From positions 32,001 to 96,000 of IMG/VR virus record IMGVR_UViG_3300033145_000192: DNA of 64,000 nucleotides; one strand, 5' to 3'. The first letter of the stretch is position 1, and the number at the start of each line of letters is the position of its first letter. The position numbers and the translations under genes are program-made. Shown one piece after another: positions 1-64,000 of the stretch. The notes below the pieces were generated by a model. That model saw only the letters and a list, made by a program, of their open reading frames with translations, was not told where the DNA came from and searched no databases. The DNA is from a virus.

Positions 1-2
1 TA

Positions 3-425
3 AAGAACTTGGGCTACAAGACGCTCAGGTATCCTGGGCACTGGAATACTTTCAAGTTGCTTAAACAGCTTGGTGTGTTCTCTGTAAGCTCTCTCAGGCC
101 GATATTTGAGAGACAACTCAAGGCGATACTAGATAAGAAACTGCCGGATATGGTTGTGTTTGCGCTAAGAGCAGACGGTCATACCGATGGAAAATTCTGC
201 TACAGAGACTTCTACTTTAGGTTTGACCAGCCAAACGATGACACTACGGCAATGGCCGCAGCAACAGGCTGGTCGGCTTCGATTGTGGCCTTGATGATTG
301 GACGCGGACAGACTATAATTGAGTGTGGAGCGATTCCACAAGAGATTTGTGTGGACCCAGAGCTTTTTATTGAAGAGTATGCTGCAAGGGGAATCAACAT
401 AGAGGTAACAGACAATGACTCATAG
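3..425 (+). CDS. Saccharopine dehydrogenase / lysine 6-dehydrogenase family, C-terminal part (5'-partial)
   Basis: Frame is open to the window edge; motifs YKTLRYPGH and TAMAAATGWSASIVALMIGRG...G..PQE match the family C-terminus. Confidence 0.7.
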   Translation, partial: KNLGYKTLRYPGHWNTFKLLKQLGVFSVSSLRPIFERQLKAILDKKLPDMVVFALRADGHTDGKFCYRDFYFRFDQPNDDTTAMAAATGWSASIVALMIGRGQTIIECGAIPQEICVDPELFIEEYAARGINIEVTDNDS

Positions 426-696
426 AGGCGAACCTAACCCTGAAGATTTGGACCTGACGTGGCCACAGCGAATTGTGAAGTCGATGATGACAGGCAGTCT
501 GATGCTTGTCGGTGGCATTGTTCTGATTCTTCTATCGCCAATCTTTTCGATTAAAGCAGTGCTAACTGCAAAGAGAACTGATTGGGAAGCGACCAAGAAG
601 TGGCTTGATGATGCAACAAAGAAGATAGAGGATATGGGCAACCCAGATTCCGATGCGGACTGGAAGAAAGACCACGATGACCAGTATGGCCCATAA
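415..696 (+). CDS. Hypothetical membrane protein
   Basis: 93-aa ORF overlapping the upstream stop; one hydrophobic segment. Confidence 0.5.
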   Translation: MTHRGEPNPEDLDLTWPQRIVKSMMTGSLMLVGGIVLILLSPIFSIKAVLTAKRTDWEATKKWLDDATKKIEDMGNPDSDADWKKDHDDQYGP

Positions 697-845
697 CTGT
701 AGCTTTACCGTATACTTGAAAGAACCTGTCTATGTTGTGTTTGAGTGCTACATCTGTAAAGACGTAGAGATGTGCTACGAAGACATTACGATTGAGGATT
801 CTGAAACAGCGTATGAACTATTCAAATCAAGGCACGAACACTAAC

Positions 846-934
846 GGAAGGTATCCGGCTGGATGAGGAACTGGTTTTGAAAACCAGCAAAGCGGCGTCA
901 AACCGTTTTATGGGTTCGAGTCCCATACCTTCCT
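846..934 (+). tRNA. tRNA-Ser(TGA)
   Basis: ggaagg/ccttcc acceptor; ctggt-tttgaaa-accag anticodon arm; long variable arm; GGTTCGAGTCC. Confidence 0.9.
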
Positions 935-944
935 TCGATAACCC

Positions 945-1081
945 GTGTGAGCTAAGGTCCATCGTAAGATGGGGCGAGGTGTTCATTTGATGCCTGCTCC
1001 TGGCCAACCGTAAGTGCAAGATACGGCCAAGCCATGAAACAGGAGGGACATCGGGGAAGCAAAAGGTCAAACGGCTTACAC
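945..1081 (+). ncRNA. Candidate structured ncRNA between tRNA-Ser and tRNA-Ala
   Basis: 8-bp closing stem gtgtgagc/gcttacac; ccatc-GTAA-gatgg hairpin; long nested hairpin ggtgttc/ggacatc, ctcctg/caggag, ccgta/tacgg. Confidence 0.5.
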
Positions 1082-1086
1082 ATTTC

Positions 1087-1158
1087 GGGGGCTTAGTGAT
1101 AATGGGAGCACACTGCGCTTGCAACGCGGAAGTAGGGGTTCGATTCCCCTAGCCTCCA
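1087..1158 (+). tRNA. tRNA-Ala(TGC)
   Basis: Cloverleaf; loop ct-TGC-aa; GGTTCGATTCC. Confidence 0.9.
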
Positions 1159-1218
1159 ATGAGATGTCATCAATACTAGTTGGAAACATCTCTGATAATT
1201 AGTTCATGGCTAGTTATC

Positions 1219-1283
1219 GCTCGTTAGTTTAATAGAAAAACGCCAGGAACACTGGAGACCGTGGTGCAATTCCATGACGGGCC
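1219..1283 (+). tRNA. Atypical tRNA-like gene with shortened anticodon arm
   Basis: gctcgtt/gacgggc acceptor, D-arm, T-arm cgtgg-tgcaatt-ccatg; anticodon arm only ccag-gaaca-ctgg. Confidence 0.6.
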
Positions 1284-1301
1284 ATTAGATAAGGAGCTAT
1301 A

Positions 1302-1553
1302 GTGATTTACTTTGCAATCAAAGACGAAGACACTGGAAAGTATTTCAGATGGGGCGGATGGAGTAACATCTGGCGTGACCAGGCATACTCTAGTGACATA
1401 GACGAAGCACATCTCTATGCTACTGAGTGTGGTGCTCGCACACAGATTACCACCGCAAAAAACAAGGCTAAGAATCGGTCATGGATAGTGAATATCCCGA
1501 CCAACTTGAAAGTAGTGCCCATTGGGCAATACAGGATTGAAAATCCAAAATAG
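1302..1553 (+). CDS. Hypothetical phage protein
   Basis: 83-aa ORF with aaggag RBS, filling the gap between tRNAs. Confidence 0.6.
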   Translation: MIYFAIKDEDTGKYFRWGGWSNIWRDQAYSSDIDEAHLYATECGARTQITTAKNKAKNRSWIVNIPTNLKVVPIGQYRIENPK

Positions 1554-1625
1554 GCCCCCTTCGTTCAACGGACAGGACTACTGGCTTCTAACCAGTGAAT
1601 GAGGGTTCGATTCCTTCAGGGGGTA
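1554..1625 (+). tRNA. tRNA-Arg(TCT)
   Basis: actgg-cttctaa-ccagt; T-loop TTCGATT. Confidence 0.9.
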
Positions 1626-1642
1626 TTAAAGGAGTAAGGCGC

Positions 1643-1864
1643 ATGACTGCAAAAAAAAGAGATAGCACTGTTGAACTCACTGCGACATTTGAAGCATGGC
1701 AAATAGCAGAGGCACTAAAGGCATACTACAAGTTGCCCGAGGATGCAACTGTTGATTTCAGACTCAAGGACCAGCACGACAACGACCCTAGAGGTGGTAG
1801 TAGCTGGAAGGTGTTTGGAAATGCTGTGGTCAAGTTCAAGAAGAAACTGGGGGAAGTATTGTGA
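1643..1864 (+). CDS. Hypothetical protein
   Basis: aaggag RBS before ATG 1643; the longer ORF call overlaps a tRNA. Confidence 0.55.
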   Translation: MTAKKRDSTVELTATFEAWQIAEALKAYYKLPEDATVDFRLKDQHDNDPRGGSSWKVFGNAVVKFKKKLGEVL

Positions 1865-1929
1865 GTCTTGCTTCGGTGTTGGGGTTCATTATCCTAACAC
1901 TAATTGCAATATGGATTCTCAAAGTTATT

Positions 1930-2000
1930 GCCGAGTTCGTATAACGGAATTATGACTGTTTCGTAATCAGTAAACAGGGGTTCGACTCCCCTACTCGGCT
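1930..2000 (+). tRNA. tRNA-Thr(CGT)
   Basis: gccgagt/actcggc acceptor; loop tt-CGT-aa. Confidence 0.85.
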
Positions 2001-2066
2001 TCCAATCCATGGGCGGGTTTAGACATTCCACACAAAGATGTCCGAATAGGGTGACGAGGCCCTTAT

Positions 2067-2140
2067 GGTGGCGTAGCTCAATTTGGTAGAGTAGCGGCCT
2101 GTCGAGCCGAAGGTTGCGGGTTCGAGTCCCGTCGTCACCG
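2067..2140 (+). tRNA. tRNA-Asp(GTC)
   Basis: Canonical cloverleaf; loop ct-GTC-ga; G73. Confidence 0.9.
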
Positions 2141-2143
2141 TTT

Positions 2144-2218
2144 GGAGATGTAGAGAGGCAGCGGATGCCCTTCACCCTGTCACGGTGAGTTGCGCGGGTT
2201 CGAGTCCCGTCATCTCCG
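2144..2218 (+). tRNA. tRNA-Asp(GTC), second divergent copy
   Basis: ggagatg/catctcc; tcacc-ctgtcac-ggtga; unusual D-arm. Confidence 0.8.
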
Positions 2219-2302
2219 TATGAAGGTCTATTTGGGATTGGTAAGGATACCCTTGGTTCCCAATAACGAGGTATCACCTTCAGATTCTAAAGCGAGGTTG
2301 AA

Positions 2303-2488
2303 ATGAAACTATTAGCACTTTATGCGATATACAAGATTGCTTCTCGCACACATCCCAGGATTTATGTAAGAAGCACTCAGTATAACGAAGACCATGTTCC
2401 GTGGGCAAGACTTTGCGTGGATATGGCACCTTTCGCTGAAGACTTTGAAATAATACACGGTCCACCGGTATTCAAGGACCGTTCATAA
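2303..2488 (+). CDS. Hypothetical protein
   Basis: 61-aa ORF with gagg RBS between tRNAs. Confidence 0.45.
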   Translation: MKLLALYAIYKIASRTHPRIYVRSTQYNEDHVPWARLCVDMAPFAEDFEIIHGPPVFKDRS

Positions 2489-2492
2489 CATT

Positions 2493-2563
2493 GCCCCTCT
2501 AGTATAGTGGCATTATGCTGGTTTTGTAATCCAAGGACGTGGGTTCGATTCCCACGGGGGGCT
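2493..2563 (+). tRNA. tRNA-Thr(TGT)
   Basis: gcccctc/ggggggc; loop tt-TGT-aa. Confidence 0.85.
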
Positions 2564-2658
2564 TTGATGGAATCATTGCTGTGGTTTGTAGCTGTCGTTG
2601 TTTGGGTTGGCGGAACACTCAGTTGGTTCGAATGGAAATACAACAAAGGGCGTGAACA

Positions 2659-3012
2659 ATGCACGACTTTGAAATCTTCTACGACGCAGACTGTCCAGTC
2701 TGTAGACGAATCGCGGAGTGGGTAGAAAGAGTCGATACCAGAGGAGCGATTTGCCTCTCCGATATCAACGAAGAGGGCTACATGCTAGAACTTCTAGGTG
2801 TAGAGATGAGCGAGGCTTACAGAGTAGTTCATGCGTTGCGGCAAACTACCACGATAAACTACGTCGTCACTAAGGGTCCGAATGTGGCGAGGATTACCTT
2901 CGACATACTCGGATACCGAAGACTACATCGGTTCATCAGTATGCCGGTAGTCCGACACATATTTGACGCAGGGTTTAACTTTGTAAGCAGATACAGACGA
3001 TTTGGATGGTGA
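2659..3012 (+). CDS. DCC1-like (DUF393) thiol-disulfide oxidoreductase family protein
   Basis: N-terminal IFYDADCPVC (DxxCxxC) motif and C-terminal SRYRRF. Confidence 0.8.
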   Translation: MHDFEIFYDADCPVCRRIAEWVERVDTRGAICLSDINEEGYMLELLGVEMSEAYRVVHALRQTTTINYVVTKGPNVARITFDILGYRRLHRFISMPVVRHIFDAGFNFVSRYRRFGW

Positions 3013-3090
3013 AACGGACAGGGTGCCGTAGCGGTCTGCTAAACCGACTGGCCATATAAAGTGGTCGTGGTTCGAGTCCACCTCCATCCG
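3004..3090 (+). tRNA. tRNA-Ser(GCT)
   Basis: gcggt-ctGCTaa-accga; long variable arm; G73. Confidence 0.9.
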
Positions 3091-3107
3091 TGAAAGGAAT
3101 CCGCAAA

Positions 3108-3341
3108 ATGGACGCAAAGAAGATTGAGAATGCTGGTAACTATCTCGCACTATACGAAGAGTATACGGAAATCACTGAGGCAATTGCCGTAATGCTTGAT
3201 AAGCAAACTGATATCCACCAAAGACTCTGTGGTGCATCGAAAGAGTTTCTTGAACTAAACGATGAGGAACTTACCAGACTTCTTTTCTACTTTGATTCTA
3301 TTGCGCAGGACGCAAGGAGAGTGCTAGATGGCAACACTTAA
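3108..3341 (+). CDS. Hypothetical coiled-coil protein
   Basis: ORF from ATG 3108 after tRNA-Ser. Confidence 0.5.
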   Translation: MDAKKIENAGNYLALYEEYTEITEAIAVMLDKQTDIHQRLCGASKEFLELNDEELTRLLFYFDSIAQDARRVLDGNT

Positions 3342-3534
3342 CGTAACACATGACGGGCAATCTCAGGACATTTGTGAGCTTGACTATGCTACCTCCGATG
3401 AGGACGTAAGGAGAATAGCAGTTGAGGCACTCAGCTTGAGACCAAACATTTTCATCAACTTCGTCGTTGACAGGTTCAGCGTCGAACAAGGAGAGCGCAT
3501 CTATCTACGTCCAAAGGTTCCGTTCGGCTGCTAG
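3328..3534 (+). CDS. Small protein, possible ubiquitin-like/beta-grasp fold, ending RPKVPFGC
   Basis: 68 aa; LNVT..GQS, FVVDRF and C-terminal RPKxPFG pattern recalled from prokaryotic Ub-like proteins; not verified. Confidence 0.4.
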   Translation: MATLNVTHDGQSQDICELDYATSDEDVRRIAVEALSLRPNIFINFVVDRFSVEQGERIYLRPKVPFGC

Positions 3535-3551
3535 CAGCGGCGGGACCACTC

Positions 3552-3623
3552 GGGGCTATAGTGTAATGGATAACACGAGACGCTACGAACGTTTTAATCT
3601 AGGTTCGAATCCTAGTAGTCCTA
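3552..3623 (+). tRNA. tRNA-Arg(ACG)
   Basis: Cloverleaf; loop ct-ACG-aa. Confidence 0.9.
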
Positions 3624-3652
3624 TCAAGTATCTGGCCGACTAGTGCTCACAC

Positions 3653-3722
3653 GCAAACCACTCTTAATGGATAAGAATTTGGCTTAAAACCAAGCATAGC
3701 GGGTTCGATTCCCGCACCTTTA
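3653..3722 (+). pseudogene. tRNA-Leu(TAA)-like remnant with unpaired acceptor stem
   Basis: D-arm tctt..aaga, ttgg-ctTAAaa-ccaa and T-arm gcggg-ttcgatt-cccgc are intact; flanks do not pair. Confidence 0.55.
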
Positions 3723-3749
3723 TAGCATTATTCACTCGGATACTTACTT

Positions 3750-3821
3750 GGCCCTATCCTCCAACGGTTAGGAGACGAGGTTTTCACCCTCGCAATCGGG
3801 GTTCGATTCCCCGTAGGGTCA
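3750..3821 (+). tRNA. tRNA-Glu(TTC)
   Basis: cgagg-ttTTCac-cctcg. Confidence 0.9.
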
Positions 3822-3914
3822 TTACGCCTCCTGGTGTGCCAGGAACAAAGAGTATGCACACTGCTTACAATTTGCATTGACATCATCAAACATGGACTTG
3901 CAGGCGTAAAACTT

Positions 3915-3985
3915 GGGGCTATCGTTCAACGGTAGGACATTACTCTGATAAGGTAAAGATGAAAGTTCGATTCTTTCTAGCCCTA
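3915..3985 (+). tRNA. tRNA-Ile(GAT)
   Basis: ttact-ctGATaa-ggtaa. Confidence 0.85.
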
Positions 3986-4001
3986 TATTAAGGAGGCTTC
4001 A

Positions 4002-4223
4002 ATGCCAGATGCAGAACAGCAGAATCTTATCGTTGAGTTAAGATTGAAGCTGGCAACACCAAGAATATCAGCGGTATCGTTGGCCAACGGGATACGAAAA
4101 ATTATCCTGGCAAAGTGGCCAGAATGCCAAGTAGAACTCAAGGGAATTGCCATCAACTGGATAGCTGATGCAGATATTCAAGATGATAGTGATGAAGAAT
4201 GTGATTGTGACCACGGGGAGTAG
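4002..4223 (+). CDS. Hypothetical protein
   Basis: aaggagg RBS; 73 aa with acidic tail. Confidence 0.55.
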   Translation: MPDAEQQNLIVELRLKLATPRISAVSLANGIRKIILAKWPECQVELKGIAINWIADADIQDDSDEECDCDHGE

Positions 4224-4287
4224 CGCAGCCTGGTAGCGCACCTGGTTTGGGACCAGGGGGTCGCAGGTTCAAATCCTGTCTCCCCGA
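4214..4287 (+). tRNA. tRNA-Pro(TGG)
   Basis: Classic cggggagtagcgcagcctggtagcgca...ttTGGga. Confidence 0.95.
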
Positions 4288-4609
4288 TAGAAGGGTGGCG
4301 AATATGTTGAGTAATAGCGAACTGTTTTGGAAACACGTAGAATGCTGTAAGGTATGCAACCAGCACCCACAAAGCGTTGCAAGTTTCTTCTATGAGCCGA
4401 TGTGCAACATCGGGAAGGCGTATCACAAAGCAACAGAATTGCCAAATCAAGATGATAAAGATTCACAAAAAGACTTGGCGCAAGCAACAGTCGAAGTTGG
4501 ATAAGCTAAAGCGCATAGAGCGCCTAGTAGATAGGCACCTTTACAAAGGTGTTCCACTTAAAGACGCTATGCGTGAGATTGTGAATATCTTGTATGAACC
4601 GGACAAGTC

Positions 4610-5068
4610 CTAGTAGGTGTGATATCCAAGTGAGATGGTAAGCGTTCCGCCACCAACGGAGTCTGCAACCTTGGCTTGAACCTGTGTGCCACTAGCCATG
4701 AGCGGAGTTATGACTGGGATAGAGGCCAATACTTGTGCTGGTGGACCAGCTTCTTGCTGTGTTCTTAGTCTTGCAATTTCAACAGTTTCGGCATATAGGA
4801 CCAATTCATAGATACCATCTGCGGTAACACCTTCGACATTGACATAGTGAATATCAAAGATGTCACCCACTACGCCTGCCGGAATAATCTCTGTATAAAC
4901 TCCAAGAGTCCAAGCACTACCATTGGAAACAACTCCAGAGCCCGCACTCAAGGTAGGACATACCTTTGCGACACCATGAATGTGGTCGCTGATAATTTCT
5001 AGTTCTTCAGCATTTTCGGCTATGATGCTGTTAGCTTGGCCAGCTAGGGGATTTAGAGATGTAGACAT
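4610..5068 (-). CDS. Hypothetical beta-rich protein, probably virion-associated; inverted relative to the tRNA array
   Basis: 152 aa, G/V/T/A-rich; ggag RBS; preceded by the putative late-promoter motif at 5104-5119. Confidence 0.6.
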   Translation of the reverse strand: MSTSLNPLAGQANSIIAENAEELEIISDHIHGVAKVCPTLSAGSGVVSNGSAWTLGVYTEIIPAGVVGDIFDIHYVNVEGVTADGIYELVLYAETVEIARLRTQQEAGPPAQVLASIPVITPLMASGTQVQAKVADSVGGGTLTISLGYHTY

Positions 5069-5103
5069 GATTCAAACTCCTGTTTCAGATGGTCTGTTAC
5101 AGG

Positions 5104-5119
5104 TATTTATACACCGAAC
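5104..5119 (-). promoter_or_regulatory. Putative phage late promoter GTTCGGTGTATAAATA
   Basis: Identical 16-mer at 23087-23102; contains the T4-late-like TATAAATA core; 35 nt upstream of the 5068 start. Confidence 0.55.
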
Positions 5120-5134
5120 GCAGAAAGGAAAAAA

Positions 5135-5650
5135 ATGTCGAGCAATACATGGTTTACGTCTGATACTCACTTCGGACACGCGAACATTGTTCGCTATTGC
5201 AATCGACCTTTTGCAAATGTTCGAGAAATGGACGAGGCACTCATTTCCAATTGGAATGAATGCGTTAAACCAAAAGACACGATATATCACCTAGGAGACT
5301 TTGCTTTTCGTGGAGACCCATCGCCTATATTCAGGCGACTCAACGGAGAGAAGTTTCTACTACTAGGAAACCATGATGTTCGTAAAGTAGTCAACAAGCT
5401 ATTTGGCTGGGTAAAGAGCACATACAAATTGCGCTACAATAACCAGCGGATTTGGCTTAGTCACTACGCCCATCTAAGGTGGCCGAATAGCCACCACGGT
5501 TCGTTCCACCTATACGGTCATTCACACGGCCAGCTAGAGGGAATGGGACGTAGCATGGATGTGGGAGTCGATGTCTGGAATTACAGACCAGTGCATATCG
5601 ACGTTGTTCTCGGAACTTTGAAGGGTCTAGACGCAACAGAGCATCATTAA
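5135..5650 (+). CDS. Calcineurin-like metallophosphoesterase
   Basis: FTSDTHFGH, YHLGDF, LLGNHD, LSHY, HLYGHSH, DVGVD motifs. Confidence 0.9.
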   Translation: MSSNTWFTSDTHFGHANIVRYCNRPFANVREMDEALISNWNECVKPKDTIYHLGDFAFRGDPSPIFRRLNGEKFLLLGNHDVRKVVNKLFGWVKSTYKLRYNNQRIWLSHYAHLRWPNSHHGSFHLYGHSHGQLEGMGRSMDVGVDVWNYRPVHIDVVLGTLKGLDATEHH

Positions 5651-5665
5651 GGGTGCTCAAACCAT

Positions 5666-5736
5666 GGGTCTGTAGTGTTGGGGAACACCTCTGGCTTTTA
5701 ACCAGATACAAGCAGGTTCGACTCCTGTCAGGCCCA
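5666..5736 (+). tRNA. tRNA-Lys(TTT)
   Basis: tctgg-ctTTTaa-ccaga. Confidence 0.9.
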
Positions 5737-5764
5737 TTGACTTCCCGAGAAGTCGCCCTATAAT
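5737..5764 (+). promoter_or_regulatory. Sigma70-like promoter TTGACT-N16-TATAAT
   Basis: Near-consensus -35/-10; 24/28-identical copy at 16012-16039. Confidence 0.7.
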
Positions 5765-5769
5765 TTACA

Positions 5770-5814
5770 CAACAGCCTTGTTGCGCAACAACTTTGTTGT
5801 CAACAGATTTGTTG
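5770..5814. repeat. Three tandem palindromes CAACA-N4-TGTTG (operator-like)
   Basis: 5770-5783, 5786-5799, 5801-5814; begin 5 nt after the -10 box. Confidence 0.75.
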
Positions 5815-5819
5815 AATAG

Positions 5820-5892
5820 GGGTCCGTAGCAAAATTGGATTGCCCCCGGCTCTTAACCGGAACAAAAGCGGGTTCGAATCCCGCCGGGCCCA
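5820..5892 (+). tRNA. tRNA-Lys(CTT)
   Basis: gggtccg/cgggccc; loop ct-CTT-aa. Confidence 0.9.
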
Positions 5893-5915
5893 TAACCTGT
5901 AACTAAGGAGATGTC

Positions 5916-6164
5916 ATGAAGGAAACTGAAACTAAGGTTGACTGGAAGATTCTGGCTACTATCATCGCTGTTGTGGTCGCTGTGTGTTTCACAGTTGGTT
6001 CAGTCTGTATTGACAACAATGTTCGCCAAGAGCGAGTTGAGTCGATTAGGGTTGAGAAGCAGCACGAGATTGAGGTAACTAGGCAGAAGCTCATTGAGTT
6101 TGACAAGTCTCGCAAGCGTAAGATTTGGGAACGAGAAATGTCCCCGAAGGATGGCGGTAAATGA
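5916..6164 (+). CDS. Hypothetical membrane-anchored protein
   Basis: aaggag RBS; N-terminal hydrophobic helix then charged coiled coil. Confidence 0.6.
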   Translation: MKETETKVDWKILATIIAVVVAVCFTVGSVCIDNNVRQERVESIRVEKQHEIEVTRQKLIEFDKSRKRKIWEREMSPKDGGK

Positions 6165-6676
6165 GGGATAAGAACTATCCCGTCGAAATTCCATCCTTGC
6201 CTCATATGCGTGTCGATATTAGTCCATATGGAGGTGACGTGTTGCTCATAGTGGAAAGAGGTATTCCGTGTGAATCCCATGCGGAAGTATTCTCTGCCCA
6301 TGTGACCAACTGTCCCGACCTTGAGGACATTAGAGATGCACTGAAGGGGCTGGACGCGAGCATCAAGGCCAGCTATGATAGCTTCATTGCATTAGTCAAC
6401 TCAATCCCAAAACGAGTAAGGTTCAACGAAAGAAAGTTGAGATTCAAGAATTGGGACGTTGTCAATAGAATTGGAGAAGCATACTTCAAGGAACTCGTGA
6501 TGGTCATTGCTATGGAGGGCGAGGACATCGGGATACAGAAGCATGAAGCACACATAAGGGAGATACTAGACCCAGCGGTTGAACATACCCACGACATACG
6601 AGACGCCTGCTATGGATGCGGCTCTGCTGGACGCTGTGGGACTTGTTGCCCTGAGTGTAACCCTCCAAAAGATTGA
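6161..6676 (+). CDS. Hypothetical protein with C-terminal Cys cluster
   Basis: 171 aa; ends CYGCGSAGRCGTCCPEC. Confidence 0.6.
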   Translation: MRDKNYPVEIPSLPHMRVDISPYGGDVLLIVERGIPCESHAEVFSAHVTNCPDLEDIRDALKGLDASIKASYDSFIALVNSIPKRVRFNERKLRFKNWDVVNRIGEAYFKELVMVIAMEGEDIGIQKHEAHIREILDPAVEHTHDIRDACYGCGSAGRCGTCCPECNPPKD

Positions 6677-6746
6677 GTCGCGTAGTGTAAGGGTAGCACG
6701 TCAGTTCGACATACTGATATTGAGAGTTCGAATCTCTCCGTGACTA
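6676..6746 (+). tRNA. tRNA-Val(GAC), C at position 33
   Basis: tcagt-tcGACat-actga; acceptor agtcgcg/cgtgact. Confidence 0.8.
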
Positions 6747-6862
6747 AAACATATTGCCAGGGCCCATAGAGGCATCCGCCAAATGACCGTGCGGAAGTGA
6801 GTGCAAGTTTCACAATATGTTAGGGTGAGCCGTTCCACCGAGGTTCAGTTCACCCGGCGCTT

Positions 6863-6949
6863 GGGCGCGTAGCTCAGTCAGGTCAGAGCACTTGTCTTAC
6901 ACACAAGGGGCCGAATAGGTTTACGCAGGTTCAAATCCTGCCGTGCCCA
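6863..6949 (+). tRNA. tRNA-Val(TAC) with 17-nt variable region
   Basis: cttgt-ctTACac-acaag followed by gggccgaataggtttac. Confidence 0.8.
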
Positions 6950-6956
6950 TAGGAGT

Positions 6957-7970
6957 TTGCGAATGCATATGCGGGAATGTTTGACGTTCGACGATGTATC
7001 ACTTCAACCTCAGTATTCTGAGATATCTTCTAGAGAAGATGTTGTGTTGCATTGCGGCGAGGAACTCAAAAGGTTCTTAAATGTGCCGATTCTTTCGGCA
7101 AACATGAAAAGCATTACCGGCGTAAGTATGTGCCACGCTATGCAGAAGTCTGGTGGCGTGGGAGTTTTACACAGGTTCCATAAGAATGAACACTTCCTGC
7201 GCTCAGACTTGTCTGTTCTAGCAGATACCGGATGTTTCTTTATTCCATCTATCGGAGTGAATGAAACTGAGCTTTGGAAGCTAGAACACTATGCTCAGGC
7301 GGGTTGCAAAGCAATTTGCATTGACGTTGCTCACGGACACCACAAGAAGGTGTGCGAAATGATTCTCAGTGCCAGGCAGGCGATGCCTGAAGCGGTAATA
7401 ATAGCTGGGAATGTCGCCACAAAGGGAGCTACGAGACTTTTGTGTATTGCTGGGGCTGATATCATAAAGGTAGGTATCGGGCCTGGCAGTCATTGCACGA
7501 CTAGAATTGTAACTGGCCACGGGATACCGCAACTAACTGCAATCCTCGACTGTTCGCTAGAAGCGTCCTATCACGAGAAATGCACCATAGCTGATGGAGG
7601 GCTTAGAAATTCAGGAGATATGGCAAAGGCCCTAGCGGCTGGAGCTAGATACCTAATGGTTGGACGCCTGCTTGCGCCAGCTACGGAATCAAATGCAAAG
7701 CTGGTTTACAGAAACGGACGGGCATTTAAGGTCTACATGGGCAGTGCTTCGCATGAAGCGAGAAAGCGAAGTAAATACATAGAGGGTGTCCACTCAGAGG
7801 TTCCATACAACGGTCAGTCTGTTAGCGACATCATTGATGAGCTTTCCGCTGGCTTGAGAAGCTCACTCAGCTACAGTGGCACGCAGAACCTTGAAGAATT
7901 TAGGAAGCATAGAATCTTTGTTAGAATCACTCACAACAGCTACATAGAAGGAACACCACATGGACTCTGA
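6957..7970 (+). CDS. guaB: IMP dehydrogenase / GMP reductase family, no CBS domains
   Basis: LTFDDV, PILSANM, IDVAHGH, IAGNVAT, KVGIGPGSHCTTR, IADGG, YMGSAS, GLRSSLSYSG. Confidence 0.85.
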   Translation: MRMHMRECLTFDDVSLQPQYSEISSREDVVLHCGEELKRFLNVPILSANMKSITGVSMCHAMQKSGGVGVLHRFHKNEHFLRSDLSVLADTGCFFIPSIGVNETELWKLEHYAQAGCKAICIDVAHGHHKKVCEMILSARQAMPEAVIIAGNVATKGATRLLCIAGADIIKVGIGPGSHCTTRIVTGHGIPQLTAILDCSLEASYHEKCTIADGGLRNSGDMAKALAAGARYLMVGRLLAPATESNAKLVYRNGRAFKVYMGSASHEARKRSKYIEGVHSEVPYNGQSVSDIIDELSAGLRSSLSYSGTQNLEEFRKHRIFVRITHNSYIEGTPHGL

Positions 7971-8111
7971 CATTGAAGTGAACCTGACTATGGACAATGA
8001 AGGAAACCTTGTAGTTGAGTTCGATGGAGAAGTTGCAGCAAAGTGGTCTAAGAAAGACATGCAGCTTGTCTGGGTAAATCCAGCTTACATGGGTAACTGG
8101 AGAGAAGCGAA

Positions 8112-8549
8112 GTGAGCGAAGCCAGTAAACATAGCGCAATGTCACGAACTAAGCCGAGTGCGCCATTCACATGGCTCGCCAAACATGGAGAACTCGTAGG
8201 ACGAATTTTGGATTACGGATGCGGATACGGCATGGACGTTAAGTCTTTCGGCGTAGAGGGCTACGACCCAAATTGGGACGTTCCTCTTCCAGACGGAGAC
8301 TTCGATACCATCGTATGCAACTACGTCCTGAATGTTGTCGATGAAGACGAGCAGAAAGAAATACTGACACACATTAAATCATTGCTATCAGCCGTAGGTA
8401 GAGCGTTTATTGTCGCAAGACGTGACCTTAAGGTCGAAGGCCAAGATGGACGCAAGGGCTATAAGCAGCGAATGGTCTATCTTCCATTCGAAAAGGTTCA
8501 TCATACTTCTGGATATCAAATCTACAGGATGCATAAACATGACATTTGA
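8112..8549 (+). CDS. Small class I SAM-dependent methyltransferase
   Basis: ILDYGCGYG, YDP, FDTIVCNYVLNV. Confidence 0.85.
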   Translation: MSEASKHSAMSRTKPSAPFTWLAKHGELVGRILDYGCGYGMDVKSFGVEGYDPNWDVPLPDGDFDTIVCNYVLNVVDEDEQKEILTHIKSLLSAVGRAFIVARRDLKVEGQDGRKGYKQRMVYLPFEKVHHTSGYQIYRMHKHDI

Positions 8550-8694
8550 TGAATTCTACGAAGACAATAAAGAGCGACTAACTACACATATGACGCAATC
8601 GAAGTTGCGAGTCGCCTTTGAGGCTGGTGTCGAAGAAGGACTAAAGCAAGCTGAAACTGAAGAGTTGGATAAGCTGAAAAACGGAGAAAATTAA
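8539..8694 (+). CDS. Small hypothetical protein
   Basis: ORF MTFDEFYE... overlapping the upstream stop. Confidence 0.4.
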   Translation: MTFDEFYEDNKERLTTHMTQSKLRVAFEAGVEEGLKQAETEELDKLKNGEN

Positions 8695-8767
8695 CCCGGA
8701 TTGGTGTCAATGGTAGCACGCTTGGCTGTGGACCAGGAGGTGTGAGGTTCAATTCCTCCATCCGGGA
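8695..8767 (+). tRNA. tRNA-His(GTG), with A at -1 and A73
   Basis: cttgg-ctGTGga-ccagg; acceptor cccggat/atccggg. Confidence 0.85.
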
Positions 8768-8779
8768 TAGAGGTGTAAC

Positions 8780-9424
8780 ATGAAAACATATCCGTCAATA
8801 GAGTCTGCAAATTGTGCCAACAAGAGCATAAGCATCATAGCCTTTGACAAGCTAGATGGGTCGAATATCCGTGCCGAATGGAGCGCCAAGCGGGGCTTCT
8901 ACAAATTCGGAACAAGACGAAGGATGATTGACCACACTGACCCTCACCTTGGCCGAGCCGTATTGCTAATCAAAGCTAAGTTCGAGAAAGACTTGGACAA
9001 GGTTTTTCGTCGCGCAAAGCCCATACAACGATTTCAGAAAGGCGCAGTTTGCTTCTTTGAGTTCTTCGGTCCTAGGAGTTTTGCTGGGCAACATGCAAAA
9101 GATGACGAGCACGACATTGTTCTCATTGATGTTGCACCAAACAAGGCTGGACTGATACCTCCAAGAGAGTTCATCAAACTGTTCGGCCATTTGCACATCC
9201 CAGAGATTGTATACGAGGGGCGAGCCGGAAAAGAATTCATTGAGAAAGTTCAGCGTGGCGAGCTTAAAGGCATGACGTTTGAAGGCGTTGTGTGTAAGGC
9301 TCCCAATCCCAATAGGAAAAAGACATCCCAGCCAGTGATGTTCAAGGTAAAGTCTCACGCCTGGCTTGAGCGACTCCGAACATTCTGTGCCGATGACGCA
9401 AAACAGTTTGAGAGATTAGCATGA
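8780..9424 (+). CDS. RNA ligase-like covalent nucleotidyltransferase (Rnl2-type adenylation domain)
   Basis: Motif I DKLDGSN, FFEFFG, motif IV FEGVVCK, motif V FKVKS. Confidence 0.75.
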   Translation: MKTYPSIESANCANKSISIIAFDKLDGSNIRAEWSAKRGFYKFGTRRRMIDHTDPHLGRAVLLIKAKFEKDLDKVFRRAKPIQRFQKGAVCFFEFFGPRSFAGQHAKDDEHDIVLIDVAPNKAGLIPPREFIKLFGHLHIPEIVYEGRAGKEFIEKVQRGELKGMTFEGVVCKAPNPNRKKTSQPVMFKVKSHAWLERLRTFCADDAKQFERLA

Positions 9425-9642
9425 AAGAGAACCCATTGCCGTGTCCGCGTTGTAACTCCAAGATGGAAGAGTTGTCTATCCCAGGAAACATGCGCAGCTT
9501 CCCTTCAGTAGCCTTGGCGTGCATTAGCAAGGATTGTCTTTGGAACATCCAAGTGACATATGACGAACTAGCTGGTAAGCGTCCAGAAGACGTAATGGAG
9601 AAACTGATAAAGCAATGGAATGAAGGCATCAACGCAAAATAG
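9421..9642 (+). CDS. Small Zn-finger protein
   Basis: CPRC...CISKDC. Confidence 0.5.
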   Translation: MKENPLPCPRCNSKMEELSIPGNMRSFPSVALACISKDCLWNIQVTYDELAGKRPEDVMEKLIKQWNEGINAK

Positions 9643-9648
9643 AGACAA

Positions 9649-9722
9649 GTCCACGTAGCCCAATTGGCAGAGGCATCACGCTGAGGGCGTGAAGGTTGGT
9701 GGTTCGAATCCACTCGTGGACA
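9649..9722 (+). tRNA. tRNA-Leu(GAG) with short (class I) variable loop
   Basis: tcacg-ctGAGgg-cgtga; variable loop aggtt; A73. Confidence 0.85.
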
Positions 9723-9831
9723 TAGCAACTAGAAGGTGAACCATGACAACTTTTATCGTTTCGTTTGTGCTATTCTTTGCCGTATATCAAGTTGGATTTT
9801 GGTTCGGCAAGCAGCAGGAAAGATACTATTC

Positions 9832-9904
9832 GGGGGATTAGCTCAGTTGGGAGAGCGTCTGAATGGCATTCAGAAGGCCAAGGGTTCAAGTCCCTTATCC
9901 TCCA
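9832..9904 (+). tRNA. tRNA-Ala(GGC)
   Basis: gggggat/atcctcc including G3:U70; A32-U38 loop. Confidence 0.95.
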
Positions 9905-9921
9905 TTGAGAAAGGACATAGC

Positions 9922-10287
9922 ATGAGAAAAACTAGAGTCGGAGATATGGTTTGGGTCCAAAACGAAGCTAGGACCATAACTCGCTTGTTTCAAAATAAGC
10001 ATGGTGGTGGTATAGTAGAGTGGGAATCCAGACATAACATGGGCGCATGTATGGCGTCAATCTGGCAAGAATGGGTCGATGGAGTTGACCTAGAAGAAAA
10101 CAGAGCACGAGCCGCATGTGTTTGCACAAAGAACTTCATCGTGGAAATAATCCGCCCAACGCGGAGTCACTTCGAAGCTGTTGCTGCAAGGATACCGCTC
10201 AAGGCAGTTACAAAGGCAGAAGCACTTGAGAAGGTGCGGAAAAAGTATCCCAACGAGAAACTAAGAGTCTTCTACGCAAGGCGATAG
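9922..10287 (+). CDS. Hypothetical protein
   Basis: aagga RBS before ATG 9922; the longer call runs through tRNA-Ala. Confidence 0.5.
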   Translation: MRKTRVGDMVWVQNEARTITRLFQNKHGGGIVEWESRHNMGACMASIWQEWVDGVDLEENRARAACVCTKNFIVEIIRPTRSHFEAVAARIPLKAVTKAEALEKVRKKYPNEKLRVFYARR

Positions 10288-10352
10288 GCAGGCTGGAGTC
10301 TGAGGCTATCTCATAAGTAGTCATAAGATGGGTTCAATTCCCATTATCGCTA
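10280..10352 (+). tRNA. tRNA(CAT): elongator Met or Ile2, not initiator
   Basis: Loop ct-CAT-aa; lacks three G-C pairs in the anticodon stem. Confidence 0.75.
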
Positions 10353-10356
10353 TCGA

Positions 10357-10430
10357 GCCCCGGTATTTCTAATTGGCAACGATGCCTGGCTTAGACCCAG
10401 GAGTTGCGGGTTCAAATCCCGCCTGGGGCA
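10357..10430 (+). tRNA. tRNA-Leu(TAG) with short variable loop
   Basis: cctgg-ctTAGac-ccagg; variable loop agtt; A73. Confidence 0.8.
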
Positions 10431-10452
10431 TAACTCACACGGGAAGAGGTGA

Positions 10453-11055
10453 ATGAAACTCGTCGCCTTGTTTATACTATTGATTGCTTTATGTGGTTGT
10501 CATACTCAGCATGACTATATTGCTGGAATGTTACCAAGTAGCATTTGTAATCAACCAGAGCATAGAACAATTGAGACTGTAAAGCGGCACTACTTTGTGC
10601 CAAAGGCGTATGAGAGTATCAGAGACATCCCAGCTTTCTCTGGTCCGAATACGTTGCACTGTCAAGCACTTGGCGTGAATGGATGGACGCATATCGCATC
10701 ATTGTTCACGGGACATTTACCAGGTCGCAGGGTGGTGATAACCAACGATTCGTTTAGTGTTGGGATAACTGGAATCATCCATGAGTATATCCACCAGTTA
10801 GACGATATGGATAGAGACGGGGAGGGTGAATTCTTCGACCACGATGAACTGCCCACCGTTATTTTCCTATTGCGTCGAGACCTAGCCTGGAAGCATCTAC
10901 TAGAGTATGCTGAGGATGGTGCAGACTGGTGGGTAACTGACCTGTTTGGAATAGGCGAGAATTCGGAAATCATCGCATATCTTGCCACGAGAATGACGAC
11001 CAAAGGTGGGCCTGAGTATCTGTGGCGTTTCTTTAGAAAGACACTGAGGCATTAA
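10453..11055 (+). CDS. Putative lipoprotein with HExxH metallopeptidase-like motif
   Basis: Signal/lipobox-like LIALCGC; IIHEYIH. Confidence 0.5.
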   Translation: MKLVALFILLIALCGCHTQHDYIAGMLPSSICNQPEHRTIETVKRHYFVPKAYESIRDIPAFSGPNTLHCQALGVNGWTHIASLFTGHLPGRRVVITNDSFSVGITGIIHEYIHQLDDMDRDGEGEFFDHDELPTVIFLLRRDLAWKHLLEYAEDGADWWVTDLFGIGENSEIIAYLATRMTTKGGPEYLWRFFRKTLRH

Positions 11056-11056
11056 C

Positions 11057-11545
11057 TTGAAGTATGCAAGACACAAAAGTATCTGTCTGATATCAATGTA
11101 TATTGTGGACGTTGATGCGAATATGGTCCTAGACCATCTGTTTGAAACATCTACCTCAATTCCTCCTACGGTCAAAAAGAAGGATATGATTATTGAGGAA
11201 GAGGAAGTATGTCGCCTAGACCCAGGTGGAATGCTATTCCTCGATGACCCATGGTTCCAGTTTGAGATTGAAGAACACAAGTTCGAAGTTCAACTTTCAA
11301 AGATAGGATGGGTTGTCAACAAGGTGGAAAGAGCCAAGGAGCGTATACCTGGCTGTATGCGTATTGGCATGTGGATGTGGAACATCATCTGTTCAGTGCA
11401 TCTTAGGACTGCACTCCTAGTGAAACTAAACGAGATGGCCCGTAGCGATGCGGCCCTTCACGCACAAATGGATGACTATGCCCGCAAGGCCGAAATGGAG
11501 AAAACCATTCCGATATTCTTTCCAGAGATACCGAGAGAGAAATAA
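11057..11545 (+). CDS. Hypothetical protein
   Basis: 162-aa ORF; start uncertain. Confidence 0.5.
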   Translation: MKYARHKSICLISMYIVDVDANMVLDHLFETSTSIPPTVKKKDMIIEEEEVCRLDPGGMLFLDDPWFQFEIEEHKFEVQLSKIGWVVNKVERAKERIPGCMRIGMWMWNIICSVHLRTALLVKLNEMARSDAALHAQMDDYARKAEMEKTIPIFFPEIPREK

Positions 11546-11617
11546 TCCGACATAGCTCAATGGTAGAGTAGGTGGCTGTTAACCACTTGGTTCTAGGTTC
11601 GAGTCCTAGTGTCGGAG
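11546..11617 (+). tRNA. tRNA-Asn(GTT)
   Basis: tccgaca/tgtcgga; ct-GTT-aa. Confidence 0.95.
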
Positions 11618-11633
11618 TTAAAGGAGTGAGGAC

Positions 11634-11843
11634 ATGCCAACGTATGACTATCGGTGTAGACACTGCCAGTTTGAATTTGATAACTTTCAGTCAATGACAT
11701 CGGAACCACTACGAACATGTCCAAACTGCAACCTAGAGATGCTTGAGCGGAAGATAGGACCAGGTGGGGCCTTCATATTTAGGGGGCCTGGGTTCTACTG
11801 TAACGACTACAAGAAAAAGAAGCGAGAGAAGAATGAACCCTGA
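11634..11843 (+). CDS. FmdB-family zinc-ribbon protein
   Basis: MPTYDYRCxxC...CPNC...IFRGPGFYCNDY. Confidence 0.9.
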   Translation: MPTYDYRCRHCQFEFDNFQSMTSEPLRTCPNCNLEMLERKIGPGGAFIFRGPGFYCNDYKKKKREKNEP

Positions 11844-12186
11844 GCAAGAACTTTCACTATTCAATGGTGTCATAAAGCTACTCGGCACATACTCTCACCC
11901 AAGAGATGTCATAAAGAGATTAGCATACTTCTATAAGGAAGAAACAGTGTTGTATGAGCAAGACCTCAGAATTAAGAGGCTTGTCGATGCAATGGATAGC
12001 GCGGTCAAAGAGTGGGATGTTCCACTCGGTTGTCCATCAATACGCAAAGTTGACCTAACAGAACAAGAGAAGAAGCTGATTCGCGGCAGCAAGTTCATTG
12101 CAGCTATCAAGCTGGTTCGTCAGAGAACTGGCTTCAATCTCAAAGACTCCAAGATGATAGTAGACAACTATCGCTTTGGCAGATAG
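11833..12186 (+). CDS. Protein with C-terminal ribosomal L7/L12-CTD-like motif
   Basis: KFIAAIKLVRQRTGFNLKDSKMIVD. Confidence 0.6.
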   Translation: MNPEQELSLFNGVIKLLGTYSHPRDVIKRLAYFYKEETVLYEQDLRIKRLVDAMDSAVKEWDVPLGCPSIRKVDLTEQEKKLIRGSKFIAAIKLVRQRTGFNLKDSKMIVDNYRFGR

Positions 12187-12191
12187 TCACC

Positions 12192-12275
12192 GGGCCGGTG
12201 GCGGAATTGGCAGACGCGCAGGGTTTAGGACCCTGTTCCCTTCGGGGAGTGAGGGTTCGAGTCCCTCTCGGCCCA
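12192..12275 (+). tRNA. tRNA-Leu(TAG), canonical class II
   Basis: ggtggcggaattggcagacgcg; long variable arm. Confidence 0.95.
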
Positions 12276-12288
12276 TAAGGAGAATGAT

Positions 12289-12474
12289 ATGAAGTATGCG
12301 AATGAAATCAAGTTCACAATTGCATTCCTGGTATTTGGCGTATTGTTCGCTATTGCCTGCGGAGTAGTAGGAACACTTTTGCCAGCCAGTCCAATTCAAA
12401 TCGCATTGGGCATCATAGCTGCGGCATTGGGACTACCTGGCCTAATCGGCACACTCGTTTGTCTGATGGGCTAG
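12289..12474 (+). CDS. Small two-TM membrane protein
   Basis: aaggag RBS; two hydrophobic helices. Confidence 0.55.
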   Translation: MKYANEIKFTIAFLVFGVLFAIACGVVGTLLPASPIQIALGIIAAALGLPGLIGTLVCLMG

Positions 12475-12500
12475 GCTGCAAGAACAAATAAATTCAGCCC

Positions 12501-12528
12501 TTGAATGTCAGGGGCATCGACCTATAAT
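12501..12528 (+). promoter_or_regulatory. Sigma70-like promoter TTGAAT-N16-TATAAT
   Basis: 48 nt upstream of ATG 12577; gaggagagg RBS follows. Confidence 0.65.
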
Positions 12529-12576
12529 CTGATGGACAGGACAAAAAATTCCCCACAGGGGAGGAGAGGTATTGTT

Positions 12577-13320
12577 ATGACGAAGAAGGAAACCAAGCTC
12601 AACCAGGTTCTCGCAATCGAAAAGGGCGTCAAGGCACGCACCAGCGGAACTGTCACCAAGCTCTATCACATGGTCCAGAAGCCAGTTTTGCTGGTCGGAC
12701 TAGCGAAGAACTATCAGCCTCTAAACGAGGATGGCCAGCACTATCCACCTGAGCGTCAGAGGGTTCAGGTCAGGGCAGAGGATACTCTCAAGGATACCCG
12801 AAAGGCTCTTGCAGAGTTGTTTGATATCACAGCCAGGAAGGACTGGGCAAACTGTGAGGCTAGGGCTGCGGTCGTGGTCAATGGCCAGGAGCTTGTTTCC
12901 AACGTCCCAGTAACGTATCTGCTCTTCCTCGAAAAGCAGCTTACCGACCTTCGCACCCTAGTCTCCAAGATTCCGGTCTTGGATGGTTCCGAGGAATGGA
13001 AGATGGACCTGGCAACAGGGCTCCATAAGACAGACCCAACCAAGACTACTAGGACTCAAAAGGTCCAGAAGCCAATCGTCCTTTATGATGCGACCGAGGA
13101 GCATCCAGCACAAACTCAGCTAATCACTGAGGACATTGTTGTAGGACATTGGACCACGGTGAAGCAGTCAGGTGCGCTACAGGCCGACCGAAAGGTTGAT
13201 GTGCTTGAGCGTATTGAGACTCTGCTAGAGGCAGTCAAGTTTGCCCGTGAAACGGCGAACAGCAATGATGCGCCAAAGCAGCAGGTTGCTGACGCTTTGT
13301 TCGGATACATCTTGGGCTAA
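12577..13320 (+). CDS. Conserved uncharacterised 247-aa protein (recalled as DUF7873-like), directly upstream of the permuted tRNA-like RNA
   Basis: KLNQVLAIEKG, LFDITARKDWANCEARA, VPVTYLLFLEKQLTDL, EATEEHPAQ, AVKFARETAN; family label from memory. Confidence 0.7.
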   Translation: MTKKETKLNQVLAIEKGVKARTSGTVTKLYHMVQKPVLLVGLAKNYQPLNEDGQHYPPERQRVQVRAEDTLKDTRKALAELFDITARKDWANCEARAAVVVNGQELVSNVPVTYLLFLEKQLTDLRTLVSKIPVLDGSEEWKMDLATGLHKTDPTKTTRTQKVQKPIVLYDATEEHPAQTQLITEDIVVGHWTTVKQSGALQADRKVDVLERIETLLEAVKFARETANSNDAPKQQVADALFGYILG

Positions 13321-13403
13321 GGCTCAAGTAAGGCTCGGTCGTCTAAATAAAAAGACTCCCCTCATAGGGAGGGGCAATGTAGGTGAAAGTCCTACCTGAG
13401 TCA
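13321..13403 (+). ncRNA. Degenerate class-II-tRNA-like cloverleaf abutting the CDS stop
   Basis: ggctca/tgagtc closing stem; gtct/agac arm; cccctc/gagggg arm; gtagg-tgaaagt-cctac T-loop arm. Confidence 0.45.
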
Positions 13404-13405
13404 TA

Positions 13406-13572
13406 AGGATAACAGACTGAATCTTAGATTTAGACTGAATGGCGATATGTCATTGGAGGTTCGAATCCTTCCCTGCCCAATACGTGGGCGGGTTCCCAAA
13501 CTGGCAAAGGGAACGGCGGTAACTAACCCGTCGTTGACAAAATATCGTGCTTTAGACTTAGCTTATTATCCT
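13406..13572 (+). ncRNA. Circularly permuted tRNA-like module 1 (break in the variable arm)
   Basis: Order T-arm 13455-71, acceptor 13472-79/13485-92 closed by atacg, D-arm 13493-513, hairpin 13514-33; enclosed by cgatat/atatcg and aggataa/ttatcct. Confidence 0.75.
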
Positions 13573-13573
13573 A

Positions 13574-13817
13574 AGTTGAGTATCGCAGGAGGTAGCTATA
13601 TCAAATGTAACTGACAAACCAAGCCTGAGACACGGGTTCGAATCCCGTCTGGTCGATTGGACTGACAGCTTGTCTGTCGGACTGAACAGTGAGTAAGGGG
13701 AAACACACAAAACTTCCTATAACGACCGGTAGCTTAGTGGCAAAGCGTAGGTTTTCAGATTAACGCAGTTACTTAAACGTCGATAGTTACGTAATGTGCC
13801 TGTAACCAATATTGACT
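13574..13817 (+). ncRNA. Circularly permuted tRNA-like module 2 (break in the anticodon arm, YrlA-like topology)
   Basis: T-arm 13632-48, acceptor 13649-55/13723-29 with 67-nt insert, D-arm ta-gctt-agtggca-aagc-g, gcctg/taggt, then rod gtaactg/cagttac, gtagctat/atagttac, gcagg/cctgt, agtat/atatt. Confidence 0.75.
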
Positions 13818-13874
13818 AACATCATAATTGTTAAAGGGGGCGGCGAACACGGTTAGGTTTCTCGCCCCCATTTC

Positions 13875-13946
13875 GACCTTATCGTCCAACGGATAGGACA
13901 GGAGTTTCCTAAACTTCAAATCTGGGTTCGAATCCCAGTAGGGTCA
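13875..13946 (+). tRNA. tRNA-Arg(CCT)
   Basis: ggagt-ttCCTaa-acttc. Confidence 0.9.
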
Positions 13947-14016
13947 TTTCAAAACTAGCTGATTGAAACCATTTGTCCTAGGCAACATTTGGAAGTAGAT
14001 GTTACGGTTTGGGAGT

Positions 14017-14087
14017 AGGGTCGTAGTGTAATAGCAACATACCCGTCGTTGAGGCGGGAGATGCGGGTGCAACTCCCGTCGAGTCTG
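14017..14087 (+). tRNA. Atypical tRNA, Gln(TTG)-like, with G33 or a 5-nt loop and an acceptor mismatch
   Basis: cccgtc-gttga-ggcggg arm; T-loop tgcaact; G-G mismatch in the acceptor. Confidence 0.55.
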
Positions 14088-14249
14088 TAGGAGTAATCAT
14101 GGCAATTGATATTGAGCACTGGTTTAAGAAAGTAAAGAGGTCTAAGGGACACCACGTAAGCAGAATGCAAGTTCCCCCAAATACAATGCAAGAACTCCTA
14201 GAAGAACTAAAAGCACTGAGACCGGCACCAAAGCCAGTGGAAGAAGAGT

Positions 14250-14558
14250 ATGAAGAAGACGACACCTAAGCTCTATACGGGCTTTAGAGAAAACGAAAGA
14301 ATCTATAGGCATGTCTGTGACGAATCGAAGGCCGCAGGGGCACAGAGGAATCACAGAAACGAGTCTCGCGTAATGCTTGGGCCATTTGGTCTTGGTGTCC
14401 TCAATATGGACATTGATGCTGATTGGGCTGGAGACCAAAAGAACAAAAGCATCTATCTCCCAGGAGCAACATGTTGCCCTTATTGTGGAATAGACATTGC
14501 GAACCTATTGAAACAGGCGAATGAGGCGGCAAGACACGCCTCGACATTGCCCCATTAG
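14250..14558 (+). CDS. Hypothetical protein with CxxC
   Basis: 102 aa; CCPYCG. Confidence 0.5.
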   Translation: MKKTTPKLYTGFRENERIYRHVCDESKAAGAQRNHRNESRVMLGPFGLGVLNMDIDADWAGDQKNKSIYLPGATCCPYCGIDIANLLKQANEAARHASTLPH

Positions 14559-14619
14559 CTCAATGGTAGAGCTTATCCTTGGTATGGATATGAACAGGGT
14601 TCGATTCCCTGATGGGGCT
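14549..14619 (+). tRNA. tRNA-Thr(GGT)
   Basis: tatcc-ttGGTat-ggata. Confidence 0.9.
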
Positions 14620-14630
14620 TGAGGTGAACC

Positions 14631-15275
14631 ATGGACACGAGATTCAGAAGATTGCAAAGAAGCCACGCACAAGAACCCAGTGATATTCAAACACACGCGA
14701 GGCTTCTCTCATCTGCGATTCGCTCAGGATTTTTGAATTTTCATCACGTCCTCCTCTGCGCTTTTTTGGGGCACCACGCGGCACGGCTCACGATGATAAA
14801 TGAGGCGAAGCATGACGGGGTCATCTATAACGGCAAGAAGATTCCGAACATGGAAATTACGCACTTGATAGGTAACATTCCTCAATGGGGAAGAGAACCT
14901 GCAAGGAGAGCGGGCCTTGCTGTCACGAGAATGTGCATAGAACACCTAAAATCGGTCGGCCAAACTGGCTCGTTCTACACCCTGGCGATACAAGGAGCCG
15001 ATGAAGCAGAGCGCGTAATCAAACACGATACTCCAGACAAAGAGCTATGGGCAATAATCCGCCGCATTCAAGGCCAGCGGGCCAGCCCTATGCCTACTAG
15101 GAGAGAGAAGGTGGGTGCGTGTGAACGCATGATAGCGAACTTTCTCATTGATTGTGCCGCATCAGGAAAACACACTGGACTACTAAAGGCATCGACTGCC
15201 TGGTTTGATGATAACAAACTTGAGGCAGCGGTAAGAGCAGAGCTATATCCATGGGCTCTAGGAGAATACATATGA
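14631..15275 (+). CDS. Hypothetical protein
   Basis: gaggtg RBS; 214 aa. Confidence 0.65.
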   Translation: MDTRFRRLQRSHAQEPSDIQTHARLLSSAIRSGFLNFHHVLLCAFLGHHAARLTMINEAKHDGVIYNGKKIPNMEITHLIGNIPQWGREPARRAGLAVTRMCIEHLKSVGQTGSFYTLAIQGADEAERVIKHDTPDKELWAIIRRIQGQRASPMPTRREKVGACERMIANFLIDCAASGKHTGLLKASTAWFDDNKLEAAVRAELYPWALGEYI

Positions 15276-15700
15276 GGGTCATCATTTGCGGCAGTCGTGG
15301 CATTAAGGGACCAGAGGGCATGAAGCACGTAATGGACGCCATCAAGGCGAGCGGCTTTGTAGTGACCGAAGTTGTTACTGGTCAGGCCGAAGGTGTCGAT
15401 GAACTAGCTGATGCTTGGGCTAAAGAGGCTGGAATAGACAGAGTTGTTTTCCCAGGAAACTGGAAAGGCAAGGGCAAGTCTGCTGGCTATAAGCGCAATC
15501 AGAAAATGGCATGGTATGTGTCACTATTCATGGACCAGGACAATCCCCCAGAGAACCTCAAGGGTGGGTGCATTGCGGTCTGGAATGGTTCTTCTAGAGG
15601 AACTGGACACATGATTGACATAGCGACGGAGAATTGTCTTCCGCTATACGTTCACACCGTTAAGAAAGATGTGGAGGAAGCTGCTCCAGCGAGTTCCTAA
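15272..15700 (+). CDS. SLOG superfamily protein (DUF2493/YspA-like)
   Basis: MRVIICGSRG, VVTGQAEGVDELA, AGYKRNQKM, IAVWNGSSRGTGHMI. Confidence 0.85.
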   Translation: MRVIICGSRGIKGPEGMKHVMDAIKASGFVVTEVVTGQAEGVDELADAWAKEAGIDRVVFPGNWKGKGKSAGYKRNQKMAWYVSLFMDQDNPPENLKGGCIAVWNGSSRGTGHMIDIATENCLPLYVHTVKKDVEEAAPASS

Positions 15701-16055
15701 TATCACCAGGACCTTCGGTGACTTCTTTCACAACAGTATTTATCTTCACTTCACTACAATCAGACTTTTTAATGTATTCCGACATATGCTGGGTGAATAC
15801 CCTTCTTGTCCTATAGTCGAGACGATTCTTCGCCTCTTCTACCGACTGAATGGTATGAGACAACATATCTTCGATATCATCGGCACGCTTGGCTTCAGCC
15901 CTGGCCTTCCTCCATTCGAAGTATGCCTTCACCGCAGCCGCAATTGTCGTTAGAAGTAGGATAATTCCCTCTATACTCATGAGCTTTCCTCCGAAAGTTA
16001 ATACACACATGTTGACTTTCATAGAAGTCGCCCTATATTCAGAATGGCACAACAA
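15660..16055 (-). CDS. Hypothetical TM-anchored coiled-coil protein (true start probably MSIEG near 15980)
   Basis: ggagg RBS on the minus strand before MSIEGIILLLTT; single inverted gene in the array. Confidence 0.5.
   Translation of the reverse strand: MLCHSEYRATSMKVNMCVLTFGGKLMSIEGIILLLTTIAAAVKAYFEWRKARAEAKRADDIEDMLSHTIQSVEEAKNRLDYRTRRVFTQHMSEYIKKSDCSEVKINTVVKEVTEGPGDIRNSLEQLPPHLS
16012..16039 (+). promoter_or_regulatory. Sigma70-like promoter TTGACT-N16-TATATT
   Basis: 24/28 identical to 5737-5764. Confidence 0.65.
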
Positions 16056-16130
16056 GAAAGGTTACTCTCGGAGACTCCTTGTCAATCTCCAAAGCGTTAG
16101 ACTAAAATCAAACAATCAACCACGGGAGTT

Positions 16131-16322
16131 TTGATGAGTTACATTGACCATCCTGTTCTTTATACCGATGATTTTACTGACGACACTTGGCTATTGCTAA
16201 TGGAAAGGGCGAATGGTCGAGACGGATTCTGGAGACGGTATGCTAGGCGTAAAATGCGCCGTGCGGTTCGAGAACTTCTCAGAGGAGTTAGACCGCGAAT
16301 AGCAATGGGGTGGTGTAACTAA
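16131..16322 (+). CDS. Small basic hypothetical protein
   Basis: gggag RBS; Arg-rich C-terminus. Confidence 0.45.
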   Translation: MMSYIDHPVLYTDDFTDDTWLLLMERANGRDGFWRRYARRKMRRAVRELLRGVRPRIAMGWCN

Positions 16323-16588
16323 GAAATAAGAGAGCTTTGCGCTCTAGCTTTGCAAACTTTGTCATAAAAGGTGTTATACGCCTAGACCCGGCACGCTTGA
16401 CGCGCCCGTCTGCTTAACAACACAAACAACACATTAAAGAGAGCACTAAAGCGCGAAGCACTCATCCAAAATCGGAGGTTCGGTGTATAGAATTATCAGA
16501 TGGATACATACGAAATCGGGACGTTAAGACAGGTCGTAATGCGACAACGGGGTTTGTAGGTGCCCCTCGTGATTCCAAAACCTACTTT

Positions 16589-16661
16589 GCAGCCATGGTG
16601 TTTAACGGTAGCATGTGAGGCTTCCAACCTCTTGGTTCGGGTTCGAATCCCGATGGCTGCT
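16589..16661 (+). tRNA. tRNA-Gly(TCC)
   Basis: gcagcca/tggctgc; ct-TCC-aa; U73. Confidence 0.9.
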
Positions 16662-16799
16662 TATCGAATTGAGTCATCTATCACGTTACGGATGTCTCCG
16701 TCCTAGGTATTCTTGCCAAAAGACGTTCTCTTAGAAAGAAAATGAATTCGATGGGTTGGCGGCATTGTTCCAAGCAACTCCCTATCCAAGCCGCTATTT

Positions 16800-16871
16800 T
16801 GCTCTATGGTGTAACCGGCAGCACGGAAGACTCTGAATCTTTTAGTCTTGGTTCGAATCCAAGTAGAGCAG
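16800..16871 (+). tRNA. tRNA-Gln(CTG)
   Basis: tgctcta/tagagca; ct-CTG-aa. Confidence 0.9.
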
Positions 16872-17026
16872 TAATATGGAGGTGAGACGTGGAAGCATTC
16901 CTAGTGATTGTTGGATTGGTATTTATCGTTTGTCTTGTGGCCAACAGGGGACAAGAGAAAAGTGACGAAAAATACGAGAAGTATCTTGAAGAACTTGAAG
17001 CAGAACATGGTAAGTGGGATTAACAT

Positions 17027-17097
17027 TGCCTCATGATGTAAGGGCAGCATAGCAGACTTTGAATCTGTTTGTCTTGGTTCGAATCCAAGTGGGGCAG
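17027..17097 (+). tRNA. tRNA-Gln(TTG)
   Basis: tgcctca/tggggca; ct-TTG-aa. Confidence 0.9.
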
Positions 17098-17180
17098 TAG
17101 TGTGGTCCAGTCTAAATAAGTCACAGAAGCAGCGGGCAATTTCATGCATCAAGCACCACTGGTAAGTGACAGCCACACAT

Positions 17181-17252
17181 GCGGACGTAGCTCAACGGTA
17201 GAGCATCACGTTGCCAACGTGAAGGTTGCCGGTTCGAATCCGGTCGTCCGCT
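17181..17252 (+). tRNA. tRNA-Gly(GCC)
   Basis: Classic gcggacgtagctcaacggtagagc...ttGCCaa. Confidence 0.95.
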
Positions 17253-17270
17253 TCACAAGGGAGTATAGCA

Positions 17271-17744
17271 ATGGCGCGGATTAGCTTAGTGGTTTGTGAC
17301 TTGTGCAAAGAAAACATAGAGGGTGCTGCTGTTTACGGCATCGCCCTCATTCGCTATAATGACACAGGTGAGGAGTATAAGGAGAACAAGGGAGAGATTT
17401 GTCCGAATTGCTACCGCTCTCTGGTCAGCAGATTAAATAAAGAAGTGGAGCCTGCATCCTGGCTTCCTCCTCGCGCCCAGCAAGCCCCCAGCAATTCACG
17501 ACAATCCCTTCGCTGCGTCGGAGTGCAGGACGATGGGTCAGGAGTCGTCGGCGTGTCAGACGCCGTGGAGCGCCCGCCAGGTTCAAAAAAACTGTGCGAG
17601 GGCGAGTTCAAAGTGCCATCACAGGCGCATATAGTTCCAAGAGAGAAACCTAATTGTAAGCACGACCGCAAGAGTTTTGCGGATAACGGTGAACTCATTT
17701 GCTTAGAGTGTTCAGAGCTACTGGGGAAAGTGGAGAGTGCATGA
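17271..17744 (+). CDS. Hypothetical Zn-binding protein
   Basis: CDLC...CPNC...CKH...CLEC; gggag RBS. Confidence 0.6.
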   Translation: MARISLVVCDLCKENIEGAAVYGIALIRYNDTGEEYKENKGEICPNCYRSLVSRLNKEVEPASWLPPRAQQAPSNSRQSLRCVGVQDDGSGVVGVSDAVERPPGSKKLCEGEFKVPSQAHIVPREKPNCKHDRKSFADNGELICLECSELLGKVESA

Positions 17745-18055
17745 CAGAATACGAAGAATCCGACGAACCAGTCCTGTCTGAAGAAGATAGAGAATTCTTG
17801 ATAAAAGCAATGAAGGACATGGAAGTTTTGATAGAGTCTACCAGAGAACCGATGGACTCTAAAGTGCTAGGACTACTAGAGATAGCACACGATATGCTGT
17901 TTGAGCAAATCGAACTTGACAAATTCTATACATGGGGACCGGCGCTTGAAGTAGAGCACGCCAGCACTCACCAACCGGAAGGGAAGAAATTCCTTTTCAT
18001 CAAAGAAGAAGAGGAACCACCTTCAGCGGAGGAGCTAGAGAACTGGTTCAAATAG
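17741..18055 (+). CDS. Acidic hypothetical protein
   Basis: ATG overlaps the upstream stop; ggag RBS. Confidence 0.6.
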   Translation: MTEYEESDEPVLSEEDREFLIKAMKDMEVLIESTREPMDSKVLGLLEIAHDMLFEQIELDKFYTWGPALEVEHASTHQPEGKKFLFIKEEEEPPSAEELENWFK

Positions 18056-18063
18056 GAGATGAT

Positions 18064-18609
18064 ATGAATACTGCCCAAACTACAGATACCGTAACTAACG
18101 CACATAGAGCATTGGTGCTTAACACAGCATGGATGCCAATTGAGACTGTTACTTGGGAGGATGCATTCAAGATGGTCTTTAATGGTCGAGCAAAGGCCAT
18201 TGATTACTACGATGTTATCGTTCGCACTCCTAACGACGAGTTCTTCGTTCCTGCCGTATTGGTATTGAACGACTACTTCCAGGTTCCAAAGCGCACAGTC
18301 ATCTACTCCAAGAGGCTCGTTTGTGAGCGTGACAACTGGACGTGTCAATACTGCCGCAAGAAGCTAACGACCAAGTCAGCGACAATTGACCACGTTCGTC
18401 CTAGATGTCTTGGAGGCCGTAGTAATTTCGAGAACTGTGTTGCTAGCTGTGAGCCCTGTAACTCTCGTAAGGCAAACAAGCCTTTGAGCAGGACAAAGTT
18501 CAAGCTAATTAAGCAACCTCGTAGGCCATTCATCCATCCACTCCAGGGTAAAATCAAACAAGTCAGGCCAGAGTGGGAGCCTTACTTGGAGGCTATTCTG
18601 AAGCGATGA
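18064..18609 (+). CDS. HNH endonuclease
   Basis: LVLN..WMPI, RDNWTCQYC, TIDHVRPRCLGG, NCVASCEPCNSRK. Confidence 0.9.
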   Translation: MNTAQTTDTVTNAHRALVLNTAWMPIETVTWEDAFKMVFNGRAKAIDYYDVIVRTPNDEFFVPAVLVLNDYFQVPKRTVIYSKRLVCERDNWTCQYCRKKLTTKSATIDHVRPRCLGGRSNFENCVASCEPCNSRKANKPLSRTKFKLIKQPRRPFIHPLQGKIKQVRPEWEPYLEAILKR

Positions 18610-18771
18610 AATGTAAACTGACGGTCACAATAGGTGACGACAATTCTCTGTTGGTAGCACTAGATAACCCCGGTGAGGTGTCCCCCATGACTCTCGCCGG
18701 GGCTCTAGATTTGGTCAAATTGAGCTTGCATCAGCAAAGCCTTGATGCTATCGTAGAAGTCGATAAGGAGG

Positions 18772-19065
18772 TTGGAGATGACAGTTAAGCATATTCCATC
18801 AAACGCGGGGAAAAAGCCGCTTTCATATGACCCGGTAGAACTCGTGAAGAAGAGGCTTACCAAGGCTCTACGTCCTCATTTCAAAGGAAAGACTGCTGAA
18901 AAGCGTTTAGAAAAAGCCGTAAAGGATTCTATTGAAGCTATAGCGCCACTAATTACGACACAAGAAGTAACAGGCCAAAAGCTGGGTGGAACGGTTATGA
19001 CTGAAGCCGCTTCTTCCCGAAACCCCCACACAGGCAACTTCGGAGTTGCACCGAGGAATATATGA
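18772..19065 (+). CDS. Hypothetical protein
   Basis: 97 aa in an overlapping-stop run. Confidence 0.5.
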   Translation: MEMTVKHIPSNAGKKPLSYDPVELVKKRLTKALRPHFKGKTAEKRLEKAVKDSIEAIAPLITTQEVTGQKLGGTVMTEAASSRNPHTGNFGVAPRNI

Positions 19066-19394
19066 GCGACGAGAGCCACGAGTCGATTGACCAAGAGGCA
19101 TTGGATAAGCTAGAAGCCATGCGCGGTCAACTTCAAGAAACGGTTGATGAGTCGGGTGTTCCAGAGAAGCAAGGTGAGGTATTCCCGCTGGACATTGAGG
19201 ACCAACTCAGACTTGAGAATATGATGCTCAAGGAGTCACAATCCAAGATGGCAATTCAACTTGCGAATATGTCTGCCAAGGAGGCACGAGATGTATTCCA
19301 ACGACACATACTTGCAAAGCATGGAATTGACCCAACTATGTTCACATTCCAGATAGACCCAGGCGACAAGACGCTAATCATCTCGCCCAAGTAA
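19062..19394 (+). CDS. Hypothetical protein
   Basis: 110 aa; gagg RBS. Confidence 0.55.
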   Translation: MSDESHESIDQEALDKLEAMRGQLQETVDESGVPEKQGEVFPLDIEDQLRLENMMLKESQSKMAIQLANMSAKEARDVFQRHILAKHGIDPTMFTFQIDPGDKTLIISPK

Positions 19395-19684
19395 TGCCCG
19401 CAGAGTGCGCCGCAAACGAGTGTTCTTCCAAAAATGACAATACCGCCCACTATTCTAAGGATTGGGGCGGTGTTCGTTATTACTGCGTTGACTGTTGGCC
19501 CAATGCAATGGCTTTCTTTACCCAAGTCAGCCGATGTAAGGAGTGCGTGATAAATCACCACGCAGCCTATGACCCCGACACGCGCACGAAGCACACCGTC
19601 AAATTCCTAGGCAAATTCTACGAATTGTGCGCTGAACATCTAGGGGTATATGATGAGGCGGTGGATTATTTTAACGCCTCTTGA
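19394..19684 (+). CDS. Cys/His-rich hypothetical protein
   Basis: Several CxxC pairs; last + strand gene before the strand switch. Confidence 0.5.
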   Translation: MPAECAANECSSKNDNTAHYSKDWGGVRYYCVDCWPNAMAFFTQVSRCKECVINHHAAYDPDTRTKHTVKFLGKFYELCAEHLGVYDEAVDYFNAS

Positions 19685-20273
19685 CTCGCTTGATATGTGT
19701 GCTGCACAGGCGCTTCTCGCTAGAAGTTAGCGGGGCAAATAGCTTCTTTTGATTTAGGAAGCGTGGGTTCTTGAGCGTGATATGGGTTGGTTGGATTGAC
19801 ATTCTCCAATCATTCCTGTTTTCCCAACTCCACTTAATACTCATCATGTAGCCTAGAGCGCCTTTCAAATACGACTTCTTGTCGAATTTCACCCCAAGCT
19901 CTGTGCCAGCGATGTATCCCCTGACCTCTGCATCCCATTCAATCCACAACATCGAATTACGTGCGGCCTTCCATTCGTTGTCTGTAAGCTCACAGCGTCC
20001 GTGAATCCATTCCCAGTGGATATCGTAGGTTTGACACACAGCCTCTATTGCTGGAAGGAATCCATCCAGCCATTGAAGGTAATGTCCGTATTCATGGAGA
20101 AGTGTAGCGGTCTTTTTCTTAATAGTATCCCGCCTGGTGGCCATAACGATGATAGGCCCCGCCTCGGTCACTGTGAACGTGCCTGCGGAGCCCTCAACGT
20201 AGTCGCGGTTTTTGTATATTCGAATTCTACACCCCTCGCTTTTAACATGAGCGATGAGTTCATCGAATGTCAT
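19671..20273 (-). CDS. Protein with HEYGH zinc-metallopeptidase-like motif (ImmA/IrrE-like)
   Basis: ATLLHEYGH...EWDAE. Confidence 0.6.
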   Translation of the reverse strand: MTFDELIAHVKSEGCRIRIYKNRDYVEGSAGTFTVTEAGPIIVMATRRDTIKKKTATLLHEYGHYLQWLDGFLPAIEAVCQTYDIHWEWIHGRCELTDNEWKAARNSMLWIEWDAEVRGYIAGTELGVKFDKKSYLKGALGYMMSIKWSWENRNDWRMSIQPTHITLKNPRFLNQKKLFAPLTSSEKRLCSTHIKRVKRR

Positions 20274-20698
20274 TAGCTCTCCTGTTGACCACCCATCCTA
20301 TTAGGTGCGCGAGTTGCTGTGTCAGTCCCATATGGAATGTATGTTTGCTTCCTAGCAATATACTTCAAAAGTGGGGTTCTTTCATCATCTAGGTTATAGT
20401 AGGCGGTAACAGATACGTCTCCCGCCACATCTACATACCCATTCAGCCCGCTGCCAATCGTGAGTCTCAAACCATCCTTGCCACCAACGTCATCCCAAAC
20501 GAATGTTCCAGAACCAGGAATTGGAATTGGGGAACAAATCGGTGCAGCATTGTCTCTGAGCGTAAGAACTCGGACTCCAGCCTCTTGGTTGACGGCTACA
20601 ATCTGAGTAAGCACTGGAGCAAATCCGCTCGCAGCAACGATGATAGGAGTTCCAGAAGGAAAGAGAGTATTTACTGTCGCAATTGCAGTGTTTGTCAT
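20273..20698 (-). CDS. Putative virion protein
   Basis: 141 aa, beta-rich; in the contiguous operon 23019-19671. Confidence 0.5.
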   Translation of the reverse strand: MTNTAIATVNTLFPSGTPIIVAASGFAPVLTQIVAVNQEAGVRVLTLRDNAAPICSPIPIPGSGTFVWDDVGGKDGLRLTIGSGLNGYVDVAGDVSVTAYYNLDDERTPLLKYIARKQTYIPYGTDTATRAPNRMGGQQES

Positions 20699-20728
20699 GT
20701 GTCCACCTCTTAACTATTGATTAGCGGA

Positions 20729-21172
20729 CTATACCCTGTCAATTAGTCCAGCATCGCCTGCGCCATCGCTGGCACTGTTGCGTCTGACAATCCTTCTACC
20801 AGTGTTTACTGTGTGTTCCTGTGGCTTGTCTGGGGATAGAGCCGTTGGGACTACTGGATTTGTCTTGTTACCTGCTAGGTCAACCTTGAGCGAACGAGCC
20901 TGGACCAAGTCCTCTCGTGGTGCTCTCGCGTCAACAACTCTACCAGGCAATGTCATTCCGACGACCTTCTCTTCGTAATACGTGACTACGCCACTTTGCG
21001 TAACAATACTACCAGACCCAATTGCTCTAACTGGGGCAGCGGTTACGATGCGGTTAGGAATGTCATCATTGGCAGCAGTCTTAACGATATGTCTGCCCTG
21101 ATTACGGAATGCATAGTTAGCCGTAGCATACTTGTTAACTACAGCAATACCATTTCCACTTAATGAACCCAT
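20729..21172 (-). CDS. MGS-start paralogue 3, putative virion protein
   Basis: MGSLSG start; shares TQSGVV and RRIVRRNS..DG segments with its neighbours. Confidence 0.55.
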   Translation of the reverse strand: MGSLSGNGIAVVNKYATANYAFRNQGRHIVKTAANDDIPNRIVTAAPVRAIGSGSIVTQSGVVTYYEEKVVGMTLPGRVVDARAPREDLVQARSLKVDLAGNKTNPVVPTALSPDKPQEHTVNTGRRIVRRNSASDGAGDAGLIDRV

Positions 21173-21184
21173 TTTTCACTCTCC

Positions 21185-21709
21185 TTATTCGGTGTCGTAT
21201 GGTGTGATGTCAGTATCGGTTGTGCCATCAGCACCACCAACTGCAATACCAGTGGCATCAAAAATATCTGGGTCTGACTGGTTAGCAGCCGCAAGATTTC
21301 TGTCATTGTCGTTGAAGAACACCTTGCGCTCCAAGACAGTTCTCATAGGTGCAGTTGATACTACGCCGCTTTGTGCTACACCAGCAACCCTGTCACTAAT
21401 GGATGTATGAACACCCAAAGCTCTTGTTACCTTATGCACCGGCTGTGCCGCAAAATCACCATCTGGGTCGGTAAACTTCAAATACTCTTGGCTATGGTCA
21501 GCAGTTCTCTGTGCATTCGTCATGTCATCAGGGCAAAACCTGAGTGGGTCAGTCAACGGAGTTGTGCTGATAATACCCGTGCTAGGAACACTGGCCGTTT
21601 GCTCATCGACTTGCGAATTTCTCGTCTTGACGACATTGGCACGGCTATAGTTCCACAGGATGTTATTCGCCTGTGTAATGCGAGTTCCATCTGAATTTCG
21701 GCTACCCAT
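21185..21709 (-). CDS. MGS-start paralogue 2, putative virion protein
   Basis: MGSRNS start; AQSGVV, NDNDRNL. Confidence 0.55.
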   Translation of the reverse strand: MGSRNSDGTRITQANNILWNYSRANVVKTRNSQVDEQTASVPSTGIISTTPLTDPLRFCPDDMTNAQRTADHSQEYLKFTDPDGDFAAQPVHKVTRALGVHTSISDRVAGVAQSGVVSTAPMRTVLERKVFFNDNDRNLAAANQSDPDIFDATGIAVGGADGTTDTDITPYDTE

Positions 21710-21717
21710 GATGTCTC

Positions 21718-22125
21718 CTAGCTGTTTTTTCTAGCGACCAGGCCATCATTATCACTGTTTCTGATAACGACACGAGCGCCGGTTTGCATAGCCCTGTATT
21801 GGCTTACACCCTTATTGGCAATTTCTTCCTCAATGGCTGAGGTGGGCACGTATCTCGCACCCACTCTTCCATGGAGTCCATCATTATCACTCTGCGCAAC
21901 CTTTTGCTTATGAGCAAGGCCGATAGTAGAGCGTTGAACAACCTGAACGTCGGGTTGGGTTCCTAATGCAGCGGAATCTCTAGCGTGCAGAGGCGTGTCT
22001 GCCTTGGTGCTTTGTGACCTTGAAAAAGGCACACCAGAGGCAATAACCTGCCTTTGCCCAATGTTATACACACTGGCATTATGTTTTGGAACTACTGAAA
22101 CCCCAGTGGCATTTCTAGAACCCAT
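21718..22125 (-). CDS. MGS-start paralogue 1, putative virion protein
   Basis: MGSRNA start; internal repeat QSDNDGL / NSDNDGL. Confidence 0.55.
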   Translation of the reverse strand: MGSRNATGVSVVPKHNASVYNIGQRQVIASGVPFSRSQSTKADTPLHARDSAALGTQPDVQVVQRSTIGLAHKQKVAQSDNDGLHGRVGARYVPTSAIEEEIANKGVSQYRAMQTGARVVIRNSDNDGLVARKNS

Positions 22126-22139
22126 AAATCACCCCTATC

Positions 22140-22724
22140 TTAGCTATATAGAGGAATGTGGTAAACGCCGCCGTTAACAGTTACTTCTAGCCAATCACCA
22201 CAGTCAACGGAGCCAACTCCGGATGGACCGTTAGGGATAGGTGCAACTGGGCCAGCGCCAGATTCCGTAATTCTATTGTAGGTTGCGGACTGCGTAACTA
22301 CTAGACCGGACATCTGTGCGATATTGGAAATGTCTGCGGTGACCGCATCGACAGAACCAGTAACGTCTACACCGGACATAGTTGCCTGGTTTGTTACGGC
22401 TAGCGTGACGAGTGAAGCGCCACCAGTTACGGACAAACCGGATGCAGTTGCTAGGTTAGCAATAACTGCTGTTGGTGTGCCGAGATAGGCTGGCGTGATT
22501 GCTCCAAGACCAATCTCAATCGCTCCACCGCCAGCGTTAACAACCGTTACGCCTTGGGCTCCAGAGATATCGCCAGAAATACTGGCAACTCCATAACCCT
22601 TGGTTAGTAGGTCGTTATCTTCATCAGGTGCAGTCGTTGTCTTGTTTAGCAACCTTTTGATGTTTTCCTTTGAAATCTTACTCATTTTAACCCTCCGAAG
22701 GTAGTCTTTCGAGGCGTCTTTCAA
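22140..22724 (-). CDS. Gly/Ala/Thr/Val-rich fibre- or decoration-like protein
   Basis: Repeats ASGLSVT, MSGVDVT, MSGLVVT; C-terminal WLEVTVNGGVYHIPLY. Confidence 0.55.
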   Translation of the reverse strand: MKDASKDYLRRVKMSKISKENIKRLLNKTTTAPDEDNDLLTKGYGVASISGDISGAQGVTVVNAGGGAIEIGLGAITPAYLGTPTAVIANLATASGLSVTGGASLVTLAVTNQATMSGVDVTGSVDAVTADISNIAQMSGLVVTQSATYNRITESGAGPVAPIPNGPSGVGSVDCGDWLEVTVNGGVYHIPLYS

Positions 22725-23019
22725 GCCTCTCGATTATGGACAAAGTCTTATTCTGGGTTTCACCCATAGCATACAACTTATCGGTAACTTCCTTTTGTGT
22801 CTCCGCCCAACTTCGGGGCACATACCACAAGGGCACTCCATCCATATCATAATGCGTATGGAGGTCATATAGGGTTTTAAGCATCATCTGTTGTTCTTCG
22901 CTAAGGTAATTCTTATCCTTTTCGGAGAACTTGTTGATGAGAAGCTTAACTAGCCCTATAAGCCCTTCCACGACACATACGACAATTGCTACTATAGCAG
23001 CGATAATCCCTGTTGACAT
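22687..23019 (-). CDS. N-terminal TM protein with coiled-coil tail
   Basis: First gene after the putative late promoter; ggag RBS. Confidence 0.55.
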   Translation of the reverse strand: MSTGIIAAIVAIVVCVVEGLIGLVKLLINKFSEKDKNYLSEEQQMMLKTLYDLHTHYDMDGVPLWYVPRSWAETQKEVTDKLYAMGETQNKTLSIIERLERRLERLPSEG

Positions 23020-23086
23020 GGCAACTCCTCTGTTTTATACACCAGAGATTGAAAATCACCACCCAAGAAGATTTTTCGGTGGCTAC

Positions 23087-23102
23087 TATTTATACACCGA
23101 AC
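23087..23102 (-). promoter_or_regulatory. Putative phage late promoter GTTCGGTGTATAAATA
   Basis: Identical to 5104-5119; partial second copy GGTGTATAA at 23035-23043. Confidence 0.6.
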
Positions 23103-23103
23103 A

Positions 23104-23553
23104 CTACCATCTTAGAATAATTTCTAGTGCGCGAGTGAATGCGACCATAAGAAGCTCTACTTCATCTAACCCAATTGGGAGTGATGCTCGCTTAAGCTCT
23201 TCACCTTCTTTCGAACTTATGGATAGATAGTAGCTTCGATAGTCAGTCTGCCACTTTAGCTCGATTGTTTTCGTGCCTCTGTCATTCTTGTGAAACAACT
23301 TGAGTGGGGCACCTGGGCTATCGAGGCGGAAATATGCCATCATCTTAGTGATGTCAGCAATTCCGAGCTTTACGACGATTTTCGTATTTACCCAGTCATA
23401 TGGCTTGTCGCTTGCCATTGGGGCGGTCTGCTTTGCGACTTCCAGAAACATGCAATCATTTCGATTTCCTAGCTTAAATTGCGCAACTCCTCCGGTTTGC
23501 TTCTTGTTAGGCTTGTAAATCGCAACATCACGTCTTCTCTCGTTTTCTTCCAT
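23104..23553 (-). CDS. Putative ssDNA-binding protein (Whirly/PC4-like, tentative)
   Basis: Start MEENERR with ggag RBS; beta-strand/helix alternation, LFHKND, YYLSIS. Confidence 0.4.
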   Translation of the reverse strand: MEENERRRDVAIYKPNKKQTGGVAQFKLGNRNDCMFLEVAKQTAPMASDKPYDWVNTKIVVKLGIADITKMMAYFRLDSPGAPLKLFHKNDRGTKTIELKWQTDYRSYYLSISSKEGEELKRASLPIGLDEVELLMVAFTRALEIILRW

Positions 23554-23602
23554 TTTTAACTCCTTATAAACTGCGAGGTTACAGACTTTTACGTCCACAG
23601 GT

Positions 23603-23631
23603 AGTATAGCAGGAAGTTGACCGAGCGGCAA
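23603..23631 (-). promoter_or_regulatory. Sigma70-like promoter TTGCCG-N17-TATACT
   Basis: Sits between the terminator and ATG 23553. Confidence 0.55.
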
Positions 23632-23636
23632 GGCCA

Positions 23637-23662
23637 AAAAAAAAGGCCGCCGAAGCGACCTT
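23637..23662 (-). terminator. Intrinsic terminator
   Basis: Minus strand aaggtcgc-TTCG-gcggcctt followed by a T-run. Confidence 0.85.
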
Positions 23663-23665
23663 TCT

Positions 23666-24199
23666 TTATATCTCCAGTATTCTCACGCACTTACAAGGTC
23701 GATGTTGAGTCAGTTCGACCTTCAGAGACATTGGCTCAGGGTGACACGTATTCCACACCTCCCCAAGTTTGTTACCCTCAAGCTCGACCGTGCTGCGGGC
23801 TCTCTTGGGCGTAGGGAGATTCTTCATCTTTCCCTTAACCTTGACCCGCCTACTGGCACGCTGCGAGTTCTTGAACTCCTTACTGGGCTCAACCTTCAGC
23901 TTCTTTGGCCTACATGGCGATGGCAAAAAGGTAACTACCCCTCTACCAAAGCAATTCTTGCAGTTCTTCCTGGCATAAAGCACATTGCGGGGCTTTTTGA
24001 TATCAACTGAATCGGGGTCAACACCCAGAGCTTCCGCTGCTTGTTTCAAACCATCTGCGGCCTCATCGGACGTAAAGATACCATCCCCATCAAGAGCCTC
24101 AACAAATGCGGCCTCCAGGGCTTCTATCTTCCTACGGTCCTCTTCCGTTAGTTCCTTCTTAGCCTTCTCAGGCTTCTCTACGTTCTTATTCATTTCCAT
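23666..24199 (-). CDS. Hypothetical protein with DnaJ-type CxxCxGxG motif
   Basis: CKNCFGRG; terminal CKC. Confidence 0.55.
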   Translation of the reverse strand: MEMNKNVEKPEKAKKELTEEDRRKIEALEAAFVEALDGDGIFTSDEAADGLKQAAEALGVDPDSVDIKKPRNVLYARKNCKNCFGRGVVTFLPSPCRPKKLKVEPSKEFKNSQRASRRVKVKGKMKNLPTPKRARSTVELEGNKLGEVWNTCHPEPMSLKVELTQHRPCKCVRILEI

Positions 24200-24458
24200 T
24201 CCTAAAACTCCCTTGTTTCAGTAGACGTTTTATTCTGTCTATCTGCTCCCTATACCCCATGATATCCTCAATGACCTCGTTATAGGCCACCTCGGCATCT
24301 TCAGCTATCCAAGAACCTTCGGTCTTCCATTCGTCCCCGCGCACGGTATTTCGATAAGCAAGAACTTCACGATACCATCTAACAGCAGCGCGGTAGTTCT
24401 TTTTCGTTTGCATCAAAGTTCCGAGCAACTTTTCTCTCGATGGCTTTGTGGACATCAA
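24186..24458 (-). CDS. Hypothetical coiled-coil protein
   Basis: 90 aa, in operon. Confidence 0.5.
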   Translation of the reverse strand: MMSTKPSREKLLGTLMQTKKNYRAAVRWYREVLAYRNTVRGDEWKTEGSWIAEDAEVAYNEVIEDIMGYREQIDRIKRLLKQGSFRNGNE

Positions 24459-24465
24459 TCCTCAC

Positions 24466-25059
24466 TTATTTGGCCACCTTTTTTGAATTTAGTTTCTTCA
24501 TAAGGGTGCGACCTTCTGCCTGGGTTAGTTCTGACAAGTCCGCAACCGCCCTCTTAACGAGCTTTAGCACCTGTCCAGCATCGACGTTCTTACGCTTTGC
24601 TACAACTCTAATACCCTGAATGGTCTCATCCTTGATAGGGTCGTTGTCAGTGTCTCCACCCGCAACTGGAGCACTACCAACCTCTTCCGCACTCACACGA
24701 CTGATATTGAAGGCACGACGAAGTGCGCGAGCTTCAGCTTTCGCTTCAGCAACAGCTACTAGGTGTAGTGAATATGGCTTGTCATGTGCGGCGGGCGTTG
24801 CGTCTGCGCTACCAGAAAACCTTGTCCCGTCATGGAACTCATACTGAATTGTGACGGATGCGATGGGATTGTCGCGTGCTGGAGTGTGCCTGATGTCCGA
24901 ATGCACAGCCCTAACGCCACCACGGTTATTGTGAGCCAAACGCTGTAGGCCCCTCAACAAAACGCATGGAGTTCCACCCTTCTCGAATGTTTCACTTGGC
25001 TTCAGGTCATCGGTGTAATCGTGGCCTGGGTTGAATGGGTTCAATAGTTCATCCATCAT
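24466..25059 (-). CDS. Putative single-strand annealing protein (Rad52/Sak-like)
   Basis: LRGLQRLA, ASVTIQYEF, FSGSADA, AEAKAEARALRRAFNI..VSAEEV. Confidence 0.6.
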   Translation of the reverse strand: MMDELLNPFNPGHDYTDDLKPSETFEKGGTPCVLLRGLQRLAHNNRGGVRAVHSDIRHTPARDNPIASVTIQYEFHDGTRFSGSADATPAAHDKPYSLHLVAVAEAKAEARALRRAFNISRVSAEEVGSAPVAGGDTDNDPIKDETIQGIRVVAKRKNVDAGQVLKLVKRAVADLSELTQAEGRTLMKKLNSKKVAK

Positions 25060-25065
25060 ATTCTC

Positions 25066-25752
25066 CTAATAGTTAATTCCATCGTAAATTGTTGAAGGCA
25101 CCGAGCCACTGTCGAACTTCTCTACATAGGCGTCCATCATCTCAAGAGAGTGAATGATGTATGCCTCAACAAACTGTGGCAAAACTGGGCTACTCCACGC
25201 CTTTCGTCCATGATGACTAAGGATGATGTGAAGCAACTTGTCAATTTTCTTCTGGGTAAGCCTATGGTCTGGCTTTTCTCTTGTTGTATTGAAGGTATCT
25301 GCGAGTCTCTGAATGTCTAGTATACCAAATGGTATATGGTGATACAGTGACGCTCTTGGCGAATGGTGATACTCGCTTTTTGGGTCACAGTAACAGACTC
25401 CATGAGCCTCTGTGCTTTTTCCATTTGGACAGGTCTTGGTGTAGCAGTGAATCTTTCCTATATCATGGATTAGGGCTCCAGCTACTACCAACTCCTCATT
25501 CACACGCACTCCAAGCATATTGTAGTGTCTGGCGGTCTGTATACCCAGCTTTGCTACACTAATTGAGTGAAATGCCAAGCCACCCTCATAGGCGTGATGT
25601 ATTTTGCGAGACGACGGAGATGCGAGAAATTCATTCAGAAGCCCTTGGCGTCTGCTAAAAACAAACCGCATGAATTGTCTCATCGGGTTGTCGCGCATCG
25701 CGTCAAAGAGCTTGGTCAAGTCCTGCATCGGGTCAAAATCGGGTGCGTTCAT
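25066..25752 (-). CDS. HD-domain hydrolase, YhaM-like 3'-5' exoribonuclease
   Basis: HHAYEGGLAFHS, ALIHDIGK, HIILSHHG. Confidence 0.8.
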   Translation of the reverse strand: MNAPDFDPMQDLTKLFDAMRDNPMRQFMRFVFSRRQGLLNEFLASPSSRKIHHAYEGGLAFHSISVAKLGIQTARHYNMLGVRVNEELVVAGALIHDIGKIHCYTKTCPNGKSTEAHGVCYCDPKSEYHHSPRASLYHHIPFGILDIQRLADTFNTTREKPDHRLTQKKIDKLLHIILSHHGRKAWSSPVLPQFVEAYIIHSLEMMDAYVEKFDSGSVPSTIYDGINY

Positions 25753-25788
25753 GCTAATCCTCCACGGTTTGACTATAGTGCGAAGGCG

Positions 25789-25995
25789 CTACTCGTCAAG
25801 GCGCGTGCTTTCTTTGAGGGCCTCCTCTACGAGCACCCCCAAATCATGTATAAACTCGTGGAATCTATCCCCTGGAATGACTATATCGTCTCCATCAGAG
25901 ACCTCAAGTATACCGGTATGGCGATACAACTTTTCATAAAGTGAAGCAAGCAGGGCTTTTTTGCTTACTCTGATGTTGTGTTTGCTATTCGGCAT
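25789..25995 (-). CDS. Small hypothetical protein
   Basis: 68 aa, in operon. Confidence 0.4.
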   Translation of the reverse strand: MPNSKHNIRVSKKALLASLYEKLYRHTGILEVSDGDDIVIPGDRFHEFIHDLGVLVEEALKESTRLDE

Positions 25996-26755
25996 CTAAG
26001 TGATGAACCACCCCTCGTTTACCTGTTTTGATGACCTCGATAATTTGGTTCACAGCCCTACGGCAAAAGGCAAGCGAGTGTGCCGTAGAATGGTCGCGAC
26101 ATCTAATTACTGTCCAGCCAAATCTAGCGAGTGCGTCCTCTTTGCGCTTGTCCTTAGCCATTACTCGTCTCAAGTTTTCTTCTCCATAAATGGGCTCAAA
26201 GTGCGCTGCTCCATCCCACTCAACAGCAACCGATTCGCTAGGAATGGCGATGTCGATTTCCCATTGGTTTCTGGGGCTAAAGTCCGTTGAACGCTGGACG
26301 GTCTTGTATCCTGCTTCAACTAGCAGTTGAGAAACCATGTTCTCATTCTTACTGCCCATTCCACTGTTTTCTCTATTCGCCCTGTGCATCTTGTTGATGT
26401 TCTTTTTCTTTTCTTCTTCGCTCAAGGCTTCCCATTTCTTGATGGCTCGGTCGGCCTGGGCTTGCTTCTTCGCTGCAAGTTGCTCTGGCGTAAGGGCATC
26501 GAGGTGGTCCTGTATTCCTTCAGAAATCCTACGACGCTCTGCTTCGCTGCGCTCCTTACCAGTCATAGGGTGGCCGTGGCGCTCTAGGAAGTTTTTCTGA
26601 GCGGCGCTTTTGCTACGTAGCGGTATTTTGTGCTTGATTAGAGCGCGTCTAACTGTATTTGGATACGTTCCGTGCTCCACACCAATACTACGTGTGCTGC
26701 GGCCTTTGTCCGTATACTCTTCGTCTAGATATTCGTATGTATTCCACTCGCTCAT
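25985..26755 (-). CDS. DUF559/Vsr-like endonuclease with basic N-terminal DNA-binding region
   Basis: WEIDIAIP..VAVEWDGAAHF..KDKRKE..GWTVIR; N-terminal NUMOD-like HPMTGKERSE. Confidence 0.75.
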   Translation of the reverse strand: MSEWNTYEYLDEEYTDKGRSTRSIGVEHGTYPNTVRRALIKHKIPLRSKSAAQKNFLERHGHPMTGKERSEAERRRISEGIQDHLDALTPEQLAAKKQAQADRAIKKWEALSEEEKKKNINKMHRANRENSGMGSKNENMVSQLLVEAGYKTVQRSTDFSPRNQWEIDIAIPSESVAVEWDGAAHFEPIYGEENLRRVMAKDKRKEDALARFGWTVIRCRDHSTAHSLAFCRRAVNQIIEVIKTGKRGVVHHLDAE

Positions 26756-27057
26756 TTGCCAAGCCTATTCATATGCGGAGCAATGCGTTTTGCCTCATCA
26801 ACAATCTCATCTTCTGTTACTCCATACTTGTCACAGCAGAATTTGAGACCGAAGCGAAGGTCTTTCATGAACATGCTCCTCTGCTCGTCCTTAATTCCAA
26901 ACACTTCCGGAGCTACTTCCGGAACTTCCGGACTCTTTCCGGTGGCTTCCACTAGATATTCTTGAATCTCTAGTTCAGAAAACTTGTTCGCTCTACGCCT
27001 GGTAACAAAGACAAACTTGACGCCATCAATCGTGCGCTCTTGTGTATTAAACTTCAT
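26752..27057 (-). CDS. Hypothetical protein
   Basis: 101 aa; ggagg RBS. Confidence 0.5.
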   Translation of the reverse strand: MKFNTQERTIDGVKFVFVTRRRANKFSELEIQEYLVEATGKSPEVPEVAPEVFGIKDEQRSMFMKDLRFGLKFCCDKYGVTEDEIVDEAKRIAPHMNRLGK

Positions 27058-27376
27058 TGATATCAGAACTCCTCCACATTATCTTACGCAAGCGTTTGAT
27101 TTCCGCCTTGTTGTCTTCTGTCAACTCTGCTCCATCTTTTGCAGCAGCGACAATAAGGCCAATCTTGTTAGCAGCCCGCGATACAACGCGATACAACTGA
27201 ATTTTTTTACGATGCCGGTCTATATCCTCTACGTCAAATCCAAACGCACGCTTATAGTCTGCAACTGTAGCATTCTGCTCTACCATGCTGAGAAAGGCTT
27301 GGACGGCTGTAACCGATTTTAGAGCACGTTGAAAGTGTGGATTAGTTCCACAACATCCCCTTGGCTTAAACGGCAT
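27047..27376 (-). CDS. Hypothetical protein
   Basis: 109 aa. Confidence 0.5.
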   Translation of the reverse strand: MPFKPRGCCGTNPHFQRALKSVTAVQAFLSMVEQNATVADYKRAFGFDVEDIDRHRKKIQLYRVVSRAANKIGLIVAAAKDGAELTEDNKAEIKRLRKIMWRSSDINEV

Positions 27377-28349
27377 TTGATACCCTCTTTAGGTCAGCCT
27401 CCACCATCTCCTTAATCATGGCTTCAAAGGTATACTTAGAACTCCATTCTAACACATTCTTAGCCTTAGTGGGGTCACCAAGGAGAATGTCAACCTCTGC
27501 TGGTCTGTAGAACTGGGGGTCAACATATACATGTTGCCATGGGTCTAGGTCTAGCTCACCAAATGCAATCTCAAGCAATTCTCTGATACTAAAAGCCTTG
27601 CCAGTGGATACGACAAAGTCGTCTGGCGTGTCTTGTTGTAGCATCAGCCACGCTGCCGTCATGTAGTCATAAGCGTGGCCCCAGTCTCTCTTCGCATCAA
27701 GGTTACCAAGGCCCAGTTTATCCTGAAGCCCCAGCTTGATTCGCGCCGCACCATCAGTAATCTTGCGCGTTACAAACTCAATCCCTCTGCGTGGAGACTC
27801 ATGGTTGAACAATATCCCATTGCACGTAAACATATCGTGTGATTCACGATAGTTGCGTGTCATCCAATAGCCGTATACCTTAGCTACTCCGTATGGACTT
27901 CTAGGATGAAATGGGGTCGTTTCCTTCTGCGGCATTTCCTTGACTAGTCCGAACATTTCCGAACTGCTCGCCTGATAATAGCGCGTGTCTGGCTTGACAT
28001 TTCTGAGAGCCTCCAGACAATTCGTCACGCCGATGGCGGTCACCATGCCAGTGTGGACGGGTTCGCGCCAAGACAAAGCCACGAAGGATTGTGCGGCAAG
28101 GTTGTAGAACTCGTCAGGCTCGTGGGCCTCGACCAGTCTGTGCAGGCTGCCTGAATCTGTTACGTCGGCAAACTCAAGCTCAAAGTCTGGATTCTCAAGT
28201 AAATGCTTGATTCTCCAGTCACCTCCACCCGAGCGCCTTCGCGACATTCCAACAACCTTGTAACCCTTCTCTAGAAGGATATCTGCCAAATAACTGCCAT
28301 CCTGACCAGTTATTCCTGTGATGATTGCGACTTTTCTAGCCATCCCCAC
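27366..28349 (-). CDS. gmd: GDP-mannose 4,6-dehydratase
   Basis: ITGITGQDGSYLA, YNLAAQSFV, YQASSSEMFG, PRSPYGVAK, NHESPRRG, RDWGHA. Confidence 0.97.
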   Translation of the reverse strand: MGMARKVAIITGITGQDGSYLADILLEKGYKVVGMSRRRSGGGDWRIKHLLENPDFELEFADVTDSGSLHRLVEAHEPDEFYNLAAQSFVALSWREPVHTGMVTAIGVTNCLEALRNVKPDTRYYQASSSEMFGLVKEMPQKETTPFHPRSPYGVAKVYGYWMTRNYRESHDMFTCNGILFNHESPRRGIEFVTRKITDGAARIKLGLQDKLGLGNLDAKRDWGHAYDYMTAAWLMLQQDTPDDFVVSTGKAFSIRELLEIAFGELDLDPWQHVYVDPQFYRPAEVDILLGDPTKAKNVLEWSSKYTFEAMIKEMVEADLKRVSNAV

Positions 28350-28427
28350 TCCTCATACTGCTTATTTCTAACAACCTCTGCATGCCTCATGAATCTCTTC
28401 CTGGCATCTCCAGTATATCCGTAATAG

Positions 28428-28841
28428 TCAGCTATCTTCTTTAGGTCTACGGTCGTGTTCTTCACACACTTCAATGCTCTCATGGCAGTTTCTTTCGGGC
28501 TCACATTCCTTCCGGCCATAGTCGTCCTCCATTCTCACAACATCTTCAAGTTCAGTAGAGCTGATTTCTACAATTAGCGCATCCGAAGTTGGCGGCGCTT
28601 CTAGTCTATGGACCATCAATGGGGCAATAAGGTATGGAACAAGTTCCTTCATCTTATACTTTACGCTTTCACGAAGCAGAATAGCACATCCGGAGACCAA
28701 GAACATTGTCTCAGTCTTCTTTTCGTGGTATTGCTTTGACAGCCTGCACCCAGATTTTACGTATATCTCTTTTACGACATACCTATCGGTCTTACTAATG
28801 ATTCGTTCATAGCCCCATGGCTTATGAATCACATTCTCCAT
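28428..28841 (-). CDS. Cupin, mannose-6-phosphate isomerase type II C-terminal-like
   Basis: KPWGYE, RLSKQYHEKKTET, VHRL, DVVRMEDDYGR. Confidence 0.85.
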   Translation of the reverse strand: MENVIHKPWGYERIISKTDRYVVKEIYVKSGCRLSKQYHEKKTETMFLVSGCAILLRESVKYKMKELVPYLIAPLMVHRLEAPPTSDALIVEISSTELEDVVRMEDDYGRKECEPERNCHESIEVCEEHDRRPKEDS

Positions 28842-29133
28842 TTTCGGTGCTTCCATCTGCTGCCTTGGCATCTTCGGAATCCCGCTCGGCCTTCTCCACA
28901 ATGGCCAACCTTTTGATTTCTTCATCGCGCCTCCTGCGACGTGCGGCTTCTAGCCGTCTTTTTTGGGCCTTTTCTACAATGTATATCGTCTTTAGCTCGT
29001 CACGATATGCTTCAATTTTCACCAGATGCTTTTTCAGTGTTGGGACGCGAATACCAATCCTTGCGAATTCATTCGCTGGCCTGTTTCTGTCACATAGCCA
29101 CAAGAATCTCTCCAGCCAATCTGTTCTGGTCAT
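28822..29133 (-). CDS. Hypothetical protein
   Basis: 103 aa; ggagg RBS. Confidence 0.45.
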   Translation of the reverse strand: MTRTDWLERFLWLCDRNRPANEFARIGIRVPTLKKHLVKIEAYRDELKTIYIVEKAQKRRLEAARRRRRDEEIKRLAIVEKAERDSEDAKAADGSTENGECDS

Positions 29134-29142
29134 AACGACCTC

Positions 29143-29808
29143 CTATATCTGTATTTTAAGACCTTCAAGCCTAATCGTCAGGTTCTTGACAGAGAGGTCT
29201 TCAAATCGCTTCAAATGCCAGGTCCTACACCCTGCCTCTACGGCAGAAATAATACCCTTAGTCATCGAGTCATCTATGGCTAGACACTGCTTAGAGCGCA
29301 GTTTCAGTTCAAGATATGCCTTAATGAAAGGCCATGGGTGTGGCTTTATCCTATCGTGCTTCACATCCGAATTCGTAACCAATACATCGAACTCATCTGA
29401 CAAACCAACCATATTAAGCATCATAGTTGCTGTTGGATAGCTACAGTTCGTAACAATGCCAATCTTCATGCCAATACTCTTGGCATATACTAATACATCA
29501 GTAACGCGCTTCGTAGGCTTACACTTTTCACGAATCAGTTCAACTGTCTTTGTCTGCTTGAATGTGTGGAGTTTGTCTAAAACCCCTTGGTCATCAGGCA
29601 ATCTCTCTAGCTTAACTAGCATAGCTAACTTCTTACGAGAACTCAAGCCGTTAAAGTCTATGTCGTGTTCTTTGTCGGTTAAGGGCTCATAGCCATGCTC
29701 AGTAAGCATCAAGTTGAATGCTTCCTTGTGCCAATCGGCAGCATCGACCAGAACACCGTCCAAATCAAAAAGAATTGCACGGATTCCATGGTCTAGTTTA
29801 TCTTCCAT
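29143..29808 (-). CDS. HAD-family phosphatase
   Basis: LFDLDGVLVD, IVTN, KPHP, AIDDS. Confidence 0.9.
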   Translation of the reverse strand: MEDKLDHGIRAILFDLDGVLVDAADWHKEAFNLMLTEHGYEPLTDKEHDIDFNGLSSRKKLAMLVKLERLPDDQGVLDKLHTFKQTKTVELIREKCKPTKRVTDVLVYAKSIGMKIGIVTNCSYPTATMMLNMVGLSDEFDVLVTNSDVKHDRIKPHPWPFIKAYLELKLRSKQCLAIDDSMTKGIISAVEAGCRTWHLKRFEDLSVKNLTIRLEGLKIQI

Positions 29809-30052
29809 ACTGCTTTACCTCATCTATCACGTCAACCTCCCCTGCGATTATAGCGTGACTTATCGCTCGGTCAATGGCAGTTTTTAATTGTGCCCGCTGT
29901 TTGCAAAGCTCTACATCTCTGCTGGCATTTTCAACAATTTCGCTCTTTGTGAAATCTCCTGGTGCTTTGACAATCTCAGCCTTCTTGTCACATACGTTAA
30001 ACAGCTTGATATTAGCGATGCACAGTTCCTCTATGAGTTGGCCAATCTTCAT
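29798..30052 (-). CDS. Small hypothetical protein
   Basis: MKIGQLIEELCIANIKLF. Confidence 0.55.
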   Translation of the reverse strand: MKIGQLIEELCIANIKLFNVCDKKAEIVKAPGDFTKSEIVENASRDVELCKQRAQLKTAIDRAISHAIIAGEVDVIDEVKQYGR

Positions 30053-30203
30053 TTGAACTCCAATTTACAAATACGACACCAATTTGGTCTCTCGATGGGG
30101 TAGTTTTCCCATTTCATGTATAAATGACCACATAACGGACATTGGTTATGGGGCCCTGGCGCTGAATGCCAGACAGCCCCACACTTCATGCACTTGTTAT
30201 GGG

Positions 30204-31115
30204 CTACGTATATTTCACGTTGTCCCACGTTGCTAGGTCCAATCCATATCTTTGCAGAACTACCCTATTGCGCTCCTCACACTGAGCCCTCGTGAACTTC
30301 AGTGTGTTTCCGAAGTGCGTAAATCCGCCCCAATGCTGGTGTAGGCCCCACTGTTGCCTACGACTCTTGACGACATGGACACACTCATCAAATGCGCGGC
30401 CATATGGTCCCATCTTGTCTTTGTAAACATCGACCTGTGGGATTAGGGCTTCCCCACTTCCCTCTTCGTGCGTTGCCCTATGAATGTTGCCGATAAGCGC
30501 CCACTCAGTCGCTTTGACTTCTAGGTCACCTATGACGGGCATATCATACATGTAGCCGGTGTGCTTGCAGAAGTGGTGGTCTACGGCAAATAGCTGCGGC
30601 ATAAGCTCATGGCCAAACCACTTGAGGTGATAGTCCTTGCCAAGCCCGCAGGGATTTTCAATGTGCCACGGGCCTCCCGCGCCGAGTTGGTCTGCCGCTA
30701 CTGGCTTGCCGGTTTTCTTCCAGCGCCTAAGCTCGTCAAACAGGCCATCCTCTCCTAGTAGCAAAATGTCTCCGTGCATGTGGAAGATGCTGTCAATTAG
30801 CCCATGCTCTCGTTCCATATCCTTCATCTCAAGCATACCGTGCTCAATCTGTTTCATGATAGAAATGGAGACAAGCACCTTGAAATAAGGTCCAACGATA
30901 TCATCAAGATGCACGACGCGGGTATAAGGGTCGTTATTGTAAGTAATACTACGGTCAGTATCCCCGCTAATAACGAGAACAATAGGAGCGGTGGCAGTAT
31001 TCTTCCACTTAGTCCGTAGCATATCAATTGTAAACTGAACCTCGCGCAATTGGTCAAATGCCGTGATAAGAAACCCAACCTCATTTTTTACCATTCCCAG
31101 CCTTCCTTCTTGCAC
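30204..31115 (-). CDS. Glycosyltransferase-like protein (GT-A, divergent)
   Basis: FLITAFDQ, FHMHGDILL DXD-like region; context in the glycan cluster. Confidence 0.45.
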   Translation of the reverse strand: MQEGRLGMVKNEVGFLITAFDQLREVQFTIDMLRTKWKNTATAPIVLVISGDTDRSITYNNDPYTRVVHLDDIVGPYFKVLVSISIMKQIEHGMLEMKDMEREHGLIDSIFHMHGDILLLGEDGLFDELRRWKKTGKPVAADQLGAGGPWHIENPCGLGKDYHLKWFGHELMPQLFAVDHHFCKHTGYMYDMPVIGDLEVKATEWALIGNIHRATHEEGSGEALIPQVDVYKDKMGPYGRAFDECVHVVKSRRQQWGLHQHWGGFTHFGNTLKFTRAQCEERNRVVLQRYGLDLATWDNVKYT

Positions 31116-31882
31116 TTCTTTACGAAGGCATCCAAATCCTCCGGTGTCCCCAATCCATGCATTACGTGAATAGGGTAAACACCAATTCGCTTCTGTAGTT
31201 CAATCATTTCGTTGAACACAGGACAAACGTAGAACTCATCGTTGACGCGGATATTCTTGCCCATCATGCGGTGCGCGGCCTCAACAAAGTCCTTTCCGTG
31301 CCTATACCAATAGATGCCAACGGTTGCACGATTGCTGATGACCTTCTTTTCTGCGACCGCAGTCACATATCCACTGCATGAGTCTACCTTTGCGTAGCTC
31401 CACTTTGGATGTGTAGCGTGGAAGGTGGCCATCGTTGCGTCCAATCCGCGAATTGCGGCATCGTTAATCATGTCCTGTATGTTGTCGCTCTCCTGCCACC
31501 TCACACCGATGTTTTCGAAGTTTCGCAACCAGACAACCTTCGACATGTCATTCCACACAGTCATTTGGTCACTGTTGGCAATGATAAGCGGCTCGTCTGT
31601 GTTGATTCTATCCTCTGCCAACAGAACGGTGCAAGCTGCCCCTTCAGTGATTTCATCTACGTAAATCACATTGGTCGCAAAGCTCATGTGTTGTTTTATG
31701 TAGCTTTCATGCTCTCGTCTGGCCAAGAAAATGAAGCGATATGGCTCATAGGGCGAGAGATTCTCTGTTACGTGCTCAATCATACTGCGGCCACACACGT
31801 CGATAAATGGCTTGGGCACCAGATATCCGGCGTCCGCAAAGCGACTGCCTCTGCCAGCCATAGGTATTACGATATTAAGCAC
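31088..31882 (-). CDS. Sugar nucleotidyltransferase (NTP_transferase family)
   Basis: IVIPMAGRGSRF..GY..PKPFI, TEGAACTV, IANSDQ, NDEFYV, GLGTPEDL. Confidence 0.9.
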   Translation of the reverse strand: MLNIVIPMAGRGSRFADAGYLVPKPFIDVCGRSMIEHVTENLSPYEPYRFIFLARREHESYIKQHMSFATNVIYVDEITEGAACTVLLAEDRINTDEPLIIANSDQMTVWNDMSKVVWLRNFENIGVRWQESDNIQDMINDAAIRGLDATMATFHATHPKWSYAKVDSCSGYVTAVAEKKVISNRATVGIYWYRHGKDFVEAAHRMMGKNIRVNDEFYVCPVFNEMIELQKRIGVYPIHVMHGLGTPEDLDAFVKKCKKEGWEW

Positions 31883-32864
31883 AGCACACCTCCATTAGAT
31901 ATTTCGTTATCTGATATGGGTCCGCATTTGCTCCTGGGCGACGGTCTTCGATGTATCCACCGTCACTTTGCTCCACATGCACAGGAATCCTAACAGATGC
32001 AGACCTGTCCCCAATTCCCCACTTGTATTTGTCCCAACTGCAAGTTTCATTGTCTCCAGTGAGCCTGCGCTTATAGTCGTGTCCATACACGTCGGGAAAT
32101 CCATTCTTCATAAAATCAACCGCTAACACCTCTGCTGCGTCTCTACATGCGGCAAATCTATTCCTCATTTCAACAGTGGAGAAATTCGTATGTGCTCCAG
32201 CGCCATTCCAGTTTCCACCAACGGGCTTGGAGTCTAGCTTAATCGTTACGCCATGATTCTCGGCAATACGATAAAGAAGATAACGAGCCAGCCACAGATG
32301 GTCAGATACTATCAGTGGGCTCTCTGGTCCAATCTGGAACTCCCACTGTCCTGGCATTACCTCGGCATTAACGCCAGCTATCATAAGGCTGGCCTTAACG
32401 CACGCCGCTAGATGTTCTTCTACAATCTTGCGTCCAAATGCTTCATCTGCCCCAACTCCACAATAGAATGGACCCTGTTGAGCGGGATATCCGCCTTCTG
32501 GCCAACCCAATGGAGTGCGGCCACAAAACATAGTATACTCTTGCTCTATGCCAAACAGTGGTTCAAGTCTACTAAAGGAATGATATGTTTTCACCATGCT
32601 ATGTCTATAGTTGGTGGCAGACGGAGTCCCAAAATAGTTACATACCTCGCATAGCGCCAATAAGTGTGGCCGACCGCGTAACGGGTCACCAATCACATAG
32701 ACTGGTTTTAGAATACAGTCTGATATTGTGCCTTCGGCTTGACCGGTGCTAGAGCCATCGAACGTCCACTCTGGAACATCGTCACTGGTAATAACTCTGG
32801 TCTTTGCTCTTAGCTTTGGAACTGGTTTAGTCCCATCAATCCAGATATATTCGACAAATTTCAT
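31875..32864 (-). CDS. glnII: Glutamine synthetase type II
   Basis: EYIWIDG, WTFDGSSTGQA, GPFYCGVG, NAEVMPGQWEFQIGP, NGAGAHTNFST, RLTG, EDRRPGANADPY. Confidence 0.92.
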   Translation of the reverse strand: MKFVEYIWIDGTKPVPKLRAKTRVITSDDVPEWTFDGSSTGQAEGTISDCILKPVYVIGDPLRGRPHLLALCEVCNYFGTPSATNYRHSMVKTYHSFSRLEPLFGIEQEYTMFCGRTPLGWPEGGYPAQQGPFYCGVGADEAFGRKIVEEHLAACVKASLMIAGVNAEVMPGQWEFQIGPESPLIVSDHLWLARYLLYRIAENHGVTIKLDSKPVGGNWNGAGAHTNFSTVEMRNRFAACRDAAEVLAVDFMKNGFPDVYGHDYKRRLTGDNETCSWDKYKWGIGDRSASVRIPVHVEQSDGGYIEDRRPGANADPYQITKYLMEVCCA

Positions 32865-33520
32865 ATGATTGCCTTATCTGGAACCTTTCTTTTTTGCTTA
32901 GAGGCAACTATAGGCTTGTCGAAAAAGTCCTTTGCGGCCTGCGGGGTCTTTGTAACGATAGCAAAGATTCTATCATCACCCTTCTTCTGAATCCGGTCCC
33001 TGGCCCAGCCCCAGCAATCCTCAATCATAGCGCCCCTTCTGCCGTGTAGCTCTGGACTACAAAGAATGACCTTGCCATCCTTCGGCACCTGATTTAGCAA
33101 CCCGCCGTATGCTGATGGATTCCAACTGCGCAATGGGTCTAGCCAAAACTTCTTACTTCTAGCTCCACCATGACCTCTTACGGATTCATATTCACTTAAT
33201 CTGTCCCAGACGGGCAGCTTCGCTTGGTGGGCATAGTATGCGGATGGATGTGGCACGTCGAACAGGCCAATGAGCTTCGTCCCAAATGCCTTGACAATCT
33301 TCTTAAGCCACTCAACGTCTAGGTTTTGCTTGATATCGACAAAGAACCTTTCGTAGCCAGAATGGTCGAAAATCATGCCTAGTTCGCCTGGCCTTGATTC
33401 GTTTGGCTCGTGAAACGCCCTAATCTTGCCATCGTGACTAATCTGAACATCTATTTCAGCCCCGTATACGCCAATGTTAACGGGCTTCCACTTGTTGACT
33501 CTATGAGCAATTATCTTCAT
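32861..33520 (-). CDS. PLC-like / glycerophosphodiester phosphodiesterase-fold protein
   Basis: IIAHRVN, AEIDV, FVDIK, SPELHGR. Confidence 0.65.
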   Translation of the reverse strand: MKIIAHRVNKWKPVNIGVYGAEIDVQISHDGKIRAFHEPNESRPGELGMIFDHSGYERFFVDIKQNLDVEWLKKIVKAFGTKLIGLFDVPHPSAYYAHQAKLPVWDRLSEYESVRGHGGARSKKFWLDPLRSWNPSAYGGLLNQVPKDGKVILCSPELHGRRGAMIEDCWGWARDRIQKKGDDRIFAIVTKTPQAAKDFFDKPIVASKQKRKVPDKAII

Positions 33521-34586
33521 GTCTTTCCTTTTCCTCCAGCATACTCGCCACAATCTCATCGACTGATTCTTCGAGTGTGATTTCTGTTTCGAACCCTAGC
33601 ATATCCCTAGCCTTATTGACTAGTGGGACTCTCTTCTGAACATCGCACTCAAATGGCTTGTCGGAGACATATCTGAAAGGCAACTCTCCGTTGATTCTGG
33701 TCCAAACCATCTTCGCTAACTCCAACACCGATGTCTGTCGCGGACTAGAAAGGTTGAAGTCTTCATTCTGGAGTGGATTCTCCATAGCAAGTCGGATGCC
33801 TCTTGCGATATCCTTGCCATGAGTATAGCAACGAATTTGACTACCGTCTCCTAGAATATGAAGTGGATTCTGGCCAGAAAGGACTTTGTTCACAAGGTCT
33901 GGGAGCACATGGCTCATGCGCAACTTCACGTTGCCACTATAGATTTCCTCTTCTCCAACTGCCTCATCCTCACCAAGCCCAACGCAATTGAATGGCCTTA
34001 CGATTGTGAACGGCAAGCCATACTGCTGCCATGCACCCTTACAGAAATACTCTGATGCGAGCTTCTGGAATCCATATGTGCTATTTGGTGGGCCAAATAC
34101 CTTCTCTGCTCCTTCTGGAGTCGGCCACGGAGGCCAGAACTCAGAAGCCTCAAACAGATGCTTCCACGCCTCATCGGCTCCTTCAAATACCATTGAGGAG
34201 CTAATGACCACGACCTTCTTTATCTTCATCCATTTGTCTTTCCACAACTCAATGGAGGCGTCAAACGTATTTGATAGAATCCGCTCGTTCGTAGATAGTA
34301 GGTCATAGGCATACTTGTGAAAATAGCTAATGCCACCAATCATGGCGGCACATGCAATCACATAGTCTGGATTATGAGTTGAGAAATCAGGAGTCTCTTT
34401 GGACAAGTCCAATTCTACTAGGCGAAAGTTCTCATGGGAGTCATGCTCGCGCTTTACGCGGCCATACTTTGAGAAGTTGTCATAGCCAATGACGCGATAA
34501 CCACGGGCTAGAAGGTCTCGGCACAGGTAGCCGCCGATAAATCCTTGTGACCCAGTAAGTGCAACGGTCTTCATTCTGTTTGTCAT
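33501..34586 (-). CDS. NAD-dependent epimerase/dehydratase
   Basis: TGSQGFIG, YGFQK, RPFNCVG, RCYTH. Confidence 0.9.
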   Translation of the reverse strand: MTNRMKTVALTGSQGFIGGYLCRDLLARGYRVIGYDNFSKYGRVKREHDSHENFRLVELDLSKETPDFSTHNPDYVIACAAMIGGISYFHKYAYDLLSTNERILSNTFDASIELWKDKWMKIKKVVVISSSMVFEGADEAWKHLFEASEFWPPWPTPEGAEKVFGPPNSTYGFQKLASEYFCKGAWQQYGLPFTIVRPFNCVGLGEDEAVGEEEIYSGNVKLRMSHVLPDLVNKVLSGQNPLHILGDGSQIRCYTHGKDIARGIRLAMENPLQNEDFNLSSPRQTSVLELAKMVWTRINGELPFRYVSDKPFECDVQKRVPLVNKARDMLGFETEITLEESVDEIVASMLEEKERHEDNCS

Positions 34587-35215
34587 TTTTTATCTCGTAT
34601 TGGCAAATCGGGTTGGCCTGTTTCCATGTAGGAACTGGCTCTAGGCGCGATTCGCTTATAGTTATGATTCATGATTGGGACTGCGTGAAAACACGCTCTA
34701 CAGAAGTCGTCCTTTTTCTCAAAGTCAATGACCTTCTTTATGTTGCCAAACTTGGCATTACTTAACATTCTTCTGAGACCTGCTTGATTTGGGGCCCACC
34801 AACAAGATTCTTCATCAAGAAATGTCATGATTGGACGGTTACCACTCAGATAGAGCTTTGTCTCCAACACAAGAAGTCCCTTCGTTATCCTTCTTAGTCT
34901 AGATAGGAGCGACATAGGATTCTCTACATGATAGAGGACGCCATTACATGAAACAACGTCATATTCCATTATTCGTAGGAATGATTCCGAAAAGATATCA
35001 AGTTGAACAAAGTCAAAGCCAAACTTGGCAATATTCCTTTTCAGACCTTCACATACACACATGTCAATCCCAATGGCGTGTTTTGCACCTCGCCTAAGAG
35101 CCTCTACGCACAGTGAACCATCCCAACAGCCAACCTCACAGAAGGTCTTTCCCTCCATGTCGATAGGCATATTGAATAGCTTCCATTTTTTGCTCAATCC
35201 CGAAACTGTTGTCAT
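34583..35215 (-). CDS. Class I SAM methyltransferase
   Basis: CEVGCWDG, YDVVSCNGVLYHVENP. Confidence 0.85.
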   Translation of the reverse strand: MTTVSGLSKKWKLFNMPIDMEGKTFCEVGCWDGSLCVEALRRGAKHAIGIDMCVCEGLKRNIAKFGFDFVQLDIFSESFLRIMEYDVVSCNGVLYHVENPMSLLSRLRRITKGLLVLETKLYLSGNRPIMTFLDEESCWWAPNQAGLRRMLSNAKFGNIKKVIDFEKKDDFCRACFHAVPIMNHNYKRIAPRASSYMETGQPDLPIRDKK

Positions 35216-36018
35216 TTCAGTCTCATGTGCTCAAAAACAGTGGTGCGATAGAGGTCGTTGTCCTTGACTATAGTGCGGAAGATTTGTGCGTCAATGCCTA
35301 ACCCCTCTGCCAGTCTGGCGAAAGCCGCTGTGTCCTTCGGGAGACACACGCCGCCGAAGCCACGGAAATTCTCGTTGCAATCCAGGTAGAGATTTGTCAT
35401 TGTTGGTCGCGCCACAGCCGCGCTTTTAATTTTCGAATAGTCAGCCCCAAGTTTCTGGCATACCTCATAGAAGCCATTGGCAAATATGACCCTCATGGCA
35501 TTGAACACGTTCGAGAAGTATTTGGTCAGTTCTGCCTCTGTTGGAGACATCTTTACGAACTTCTGAGGATAGTGTCCGTGTGCCTCTTTGACCAAATCAA
35601 ACATGTGACTTGCAAACGGCCCGCTAACGCCAATAACACAGACATCATGGTGTTCAGTGAAGTCGCTAATGGCGTGTCGTTCACGCAAGAACTCTGGAAC
35701 AAAACAAATCATCGTTGGAGCGTATGTGTCAACTAGCATCTCTGTAAAGCCAGGAACAGTCGTTGATTTCACAACGATTACGCCCTTATAGTAGATTGCC
35801 ACCAGGTCTTCAATCACCCTTTCGACAATCGACGTATCACATGACCCATCTGCTGACTCCGGGGTCGGAACACAGATAAAGCACACCTCTGTATCTAGAA
35901 CGTCAAGAAGCTGTGTTTCCAGCACAATATCATGGACTCGAACCTCGTGGCCCAATTTCTCCATTCCATATTTCACAGCGCCACCAACCATACCAACGCC
36001 TACAATGCCTACCTTCAT
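35212..36018 (-). CDS. UDP-glucose/GDP-mannose dehydrogenase family (short form)
   Basis: GIVGVGMVG, ICVPTP, VKSTTVPG, PEFLRE, AELTKY, GFGGVCLPKD. Confidence 0.9.
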   Translation of the reverse strand: MKVGIVGVGMVGGAVKYGMEKLGHEVRVHDIVLETQLLDVLDTEVCFICVPTPESADGSCDTSIVERVIEDLVAIYYKGVIVVKSTTVPGFTEMLVDTYAPTMICFVPEFLRERHAISDFTEHHDVCVIGVSGPFASHMFDLVKEAHGHYPQKFVKMSPTEAELTKYFSNVFNAMRVIFANGFYEVCQKLGADYSKIKSAAVARPTMTNLYLDCNENFRGFGGVCLPKDTAAFARLAEGLGIDAQIFRTIVKDNDLYRTTVFEHMRLK

Positions 36019-36470
36019 TTGTCACCCCTATATAGTTTTCCAGTTAGCTTAGGTCCAAGCTGAACCTCTCTGCCTGTTAGTTTGGACTTTACTCTGTAAC
36101 GACAAGTCCATAGGTCCGTTCTCATATGGTCACTGTGTCCACACTTACAGCACATTACCTGCCACCAGCATGGATGCGATGTCATCACTTCGCCATCTTC
36201 TACTAAGTGATAGCAATGTTCACATTCCGGCTCAGGCTTCGCTTCTACTAGGAGAAGTTCTGGCGACCAAGCGTTGTATTTCGAGGCTAATTCCATTATC
36301 GCAGTAGAATTTTCACAGCCACCAAACCTGCCACAAGTGCTACAAGACCAGCAGGCGTAACATCCGGCCTTTGAATAGACCTTTTTTGGCTCTTCGCAAC
36401 AACATGGAAGGCTAACTTTGCCTGACTCTACGGACCTCATAATTACCTCGATGTCAAAATCATGGCACAA
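36015..36470 (-). CDS. Cys-rich hypothetical protein
   Basis: Many CxxC pairs. Confidence 0.45.
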   Translation of the reverse strand: MCHDFDIEVIMRSVESGKVSLPCCCEEPKKVYSKAGCYACWSCSTCGRFGGCENSTAIMELASKYNAWSPELLLVEAKPEPECEHCYHLVEDGEVMTSHPCWWQVMCCKCGHSDHMRTDLWTCRYRVKSKLTGREVQLGPKLTGKLYRGDK

Positions 36471-37132
36471 TTTCGTTTCATGCCTTTTCCTAGACCTATA
36501 TCTAATTCTTCACTCAATGATACTATTCTCTCTGGACCGACATCGGTATACAGGAGAATATCATGTGTCTTGCCTATTGCCTTCTCAAACAAAAACTTCT
36601 GTTCGCCAGTGCCTTTTCGGTCACTGTATGGAGACTTCATGTCATGGATGAACACTGGTTTTCTAACTTTGCATAGAAAATTGTTCCAGTAGTATTCAGC
36701 CATGTTCCACGAATGTTGGCAGTCAATAACTATCAAGTCAGACGCCTTGCATGCAGATAGAATTCTGTTTTGGAACTTCTTGTTCATTATGTTGCATACG
36801 GTGAACGGGATTTTGTCAAGTCCACCGGACAAGGCACCTTGCTCACTTAGCTCTAGCGAAAACGCACGCACACTGATTCCCATTAGTCGCATCAGTATTG
36901 TGCTTATGCCTACGCCAAACTCTGTTACAGTCTTGGCCCCAATATGTCGTATGTAGCAAGACAAGATATGAAGGTCAAGAGGACACATCGCATCGCCAAT
37001 GAAGAAACCAGGAGTATATGGAATTACGTTACCAATATCAATTAAATTGGCCAAATTCTCATCATGTGGAATCTTGCAACAGCCTGGAACACTAAATGCA
37101 AGCCCCTCCTTTTGTCTTTGGTTAGGCGTCAT
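36443..37132 (-). CDS. Class I SAM methyltransferase-like
   Basis: VTEFGVGIST, LIVIDCQH, FIHD. Confidence 0.6.
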   Translation of the reverse strand: MTPNQRQKEGLAFSVPGCCKIPHDENLANLIDIGNVIPYTPGFFIGDAMCPLDLHILSCYIRHIGAKTVTEFGVGISTILMRLMGISVRAFSLELSEQGALSGGLDKIPFTVCNIMNKKFQNRILSACKASDLIVIDCQHSWNMAEYYWNNFLCKVRKPVFIHDMKSPYSDRKGTGEQKFLFEKAIGKTHDILLYTDVGPERIVSLSEELDIGLGKGMKRNCAMILTSR

Positions 37133-37137
37133 GCTAT

Positions 37138-37773
37138 TTAGCTCCTTAGTGGATTGTTCTTTGCATGCTGAACGATATCTGGGTCAATAACTGCCTCCAG
37201 TGCTTCAACAGTCCCGCCACCAAGGAATTCACACAAGCCACCAAGAACCCCTGCATCCTTCTCTATGACCTTCTGGAATGGCAGTGAGTAAGCCTTGCAT
37301 CTAGTGGATTTCAAGTATCTCTGTGTCTCGTTTTGTATCCTGTTGAACGTCCCACAAATGGCAGGAATTGCCTGCGGCTTCCATCCAGTATACAGCTTAT
37401 TGCCACTAGCAATGCCCTCCTCTGGGTCTCTACTAGTCACAATGACGTGGACATCAAATCCTAGCTTCTGCAAAACAGGTATCCACTGCGCATACAGGTG
37501 AATCAGCTTAACGGCGTCTGCACCCTGCTCCTCTAGCTTTAGAATGGCTGGAGGAATGGCGTGTCTTTGAGCATTACTGAGCGGATTCTCGTTGTAGCCG
37601 CTTCGAAGTCCAAACTCCTGCATCGGATTGCACTCTCCGAAGCTGTAGCCACACGTTTTTACCAACTCGCAAGCTAGCGAAGTCCCACTTCTGCCTGGCC
37701 CGCACACAACAACAAACTTCTTCATGTCTTCCCTCATAGCTTTGTAAAGTATCCATGGCACTGATAGCCGCAA
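37138..37773 (-). CDS. Sulfotransferase-family protein
   Basis: 5'-PSB-like VVCGPGRSGTSL; IVTSRDP. Confidence 0.7.
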   Translation of the reverse strand: MRLSVPWILYKAMREDMKKFVVVCGPGRSGTSLACELVKTCGYSFGECNPMQEFGLRSGYNENPLSNAQRHAIPPAILKLEEQGADAVKLIHLYAQWIPVLQKLGFDVHVIVTSRDPEEGIASGNKLYTGWKPQAIPAICGTFNRIQNETQRYLKSTRCKAYSLPFQKVIEKDAGVLGGLCEFLGGGTVEALEAVIDPDIVQHAKNNPLRS

Positions 37774-38468
37774 TACAATTGACTGATACCCTCTGGCTTG
37801 TCAGCAAAGAACTCATCACAAGCCTTCTTCACTCCAGGCAGCGCATTGAGCACGTTGAGGTTCCTGTAGTTCTTCTTCCTCAACGAACCTAGTGAATCAA
37901 AAACCGGCTTAACGATGACTGGGTCGCAATAGTCATCTACTATGCAAATCCCGCCACTTGAGAGCCTCGGATATACCAACTCAAGCGATTCCATGATTGA
38001 GGTATAGAAGTCACCATCAAGATGGGCGAAAACGATTTCAGATGGAATGTCGCTGTCGGTAATCTCGTTAAACCACATTCTGTGAATAATCGGGTGCCTG
38101 AGCTTGAATTCGTCAAATAGCTCAAATATGTGGGCCTCATCGAACCCCTCTCCAGCTATGAGATGCTTTGGGGCATTCGGATTCGCGGACATTTGTCCTG
38201 CTCGGAATGGCGTATGGCCGTCTTCCGGACGCTTGCCAGGTAGGCCCTCAAACGAGTCGTATAGATGGACTTCTCTGTCGATTTCAAGAACATCAAGCAC
38301 CTTCTGCATGATTCTCGCAGTTTTGCCCCTATGACATCCAAGCTCAACGATATGCCCAGGAATGTTCAGCAACATGACCCTCATCAACAGATGATAGATG
38401 TTCATGGCCTGTTCCATGTTCACCATACCGGATGTCTTGACCATATCTACAATGAAGTTGTTATCCAT
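37734..38468 (-). CDS. TylF/MycF-family sugar O-methyltransferase
   Basis: IVELGCHRG, LYDSFEGLP, FAHLDGDFY, GGICIVDDY. Confidence 0.9.
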   Translation of the reverse strand: MDNNFIVDMVKTSGMVNMEQAMNIYHLLMRVMLLNIPGHIVELGCHRGKTARIMQKVLDVLEIDREVHLYDSFEGLPGKRPEDGHTPFRAGQMSANPNAPKHLIAGEGFDEAHIFELFDEFKLRHPIIHRMWFNEITDSDIPSEIVFAHLDGDFYTSIMESLELVYPRLSSGGICIVDDYCDPVIVKPVFDSLGSLRKKNYRNLNVLNALPGVKKACDEFFADKPEGISQLYCGYQCHGYFTKL

Positions 38469-39037
38469 TAGTATACCTTGTATCCCTTAATGCTTCCCTG
38501 CTTTGTATCCTCATCACCACCATACAGACATTCAAACCCAAATAATTCCATCTCTCCACATCTTGTGGATTTGGATAGATGCGTTTTATCCTTGTCATAT
38601 CCACTGCCCCAAGGCAAATGAATGATGCATAGTTTCTTTGCAACTATGTCGATGCGCCTGAATGTATCAGCCCATTCGTCTTTGTAGATGTGCTCTGGAC
38701 CGGCAGACCAAAACACAAGGTCAAAGCTATCCTCATCAAACACCTCATCAATCAGCCTTACGTCTCCAGCCACAACGTCTCGTATGTATGGGTTATTCAC
38801 CTTTTTTTCTATGTATTCATCGAATAGCTCTAGTGTGACGAAATCAAGGTCACCAGGAAAAACTTCATCAAGAAAGCGCAACCACCTGATTGAATCAACA
38901 CCTCCATGTATGCCCAAGCCCACATTCAGAATAGACTTGATACCCATATCCTTGACTGCCTCGCGAATTTCGTTCCACCCATAGCCAAGCATGACTTTCT
39001 TCCACTTGTCGAAATCTACCTCTTTTCTCTCAATCAT
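38468..39037 (-). CDS. Class I SAM methyltransferase-like (paralogue of 42486-43214)
   Basis: ILNVGLG, GDVRLID, FDLVFWSAGPEHI, WADTF. Confidence 0.65.
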   Translation of the reverse strand: MIERKEVDFDKWKKVMLGYGWNEIREAVKDMGIKSILNVGLGIHGGVDSIRWLRFLDEVFPGDLDFVTLELFDEYIEKKVNNPYIRDVVAGDVRLIDEVFDEDSFDLVFWSAGPEHIYKDEWADTFRRIDIVAKKLCIIHLPWGSGYDKDKTHLSKSTRCGEMELFGFECLYGGDEDTKQGSIKGYKVY

Positions 39038-39728
39038 TATATGCTCCGAAGTATTGCTCGTTCAGACTCAAAATGTCCGATGGTATTGATTTTATTCTTT
39101 CTCTCACTTCTGGAGCCTTATACCTATCCAAAATCTTCATCTTGGACGGATTGGTCCTGAAGTCCAGTTTGTCGAAGCTACTTCCTCCTCCACTCCCCAT
39201 GATGTATTCACGCCCCGCATCTGTAAATGGAACTGAGGCACCAAGCATCGCGCACACCTCTTCGAATATAGTGCGACGATAATCTAAGTCTATATGCCAT
39301 TTCGGAAAGTTCACAGTCACACTTTGGTCACCAAACGTCTTATGTCCAAGTGCGTGAAGAATATAGTCCTTCCATACTGCAAATAGCTTGGAGTGTCCGA
39401 TATTCCCATGTTTGAGAATACTAGCAAAGTGATTTTTGATATCGCGAACCACGATTACACGAGGAAGATTAGGACATGTGGGGGTATCAATCCTGCCCTC
39501 AAGGCCAACTCCTAGGAGATTGATAGGGTCGGCAAGCGGCCTTTTAACGTGTTGCTCTCCGTTCGCATACCACACTTTGAGATGGGCGCTAGGGCCGTAG
39601 TTATTCAAAAACAGTCCGAGCCCTGGGAATTGGCAGAATAACCAGTGAGATACTCCGTGCTGGCCGCACCTGGGATAGCCTAGCACAGCAAGTGATTTCT
39701 TGTGCTCCAGCCCTGCTATCTTGCTCAT
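39030..39728 (-). CDS. Sulfotransferase-like protein
   Basis: VLGYPRCGQHGVSHWL; IVVRDIKNHFAS. Confidence 0.5.
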   Translation of the reverse strand: MSKIAGLEHKKSLAVLGYPRCGQHGVSHWLFCQFPGLGLFLNNYGPSAHLKVWYANGEQHVKRPLADPINLLGVGLEGRIDTPTCPNLPRVIVVRDIKNHFASILKHGNIGHSKLFAVWKDYILHALGHKTFGDQSVTVNFPKWHIDLDYRRTIFEEVCAMLGASVPFTDAGREYIMGSGGGSSFDKLDFRTNPSKMKILDRYKAPEVRERIKSIPSDILSLNEQYFGAYND

Positions 39729-40465
39729 TCTGCCGCCCTCTGCTCAAGGAACTCAAGCACCTTGTTGACGCTAAATTCGATTGACTCGTGCTCTGTGTTG
39801 ATTATCAAATCGGGGCTAGCTGGCTCCTCATAAGGTGCGCTTGGGTGAAATCCCGTAAGGTCCTTAATCTCGCCATCCATTGCTTTTTTATACAGACCCT
39901 TTGGGTCTCGCTTGGCGCACACACCAACCGGGCACTTGACGTAAACCTCGATGTAGTTGTCGCACAACTTTCGCGCATAGTCTCTTTGGCACTTGAATGG
40001 GGAGATGAACGAGGCCAGCACGATATGGTCGATTGCCAGGTAGCTCGCCACATGCACCGCTCGCTTGTTGTTCTCGTCCCTGTCGTCCTTAGAGAATCCA
40101 AGGTGCTTACTAAATGTAGCCCGCGCAACATCTCCGTCAAGGCGCTTGACCTGCAACATCTTTGCCTGTAATTTCGCCGCTATGGCATCTGCTAGAGTCG
40201 TCTTGCCCGACCCACTCAGACCTGTAAACCACACCACAACTCCGTCAGTAGTAACGCATTCACGACCAAAATTCACGCTATTCCACGCCCTTTCATGGAG
40301 ATAATACAACAAGGACTTTACCACCACATCCACTCCTATGAGTGCCGTAGCAATACCCCATGAGCCAGTAATGGCCCCACCGATGATAAAGAGTGCTAAC
40401 GTGGCCCAGAGTCGCCATGAGATTGTTTTGACTATTGACCTTTTGGAAGTTTCAACCATTTCCAC
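39725..40465 (-). CDS. cysC: Adenylyl-sulfate kinase with N-terminal DUF2061-like membrane domain
   Basis: WFTGLSGSGKTT, LDGD, FISP, RDPKGLYKKA, YEEP; N-terminal KTISWR...YYLHERAW. Confidence 0.93.
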   Translation of the reverse strand: MEMVETSKRSIVKTISWRLWATLALFIIGGAITGSWGIATALIGVDVVVKSLLYYLHERAWNSVNFGRECVTTDGVVVWFTGLSGSGKTTLADAIAAKLQAKMLQVKRLDGDVARATFSKHLGFSKDDRDENNKRAVHVASYLAIDHIVLASFISPFKCQRDYARKLCDNYIEVYVKCPVGVCAKRDPKGLYKKAMDGEIKDLTGFHPSAPYEEPASPDLIINTEHESIEFSVNKVLEFLEQRAAE

Positions 40466-41121
40466 TCCTCACATTCCATGCTATATACTTCGTCAATGTG
40501 CTTTATATCCTCTTCACTCAACTCTTTCATATATGCCTTAGTTTCGTAGTAGTGCTTCTTGCGCTCGAACATACCGTTAGAAGTGCGGCCTTTGTAGTGC
40601 TTTGCAATGTCAATGCATATGCCGCCGGAAGTGAGGGGAACTCCATACATTTCAACTATACTTCGAAGAATTTCGCGTGGGTGACCCATCATATCATCGT
40701 GCTGGATGTTAACCCAGTTTGGAACTATCGACTCGATGGTTCTAAACGTCTCTAATACATGATTGCGCATAGCTATCATGTCGCTAAAGTCGAAACCTTC
40801 TACACCCCAAGGCTCACGCATGGCCCGCGTTACGGAAAGCCCGCTCCTGATTACTCCATGCGTTTGACCAGTCATAGAGCAAATCCAAGCCCATATGTTC
40901 TTATGAATGTGTAGGAATAGCGTATCGCTCCAGTCTCTTTCTCTAAGAAACCTCAGATTCACACCATGCTTACTCCCGTGCTTACTCCCAACCTCTATAT
41001 CGAAGTTGGCAGCACATAGTCGTTGAAGTATGTTTGTCCCACTACATTGTAGTCCAAATACCTGGATATACTTAATCATCGCCTTCCGATTCTTCCCGCT
41101 CACCAACCATCTTCTTTGCAA
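40432..41121 (-). CDS. Sulfotransferase-like protein
   Basis: VFGLQCSGTNIL; HKNIWAWICSM. Confidence 0.6.
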   Translation of the reverse strand: MQRRWLVSGKNRKAMIKYIQVFGLQCSGTNILQRLCAANFDIEVGSKHGSKHGVNLRFLRERDWSDTLFLHIHKNIWAWICSMTGQTHGVIRSGLSVTRAMREPWGVEGFDFSDMIAMRNHVLETFRTIESIVPNWVNIQHDDMMGHPREILRSIVEMYGVPLTSGGICIDIAKHYKGRTSNGMFERKKHYYETKAYMKELSEEDIKHIDEVYSMECEEWKWLKLPKGQ

Positions 41122-41722
41122 AATCGTAAAGCTTCATATCCCACTCATTGTAGCCAAGCACCAATTCTACGTCCTTCTTAGGAAGGTTTTTCACTTTATG
41201 ATTCTTTGTTTTGTTGTCATGTCCTAATCCACCTAGGCCATAGTCAGCCCTAAGTCGTCTAGCAAGCTTCCCTAGATTATCTGTGAACCCCACATACTTA
41301 ACAAGCTCAAGATTCCTAACTGCATCGTCATAGTGACATTCATGAATGGGCCCATGGTAGAGTAATCCAAGACCACACAGTTGCCGAACAGCCAAATTCT
41401 GCACATTCCAAGCACAAAGCTGCTCCATAAACTCAGCAAGCGGAGGCTTCTTCTTTGGAGCCTTTCTGTAATTATATGCAAACTTACTAAATACTCTTTC
41501 CGCTGGATGACGCAATATGGTTACATACTCACAACTGTCTGGATTATACTGATGAATGCCATATGGAATATGTCCAAGTAGTGCTTTTCTTTTCCGTTTA
41601 CGAGCCATCTCCATTCGTTCTTTCAAGTCGCTTTGATGCGAAACAATCATCGGATTAAGCACACTCATCATGCCTCTTAGTGAAATTCCGCCAGTTTTCG
41701 CTATGTGGATGAAGATAAGCAT
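41072..41722 (-). CDS. Sulfotransferase family 2 protein
   Basis: FIHIAKTGG, TILRHPAERVFS, LGYNEWDMKLYDFAK. Confidence 0.85.
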   Translation of the reverse strand: MLIFIHIAKTGGISLRGMMSVLNPMIVSHQSDLKERMEMARKRKRKALLGHIPYGIHQYNPDSCEYVTILRHPAERVFSKFAYNYRKAPKKKPPLAEFMEQLCAWNVQNLAVRQLCGLGLLYHGPIHECHYDDAVRNLELVKYVGFTDNLGKLARRLRADYGLGGLGHDNKTKNHKVKNLPKKDVELVLGYNEWDMKLYDFAKKMVGEREESEGDD

Positions 41723-42522
41723 TACCTATCTTCTCTCTCCCCACGAACGAAGTGATACGTAATACAGTCACCAACGAGATAGTTTGGAATTCCAGCATGC
41801 TGATATTTGTCATGAATGATGACATCGCCAGTTATCCCACCAACGATTGTGGGCATTGGACCGAACTTCTTCCAGTATTTCCTGTCCTGCAACCAGCTAC
41901 ATCCATCAGTCCTAGGAGGTCCGTTAATCATCCTAGTAGGTTTCTTCCAGTGCTCTAGGCACTCTAGAATGGTATATGGTCCAGGCTTCACTATCTCCTC
42001 ACAAAACTTAACGAACTCGTCTTCCTTGTAGGTGTCATATGTGAGCCCAAAATCGCGGCAAAAATGTCTGGAGCCAGGGTGACTAAGCATGGACTCTACG
42101 GTCTGCGCCTGTAGGATTGCATCTCCTTGGAGGTCGTTGTAGCAATCGAGTATGGTAGCGAACGAACCTGGGAACCAAGTCTGGTCACTTCCACCACGGA
42201 AAACTAGTGGATGCTCGCCAAGTGTGTAGCCCAAGTTCCAACAGTCATAGAGGCGTTTGATGAAAGGCTTGCTCGGGTCCTCGTAGTGTAGATGATACTT
42301 GATGTCATGCTGCTCACAAATAGCAACAAGCTCGTCTGTTACTGCTTGGGGAATCTTCGCATTGTAGTAGATGATGACGTTAAACGTCCACACGTCTCGT
42401 GTAAGTCCAGCGTTGCGTAGGACATTGTCTACATGTCCCCTAAAGAGTCCAGGGTCTCTACCAATAATCGTATAGTAATCCATCGTTAACATACTAATCC
42501 CCGCTTCCAGCCATACATACAT
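41722..42522 (-). CDS. Glycosyltransferase-like protein
   Basis: FRGGSDQ DXD-like site; HFVRGE C-terminus; context. Confidence 0.5.
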   Translation of the reverse strand: MYVWLEAGISMLTMDYYTIIGRDPGLFRGHVDNVLRNAGLTRDVWTFNVIIYYNAKIPQAVTDELVAICEQHDIKYHLHYEDPSKPFIKRLYDCWNLGYTLGEHPLVFRGGSDQTWFPGSFATILDCYNDLQGDAILQAQTVESMLSHPGSRHFCRDFGLTYDTYKEDEFVKFCEEIVKPGPYTILECLEHWKKPTRMINGPPRTDGCSWLQDRKYWKKFGPMPTIVGGITGDVIIHDKYQHAGIPNYLVGDCITYHFVRGEREDR

Positions 42523-43214
42523 GACTGCTTCGTGTCCCTTATTCCAGTATATCTTACCTTAAACCCAAACTGTTCCATTTCATCCCTCATAACGGACCCA
42601 GAAAGGTGCTGGTCTCCCAGTGGGAATTTCTTGTTTTGGTTATTGTCGTATGCCTTACCCCACGGAAGATGGATAACAATAATCTTGCCGAGCTTATCTA
42701 ACTTGGCGAAAGTATCCGCCCACTCATCCCTATTGATATGCTCGGGTCCATGGGACCATAGAATAAGGTCAAATGGTCCTATGTCCAACTCGTCAATCTT
42801 GCGAACATCTCCAAGATGACACTTGTCGATGTATTCTCGGTTTGCTCCCTTGACGGCCCTCATCTTTTTAATTCGGCTCGCAACCAACTCTAGGTTTTCA
42901 AATCTATTTATGTCGAAAAGCCAGTTGTATACCTTGAGCCACTTGATGGTTTCCCCATGCTCTCCCAGTCCCACATTCAGCAACGAATTGATTTCTGGAA
43001 CCGCTGTAGCAATCTCCTTATACATTTCAGCAAACCCCACCCCTTTGCCTATGCCTCTTTTTGGATTAGACTTTGGTGGAAACTTCTTGTGTGCGTTATC
43101 CCAACATTTCGCGAATATCTGAGAGCGCATAAGGATTTTCTTTACTTCTGCCGGGTCTAACAACATTGAAATGCTCCAGTATGAATGGGTCAAGTATAGG
43201 AATGGAGCTTCCAA
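42486..43214 (-). CDS. Class I SAM methyltransferase-like (paralogue of 38468-39037)
   Basis: LLNVGLG, GDVRKID, FDLILWSHGPEHI, WADTF. Confidence 0.65.
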   Translation of the reverse strand: MEAPFLYLTHSYWSISMLLDPAEVKKILMRSQIFAKCWDNAHKKFPPKSNPKRGIGKGVGFAEMYKEIATAVPEINSLLNVGLGEHGETIKWLKVYNWLFDINRFENLELVASRIKKMRAVKGANREYIDKCHLGDVRKIDELDIGPFDLILWSHGPEHINRDEWADTFAKLDKLGKIIVIHLPWGKAYDNNQNKKFPLGDQHLSGSVMRDEMEQFGFKVRYTGIRDTKQSCMYGWKRGLVC

Positions 43215-44316
43215 GCTCTACCCTGTTGAAATATCTTCTCTTGCCATCAAGCCTCTTTACAAGGTTCTCGACAATGCGCTCCGAACTCTTACCATCTCCT
43301 AGAGTAAAATCTTCATTGAGCGTGCCAGTCAATGCTAGCTCCGTAGCTTCTTCAATCGCACTACTGTATGGGCTACTCATAAACGTGATGCCAGACTTAA
43401 ATGTCTCTGGCCTTTCTGTTGCTTCTCTCGTTACAACACATGGAGTCCCAAGTAGCGCCGAAACCTCCTGGTTGGTTCCGCTGTCAGTATACTCAATCAT
43501 CGCATTGGCCTCAAGGCGAATGAAATCGAAAAATCCCAATGGAGGCATTGTGTGGAAGTGTTGCGGATACTTGATTCCTAGCTTCTTCAGTCTCGGCATC
43601 TCAATGAGTATTACCGGAATTCCAAGTTTCTTGGTTGTCTCTCCTACAGTTCGGATAATTCCCTCTGCCATTCCCTTTATCTCTACGTGCTCATTCCTAT
43701 GCAACGTCATCAACGCATACTCGCCAGGTTTGCATGGAAGTGGCGCAATTCCCTTGTGCATCCAATCCAATTTATCTCGGTGTTCATTCACCACATCGAC
43801 AATTACATTTCCAACAACCTCAATCCTAGTTGGCTCAACGCCTTCTCTTACTAGGTTAATCTTGTAGTCATGCTGATACACATACAGGATATCACTTACT
43901 CTATCAATCAAAACTCTGTTGCGCTCCTCTGGCATCTTCCAGTTAAAAGAACGCATACCTGCTTCGATGTGTGCGATAGGAATACCCATCTTTAGCGGAG
44001 CTACGCATCCAATAGTGGCGTTCGCATCTCCTAGGAACAAACAAACGTCTGGTTGAAGCTTCTCAAGCTCTTGCCCCAATTGCATAATCAATTGGCTATG
44101 CTGCCCAAAATGACTATCGGCCCTAGTTTGCAACTGAATGTCTGGGCGTGGCACGCCTAACTCATCAAAGAAGATGTCACTCAGATTATGGTCATAGTGC
44201 TGACCTGTATGTAGGAATGTAGCCTCTACGTTTGGATGCTCCTTAAGCAACCTCAAAACAATTGATGTCCTAATGAAATCTGGGCGGATGCCCAGAACTA
44301 CTGCAACCTTGTGCAT
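43096..44316 (-). CDS. wecB: UDP-N-acetylglucosamine 2-epimerase (non-hydrolysing)
   Basis: LGIRPDFI, HTGQHYD, LGDAN, HIEAGMRS, PEERNR, TLHR, TDSG, ERPE. Confidence 0.93.
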   Translation of the reverse strand: MHKVAVVLGIRPDFIRTSIVLRLLKEHPNVEATFLHTGQHYDHNLSDIFFDELGVPRPDIQLQTRADSHFGQHSQLIMQLGQELEKLQPDVCLFLGDANATIGCVAPLKMGIPIAHIEAGMRSFNWKMPEERNRVLIDRVSDILYVYQHDYKINLVREGVEPTRIEVVGNVIVDVVNEHRDKLDWMHKGIAPLPCKPGEYALMTLHRNEHVEIKGMAEGIIRTVGETTKKLGIPVILIEMPRLKKLGIKYPQHFHTMPPLGFFDFIRLEANAMIEYTDSGTNQEVSALLGTPCVVTREATERPETFKSGITFMSSPYSSAIEEATELALTGTLNEDFTLGDGKSSERIVENLVKRLDGKRRYFNRVELGSSIPILDPFILEHFNVVRPGRSKENPYALSDIREMLG

Positions 44317-44323
44317 TTAACCC

Positions 44324-45172
44324 TCAAATTCGGCGCATATCCCGTTCGTATTCCGCCATCTCTTCTATCATTCCTGCGAAGTCTTGCGGAATAACCAAAT
44401 CATTCAATCCTCTCTCCGTCCTTAGAGAGCGGTTGATACCAATGTCTGTTTCGTGCGGATTTACCTTAATTTCGAACCCGAACTGCCTAATGATTTCTGA
44501 TACCAACTCAAACTTGGTAACATCAGAAGAGAATACGTGAAATAGGCTAGGCTCATACAAGTCTTCAAATATGATGTCATAAATGATGCGCCCCAACTCA
44601 AGTGTCGTCACTCCGTTCCAAACGTGGTTCGTGAACCCGTTTATCTCTTTTCCATCTTGGCTTCTCAGCCACTCCAATAGGCTCCGACTTCTGCCGCCAA
44701 ACTCCGGACCAATGATGCTTGTCCGCAACACCATGCAGTCATCTGGTTCACCCAAACTCTTGGACTTGCCATACGAATCTAATGCATTGTGCTTGTCGGT
44801 TTCCTTGTATTCACCCCTCCAGCCGTCATAGACGCAATCTGTCGTAATGTGAACAATTCTCGTATTTGTTAGTGTTCCCCACGTTGATAGTTGACGCGGG
44901 AAGATAGCATTTGTATAGATAGCATTCGCCACATCCGTAGGATTCGCAAACATTGGCTTAATCGCACCAATGCAGTTGATGACATAATCAACTCTGAACC
45001 CTAGTAGCGTCGAAAGCTTAGTTCCTATCTGATTGAGTGTCCTTGGCTCAATAACCAACGCCTCTCTTCCGTAGGCATTGATATCCATGTAAGTCCCCAC
45101 GGACTTTGACTTGAGCGTATGTTCTACCATATGCCCAAGCATTCCAGTTCGACCCAATATCGCTATCTTCAT
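44324..45172 (-). CDS. dTDP-4-dehydrorhamnose reductase-like SDR
   Basis: LGRTGMLG, INCIG, HITTDCVYDG, YGKSKSLGE, LRTSIIG. Confidence 0.85.
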   Translation of the reverse strand: MKIAILGRTGMLGHMVEHTLKSKSVGTYMDINAYGREALVIEPRTLNQIGTKLSTLLGFRVDYVINCIGAIKPMFANPTDVANAIYTNAIFPRQLSTWGTLTNTRIVHITTDCVYDGWRGEYKETDKHNALDSYGKSKSLGEPDDCMVLRTSIIGPEFGGRSRSLLEWLRSQDGKEINGFTNHVWNGVTTLELGRIIYDIIFEDLYEPSLFHVFSSDVTKFELVSEIIRQFGFEIKVNPHETDIGINRSLRTERGLNDLVIPQDFAGMIEEMAEYERDMRRI

Positions 45173-45618
45173 CTGTTTTCCACACCAAAGATGATGTTGA
45201 TGTCTTCGTCTGAGACTTTCATTCTGTGGTCGTCCTTCTTCACTTCTTCGAAGCTAAGAGTAGAATAAACGAGCATTCTGGTATCTTCCTCAAGCGTTAC
45301 GGTTCCGTTATACCAACCTGGTGGAATCCAAATAATGCCTGGCTTCCTATCGCTTAGTGTCGCTACTGTAACCTCGGCTGGATTGTCCATCCTTCTGGCT
45401 GCAATCTTGGCTGTCCCCTTAATCACATGGATACCAGTCCAGCCCTTTTTGTGTCCGTGCCATGCACGAATCAGTCCAGAATTCCAATTCTGGATTACGT
45501 AAGTTCTGCTGATATCAAACTGTATCTCGTGGTTTCCGATGTTGTCTACTGGACAGTAAACACTACCTCTATCATCAACATACAATGGAAAGTATACGAC
45601 TTCTGGCTGCCTATCCAC
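45169..45618 (-). CDS. dTDP-sugar 3,5-epimerase / WxcM-like cupin
   Basis: DDRGSV, IRAWHGH, WIPPGWYNG. Confidence 0.8.
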   Translation of the reverse strand: MDRQPEVVYFPLYVDDRGSVYCPVDNIGNHEIQFDISRTYVIQNWNSGLIRAWHGHKKGWTGIHVIKGTAKIAARRMDNPAEVTVATLSDRKPGIIWIPPGWYNGTVTLEEDTRMLVYSTLSFEEVKKDDHRMKVSDEDINIIFGVENR

Positions 45619-46573
45619 TCATCACCTCTCCTACATATTGTGCGTTGTGGAATCTCTTGTCCCACACGTCAGCTATTCTGCCCTCATTCATGACCTTAAT
45701 CATTTCAGAGACTCCAGTATGCACTGATATGCCTGCGATAAATCCACTATTCTTCGCCTTGGCATTGTCAACTCTATAGTTTCTCAAGTCCTCAAACTTC
45801 ATATCAGTTCTGGTAATGTCACCCTTACCGGCACACAGAATGATACGTTCTGCTAGGTCAATGATTCTCATGTTCGACCTTGAAAGCACCCATGTTCCAT
45901 TGTCGGGCAACACTGCTGCTTGCGCGAATATCTGGCCAGCATCACGGACATGAAGGAGCGGCCTCCATTGCTCTCCACCGAATACAGTCAACGGCTTACC
46001 TTGCATTACCCTATATGTAAGGATGTTCGCCACAAGGTCGCACCTAATCCTGGCATGCTCGGTGCTCAGACCAAATAGAGTGCCCAGGCGGAAAATCGCG
46101 TGAGATGGAACCTTGCTTACTGCGGCCTCAGCATTTAGCTTTGTCCCTGCATACAAACTAAGAGGATTGGTGGCACTCTCTTCGTCTAAGAGGTCATTGT
46201 TAGCTCCGTAGACGCTGCACGTTGAGGCAAATATCATTCGCACACCGAACTTGGTGCAGAGGTGAGCAATCCTATTGGTTGCCAATTCATTTACATCGAC
46301 CGTGAATGCCTGATTTACCTGACATGCGCCATCGCCAACGATTCCAGCCAAGTGAACTAGTGAGTCGTAATTCTCACTTTTCATACAAAGACGCATGAAG
46401 GTATAGTCAGTGATATCGCCACGAATGAATTTAACACCACGACGCATATACATTCCGCCATACATGAGGTTGTCCAAGACTGTGACCTCGTGACCATCAT
46501 TGACTAGATGTTCAGCAACACAATCTCCAATATATCCCGCCCCACCCGTTATGAGTATCTTAGCCATCTCCAC
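45611..46573 (-). CDS. NAD-dependent epimerase/dehydratase
   Basis: TGGAGYIG, HLAGIVGD, FASTCSVYG, YAGTK, RPLLHVRD. Confidence 0.9.
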   Translation of the reverse strand: MEMAKILITGGAGYIGDCVAEHLVNDGHEVTVLDNLMYGGMYMRRGVKFIRGDITDYTFMRLCMKSENYDSLVHLAGIVGDGACQVNQAFTVDVNELATNRIAHLCTKFGVRMIFASTCSVYGANNDLLDEESATNPLSLYAGTKLNAEAAVSKVPSHAIFRLGTLFGLSTEHARIRCDLVANILTYRVMQGKPLTVFGGEQWRPLLHVRDAGQIFAQAAVLPDNGTWVLSRSNMRIIDLAERIILCAGKGDITRTDMKFEDLRNYRVDNAKAKNSGFIAGISVHTGVSEMIKVMNEGRIADVWDKRFHNAQYVGEVMSG

Positions 46574-46731
46574 CCGCCTTTATGTGTCGTAGAAAGTAAA
46601 GCGTCTTCCTTGTTGGATAACAGTTCGAAAGTGCCTTCTTGTCAAGGGGTAAACTTATTACACAAACAGGTCCACCACAATAGCAGACCTGTTCGCTTAA
46701 AGGCATTATCTCTTTACAATCAGCACACTCT

Positions 46732-47604
46732 CTAGCCCAAAAGGTGCTTTCTGAAGAACCATGCACAAATCAAAACTCCTAGTATCTCAAAAACCATAAG
46801 TGGATAGTATGGATTGATGTTAATTGGCTCACTTTGCTCTTCATAGATAAAGGCGAGTCCTCTTTCATCCAAACATGCTTTAATGTCTGCTGCTGGCACA
46901 TACTCGCACCAGTTGGCCAAAGGAACGTCATTTCTGGTTCTCATGTGGAGCATCATCATTCCATTCTCCGTTGGAACCATTAGTCTGATGTTGCCGTGCA
47001 TCTGTCCAAGTCCAAGCCTCGTAACGATTCCAGCGAGTTCTTGGTCCTGACTCCAGATTCCACCTCCACTATTACCTCTCCATACGGCTAGTCCTGCCCT
47101 GGCTAGTCCACCAACATCTGAAGATGCTCGACCTTCTGAAATGTTTGGGTCCGACCCACTAGTGCATCCGATGGCAAATACTCTTTCACCAAACTCAACG
47201 TCTGTTAGATGAATGTCGCTCTCTGGTGGATTTGGAACTTCTAGGACTGCAATGTCGTTGCCAGCATACGTTCCACAAAATACAACGGAAGCGGACTGAA
47301 TGTCTGCCACAGAGCCAAAGAACTCTACATCAAGATTCTTCTCCTCTGGGTCTAGTCGCTCGTTCATGTTGATATCGACACAATGCGCTGCTGTTAGGAT
47401 GTATCCTGTATTAAGTGTTACGCCTGTCCCATAAATCGTTCCTTGTGGGTGTGTCATTGTAACGCGGCACGTTGAGTGATACGCGCCCCACACAGAATCC
47501 TTCACAGCAATGTTTGAGGGCTGTGGCCAGAAGATGACCATTGCGGCAATGAGCCATCCTACTAGAACGGTAAAGGCAGTAAGCAAAAGTGTCTTTCTCA
47601 TCAT
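46732..47604 (-). CDS. Trypsin-like serine protease with N- and C-terminal TM segments
   Basis: ILTAAHC, DIAVL, GNSGG catalytic triad. Confidence 0.85.
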   Translation of the reverse strand: MMRKTLLLTAFTVLVGWLIAAMVIFWPQPSNIAVKDSVWGAYHSTCRVTMTHPQGTIYGTGVTLNTGYILTAAHCVDINMNERLDPEEKNLDVEFFGSVADIQSASVVFCGTYAGNDIAVLEVPNPPESDIHLTDVEFGERVFAIGCTSGSDPNISEGRASSDVGGLARAGLAVWRGNSGGGIWSQDQELAGIVTRLGLGQMHGNIRLMVPTENGMMMLHMRTRNDVPLANWCEYVPAADIKACLDERGLAFIYEEQSEPININPYYPLMVFEILGVLICAWFFRKHLLG

Positions 47605-47605
47605 T

Positions 47606-48346
47606 TCAAACCTTACTAGCTATGGGTAGCTTAAAAACATCGTTGGCTGAATGTAGTGGCAAAGGATAATTAAACCAATCTTGTCTTGACCTCATTACAC
47701 TTAGGCCACGCTCATTGATTAGTCTATCCAGCTTCCATCCATCTTGGCCATGCTTCTTGTATAGCTGATACTTATACAGAATGTCCTCGTCTGAGGCAAA
47801 TCCATAATGAAGTAACTGTAGCTTAGTAAAGCCCTCATTGTCTGTCATACCAATAGGATAATTCGTAAGGTGAAGTCCCTTTTGGACCTTAAACTTCAAT
47901 CCTTCCGGCGGAATACGCCAAAGTCTGTTAAAGACTACATCGTTGTATGAGTTGTCCAGTCTATAGAAACACGGAGAACGCCAAAGGTTGACGGTATGAA
48001 ATGCCCAAGAGTCGAATTCTGCGGTTTCGCACAACTCTCTAACACCTCCGTCTTCACCAGCCTTCTCAACTACCTCATCACAATCAATACGCCAAACCCA
48101 ATCCGCACCCATGTCACGAATCATATCAAGCTGCATCTGCTTGTGTTCTAGTTCATTGGCAAAATCGTTTACTTCTCCCGAGATGACTTCTGCGCCAAAC
48201 TCACGATACACGTCAACAGACTTATCTGTAGAACAATCGTCATAAACACATATGTCATCACAATATCGACTTACGCTTCGTAAACATCTATAGAGGTTTC
48301 CTTGTTCAAGCTCATTGAATGCCTGTATCATTGCTACAATTTTCAT
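47606..48346 (-). CDS. GT2-like glycosyltransferase
   Basis: VYDDCSTD, RIDCDE, LLHYGF. Confidence 0.85.
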   Translation of the reverse strand: MKIVAMIQAFNELEQGNLYRCLRSVSRYCDDICVYDDCSTDKSVDVYREFGAEVISGEVNDFANELEHKQMQLDMIRDMGADWVWRIDCDEVVEKAGEDGGVRELCETAEFDSWAFHTVNLWRSPCFYRLDNSYNDVVFNRLWRIPPEGLKFKVQKGLHLTNYPIGMTDNEGFTKLQLLHYGFASDEDILYKYQLYKKHGQDGWKLDRLINERGLSVMRSRQDWFNYPLPLHSANDVFKLPIASKV

Positions 48347-49130
48347 TAACTAACTCCACCAGCCTTTTATCATAAACCATGGTAGTGGGTCCATGTGGTC
48401 CAGCATCAAACCACACGGAGCTGATATCAGCCAGTCGCAATGATTCTTCGTCTATAAGACGAGCGAGTGCTCTACCTGATTGGCCATGTTTCCTGTAGTT
48501 GAAATACTTGTCTAGGATAAACGAATCCTTGACAAATCCATAGTGAATCACCTTTAGCTTTGCTGTGTCTCTACCAATTATACCCTTCGGAACCAAGTCT
48601 TGGTGCAATCCTTCTTGCGGCTTGTAGTGTAACTCCGAAGTTAGCCTCCAAAGTCTACAAAATAGACCCTTGTTCCACAGTTCATCCACGCGATAGTATC
48701 GGTCTGTCCTCCACAAGTTGACGTTGAACAGATTGTAGGCTCCACGCTTGGCAGCCTCACACAATTCACGAACGCGCCCCTTCTCGCCTCTAGCTTCGAT
48801 GACCTCATCTACATCGAGCCAGATTACCCAGTCTGTGCCGATTTCTCTGCATTTACTGAGAGCTTCCGCCTTGTGCTCCATTTCGTGCTTAAAATCATTC
48901 TTCTGTCCATGGATGACGTGAATTTCTTTCAGTCTAACACCACACATACTGAGACTTTTCTTACACATCTCAAGATATCCGACACTACCATCAGTCGAGC
49001 AGTCATCATACATAACAAGAGCATCACAGTATTTAGCGATGCTCCTTATGAAACGACTCAAATTGGTCTGCTTGTCCCACCCAGCTTTCGTGTGTTCGTT
49101 GAACATTTGGGCCATACATGTTAGTTTCAT
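48312..49130 (-). CDS. GT2-like glycosyltransferase (paralogue of the downstream gene)
   Basis: MYDDCSTD, WLDVDE, IHYGF. Confidence 0.85.
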   Translation of the reverse strand: MKLTCMAQMFNEHTKAGWDKQTNLSRFIRSIAKYCDALVMYDDCSTDGSVGYLEMCKKSLSMCGVRLKEIHVIHGQKNDFKHEMEHKAEALSKCREIGTDWVIWLDVDEVIEARGEKGRVRELCEAAKRGAYNLFNVNLWRTDRYYRVDELWNKGLFCRLWRLTSELHYKPQEGLHQDLVPKGIIGRDTAKLKVIHYGFVKDSFILDKYFNYRKHGQSGRALARLIDEESLRLADISSVWFDAGPHGPTTMVYDKRLVELVNENCSNDTGIQ

Positions 49131-50056
49131 CTAACCTCTTCCCCTCTTAGTCTTCCCACAATGGTTGCAAGTTTACGAGCATAGAACTCATAGGAAAGAA
49201 AGCCTACGCCAGCCCTGCGGCTGACCGATGGTGCCAGAATGGTATGTAGGATGCTTGCCAATTCATCCGTGGCGTTTGGCGGAAACAGATAGTCCACCGG
49301 AAGGTCTGCACCACACCAGCCGACATTTGCTGCGATGATAGGAATGCCCTTGGCATTTGCCTCAATCACGCTCATTGGGCCGCCCTCCCACAAGGAAGGA
49401 ATTAGGAGGTAGTCAATCTTGTCATACTCTTGGGCGTAGCCTTCTGGATATGACAGGTTTGTATCTCCAAGGTCAGTGACCTCCATGCCAAATGCTTCCA
49501 TCTTTTCAACGACCGGACCCCAGTCATTGCCTACAAAGTGCCACTTGAATGAGTCAAGTATCCACATATGTTTGTCAAGCATCTCTGACATGAAATGGAA
49601 TCCCTTACCCTCATACTTACCACGCTGGAAAATTCCGATAGTGGGCTTCTTCAAGTAGAAACCTTCTGGAATCTCACCAGGGTAAATGAGGTCCATCTTG
49701 GACTCCGGATAGAACTGCTTGAACACATCATAGTATCTAGTGCATTTGTGAACTATGAAATCAAGCTTGAGCCAATGTGGCTGAATGTGCTTTTGGTCAT
49801 TCTCATGTAGATGGGTAAAGTAGCCAATATCAAGAACTGAAGTGGGTCCGCGATAACAGTTCTGGATATCTACGTAGTAATTGGCTGCACAGTCTACCCT
49901 TGGGACATGGGACAATCTCCAGCGAATTCCTTCTTTGATTGTTCCATTATGCGGCTGTCTAGTGTGCAAGTCTTGCCTGTTCCCAGCCTCTACAATTCGT
50001 TCGGCTATCTTCTGAAGAATCCAGCCTGATGATACGGTTACGACATTTATGTGCAT
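49127..50056 (-). CDS. GT4 (GT-B) glycosyltransferase
   Basis: YLLIPSLWEGGPMSVIEA..GIPII..VG; start taken at MHINVV. Confidence 0.85.
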   Translation of the reverse strand: MHINVVTVSSGWILQKIAERIVEAGNRQDLHTRQPHNGTIKEGIRWRLSHVPRVDCAANYYVDIQNCYRGPTSVLDIGYFTHLHENDQKHIQPHWLKLDFIVHKCTRYYDVFKQFYPESKMDLIYPGEIPEGFYLKKPTIGIFQRGKYEGKGFHFMSEMLDKHMWILDSFKWHFVGNDWGPVVEKMEAFGMEVTDLGDTNLSYPEGYAQEYDKIDYLLIPSLWEGGPMSVIEANAKGIPIIAANVGWCGADLPVDYLFPPNATDELASILHTILAPSVSRRAGVGFLSYEFYARKLATIVGRLRGEEVR

Positions 50057-50072
50057 GATAACCCCGTGTGAG

Positions 50073-50804
50073 CTAGTCGTTTCCAAAAAGCTCTTTTGCA
50101 AGAGCCTTACAATCATCAGCAGCGGACTTTTCTTCTGCCGCCCTGTTTCCAGTAATTTGACCACCATGAACTCTGAATGCTGACAGTATGGAGCCATTGA
50201 CCACAGCAAATTGGGTGTGCTGTGCTGCTCTCACTGTCCAATGGAAGTCTTCACAAATTCTATCCCAGTATGGTCCAGTCTTGTCCCATAGCGCCTTTGT
50301 ATACAAAAACGCCATCCCGACATCGTATCCTTCTATAAGGTCTTTGCCAGTCTGTGGTTGAGCATGTAGAACATCTCGCAGCTTCATGCCATCTTCGCGC
50401 ATGAAACAGAAGTCGCCATAAACAAGCTCAATTGACTCCTCAGCCTTAATCTCAAGCGTTTTCATTGCGTCTACTAGAGTGAGAAGGAAGTGCGGGAAAT
50501 AGATGTTGTCGTCGGAAACCCATGTGCAGTATTTACCGCGTGCTCTTTCGTGACCATGGTTTAGCGCACTGCCAGTGCCACCGTTCTCCTTCTTGTAGTA
50601 GCGCAAGTTGCGGAAAAATGAGAAATGGTCTACGACCTTCTTGGTGTTGTCGGTGCTACCATCATCCACGACAATGATTTCAAAATCGCGGAATGTCTGC
50701 GTGACAAGGCTATTGAGTCCCTGGGCTAAGAACTTCTCTCCATTATACACTGGTAGCACTATGCTGATAAGCGGCTCTTTACTATCTAGTTCTATTGTCT
50801 TCAT
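50073..50804 (-). CDS. GT2 glycosyltransferase
   Basis: SIVLPVYNG, VVDDGSTD, NGGTGSALN, WVSDD, EDF. Confidence 0.92.
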   Translation of the reverse strand: MKTIELDSKEPLISIVLPVYNGEKFLAQGLNSLVTQTFRDFEIIVVDDGSTDNTKKVVDHFSFFRNLRYYKKENGGTGSALNHGHERARGKYCTWVSDDNIYFPHFLLTLVDAMKTLEIKAEESIELVYGDFCFMREDGMKLRDVLHAQPQTGKDLIEGYDVGMAFLYTKALWDKTGPYWDRICEDFHWTVRAAQHTQFAVVNGSILSAFRVHGGQITGNRAAEEKSAADDCKALAKELFGND

Positions 50805-50805
50805 A

Positions 50806-51864
50806 TCACACCTTAATCACATTGATGAATGGTTTCATTCTTTGCCATGGCCCCATCATAAATAGCACGATAGTTGGTAGTGCCTCTTCGGCATACACAA
50901 AGTCCGTCTTCCAGTCGGCAAACTCCTTGTCCTCATATGTTTCCTCATACTCATCATAAATGGGTAAGCCCTCAACCGGCATGGGATGCAGCCCTGGATA
51001 GGAAAGGATTGTATTGCGCTCCTCTGTGTGCTCCATGAACTCTACGAACTTTTCATCAAACTTATCAGATGCGTTTGTTCCATCTTCCAGGTCAAACTTT
51101 CCAAGCTCTGACTTGTAGAAATCTCTCTTCATCTCATGGAACTTCTTGCCCTTAGCGTGTCCATAATGATAGATGTATAGGTCTACCATTGTGAATCGCT
51201 TTGGCTGATAGCTAGCATCGAAATACGTGCATCTACCATCTGGAGCAGTTACCACTGGATGCGTGTGGTATCTCATGCCTGGCTGGTAACGAATGATTCT
51301 CTGGTGTTGAGGTTGCCATTCTGGATGTGGGGCCTTTACGTGCCTAATGTCTCTGTAGAAATGAAGAAACGTAGGAATAATCTCAGATGCATCGGGACGC
51401 GACTTAATGGCCTCGCGGACCCTATCAATCTCCCCTTCGTGATAGAACTCATCGCAGTCAACAATGAATAGCCATTCGCCTTCCTTTGAGTGGTCTATGA
51501 ACGTCTGCTTTTGTTCTTCAAGGCTCTTAAAGAATCTCTTCGCCTGGAATAGTTCGATTTTGTTATCTGGGTCTGGAAACGCTCGTATGATATCGAGTGT
51601 TCTGTCCGTAGAATGACCTTGCACTGTGCTATCCGGACGGCCCTCAACAGCCCCTTCGACAACTCGGATAATATCAAACTCATCGTAGTTATTCCTTAGA
51701 TTGGCTTCAATCCAACCCTCCTCATTGTGTGCGGCAAGACACTTGACAAGCACTGGTTCATACTTTGGCACATTGACTGTGCTAAGTATCTGTGTCATTT
51801 GCTTTACTGGAACTTGAGGCATGTTCATAGCGCCTCCTCGATTTTCTTCACTGTATTGGCCCAC
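50806..51864 (-). CDS. GT2-like glycosyltransferase
   Basis: AAHNEE, STDRT, IVDCDEF, IYHYG. Confidence 0.8.
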   Translation of the reverse strand: MGQYSEENRGGAMNMPQVPVKQMTQILSTVNVPKYEPVLVKCLAAHNEEGWIEANLRNNYDEFDIIRVVEGAVEGRPDSTVQGHSTDRTLDIIRAFPDPDNKIELFQAKRFFKSLEEQKQTFIDHSKEGEWLFIVDCDEFYHEGEIDRVREAIKSRPDASEIIPTFLHFYRDIRHVKAPHPEWQPQHQRIIRYQPGMRYHTHPVVTAPDGRCTYFDASYQPKRFTMVDLYIYHYGHAKGKKFHEMKRDFYKSELGKFDLEDGTNASDKFDEKFVEFMEHTEERNTILSYPGLHPMPVEGLPIYDEYEETYEDKEFADWKTDFVYAEEALPTIVLFMMGPWQRMKPFINVIKV

Positions 51865-52943
51865 GTAAATTCATTCACAGTATCATTCAAGCCTGGGAAT
51901 CCCATTGCAACTTCGTGGTCTTGCTTAATCTTGTGCGCTCTGCGCATTTGATGGACTAGTTCGTCTACACTGAACTTGCACCAGTTTCCATTACCGTGGA
52001 ACCAAATACCGTCTTGTGCGGATTCCATGCCGTCAGGCTCCACAAGGAGTGAGTTTGCATCATTCAAGAATTCCGTATGGCCACTGTAGTTGGTCGCAAT
52101 ACTAGGCACACCACACGCCATCAACTCTAGAATTTCTAGGTTCCAACCTTCGGCATGAGATGGGAAGACACCAAAGTCTACCTGGTTGAATAGCACCCTC
52201 AATTCCGCTTGCGTGTTCATCCTAGATAGAATCTTGATTTTGCTACCCATCTTAGAAGAGATATACTTCCTCTTCCATTCCTCATTGCCACCAGATGAAC
52301 GCAAGAACGGATTGTCATTCAACATCCATAGCTCTACGTCGTCATCAGGCTCAAATGCCATGTTGAAAGCCTTAAGCAATTCCTCGTGACCCTTTCTCTT
52401 TTCCCACTTTCCAATGTTGATGAAGATTGTAGACTCATGAGTCCAGTATGGACGATGCTTACGAGCTTCTTCGTCACGATAGAAAATCGTTGGGTCAACT
52501 CCTAGAGGGATAACATGGACGGGAATATCGAATTGTAGCGCAGGAGGCGGCGAAGACTGAACAACATCCCTTGCCCATTGCGAGCATACGAAGATGGCAT
52601 TCAAATTCTGAAGGTGATGAAGCTCAATTTCATTGAAAGTATCAAGCTCGAAAATTGGCCAACCGATTCTCTTGCCTGCGCCTGGGAACATATCAAGTTG
52701 GTTCTGGTGCCAGATGCGAATAGATGGAGCCTCCACATTATACGTCCTGGCATTCTTGATGGTTTCATCAATGATTTTCTGGGCGTGTGGGTCTCCACTC
52801 CATTCTGGCTTACCAATCGGCCAATAAGACACAGAGTGTCCAGCGTTGTATAGATGCTTGAGCGTATTGTATCCAACAACTCCATATCCCAATGGATTGG
52901 TAGGCGCTACAAGATTAACGAACATCAGTTCACCTTCTTCCAT
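51825..52943 (-). CDS. GT4 glycosyltransferase
   Basis: NIGKWEKRKG, FPSHAEGWNLEILELMACG..IATNYSGHTEF. Confidence 0.9.
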   Translation of the reverse strand: MEEGELMFVNLVAPTNPLGYGVVGYNTLKHLYNAGHSVSYWPIGKPEWSGDPHAQKIIDETIKNARTYNVEAPSIRIWHQNQLDMFPGAGKRIGWPIFELDTFNEIELHHLQNLNAIFVCSQWARDVVQSSPPPALQFDIPVHVIPLGVDPTIFYRDEEARKHRPYWTHESTIFINIGKWEKRKGHEELLKAFNMAFEPDDDVELWMLNDNPFLRSSGGNEEWKRKYISSKMGSKIKILSRMNTQAELRVLFNQVDFGVFPSHAEGWNLEILELMACGVPSIATNYSGHTEFLNDANSLLVEPDGMESAQDGIWFHGNGNWCKFSVDELVHQMRRAHKIKQDHEVAMGFPGLNDTVNEFTWANTVKKIEEAL

Positions 52944-54076
52944 TGGTTGTAGTATTTCAAGATTGAATCTCTGAGCCTCGGGCCAATTAGCTCATTGCTA
53001 AAGCCCTCAACTCTTTCCCTAGCAGCCGCTTGCATCTTTGGCCACATAGCCCACTCACCAACATCTCTATGCTGCCATAGGTCAAAGGCGTTCCTCATTG
53101 CTGCTTTCAAATCACAAACATGAGGCTCTCTCCAGTTATCAGCGGCGGTATACATAAACTCATGCGGGTGAGGCATATCACAAACTGGACTGCTATTTGA
53201 AGCAACCAGCCAGCCACATTCATGGTTCACGAAGGCGGCAGGGCCAGTGTGGTCTGTAGCAATCACAGGGAGGCCGTAGCCTAATGCATCGAAGTGTGGG
53301 ACTCCCCACCCCTCTCCTCTTGATGGAAGCGCGTAGCAATCCGCAGTGGCATATAGCCTCTCGATGTCTTCGTGGGACATCACTTCATGGATGAGTTTGA
53401 TTGGTGGATAATTCTTAAGACGCAATATCCCCTTCATGGCATTGATAATTGACAGAATTCTATTGTTTTCCTGCACACCATCTTGTGGCCCCATGTAAAC
53501 CTTGAGGATAAGAACTACTGGGTCCTCTCTAGTAAACTCAGTAAAGTATGCCTTTAGAAGTGGGTCCATTCCCTTCTTCTTCGAATACTGCAAGATAGAC
53601 AAAAACTTGAAGCTATCGTCAGCCCCAGGAAGAACGAATGGCTCTACTTTCTTCTTATACTTGGTCATGTTGAACGAGTATGGAACCACTACGATTGGCT
53701 TAACAACACCACTCTTCTGTGCGGCAATTCTGTTCTGTTCAATTGGCACAAGAACCAAGTCCATTTGATTCAGCATATCAACCCACTGCTTAGGAATCCT
53801 ATCGGTTTCCCAGCAGAATGCGTTAATGTTGAACACTCCATCCTTACGCTCAGTCTCGTTTGGCGTAGTTTGCTGAATAACAATGTCTACGTCCTGCGTG
53901 TCCCTGTTCGCAAGTTTCTTCTCACGCTCACTTCTCTTGTATTCTCCACCATCGTATCTTAGGTCTCTGGTGACGAGATGCATTCCAGCAATATCAAGAG
54001 CCCTAACGTAATTCCTGGCAGCTTCAGCATATCCACTGAAGTCCAAAAGTGGGCCCACATATAGAGTTTTAAGCAT
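52925..54076 (-). CDS. GT4 glycosyltransferase
   Basis: SGYAEAAR, KKGMDPLL, LPSRGEGWGVPHFDALGYGLPVIAT. Confidence 0.9.
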   Translation of the reverse strand: MLKTLYVGPLLDFSGYAEAARNYVRALDIAGMHLVTRDLRYDGGEYKRSEREKKLANRDTQDVDIVIQQTTPNETERKDGVFNINAFCWETDRIPKQWVDMLNQMDLVLVPIEQNRIAAQKSGVVKPIVVVPYSFNMTKYKKKVEPFVLPGADDSFKFLSILQYSKKKGMDPLLKAYFTEFTREDPVVLILKVYMGPQDGVQENNRILSIINAMKGILRLKNYPPIKLIHEVMSHEDIERLYATADCYALPSRGEGWGVPHFDALGYGLPVIATDHTGPAAFVNHECGWLVASNSSPVCDMPHPHEFMYTAADNWREPHVCDLKAAMRNAFDLWQHRDVGEWAMWPKMQAAARERVEGFSNELIGPRLRDSILKYYNQWKKVN

Positions 54077-55794
54077 CAGACTATCATCCCCGGCATAGTA
54101 TTTGTGGAAGAAACACCAGTAGATGTATCAACCTCTATGCCTCTAAGAGCCAAGCTCCGTGTCCATCTAACTTCCTCAAACTTGTTCCTGGCATTTACTT
54201 GGTCACGGAAAAACGCCTCAACATTGTCCCTGGGAGTTCCACCCTTAAGACCACTCATCCAGTCATTCATCCCCTTCTCTTCTGGCTCACGACCAAGGAT
54301 GTTCGTGTAACACCATCTGACGAAAAGCTCATCTGAAATATCGCCCGATGGCCTCTTTGCTGTTACTGACTCAAACTTTGGAGGCTTGTCCCAAGTTGCG
54401 CTTCTCTCAAAAAGCTCAATGTCATTGAGGATTCTCTCAATCTTTTCTCCTGTAAGGTCCCACGAATGCATGCGCTCTGCGCAAGCCCTCGCCTGTGTGG
54501 CCAGCTTCTTCCGCTTATTCTCATCAAACGCCAACAGTTCCATCTTGTTAGCCATATCATCAATGTCTGGCAGAGCCCTAATCGCCTCTGTCTCTGCTTC
54601 GTGATATAGACGCTGAACCTTGATTGGCAATCCACCACCATTCTCTACATGGTCTTCCATCGCGGAGTAGTTCTGATACAAGCCAGCAATTCCACAAGCC
54701 TTTGATTCCATGATTGGAAGTCCCCAGCCCTCACAAATGGCCGGATGGACATAAATGTCTATGATATTGAATAGTTCAATCAGGTCTTCTTCCGACACTC
54801 CACTGTGGGTGCTCGGCATATGTGCGGCCATCTTTCCACACTTCCTGCACGCAGTAGCGCCCTGTGGAGTAGATGGAGCAAACCAATGAACATAGACATA
54901 GTCACAAGCATCGCACTTATAGGTGAAGAGCGTGTGTCTTTGAAGATTGAAATGCTGCACCAGATGCGGAATATTCCACCCCATATCTGGCCAACTGGTG
55001 TGGCAGAATAGCGCACTGTGTTGAATCCTGAGAGCATTAAACTCCTTCGCATCCAGCTTACCACCAGCCTGGACCTTCTTCTTAATCCTGGCTATCTTCT
55101 GTGGGGTGACCCACTTCCTGCGCAGTTGTGCATATGCGTGGAACAAGTCTGGATAGAGCTTACGCTTTTGATTTCTCATCACTGTGCCAAACACAAGTAG
55201 GGTTGGCTTAAGAATAAACTTGTCCCTAATCTCCGTGTGTGGAAGTGGCTTCCATACGTCAAGATTGACACCGGGGGAGGTAACGTCTGCCACCTCGATG
55301 CCATCTGCTTCTAGGACACGTTTGCCGTAGCGACTGTATGTTGAGATTGCGTCGGCCTGTTTGAAGATTCCCTTCACCCACTGCTTCTTTTGTGGTTGAG
55401 AATCTACGGTTGGCATTAGATAAAGCTTGAAGTTGCCACGGAATCTGGAAGCCTGTAGGTGTTCTACCATCCAGGGGTCGCGTGGGTCGAAAACAATATC
55501 TGGCTGGAAATCAGCTAGGATTGCATCAATCTTATACTTGCCAAACTGGTTTTGTGGGTGGCTGTCGTAAATCTTCTTCTCGCCCTCGTTTAGCGGAAGA
55601 ATACCATAGAATTTCCATGGCAACTTCTTACTCTCAGGACATACTGGCGGAGCATACGAACCAACTTCTGCAAGTTCATACTTTCCGGTAGCATGGAGCC
55701 TCTTTAGAAGCTCTCGATTGAAGATTGAAAATCCCGTAGCTAGAAAGCTGGCTTCGCCAGATATTAGAATTCTTTTCTTAGTGGGACTCGTCAT
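54076..55794 (-). CDS. GT4 glycosyltransferase with Zn-finger insert and C-terminal DUF4214-like domain
   Basis: MRNQKRK, CDAC..CRKC, EGWGLPIMESKACG; FVRWCYTNILGREPEEKG..W. Confidence 0.85.
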   Translation of the reverse strand: MTSPTKKRILISGEASFLATGFSIFNRELLKRLHATGKYELAEVGSYAPPVCPESKKLPWKFYGILPLNEGEKKIYDSHPQNQFGKYKIDAILADFQPDIVFDPRDPWMVEHLQASRFRGNFKLYLMPTVDSQPQKKQWVKGIFKQADAISTYSRYGKRVLEADGIEVADVTSPGVNLDVWKPLPHTEIRDKFILKPTLLVFGTVMRNQKRKLYPDLFHAYAQLRRKWVTPQKIARIKKKVQAGGKLDAKEFNALRIQHSALFCHTSWPDMGWNIPHLVQHFNLQRHTLFTYKCDACDYVYVHWFAPSTPQGATACRKCGKMAAHMPSTHSGVSEEDLIELFNIIDIYVHPAICEGWGLPIMESKACGIAGLYQNYSAMEDHVENGGGLPIKVQRLYHEAETEAIRALPDIDDMANKMELLAFDENKRKKLATQARACAERMHSWDLTGEKIERILNDIELFERSATWDKPPKFESVTAKRPSGDISDELFVRWCYTNILGREPEEKGMNDWMSGLKGGTPRDNVEAFFRDQVNARNKFEEVRWTRSLALRGIEVDTSTGVSSTNTMPGMIV

Positions 55795-56140
55795 GCGCGT
55801 CGTAACTCCATTGCCTTATCCTTAGCAACTCCTCAAGCTCCTCAATAGTCATCTTGTTGCAGCCTAGGAGTTTTTCCTTACCAAACCTTTTAAGCTTCTT
55901 GTATTTGAGCAGTAGGTTGAACACCTGAGAATTCAGTGCAAAGGGCTTATGAAGTTTTGCCAGTTCACGAATCATCTCATTAGTAACGCACCTATACAGA
56001 TAGCCCCTAAGATTGCTCCTAACTGTCCTCTTGTTTTTGAGTCCATTAAGCAATCCTATGTATCCTGCCTGTCGAGCATCTTCCCTTAGCCCCTCTGGGA
56101 TATGCCTTATGGCTACATTGATGATATCCTCGTGGTCCAT
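55778..56140 (-). CDS. Small sigma-factor region-2-like protein
   Basis: REDARQAGYIGLL...FRGYLY-like LRGYLYRCV. Confidence 0.55.
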   Translation of the reverse strand: MDHEDIINVAIRHIPEGLREDARQAGYIGLLNGLKNKRTVRSNLRGYLYRCVTNEMIRELAKLHKPFALNSQVFNLLLKYKKLKRFGKEKLLGCNKMTIEELEELLRIRQWSYDAHDESH

Positions 56141-56197
56141 ATGAACTCCAGTATTAGATTCGGGGCAGCCGAAGCTACCCCGAACCCCTGTCCTATT

Positions 56198-56638
56198 TCA
56201 GAATGGCAGGTCGCTGCCACCAGCATTTGCTGGCGCTGACGCTGGAGCGGAGTCAGGCTGTGCCTGCCCCTGGCCAGCATCCTGGTTAGCATCCTCGCCG
56301 GGCTTATCCTGACGTGGGCGCTCTGCCTGAATTTCACTGGCGTAAATCTTCAGCTTGCTTCTCTTCTGACCTTCCTTGGAGGTCCACTCGTCAGTCTCAA
56401 GCTGGCCTCTGACCATAACTGGAGTGCCCTTCTTGACGTATTGCGAAGCATAGTCGGCTCTTTGATTCCAAACCTCACAGTCGATATATGTGGCCTTTTC
56501 ATCATATGTGCCATCACGCTTCTTGATTCTACGGTTAGAAACAAGCCTGAATGTGGCAACGCGAGATTCTCCAACGCTCTTCAACTCTACGTCCTTAACT
56601 GCACGCCCTAGGAAACGAACTTCATTGAGGTAAAACAT
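56198..56638 (-). CDS. ssb: Single-stranded DNA-binding protein
   Basis: LNEVRFLGR, YIDCEVW, KGTPVMVRGQL, C-terminal DLPF. Confidence 0.95.
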   Translation of the reverse strand: MFYLNEVRFLGRAVKDVELKSVGESRVATFRLVSNRRIKKRDGTYDEKATYIDCEVWNQRADYASQYVKKGTPVMVRGQLETDEWTSKEGQKRSKLKIYASEIQAERPRQDKPGEDANQDAGQGQAQPDSAPASAPANAGGSDLPF

Positions 56639-56687
56639 TACACTTCTCCTTACAAATATTGAACCAACTACGGTCCATGTGGCTTGA

Positions 56688-56715
56688 TTATAGGCTGCTG
56701 AAAATCAAAGTAAAG
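56688..56715 (-). promoter_or_regulatory. Sigma70-like promoter TTTACT-N16-TATAAT upstream of ssb
   Basis: Minus strand tttact ttgattttcagcagcc tataat; coordinates approximate to a few nt. Confidence 0.45.
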
Positions 56716-56721
56716 CCCAAA

Positions 56722-58308
56722 TCAAAGGTGGTCAATTGCCCTGACCAAAAAGCTGTCCCGGTCTTTCTTACCAGTAATCAGCACAGGCTTGCCTTCTTCG
56801 ATAATCCAGCCAATCCTGTTGTAGATACTAGAGAATACCACTACTGAATCAATCATGTAGGTTTCATCAGATACGGTCAGGAAGCACATTTCATTGTGAT
56901 TCTTGTCCTTAATCTTACGAACCTTCTCGATTACGACACCGATACAACCATCGGTCTTGTTTCTAAGTTTGCCCATGTTTTTGAGCTTGATGTTCACTCT
57001 TGGGTTGTAATGGAGGTCTACTAGGCTTCCAGATAGTGGAATACCGAGATAATACTTCTCCCATGCAATGCACATCTTCTTTGGTGTGCCGCCAAGTTCA
57101 CGGGCAACCTCTCCAATTGCTTCCTTGATTCTTGGCTTTCTCGACTTGTTTGGAACCTTTGAATCCATCAGGTTATTCAGGGCCTCATTAAGTGAGGACC
57201 CATCATCTAGCTGACTGAACATAAAGTCTCGCTCACGCTTTGTGAGAATACCGAAGACCTTATACCACGACAAGAGCCTGACTCTGTGTGGTGTCATGTA
57301 GTCTAAAGCACCAGATTTAATCAGTGCTATGACCACACCCTTGTTGACCTTAGTTCCTTCTCCAAATGCCTTTCTGAGAAATTCTACATCTCCCTTTGCA
57401 TCTGCAATCTTCGCTAATGCCTTTAGCGCACTCTTTCCAACTCCCTTGATATGACCAAGGCCAAAGGCTATCGTAGCACCATCAACGATGTCGAAGTCGT
57501 GGTTCAACTTCTTCAGACATGGCGGCTGAACAGTGATATTAAATAGCCTAGCCTCATGCACAAGCTCTTGAATTTCTTCCAACGAATCCTGCTTACTATC
57601 AGAGTTCGTCAACATGGCCTTAAAGAACTGTAGCGGATAGTGGCACTTTGCGTATGCCGTCTTGTAACCAATCATGGCATACGACACACCATGAGATTTA
57701 TTGAAGCCATAGCCACTGAACTTGGAAATCCAGCCAAAGATGGTCTCAGCAATCTCAGGGTCATGCCCTCTAGCTGCGGCTCCAGCAAGGAACTTCTCCT
57801 TTACTATGGCCATCACATCTTCTTTTTTCTTACCAACAGCCTTTCGGGCTACGTCAGCTTCCTTTAGCGAGAACCCAGCAAAGTCGGTGCAGATACGCAT
57901 GATTTGCTCTTGGTAAATCGGCACGCCATTGGTGTCACAAAAGATTGGCTCAAGCACCGGATGAATATATTCCGGCTCCCATTCTCCATTCCGAACTTTG
58001 ATATAGCTGTGGGTGATGGATGAGAACTCACCAGGTTTGTCTGGCTTCTCTCGATACTCGGCCTCAAGACATCCTGGCCTGATAAGCGACACAACGTCAC
58101 TTAGCTCCTCAATGTCTCTAGGCTTTACTTCTCTAGCATACCTCTTTCCAAGGTTACCTTCAAGCTGAAAAACACCCTTTGTGTATCCAGTGCCTATTAG
58201 GTCCCAGGTCGGGCCATCATCAAGAGGAATTTCCGCAAAGTCTAGCTTTGTTTTCTTGGCTTTAAGCGCCAGCGTCTTTTCTCTTCTTTCCTCTGCTTCA
58301 CTTTTCAT
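56722..58308 (-). CDS. dnaE: DNA polymerase III alpha, C-terminal half (fingers, HhH, OB)
   Basis: IPLDD, GVFQLE, LIRPG, PIYQEQIM, GYGFNKSH, FGLGHIKGVG, WEKYYLG. Confidence 0.93.
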   Translation of the reverse strand: MKSEAEERREKTLALKAKKTKLDFAEIPLDDGPTWDLIGTGYTKGVFQLEGNLGKRYAREVKPRDIEELSDVVSLIRPGCLEAEYREKPDKPGEFSSITHSYIKVRNGEWEPEYIHPVLEPIFCDTNGVPIYQEQIMRICTDFAGFSLKEADVARKAVGKKKEDVMAIVKEKFLAGAAARGHDPEIAETIFGWISKFSGYGFNKSHGVSYAMIGYKTAYAKCHYPLQFFKAMLTNSDSKQDSLEEIQELVHEARLFNITVQPPCLKKLNHDFDIVDGATIAFGLGHIKGVGKSALKALAKIADAKGDVEFLRKAFGEGTKVNKGVVIALIKSGALDYMTPHRVRLLSWYKVFGILTKRERDFMFSQLDDGSSLNEALNNLMDSKVPNKSRKPRIKEAIGEVARELGGTPKKMCIAWEKYYLGIPLSGSLVDLHYNPRVNIKLKNMGKLRNKTDGCIGVVIEKVRKIKDKNHNEMCFLTVSDETYMIDSVVVFSSIYNRIGWIIEEGKPVLITGKKDRDSFLVRAIDHL

Positions 58309-58874
58309 CTATCCTGCTCCCAGCACTTAAAGCACCTTGGTTCATACAATTCGGCACCACCAACAGCAACCTGCTCGGTGCTCCCATCTTTCCTAAATGT
58401 CCTCGTGGCAGCATGGAGCGTTTTACACTCAGCACACACAGCCTTGAGATTTATTATGTTGTCCGCAACTGCTAGGAGAGAAGGCATTGCGCCAAATGGC
58501 CTACCTTCCGAGTCTTGTGACAGTCCAGCACAGATGACCTCGTAACCCCACGAGCATACCATTTTGGATACCAACGTCTCGAAGCTCTTCACGTCAAAGA
58601 ACTGAGCCTCATCGAAGATGATAACGTCTACTGGGTGTGCTGGCTGTATCTTACGAATGATTTCAAAGCATCCACCTGGCTCATCCTTGTTCAAGATAAA
58701 CGCCGGGAACTGGTGTTTGTCATGCGTAAGAATAAGGCTAGCAGACTCATACCTTGTGTCATTTGATGGCTTGAATCCAACCACCATCTTACCAGCGACA
58801 ACATTGGCGAGGGCTAATGAAATCAGCCTAGAAGTCTTCCCCGCGAACATTGGCCCGTTAATGACTGTCAGCAT
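58305..58874 (-). CDS. tdk: Thymidine kinase
   Basis: GPMFAGKT, DTRY, IFDEAQF, AGL..D..GRPFG, C..C, VAVGG..YEPRC. Confidence 0.95.
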   Translation of the reverse strand: MLTVINGPMFAGKTSRLISLALANVVAGKMVVGFKPSNDTRYESASLILTHDKHQFPAFILNKDEPGGCFEIIRKIQPAHPVDVIIFDEAQFFDVKSFETLVSKMVCSWGYEVICAGLSQDSEGRPFGAMPSLLAVADNIINLKAVCAECKTLHAATRTFRKDGSTEQVAVGGAELYEPRCFKCWEQDR

Positions 58875-59092
58875 TACTTCTCTCCAAGTTCCTTACCGTA
58901 TGTCTTCTTGAACCAGTCTCCAGCCCTAACCTTCGGCATACCAAAGGTGGCACCAGGAGCTATAATCCTTCGACATAGTCCAATGCATCTGGAATCTTCG
59001 CAGTTGTATAGAATCTTCGCATCGTGTGACATTGGAAGCTTTAAGCTGTATTTGGCTTTACACCTCTCACACTTGTATACGTAGTTAGGCAC
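58874..59092 (-). CDS. FmdB-like zinc-ribbon protein
   Basis: MPNYVYKCERC...C....C. Confidence 0.75.
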   Translation of the reverse strand: MPNYVYKCERCKAKYSLKLPMSHDAKILYNCEDSRCIGLCRRIIAPGATFGMPKVRAGDWFKKTYGKELGEK

Positions 59093-59564
59093 AAATTACC
59101 ACCACTTCATATGGAACACCATCGCCAACAATCTTATCGAGACTGACCAGCGCAAGGTGGAACTTCTTCCTGTCTCCACCCTTCTTTACTGTCACATTGG
59201 ATGGTTCAAGAATATACTCGCGCAGCTTGCCTAACTCGAACTTGTAAATGTTCCTAGACTCGCCCGCCGGAACTACATAGTAGACATCGTGTGCCTTGGT
59301 CCCAAGCATACCAGTGAGCTTCTTGCCATTAGAAAGTTCAAAACAAAGGTTTCCGGTCTTCTCAGCCATGACATCGAACTTCACTTCAATGTCTACTGGC
59401 GTGCCATCAAGCCCGTTTGGGTATGACCGAATATCGCCATGCTCCTGTTCCTTCTTGCCCTCAAGTTCATGACACGTAATGTCATTGTCTACGAGGTGGT
59501 CCATCACAATCTCGACTGCTTCCTGTGAAAGTGCTAAGTCTTTCCTAAATGAGTAATGCGCCAT
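59085..59564 (-). CDS. PD-(D/E)XK-like nuclease-fold protein
   Basis: GDI...DIEVKFD..AEKTGNLCFE. Confidence 0.55.
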   Translation of the reverse strand: MAHYSFRKDLALSQEAVEIVMDHLVDNDITCHELEGKKEQEHGDIRSYPNGLDGTPVDIEVKFDVMAEKTGNLCFELSNGKKLTGMLGTKAHDVYYVVPAGESRNIYKFELGKLREYILEPSNVTVKKGGDRKKFHLALVSLDKIVGDGVPYEVVVICA

Positions 59565-59579
59565 TTTCAGTGCTCCAAG

Positions 59580-60074
59580 CTATTGTTTTCCTGTGCTTCC
59601 AAATCCACCATCTCCACGAAGCGTTGCATCAAGGTCATCCACTGAAGCAAACATCGCTTGAGGTGCCTTCTTCAAAACAAACTGAGCAATACGCTCATTG
59701 GCTTCAATCGCATACGGCTCTTCGGTGTTGTTGTGCAACAGCACCATGCACGGCCCGCGATAGCCAGAATCAATTGTGCCAGGAGAGTTGGCGACTACAA
59801 TGCCGCGCTTTGCTAGTCCACTCCTAGAACGAACTTGTATCTCCCAGCCCTTCGGGATTGCCATGCGGAAGCCTAGCGAAATTAGCTTTGTTTCTCCAGG
59901 CGCAAGAAAGTATCCGCCCTTTTTAACAATAGCTGAGTTACCACTAGACTGGCCGGTATAGCGTCCAGACTCATTGACTGGGTTCTGGATAGCTCGAACA
60001 TCGGCACCCGCATCTCCAGCATGCTTATACTCTGGCAGACTGCCGCCCTCTAGTTTTACCTTAACCAGTTCCAT
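59580..60074 (-). CDS. dut: Trimeric dUTPase
   Basis: AGADV, RSRSGL, NSPGTIDSGYRG, RIAQ, RGDGGFGSTG; start taken at MELVKV. Confidence 0.97.
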   Translation of the reverse strand: MELVKVKLEGGSLPEYKHAGDAGADVRAIQNPVNESGRYTGQSSGNSAIVKKGGYFLAPGETKLISLGFRMAIPKGWEIQVRSRSGLAKRGIVVANSPGTIDSGYRGPCMVLLHNNTEEPYAIEANERIAQFVLKKAPQAMFASVDDLDATLRGDGGFGSTGKQ

Positions 60075-61854
60075 TGATTTCCTCCTCCATGTCACCGAGC
60101 ACGTCCATAGTTTTGAGACCAAGGACATCCATTTTAACGTATCCCATACCATCAAGAGTCTCACCATCATACTCGGTGATTTTGACCTTGTCCTTCGTGT
60201 CCCACCTTAGCGGAACGCCACCATTCTCGAATGGCTCATCGGAAATAATCAAACCAGCGGCATGCTTGCCTCTACTCTTCTGGCAACCTTGTAGTTTCTT
60301 AGCAATCCTAAATAGCCTCGGATGCTTCTTTTCGTATTCCTGTAGTCTCTCAGAGTTCTCTAGTGCCTTCTCGATTGTCTTTGCCTTGAGACCAACCAAA
60401 CGTGTCATTACGTTGGCGTCCTCAAAGCTCATTCCATTCTTCCCTAGCACCTTCGCAACGTCCTTCAGCACTGCCTTTGGCATCAGTCTATTGAACGTGA
60501 CCATCTGGGCAACCCTATCCTCACCGAACCTATCTCGGATGTAGTTGATTACCTTTCCACGATTCTTCTTAGAGAAGTCCATGTCGATGTCAGCAAGTGA
60601 GCCCTTACGCCCAGCGTTGTAGAACCTTTCCCAAATCAAACCGAATTTAATCGGCTCAATCTCGGTGATGCTCAAGCAATAAGACACCAGAGAGCCAGCA
60701 GCACTACCTCTGCCTGGTCCCACCGAAATCCCCTCACTGCGAGCCCAACTAACAATGTCCCAAACAATGAGGAAATAGTCGGCCAGCCCCGCGTCTTTGA
60801 TGTCGGCCATCTCTTTTGCGATGCGAGCCTGGTATACTTCTGACGCATCTCCCAGTCTATGTCCGAATACCATCCCATAGCCATCCTCCACTAGTTTTTC
60901 TAAATACTGGAATGAATCGAAACGGATATCTGGAATGAATGCATACTTCGGTAGATGCATCTTCTTCTCAATCTCAACGTCCCCGATTCTATCTACGACC
61001 TCAAGGGTAGCCTCTAGTTCATGTTGAAGCAGACTGGTCATCCTCTGCTCGTTGTTCTCTGTGGTTAGAGGCTCGCCAAGAATATGGTGAGCATCCTTCA
61101 GCCAATACTCTCGTGTTGAGTAGTATGGACGGAATCCACGGCCCTTTCCATATCCGATTGGAGTATCAAACGTGTGGCCAGTTCTGATTGCCCAAATGCC
61201 CTCGTGTGCCTCTACGTCTTCTTTGTCGATGTAATGGGAATCAATCGTTCCAACGCACTTCATATCCAGCTTACGACCCATTAGACGCAATGCCTGGTTA
61301 ACTTCCGGCTGGACATCTAGTCCACCGTCTTGAACTTCTAGGTAGAGTCTATCACCGAAAATCCCTCTGAGCATGACGAGATTCTTCATTGCCTCGTCGA
61401 AGTCCTTCTCAGCTAGGTTGTAAGGCACGATTCCCTTAAGGCAGCCGGTCAGACAGATGATGCCATCCGAGTGAAGGGTAAGGTCTTTGTAGTCGATGCG
61501 CGGCACGTAGTAGAACTTCTCGTTCGCCTTCGTCGTTAGCTTCTTTATGTTAATCCAGCCTTCTGCATTCATTGCTAGAAGAACTAGGTGGTGGGCCAAC
61601 CTTTTCTTGTCGGCCCTAGACTGCTCTGCATCAGCGACCATATAGAACTCAGATGCGAAGATTGGCTTAATCCCCTGCTTCTTGCACTCTCTGAAGAACT
61701 CAGGAACTCCAGCGATTGTGCCGTGGTCAGTAAGTGCAATTGCCTTATGACCAAACTCCAATGCTCGCTTAACAAGCTGTGGAATCTTGGCAATAGCGTC
61801 GAGTTCGCTATAAGTGCTGTGAGTGTGGAGGTGGGCCATTTCAACTTTTTTCAT
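60061..61854 (-). CDS. dnaE: DNA polymerase III alpha, N-terminal half (PHP, palm, thumb)
   Basis: HLHTHSTYS, ALTDHG, GPGRGSAAGSLV, ADIDMDF, KHAAG, VKMDVLGL. Confidence 0.95.
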   Translation of the reverse strand: MKKVEMAHLHTHSTYSELDAIAKIPQLVKRALEFGHKAIALTDHGTIAGVPEFFRECKKQGIKPIFASEFYMVADAEQSRADKKRLAHHLVLLAMNAEGWINIKKLTTKANEKFYYVPRIDYKDLTLHSDGIICLTGCLKGIVPYNLAEKDFDEAMKNLVMLRGIFGDRLYLEVQDGGLDVQPEVNQALRLMGRKLDMKCVGTIDSHYIDKEDVEAHEGIWAIRTGHTFDTPIGYGKGRGFRPYYSTREYWLKDAHHILGEPLTTENNEQRMTSLLQHELEATLEVVDRIGDVEIEKKMHLPKYAFIPDIRFDSFQYLEKLVEDGYGMVFGHRLGDASEVYQARIAKEMADIKDAGLADYFLIVWDIVSWARSEGISVGPGRGSAAGSLVSYCLSITEIEPIKFGLIWERFYNAGRKGSLADIDMDFSKKNRGKVINYIRDRFGEDRVAQMVTFNRLMPKAVLKDVAKVLGKNGMSFEDANVMTRLVGLKAKTIEKALENSERLQEYEKKHPRLFRIAKKLQGCQKSRGKHAAGLIISDEPFENGGVPLRWDTKDKVKITEYDGETLDGMGYVKMDVLGLKTMDVLGDMEEEINGTG

Positions 61855-62077
61855 TTTTCAACACCTTAAATCTTACTTCTATCTCTGAGTCATCTAAGAA
61901 TAGCGGCTCTGTGTGCCATGCTGGAGTCTCTAGGCAATTATCATAGGTTACGCCAGCCAGCTTGTAACCGTTGATTACTCGTCTGGCTGTGTTTGCGTAT
62001 ATCCAAATGTTATGCCACTCACTCGTCAGTCTGAACAGGTATCTCGGGTGTGTATTCACCGCCCCTGTGGATTTCAT
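61841..62077 (-). CDS. Hypothetical protein
   Basis: Short ORF bridging the operon. Confidence 0.4.
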   Translation of the reverse strand: MKSTGAVNTHPRYLFRLTSEWHNIWIYANTARRVINGYKLAGVTYDNCLETPAWHTEPLFLDDSEIEVRFKVLKNEKS

Positions 62078-63116
62078 TGTGCCCCCTACAAGCGTAAGTC
62101 ATTTTGTCTACACTGTTTATCCTCACTGCGTCGGGATTTTCTACCCGCAGACCGCCGTGACAAGGGTTCTCGTCTCCTTCCATCCTACATGAGATAATAG
62201 GTAGACTGAATTGTCTGTCAACGGTGAATTTATTACGAATCTTGCCACACGCTTCCCACCCGATGCAATAGTTGCAAAGCCAACTCTTTATCCTGAGAGG
62301 GTTTACGTTTCTCGTGATTTGATTCCAGTTGTTCTTGAGACTTTTAACCGTCAGTTCGTTCATCTCTGTTGTGATTGGAACTGTGACTGGACCTTTTCTC
62401 AGGAACCACAAGGTAACAAGGACGTATTTGTATTGAGGGTATAGCTGAGAGATAATCTTGCCATACAGCCTAACCTGTGGGTCCTTGTAAGCTGCCGCAT
62501 AGCTCATCGCCCTGCCGCCAGTCTTGTAGTCAACGACCTCAATCGTGTCGGCATCCTCTTCAACTGCTAGGTCAAGGAAGGCCCGAAGCGGAATTCCATC
62601 TATCTCGCCATCGAACTTGAGTTCTACGCCCAATATCTTCTTCTTGAAATCTCCATCCTTATTGCGGTTCAAGACCTGGCAATCCTTCGACTTGATGGCA
62701 CCTTCGACTAGAGCAAGGTCATCATCGTAGTTGACACGAGGACATCCATCAACAATGCCCACTGGGACTGACAAAATAGAACATTCGCCACCCTTGGTCA
62801 TGTGCGGACAAAGTTCACAGTTCTTCGCTTGTGGGTAAGGGTCTCCACGCTCAGGCTTTCGGTCGTCCAGAAGCCAGAGGCGATGCTCGACATAGTAGTC
62901 ACGCAGCGTTTTTACGTAATCAATTTCGGCATTCTCTTCTTTCCCGAGAACCGCATTTACCCACTGCTCAAGCACCTCATGAACGGCAGAGCCCTTGTGA
63001 GTATAGATGTTTCCCTTCCTGGTCTCAGGAATCTTGAGATGATACTCGATAAAGTATTTCATCTCACATTGCTTGTTTGTCTTGATTCTAGAAGCACTTG
63101 CTGCTGACATATCCAT
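62019..63116 (-). CDS. PD-(D/E)XK exonuclease (RecB/AddB/Cas4-like) with Cys clusters
   Basis: SASRI...QCE, GSAVH, FLDL, VVDYKTG, QVRLY, CNYC...C. Confidence 0.85.
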   Translation of the reverse strand: MDMSAASASRIKTNKQCEMKYFIEYHLKIPETRKGNIYTHKGSAVHEVLEQWVNAVLGKEENAEIDYVKTLRDYYVEHRLWLLDDRKPERGDPYPQAKNCELCPHMTKGGECSILSVPVGIVDGCPRVNYDDDLALVEGAIKSKDCQVLNRNKDGDFKKKILGVELKFDGEIDGIPLRAFLDLAVEEDADTIEVVDYKTGGRAMSYAAAYKDPQVRLYGKIISQLYPQYKYVLVTLWFLRKGPVTVPITTEMNELTVKSLKNNWNQITRNVNPLRIKSWLCNYCIGWEACGKIRNKFTVDRQFSLPIISCRMEGDENPCHGGLRVENPDAVRINSVDKMTYACRGHNEIHRGGEYTPEIPVQTDE

Positions 63117-63161
63117 TGTTATGTTTCTCCTAACCTATCCTGCATAGTTCCCGCGCCGACC

Positions 63162-63776
63162 TCAACTATTAGTTCCGAAAACTGCTGGGCAGTGCGCCCT
63201 CAATGTTTCCTGAGCATCATTCATAATCTCTTGAATCTGCGGGTGAGCCCTTGGATTCTCTGACGTTCGGAGAGAGAACACATGGAGCCATTCTCTAAAG
63301 TTGCACGTCATCACTATTTCCGTCTTAAGACAGTTCGGCAAAACCGAGCGAGCTATCTGTGGTGACTCACCTATCTGGAGTAGCATCAAGTAGGCAGCTT
63401 CGGCCTGCTCACATGCATTCTTCCAGACACTAGCACCGTCTTCTGTTTGTAGTGGCGGCTCAATAAACTTGACCTGTCCACCGAACTTTGTCTTGCCATA
63501 GTTGCAGTAACGAGTGCTCTCCTGGCTGTATGCTGCAAGTCTATGACGCACCATCTCGTGTGTAACTCCTCTGTCACACACAAACCTAAAGGAAGCAGAG
63601 CCATGCTCAAGAACTGACCAGTGCCCCATGTCCTTAATCTTCTTGACAAACTTGACTGCGGAGCTAGGAGTAATCTTGTCTTCCGATTTGTAACAAGTCC
63701 TACCGGCGGCTTCAATCACTTGTTCGGGATTAGGTGTTATCCATACCAATGTAGCAGATGGTTTCACTATTAACAT
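63162..63776 (-). CDS. thyX: FAD-dependent thymidylate synthase
   Basis: GHWSVLEH, RGVTHEMVRHR..YSQESTRY, ARSVLP, NFREWLH..LR. Confidence 0.97.
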   Translation of the reverse strand: MLIVKPSATLVWITPNPEQVIEAAGRTCYKSEDKITPSSAVKFVKKIKDMGHWSVLEHGSASFRFVCDRGVTHEMVRHRLAAYSQESTRYCNYGKTKFGGQVKFIEPPLQTEDGASVWKNACEQAEAAYLMLLQIGESPQIARSVLPNCLKTEIVMTCNFREWLHVFSLRTSENPRAHPQIQEIMNDAQETLRAHCPAVFGTNS

Positions 63777-64000
63777 GTCGATTCCTTTGTAAAGGGGTCC
63801 TTTGCATTAGGATGCTTGTCAACGATGGCAGCAGCCTTTTTATTAAACTCTGCTAGGAGTTCAATTGGTAGCGACGGTGGCCTGTCGTCAACCCACTTCT
63901 TTACCATCATAGCATCCCGGAGAACCATAAGGCTAGCAATCGCCTTAATAATGTGGTTCAGTCCGCTGTCTGGGTCAATGTCCTGGCCAAAGTCCCACCA
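63770..64000 (-). CDS. dATP/dGTP diphosphohydrolase-domain protein, C-terminal part (5'-partial)
   Basis: Manual translation WWDFGQDIDPDSGLNHIIKAIASLMVLRDA...DDRPP; not in the ORF track because it runs off the edge. Confidence 0.7.
   Translation of the reverse strand, partial: WWDFGQDIDPDSGLNHIIKAIASLMVLRDAMMVKKWVDDRPPSLPIELLAEFNKKAAAIVDKHPNAKDPFTKESTC

Follow-up and report, generated by a model that had tools for sequence, protein, structure and literature searches.

Does a stretch of phage DNA in which the arms of a tRNA follow one another in permuted order encode a tRNA that decodes, or an RNA that has only borrowed the shape of one? The question is raised by positions 13406-13572, called module 1 in what follows, of a 64-kb window. 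The window is the whole stretch of DNA that we analyzed and comprises bases 32001-96000 of the complete, 177,375-bp genome of an uncultured phage with direct terminal repeats; unless stated otherwise, positions are those of the window. An earlier, sequence-only reading of module 1 had proposed that circularization and opening of an acceptor-like loop might yield an amber- or frameshift-reading tRNA, and had kept a non-decoding mimic as its fallback. It is the fallback that we favor, and we suggest that the mimic is one part of a larger non-coding RNA that accompanies a conserved protein gene.

The locus and its genomic setting

The phage is rich in tRNA genes: ARAGORN found 45 of them in the whole genome, 28 of which lie inside the window, together with one tmRNA, an ordinary and separate gene at position 23699-24065 of the whole genome (G000). 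The phage also has an ORF with an RNA-ligase domain at 8780-9424, and many tRNA-shaped hairpins lie between genes elsewhere in it. Module 1 falls between a gene of the DUF7873 family, ending at 13320, and tRNA-Arg(CCT) at 13875, and an ORF scan of 13321-13954 found no ORF of at least 60 aa. The tRNA genes that flank the locus are tRNA-Leu (12192-12275) on one side and tRNA-Arg (13875-13946) on the other. A blastn search with 13300-14100 against 50,697 phage records returned no matches.

The features of the locus are collected in Table 1. In the leader that precedes module 1, the 5-bp stem of the second hairpin (13379-13395) is closed by a 7-nt loop, TGAAAGT, and the leaders of relatives L281 and L280 contain a true T-loop hairpin (TTCGAAT/TTCGATT). 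These two, with 65% and 69% protein identity, respectively, came from a metagenome scan and are the closest relatives among the loci examined. At the other end of the locus, the terminal hairpin at 13836-13869 was not called as a terminator in our scan because a T run is absent.

Table 1. Positions of the features of the DUF7873 gene and the RNA locus that follows it.
Feature	Position	Strand	Remarks
Promoter-like site	12501-12528		near DUF7873 gene start
DUF7873 gene	12577-13320	+	247 aa, counted from the start that homologues share; mechanical ORF start 12505; Pfam PF25283
Non-coding RNA leader	13321-13405	+	hairpins 13356-13374 and 13379-13395 (sequence)
Outer stem, 5' strand aggataa	13406-13412	+	pairs with 13566-13572; MFE; inverted repeat I1; letters altered in L281 and L280
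5' hairpin from repeated AGACTGAAT motif	13413-13437	+	MFE; direct repeat D5; RNAalifold
Closing helix, 5' strand	13443-13452	+	cgatat 13443-48 (outer), gtca 13449-52 (inner); 3' side of variable-arm position
T arm	13455-13471	+	ggagg 13455-59, loop TTCGAAT, ccttc 13467-71
Acceptor-stem mimic	13472-13492	+	3' strand 13472-78, discriminator-like A 13479, loop 13480-85, 5' strand 13486-92
D arm	13493-13513	+	U8-like T 13493, 3-bp ccc/ggg stem, 11-nt GG-containing loop
Hairpin at anticodon-arm position	13514-13533	+	cggcgg 13514-19, loop taactaac 13520-27, ccgtcg 13528-33; 6-8 bp stem
Closing helix, 3' strand	13535-13547	+	tgac 13535-38, bulge AAA 13539-41, atatcg 13542-47
Outer stem, 3' strand ttatcct	13566-13572	+	MFE; inverted repeat I1; RNAalifold
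Module 2 of the same RNA (putative)	13607-13782	+	second permuted module; T arm 13632-48
Module 2 helix	13607-13, 13766-72	+	gtaactg with cagttac
Module 2 open anticodon-type stem	13623-27, 13749-53	+	gcctg with taggt
Module 2 acceptor strands	13649-55, 13724-30	+	ctggtcg and cgaccgg; 68-nt insert between
Module 2 D arm	within 13607-13782	+	
Module 2 conserved motif CTTAAACGTC	13773-13782	+	
G+C-rich terminal hairpin	13836-13869	+	inverted repeat I4; immediately 5' of tRNA-Arg(CCT) 13875-13946

Fold of module 1

RNAfold gave 13406-13572 a five-way junction that was the MFE and the centroid structure alike, with an energy of -58.6 kcal/mol as against -40.7 +/- 3.9 kcal/mol for dinucleotide shuffles (z -4.65); none of 200 shuffles was as stable. 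All of the stems listed by the sequence-only reading lie where it had placed them and recur in the MFE fold. The order that it had described, with a T arm, a loop-closed acceptor stem, a D arm and a hairpin at the anticodon position, is borne out as a permuted, tRNA-like one, and so is the break that it saw in the variable arm, as the chain enters and leaves the module at the place taken in class II tRNAs by the long variable arm. Between cgatat/atatcg and the core lies an extra 4-bp helix, gtca/tgac, next to the AAA bulge. The conserved 5' hairpin at 13413-13437 was absent from the earlier list of stems. Two stem lengths have to be revised: the 8-bp acceptor stem claimed for module 1, cctgccca (13472-79) and tgggcggg (13485-92) around the loop atacg (13480-84), and the 5-bp D stem are present in the window, but homologues conserve 7 bp and 3 bp (ccc/ggg), respectively, the eighth acceptor pair (A-T) being private to the present phage and the tt/aa pairs that flank the D stem not being conserved.

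Conservation and covariation

We built a covariance model from the window's module 1 alone, with the structure supplied by hand, and obtained 66 matches in 60 sources. On the 64-kb window the model found module 1 itself only, and matched none of the 28 tRNAs. In the alignment of the 66 homologues, in which all six helices covary, 95.6% of cells were paired, compared with 59.1% when the 3' letters were shuffled and 44-48% when partners were slid by 1-3 columns, and both sides had changed in 30 of the 31 pairs; the alignment was fitted to the structure of the model and so favors that structure, yet the effect is large and the slide control clear. The paired fraction was lowest in the outer (86.9%) and inner (88.3%) closing helices, reached 95.4% in the anticodon-position hairpin, and was 99.1%, 99.4% and 100% in the acceptor, T and D stems. 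Every pair of closing helices 1 and 2 had changes on both sides, and all 7 pairs of the acceptor and all 6 of the anticodon-position hairpin covary. The sequence-only reading had named absence or lack of covariation of this hairpin, at 13514-13533, among the grounds that would refute it, and the hairpin is present and covarying in the homologues.

RNAalifold, applied to a sequence-only alignment of the window, L281 and L280, recovered the outer stem, the 5' hairpin, the T, acceptor and D arms and the anticodon-position hairpin; in the 5' hairpin, 7 of the 11 pairs had changed on both sides among these three relatives. A MAFFT alignment of 26 homologues showed the G-G-T-T-C-x-A core of the T loop to be invariant, as well as alignment positions T55, A61, A62, G66, A68 and A70, the invariant D-side set being a U8-like T, the two As that open the D loop, a G of the GG pair and two more As. 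The invariant nucleotides of module 1 are those that build the elbow and core of a tRNA. The RNA domain at positions 13406-13572 is genuine and conserved, and has the shape of a tRNA turned back to front.

Two forms of the first module and likeness to class II tRNAs

A rule-based parse of 135 unique first modules yielded two forms. In the commoner one, typical of Streptomyces, an open, anticodon-type stem like that of YrlA RNAs is made by the strand that follows the D arm and one that lies 5-6 nt before the T arm. In the form seen in the present phage, a closed hairpin stands 0-2 nt after the D arm and is followed by the closing helix, the 5' strand of which ends 1-3 nt before the T stem. This combination of hairpin and closing helix was found in 30 of the 135 modules, against 4.4 expected from shuffled sequence. 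Its geometry is that of a class II tRNA, with five helices, the hairpin standing for the anticodon arm and the closing helix for the long variable arm, so the earlier description of module 1 was apt. A third form, in which the variable-arm hairpin is closed and the anticodon stem open, looked convincing in L087, L141 and L345; it was rejected, the class having 8 members against 4.8 expected, which is chance level.

The likeness to class II tRNAs extends to sequence. The pattern made by the T loop and acceptor 3' strand of module 1 occurs at 109 places in viral contigs, and 90 of the 95 pattern-bearing tRNAs that ARAGORN called in the retrieved loci are tRNA-Tyr(GTA). The acceptor 3' strand of module 1 and the A after it, the equivalent of A73, match the sequence typical of phage tRNA-Tyr, and for D arms of the hairpin-bearing form the highest scores were those against tRNA-Leu. 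Module 1 also shares with the class II tRNAs (Tyr/Leu) a 3-bp D stem, a long D loop, a five-helix core and a single helix at the position of the long variable arm. It differs from them in that the acceptor end is closed and the variable arm open, and in that the stem at the anticodon position has 6-8 bp and an unconstrained loop. We think it very probable that module 1 mimics a class II-like tRNA in permuted order and is open at the variable arm.

Decoding

Permuted tRNA genes are known from Cyanidioschyzon merolae and Thermofilum pendens. As in module 1, the 3' half of these genes is encoded before the 5' half, and a short linker joins the acceptor strands. They give rise, however, to canonical decoding tRNAs through a bulge-helix-bulge, a splicing endonuclease and a ligase, whereas module 1 has neither a conserved bulge-helix-bulge nor a canonical anticodon arm, and its hosts are bacterial. 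Could module 1 nonetheless be a genuine gene of this kind, the transcript of which is circularized and opened at the acceptor loop to decode amber or four-base codons? The order of the arms matches, and a tRNA-Tyr-like body is combined with CTA in the loop, as in the classical Tyr amber suppressors. The 4-bp helix and 3-nt bulge of the closing stem even recall, faintly, one half of a bulge-helix-bulge, but the window has no second bulge on the opposite strand, and in most homologues the closing helices, of 4-8 bp, are continuous and have no bulge. The locus type is one of bacteria and their phages, which are not known to have the archaeal/eukaryal splicing endonuclease.

The hairpin itself argues against decoding. 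Its stem has 6-8 bp rather than 5, its loop has 8 nt, and an A occupies the place of U33. Conservation of the 8-nt loop had been put forward as a check on the decoding proposal, and the loop turns out to be free: its length in homologues ranges from about 3 to 15 nt, including tetraloops such as GAAG, GTAA, TGCG and GAAA, and CTA is not retained. The closest relatives examined already differ in the loop, which is TAAACT (6 nt, on nearly the same stem) in L281 and AGACGGAG in L280. When the sequence was un-permuted, with the halves reordered and the closing helix capped, ARAGORN found no tRNA in it. Nor did a whole-genome ORF test show any sign of stop-codon reassignment in the phage: stop-to-stop ORFs of at least 100 aa under the standard code cover 90% of the genome, and TAG, an ordinary stop here, closes 92 of the 280 long ORFs, as many as TGA (TAA closes 96). 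Since the loop is free, the stem long, ARAGORN negative and the code not reassigned, amber or frameshift decoding is not supported; the reading of module 1 as a decoding permuted tRNA is close to refuted already, and we regard it as extremely improbable. The hairpin at the anticodon position is a structural strut, in which the helix alone is selected and not the loop.

Two further observations on the loop were considered and rejected. Docking of G-TAACTA (13519-25) with TAGTTAC at 13784-90 would be perfect, but 29 of 200 shuffled loops equal it, the closest relatives examined have no equivalent, and in other loci the partner sites are at no fixed place. Triplets complementary to stop codons (CUA, UUA, UCA) are found in 8-nt UANYWAAY loops of the window, L152, L158, L150 and L169; we did not count these because the independent cases are too few, the loops are A/U-rich and the geometry is wrong.

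Linkage to DUF7873

The gene 5' of the RNA encodes a member of PF25283 (DUF7873; E 7.4e-100), for which there are more than 3,000 homologues with 57-79% identity. We gathered loci from the best-scoring relatives of the protein (80 viral, 80 genomic and 80 metagenomic) and examined linkage in the 188 with at least 650 nt downstream (73 viral, 76 genomic and 39 metagenomic), counting as a module any T arm accompanied by a closed 7-bp acceptor stem and by a D-arm signature. In 176 of the 188 loci (94%), one or more permuted modules lay on the same strand no further than 650 nt downstream, as compared with 4 upstream and 1 on the reverse complement in the controls; the sample was gathered via the protein and from its best-scoring relatives, so that the 94% may not extend to distant DUF7873 members. 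At least two modules were present downstream in 120 of the 188.

The genomic loci include Streptomyces, Myxococcota, Planctomycetota, Abditibacteriota and Acidobacteriota, with at least five bacterial phyla overall, and the genes around four of the bacterial loci vary from one locus to the next. In the window, the modules lie in tandem, with T arms that start at 13455 and 13632 and a CTTAAACGYC motif after the second. In viral contig L009 a DUF7873 gene is followed by the same two modules, and the pair is present in viral contig L087 (251 kb) too; CTTAAACGYC after module 2 is common to all three.

As to the protein, a structure model of DUF7873 (pLDDT 85.6) has no recognizable RNA-binding domain and gave no informative structural match. 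A Foldseek search of the PDB gave none at E <= 0.001, only weak Cas7/Cascade rows with a TM of about 0.13, and the VIA wide structure search gave generic helical matches alone (Z <= 9). DUF7873 has no family in PHROGs or NCBIfam, PADLOC returned one insignificant row, the ESM Atlas returned DUF7873 clusters alone, and a search of 8.4 million full texts for 'DUF7873' found no match. The link between the RNA and the protein is a purely positional one.

Relationship to YrlA

Rfam at gathering thresholds recovered tRNAs only; at E values up to 10 it added a weak YrlA alignment and no self-cleaving ribozyme. YrlA (RF02553) is a tRNA-mimicking Y RNA bound by bacterial or phage Ro60/Rsr (Chen et al. 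2014, PMC4201824; bioRxiv 10.1101/312249), and phage YrlA RNAs are known (PMC4201824). Might module 1 be a classical Y RNA of this type that works with a Ro60 (Rsr) encoded by the host? YrlA is the sole non-tRNA-related Rfam family to align across module 1, and the YrlA-type order of T arm, closed acceptor-like stem and D arm is present there with the tRNA tertiary nucleotides. The alignment, at 13439-13540, scores only 15.5 bits (E 3.6), however, and misses the gathering threshold of 69 bits; the best YrlA score anywhere in the phage is 23.7 bits. Neither form of the Ro60-binding motif, GNCGAA(N0-1)G, occurs on either strand of 13321-13875. TROVE (PF05731) was not found in the complete 177-kb genome, in a search for which control genomes were positive, or among the 10 neighboring ORFs at four bacterial DUF7873 loci, and it is DUF7873 that is the invariant partner. 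Of the families described, YrlA comes nearest, and every defining feature of YrlA that could be tested, other than the fold, is lacking. We consider a classical Y RNA with a host Ro60 to be very unlikely.

The two RNAs are alike in the permuted order of the arms, in the elbow nucleotides and in carrying the domain on a longer helix made by the 5' and 3' parts of the RNA. In both cases two RNAs or modules lie side by side with an adjoining protein gene, and the acceptor stem of Mycobacterium smegmatis YrlA likewise has 7 bp and is processed. They are unlike in that the neighbor here is DUF7873 and not Ro60, and in that the two modules are apparently on one RNA. In YrlA, moreover, the equivalent of the anticodon stem is the connecting helix, whereas module 1 exits through the variable arm and has a closed hairpin at the anticodon position.

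Processing of the acceptor loop

By likeness to M. smegmatis YrlA, cleavage in the acceptor loop of module 1 is plausible. RNase P might cut before G13486, the 3' end might be trimmed to A13479, and the host might add CCA, to give a two-piece, tRNA-like RNA that is nicked, held together by the acceptor and closing helices and possibly aminoacylated, yet does not decode. An acceptor stem of 7 bp stacked on a T arm makes a minimal RNase P substrate, and the M. smegmatis RNA, with a stem of that length, sets a precedent, being cut by RNase P in vitro and receiving CCA in vivo (PMC4201824). Of 99 first and 99 second modules, 37 and 36, respectively, have CCA after the discriminator, compared with about 1.6% by chance, the discriminator is an A in 78 of 99 first modules, and acceptor loops take inserts of up to 106 nt. 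In the window, however, the loop is A-ATACGT, with neither CCA nor a C following the discriminator. The subgroup to which it belongs has UACG-type caps (ATACGA, ATACGC and ATACGG in L281, L282 and L009, respectively) that look built to stay closed, and the phage genome encodes neither a CCA-adding enzyme nor an RtcB. We consider a two-piece form of module 1 to be on the whole unlikely; it could coexist with the ribonucleoprotein that we propose below.

Two-piece tmRNAs, made from the permuted ssrA genes of alpha-proteobacteria and cyanobacteria, lose the acceptor loop by excision and function as nicked molecules, with no ligation. They are a bacterial precedent for a permuted tRNA-like gene and resemble module 1 only in the principle of an excised acceptor loop, as module 1 lacks G3-U70 (3-70 is G-C) and a tag reading frame. 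ARAGORN called no tmRNA in the window, and Rfam had no tmRNA match on module 1.

The tRNA-like shapes could also be a processing signal and nothing more, recruiting RNase P and RNase Z to free the DUF7873 message from the tRNAs in the manner of a t-element, in which case the excised RNA would be functionless. Such a role would suit a locus between tRNA-Leu and tRNA-Arg, in a phage with many other intergenic hairpins of this shape. However, bacterial chromosomes have the same elaborate two-module RNA after DUF7873, among neighbors that, where examined, vary by locus, and the covarying rods, the CTTAAACGYC motif and the D-arm tertiary nucleotides are all conserved. A mere cut site has no need of a D arm, of a hairpin at the anticodon position or of a second module. 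We find it quite unlikely that a processing signal is all that is encoded.

Discussion

We suggest that the locus gives rise to a single non-coding RNA of about 550 nt (13321-13870) that carries two tRNA-mimic domains, of which module 1 is the first, and that would be transcribed behind the DUF7873 gene and probably along with it. Module 1 copies the upper body of a class II tRNA: a short loop caps the 7-bp acceptor, which is accompanied by the T arm and by a D arm with its elbow nucleotides, and a hairpin is stacked at the position of the anticodon stem. The chain passes through the helix at the variable-arm position, which extends into a longer rod of stems. In this way the RNA may present two tRNA-shaped heads to DUF7873, to host factors that recognize the elbow and acceptor of tRNAs, or to both, and act as a ribonucleoprotein independent of Ro60, much as YrlA-type Y RNAs act with Ro60. 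We believe with moderate confidence that module 1 is part of such a DUF7873-associated, Ro60-independent RNA-protein particle, which would be of an undescribed kind. The RNA lies inside a tRNA array, and alternatively it could be processed simply like its neighbors.

Another way in which the RNA might work with DUF7873 begins with charging. LeuRS is not known to read the anticodon, and host synthetases for class II tRNAs might charge a module that has no genuine anticodon, with DUF7873 then using or sensing the aminoacyl-RNA off the ribosome. We give this idea little credence; if it were true, the locus would encode a non-decoding aminoacyl carrier or sensor dedicated to one protein, as a cassette in phages and bacteria.

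Mimicry of tRNA by non-coding RNA is known mainly from tmRNA, from viral 3' ends and from YrlA bound by Ro60. Here that design, a tRNA turned inside out, goes with another protein, highly conserved and with no informative structural match, which is spread through the bacterial groups named above and many large phages with 57-79% identity across phyla. The connecting helix of the RNA leaves the tRNA-like body either at the variable-arm position, with a closed hairpin at that of the anticodon, or by way of the anticodon stem. Because both routes are used, selection acts on the upper body, made up of acceptor, T and D arms, as well as on the helices, and not on a decoding loop, which tells experimenters what surface to probe. 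If DUF7873 does bind the RNA, the two would constitute a second, Ro-independent family of tRNA-mimic particles in bacteria and their phages.

The cassette RNA

The RNA downstream of the DUF7873 gene may contain a third, decayed tRNA-like element in addition to its two permuted tRNA-like modules. A hairpin in its leader is shaped like a T arm with a degenerate loop. The leaders of two metagenomic relatives, L281 and L280, carry true T-loop hairpins (TTCGAAT/TTCGATT); it is because of this difference that we suggest decay. The acceptor stem of module 2 is closed by an insert with hairpins of its own (gactgacag/ctgtcgg), and at the equivalent place in L280 the insert is still longer.

Features of the window, of related viral contigs (L009, L087, L122) and of the complete phage genome (G000)
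Feature	Sequence	Position	Details
IMPDH/GMP-reductase gene	window	6957-7970	within tRNA array
RNA-ligase-domain ORF	window	8780-9424	within tRNA array; PF09414, E 5.6e-7
Rfam tRNA model matches	window	1218-1284, 3662-3715, 14017-14087	39, 34 and 39 bits, respectively
Leader hairpin	window	13379-13395	gtagg-TGAAAGT-cctac
Module 2 acceptor insert	window	13656-13723	68 nt
Recurrent short rod motifs	window	13414-13440, 13551-13581	
Recurrent short rod motifs	L009	3820-3845	
Recurrent short rod motifs	L087	2880-2910	
IS605 OrfB/TnpB-like gene	L009	2-865	PF01385, PF07282
YrlA model match	L122	5141-5292	31.6 bits
tmRNA	G000	23699-24207 (with adjoining tRNA)	24-residue tag
T-loop hairpin series	G000	149800-152300, 155450-160650	between small genes

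Other tRNA-like elements and related contigs

Three sequences in the window matched the Rfam tRNA model with no ARAGORN call, and these may be unusual or degenerate tRNAs of the array. Outside the window, the phage genome encodes a tmRNA, adjoined by a tRNA for which ARAGORN called a four-base anticodon, tccg. Elsewhere in that genome lies a series of T-loop hairpins that were not called as tRNAs and on whose flanks a motif resembling GACACGCA/CTGACACG is repeated.

Among viral contigs with DUF7873 cassettes, the 392-kb L122 has a separate element approximately 1.8 kb beyond its cassette, and this element gave the highest score of any sequence that we scored against the model of YrlA (RF02553), the Ro60-bound, tRNA-mimicking Y RNA. 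An IS605-type gene is located approximately 2 kb upstream of the cassette in L009.

The rods flanking the modules contain recurring short motifs, among them AGACTGAAT, TTTAGACT and AAGTTGAG, both in the window and in distant relatives. These repeats may mark a periodic binding track.
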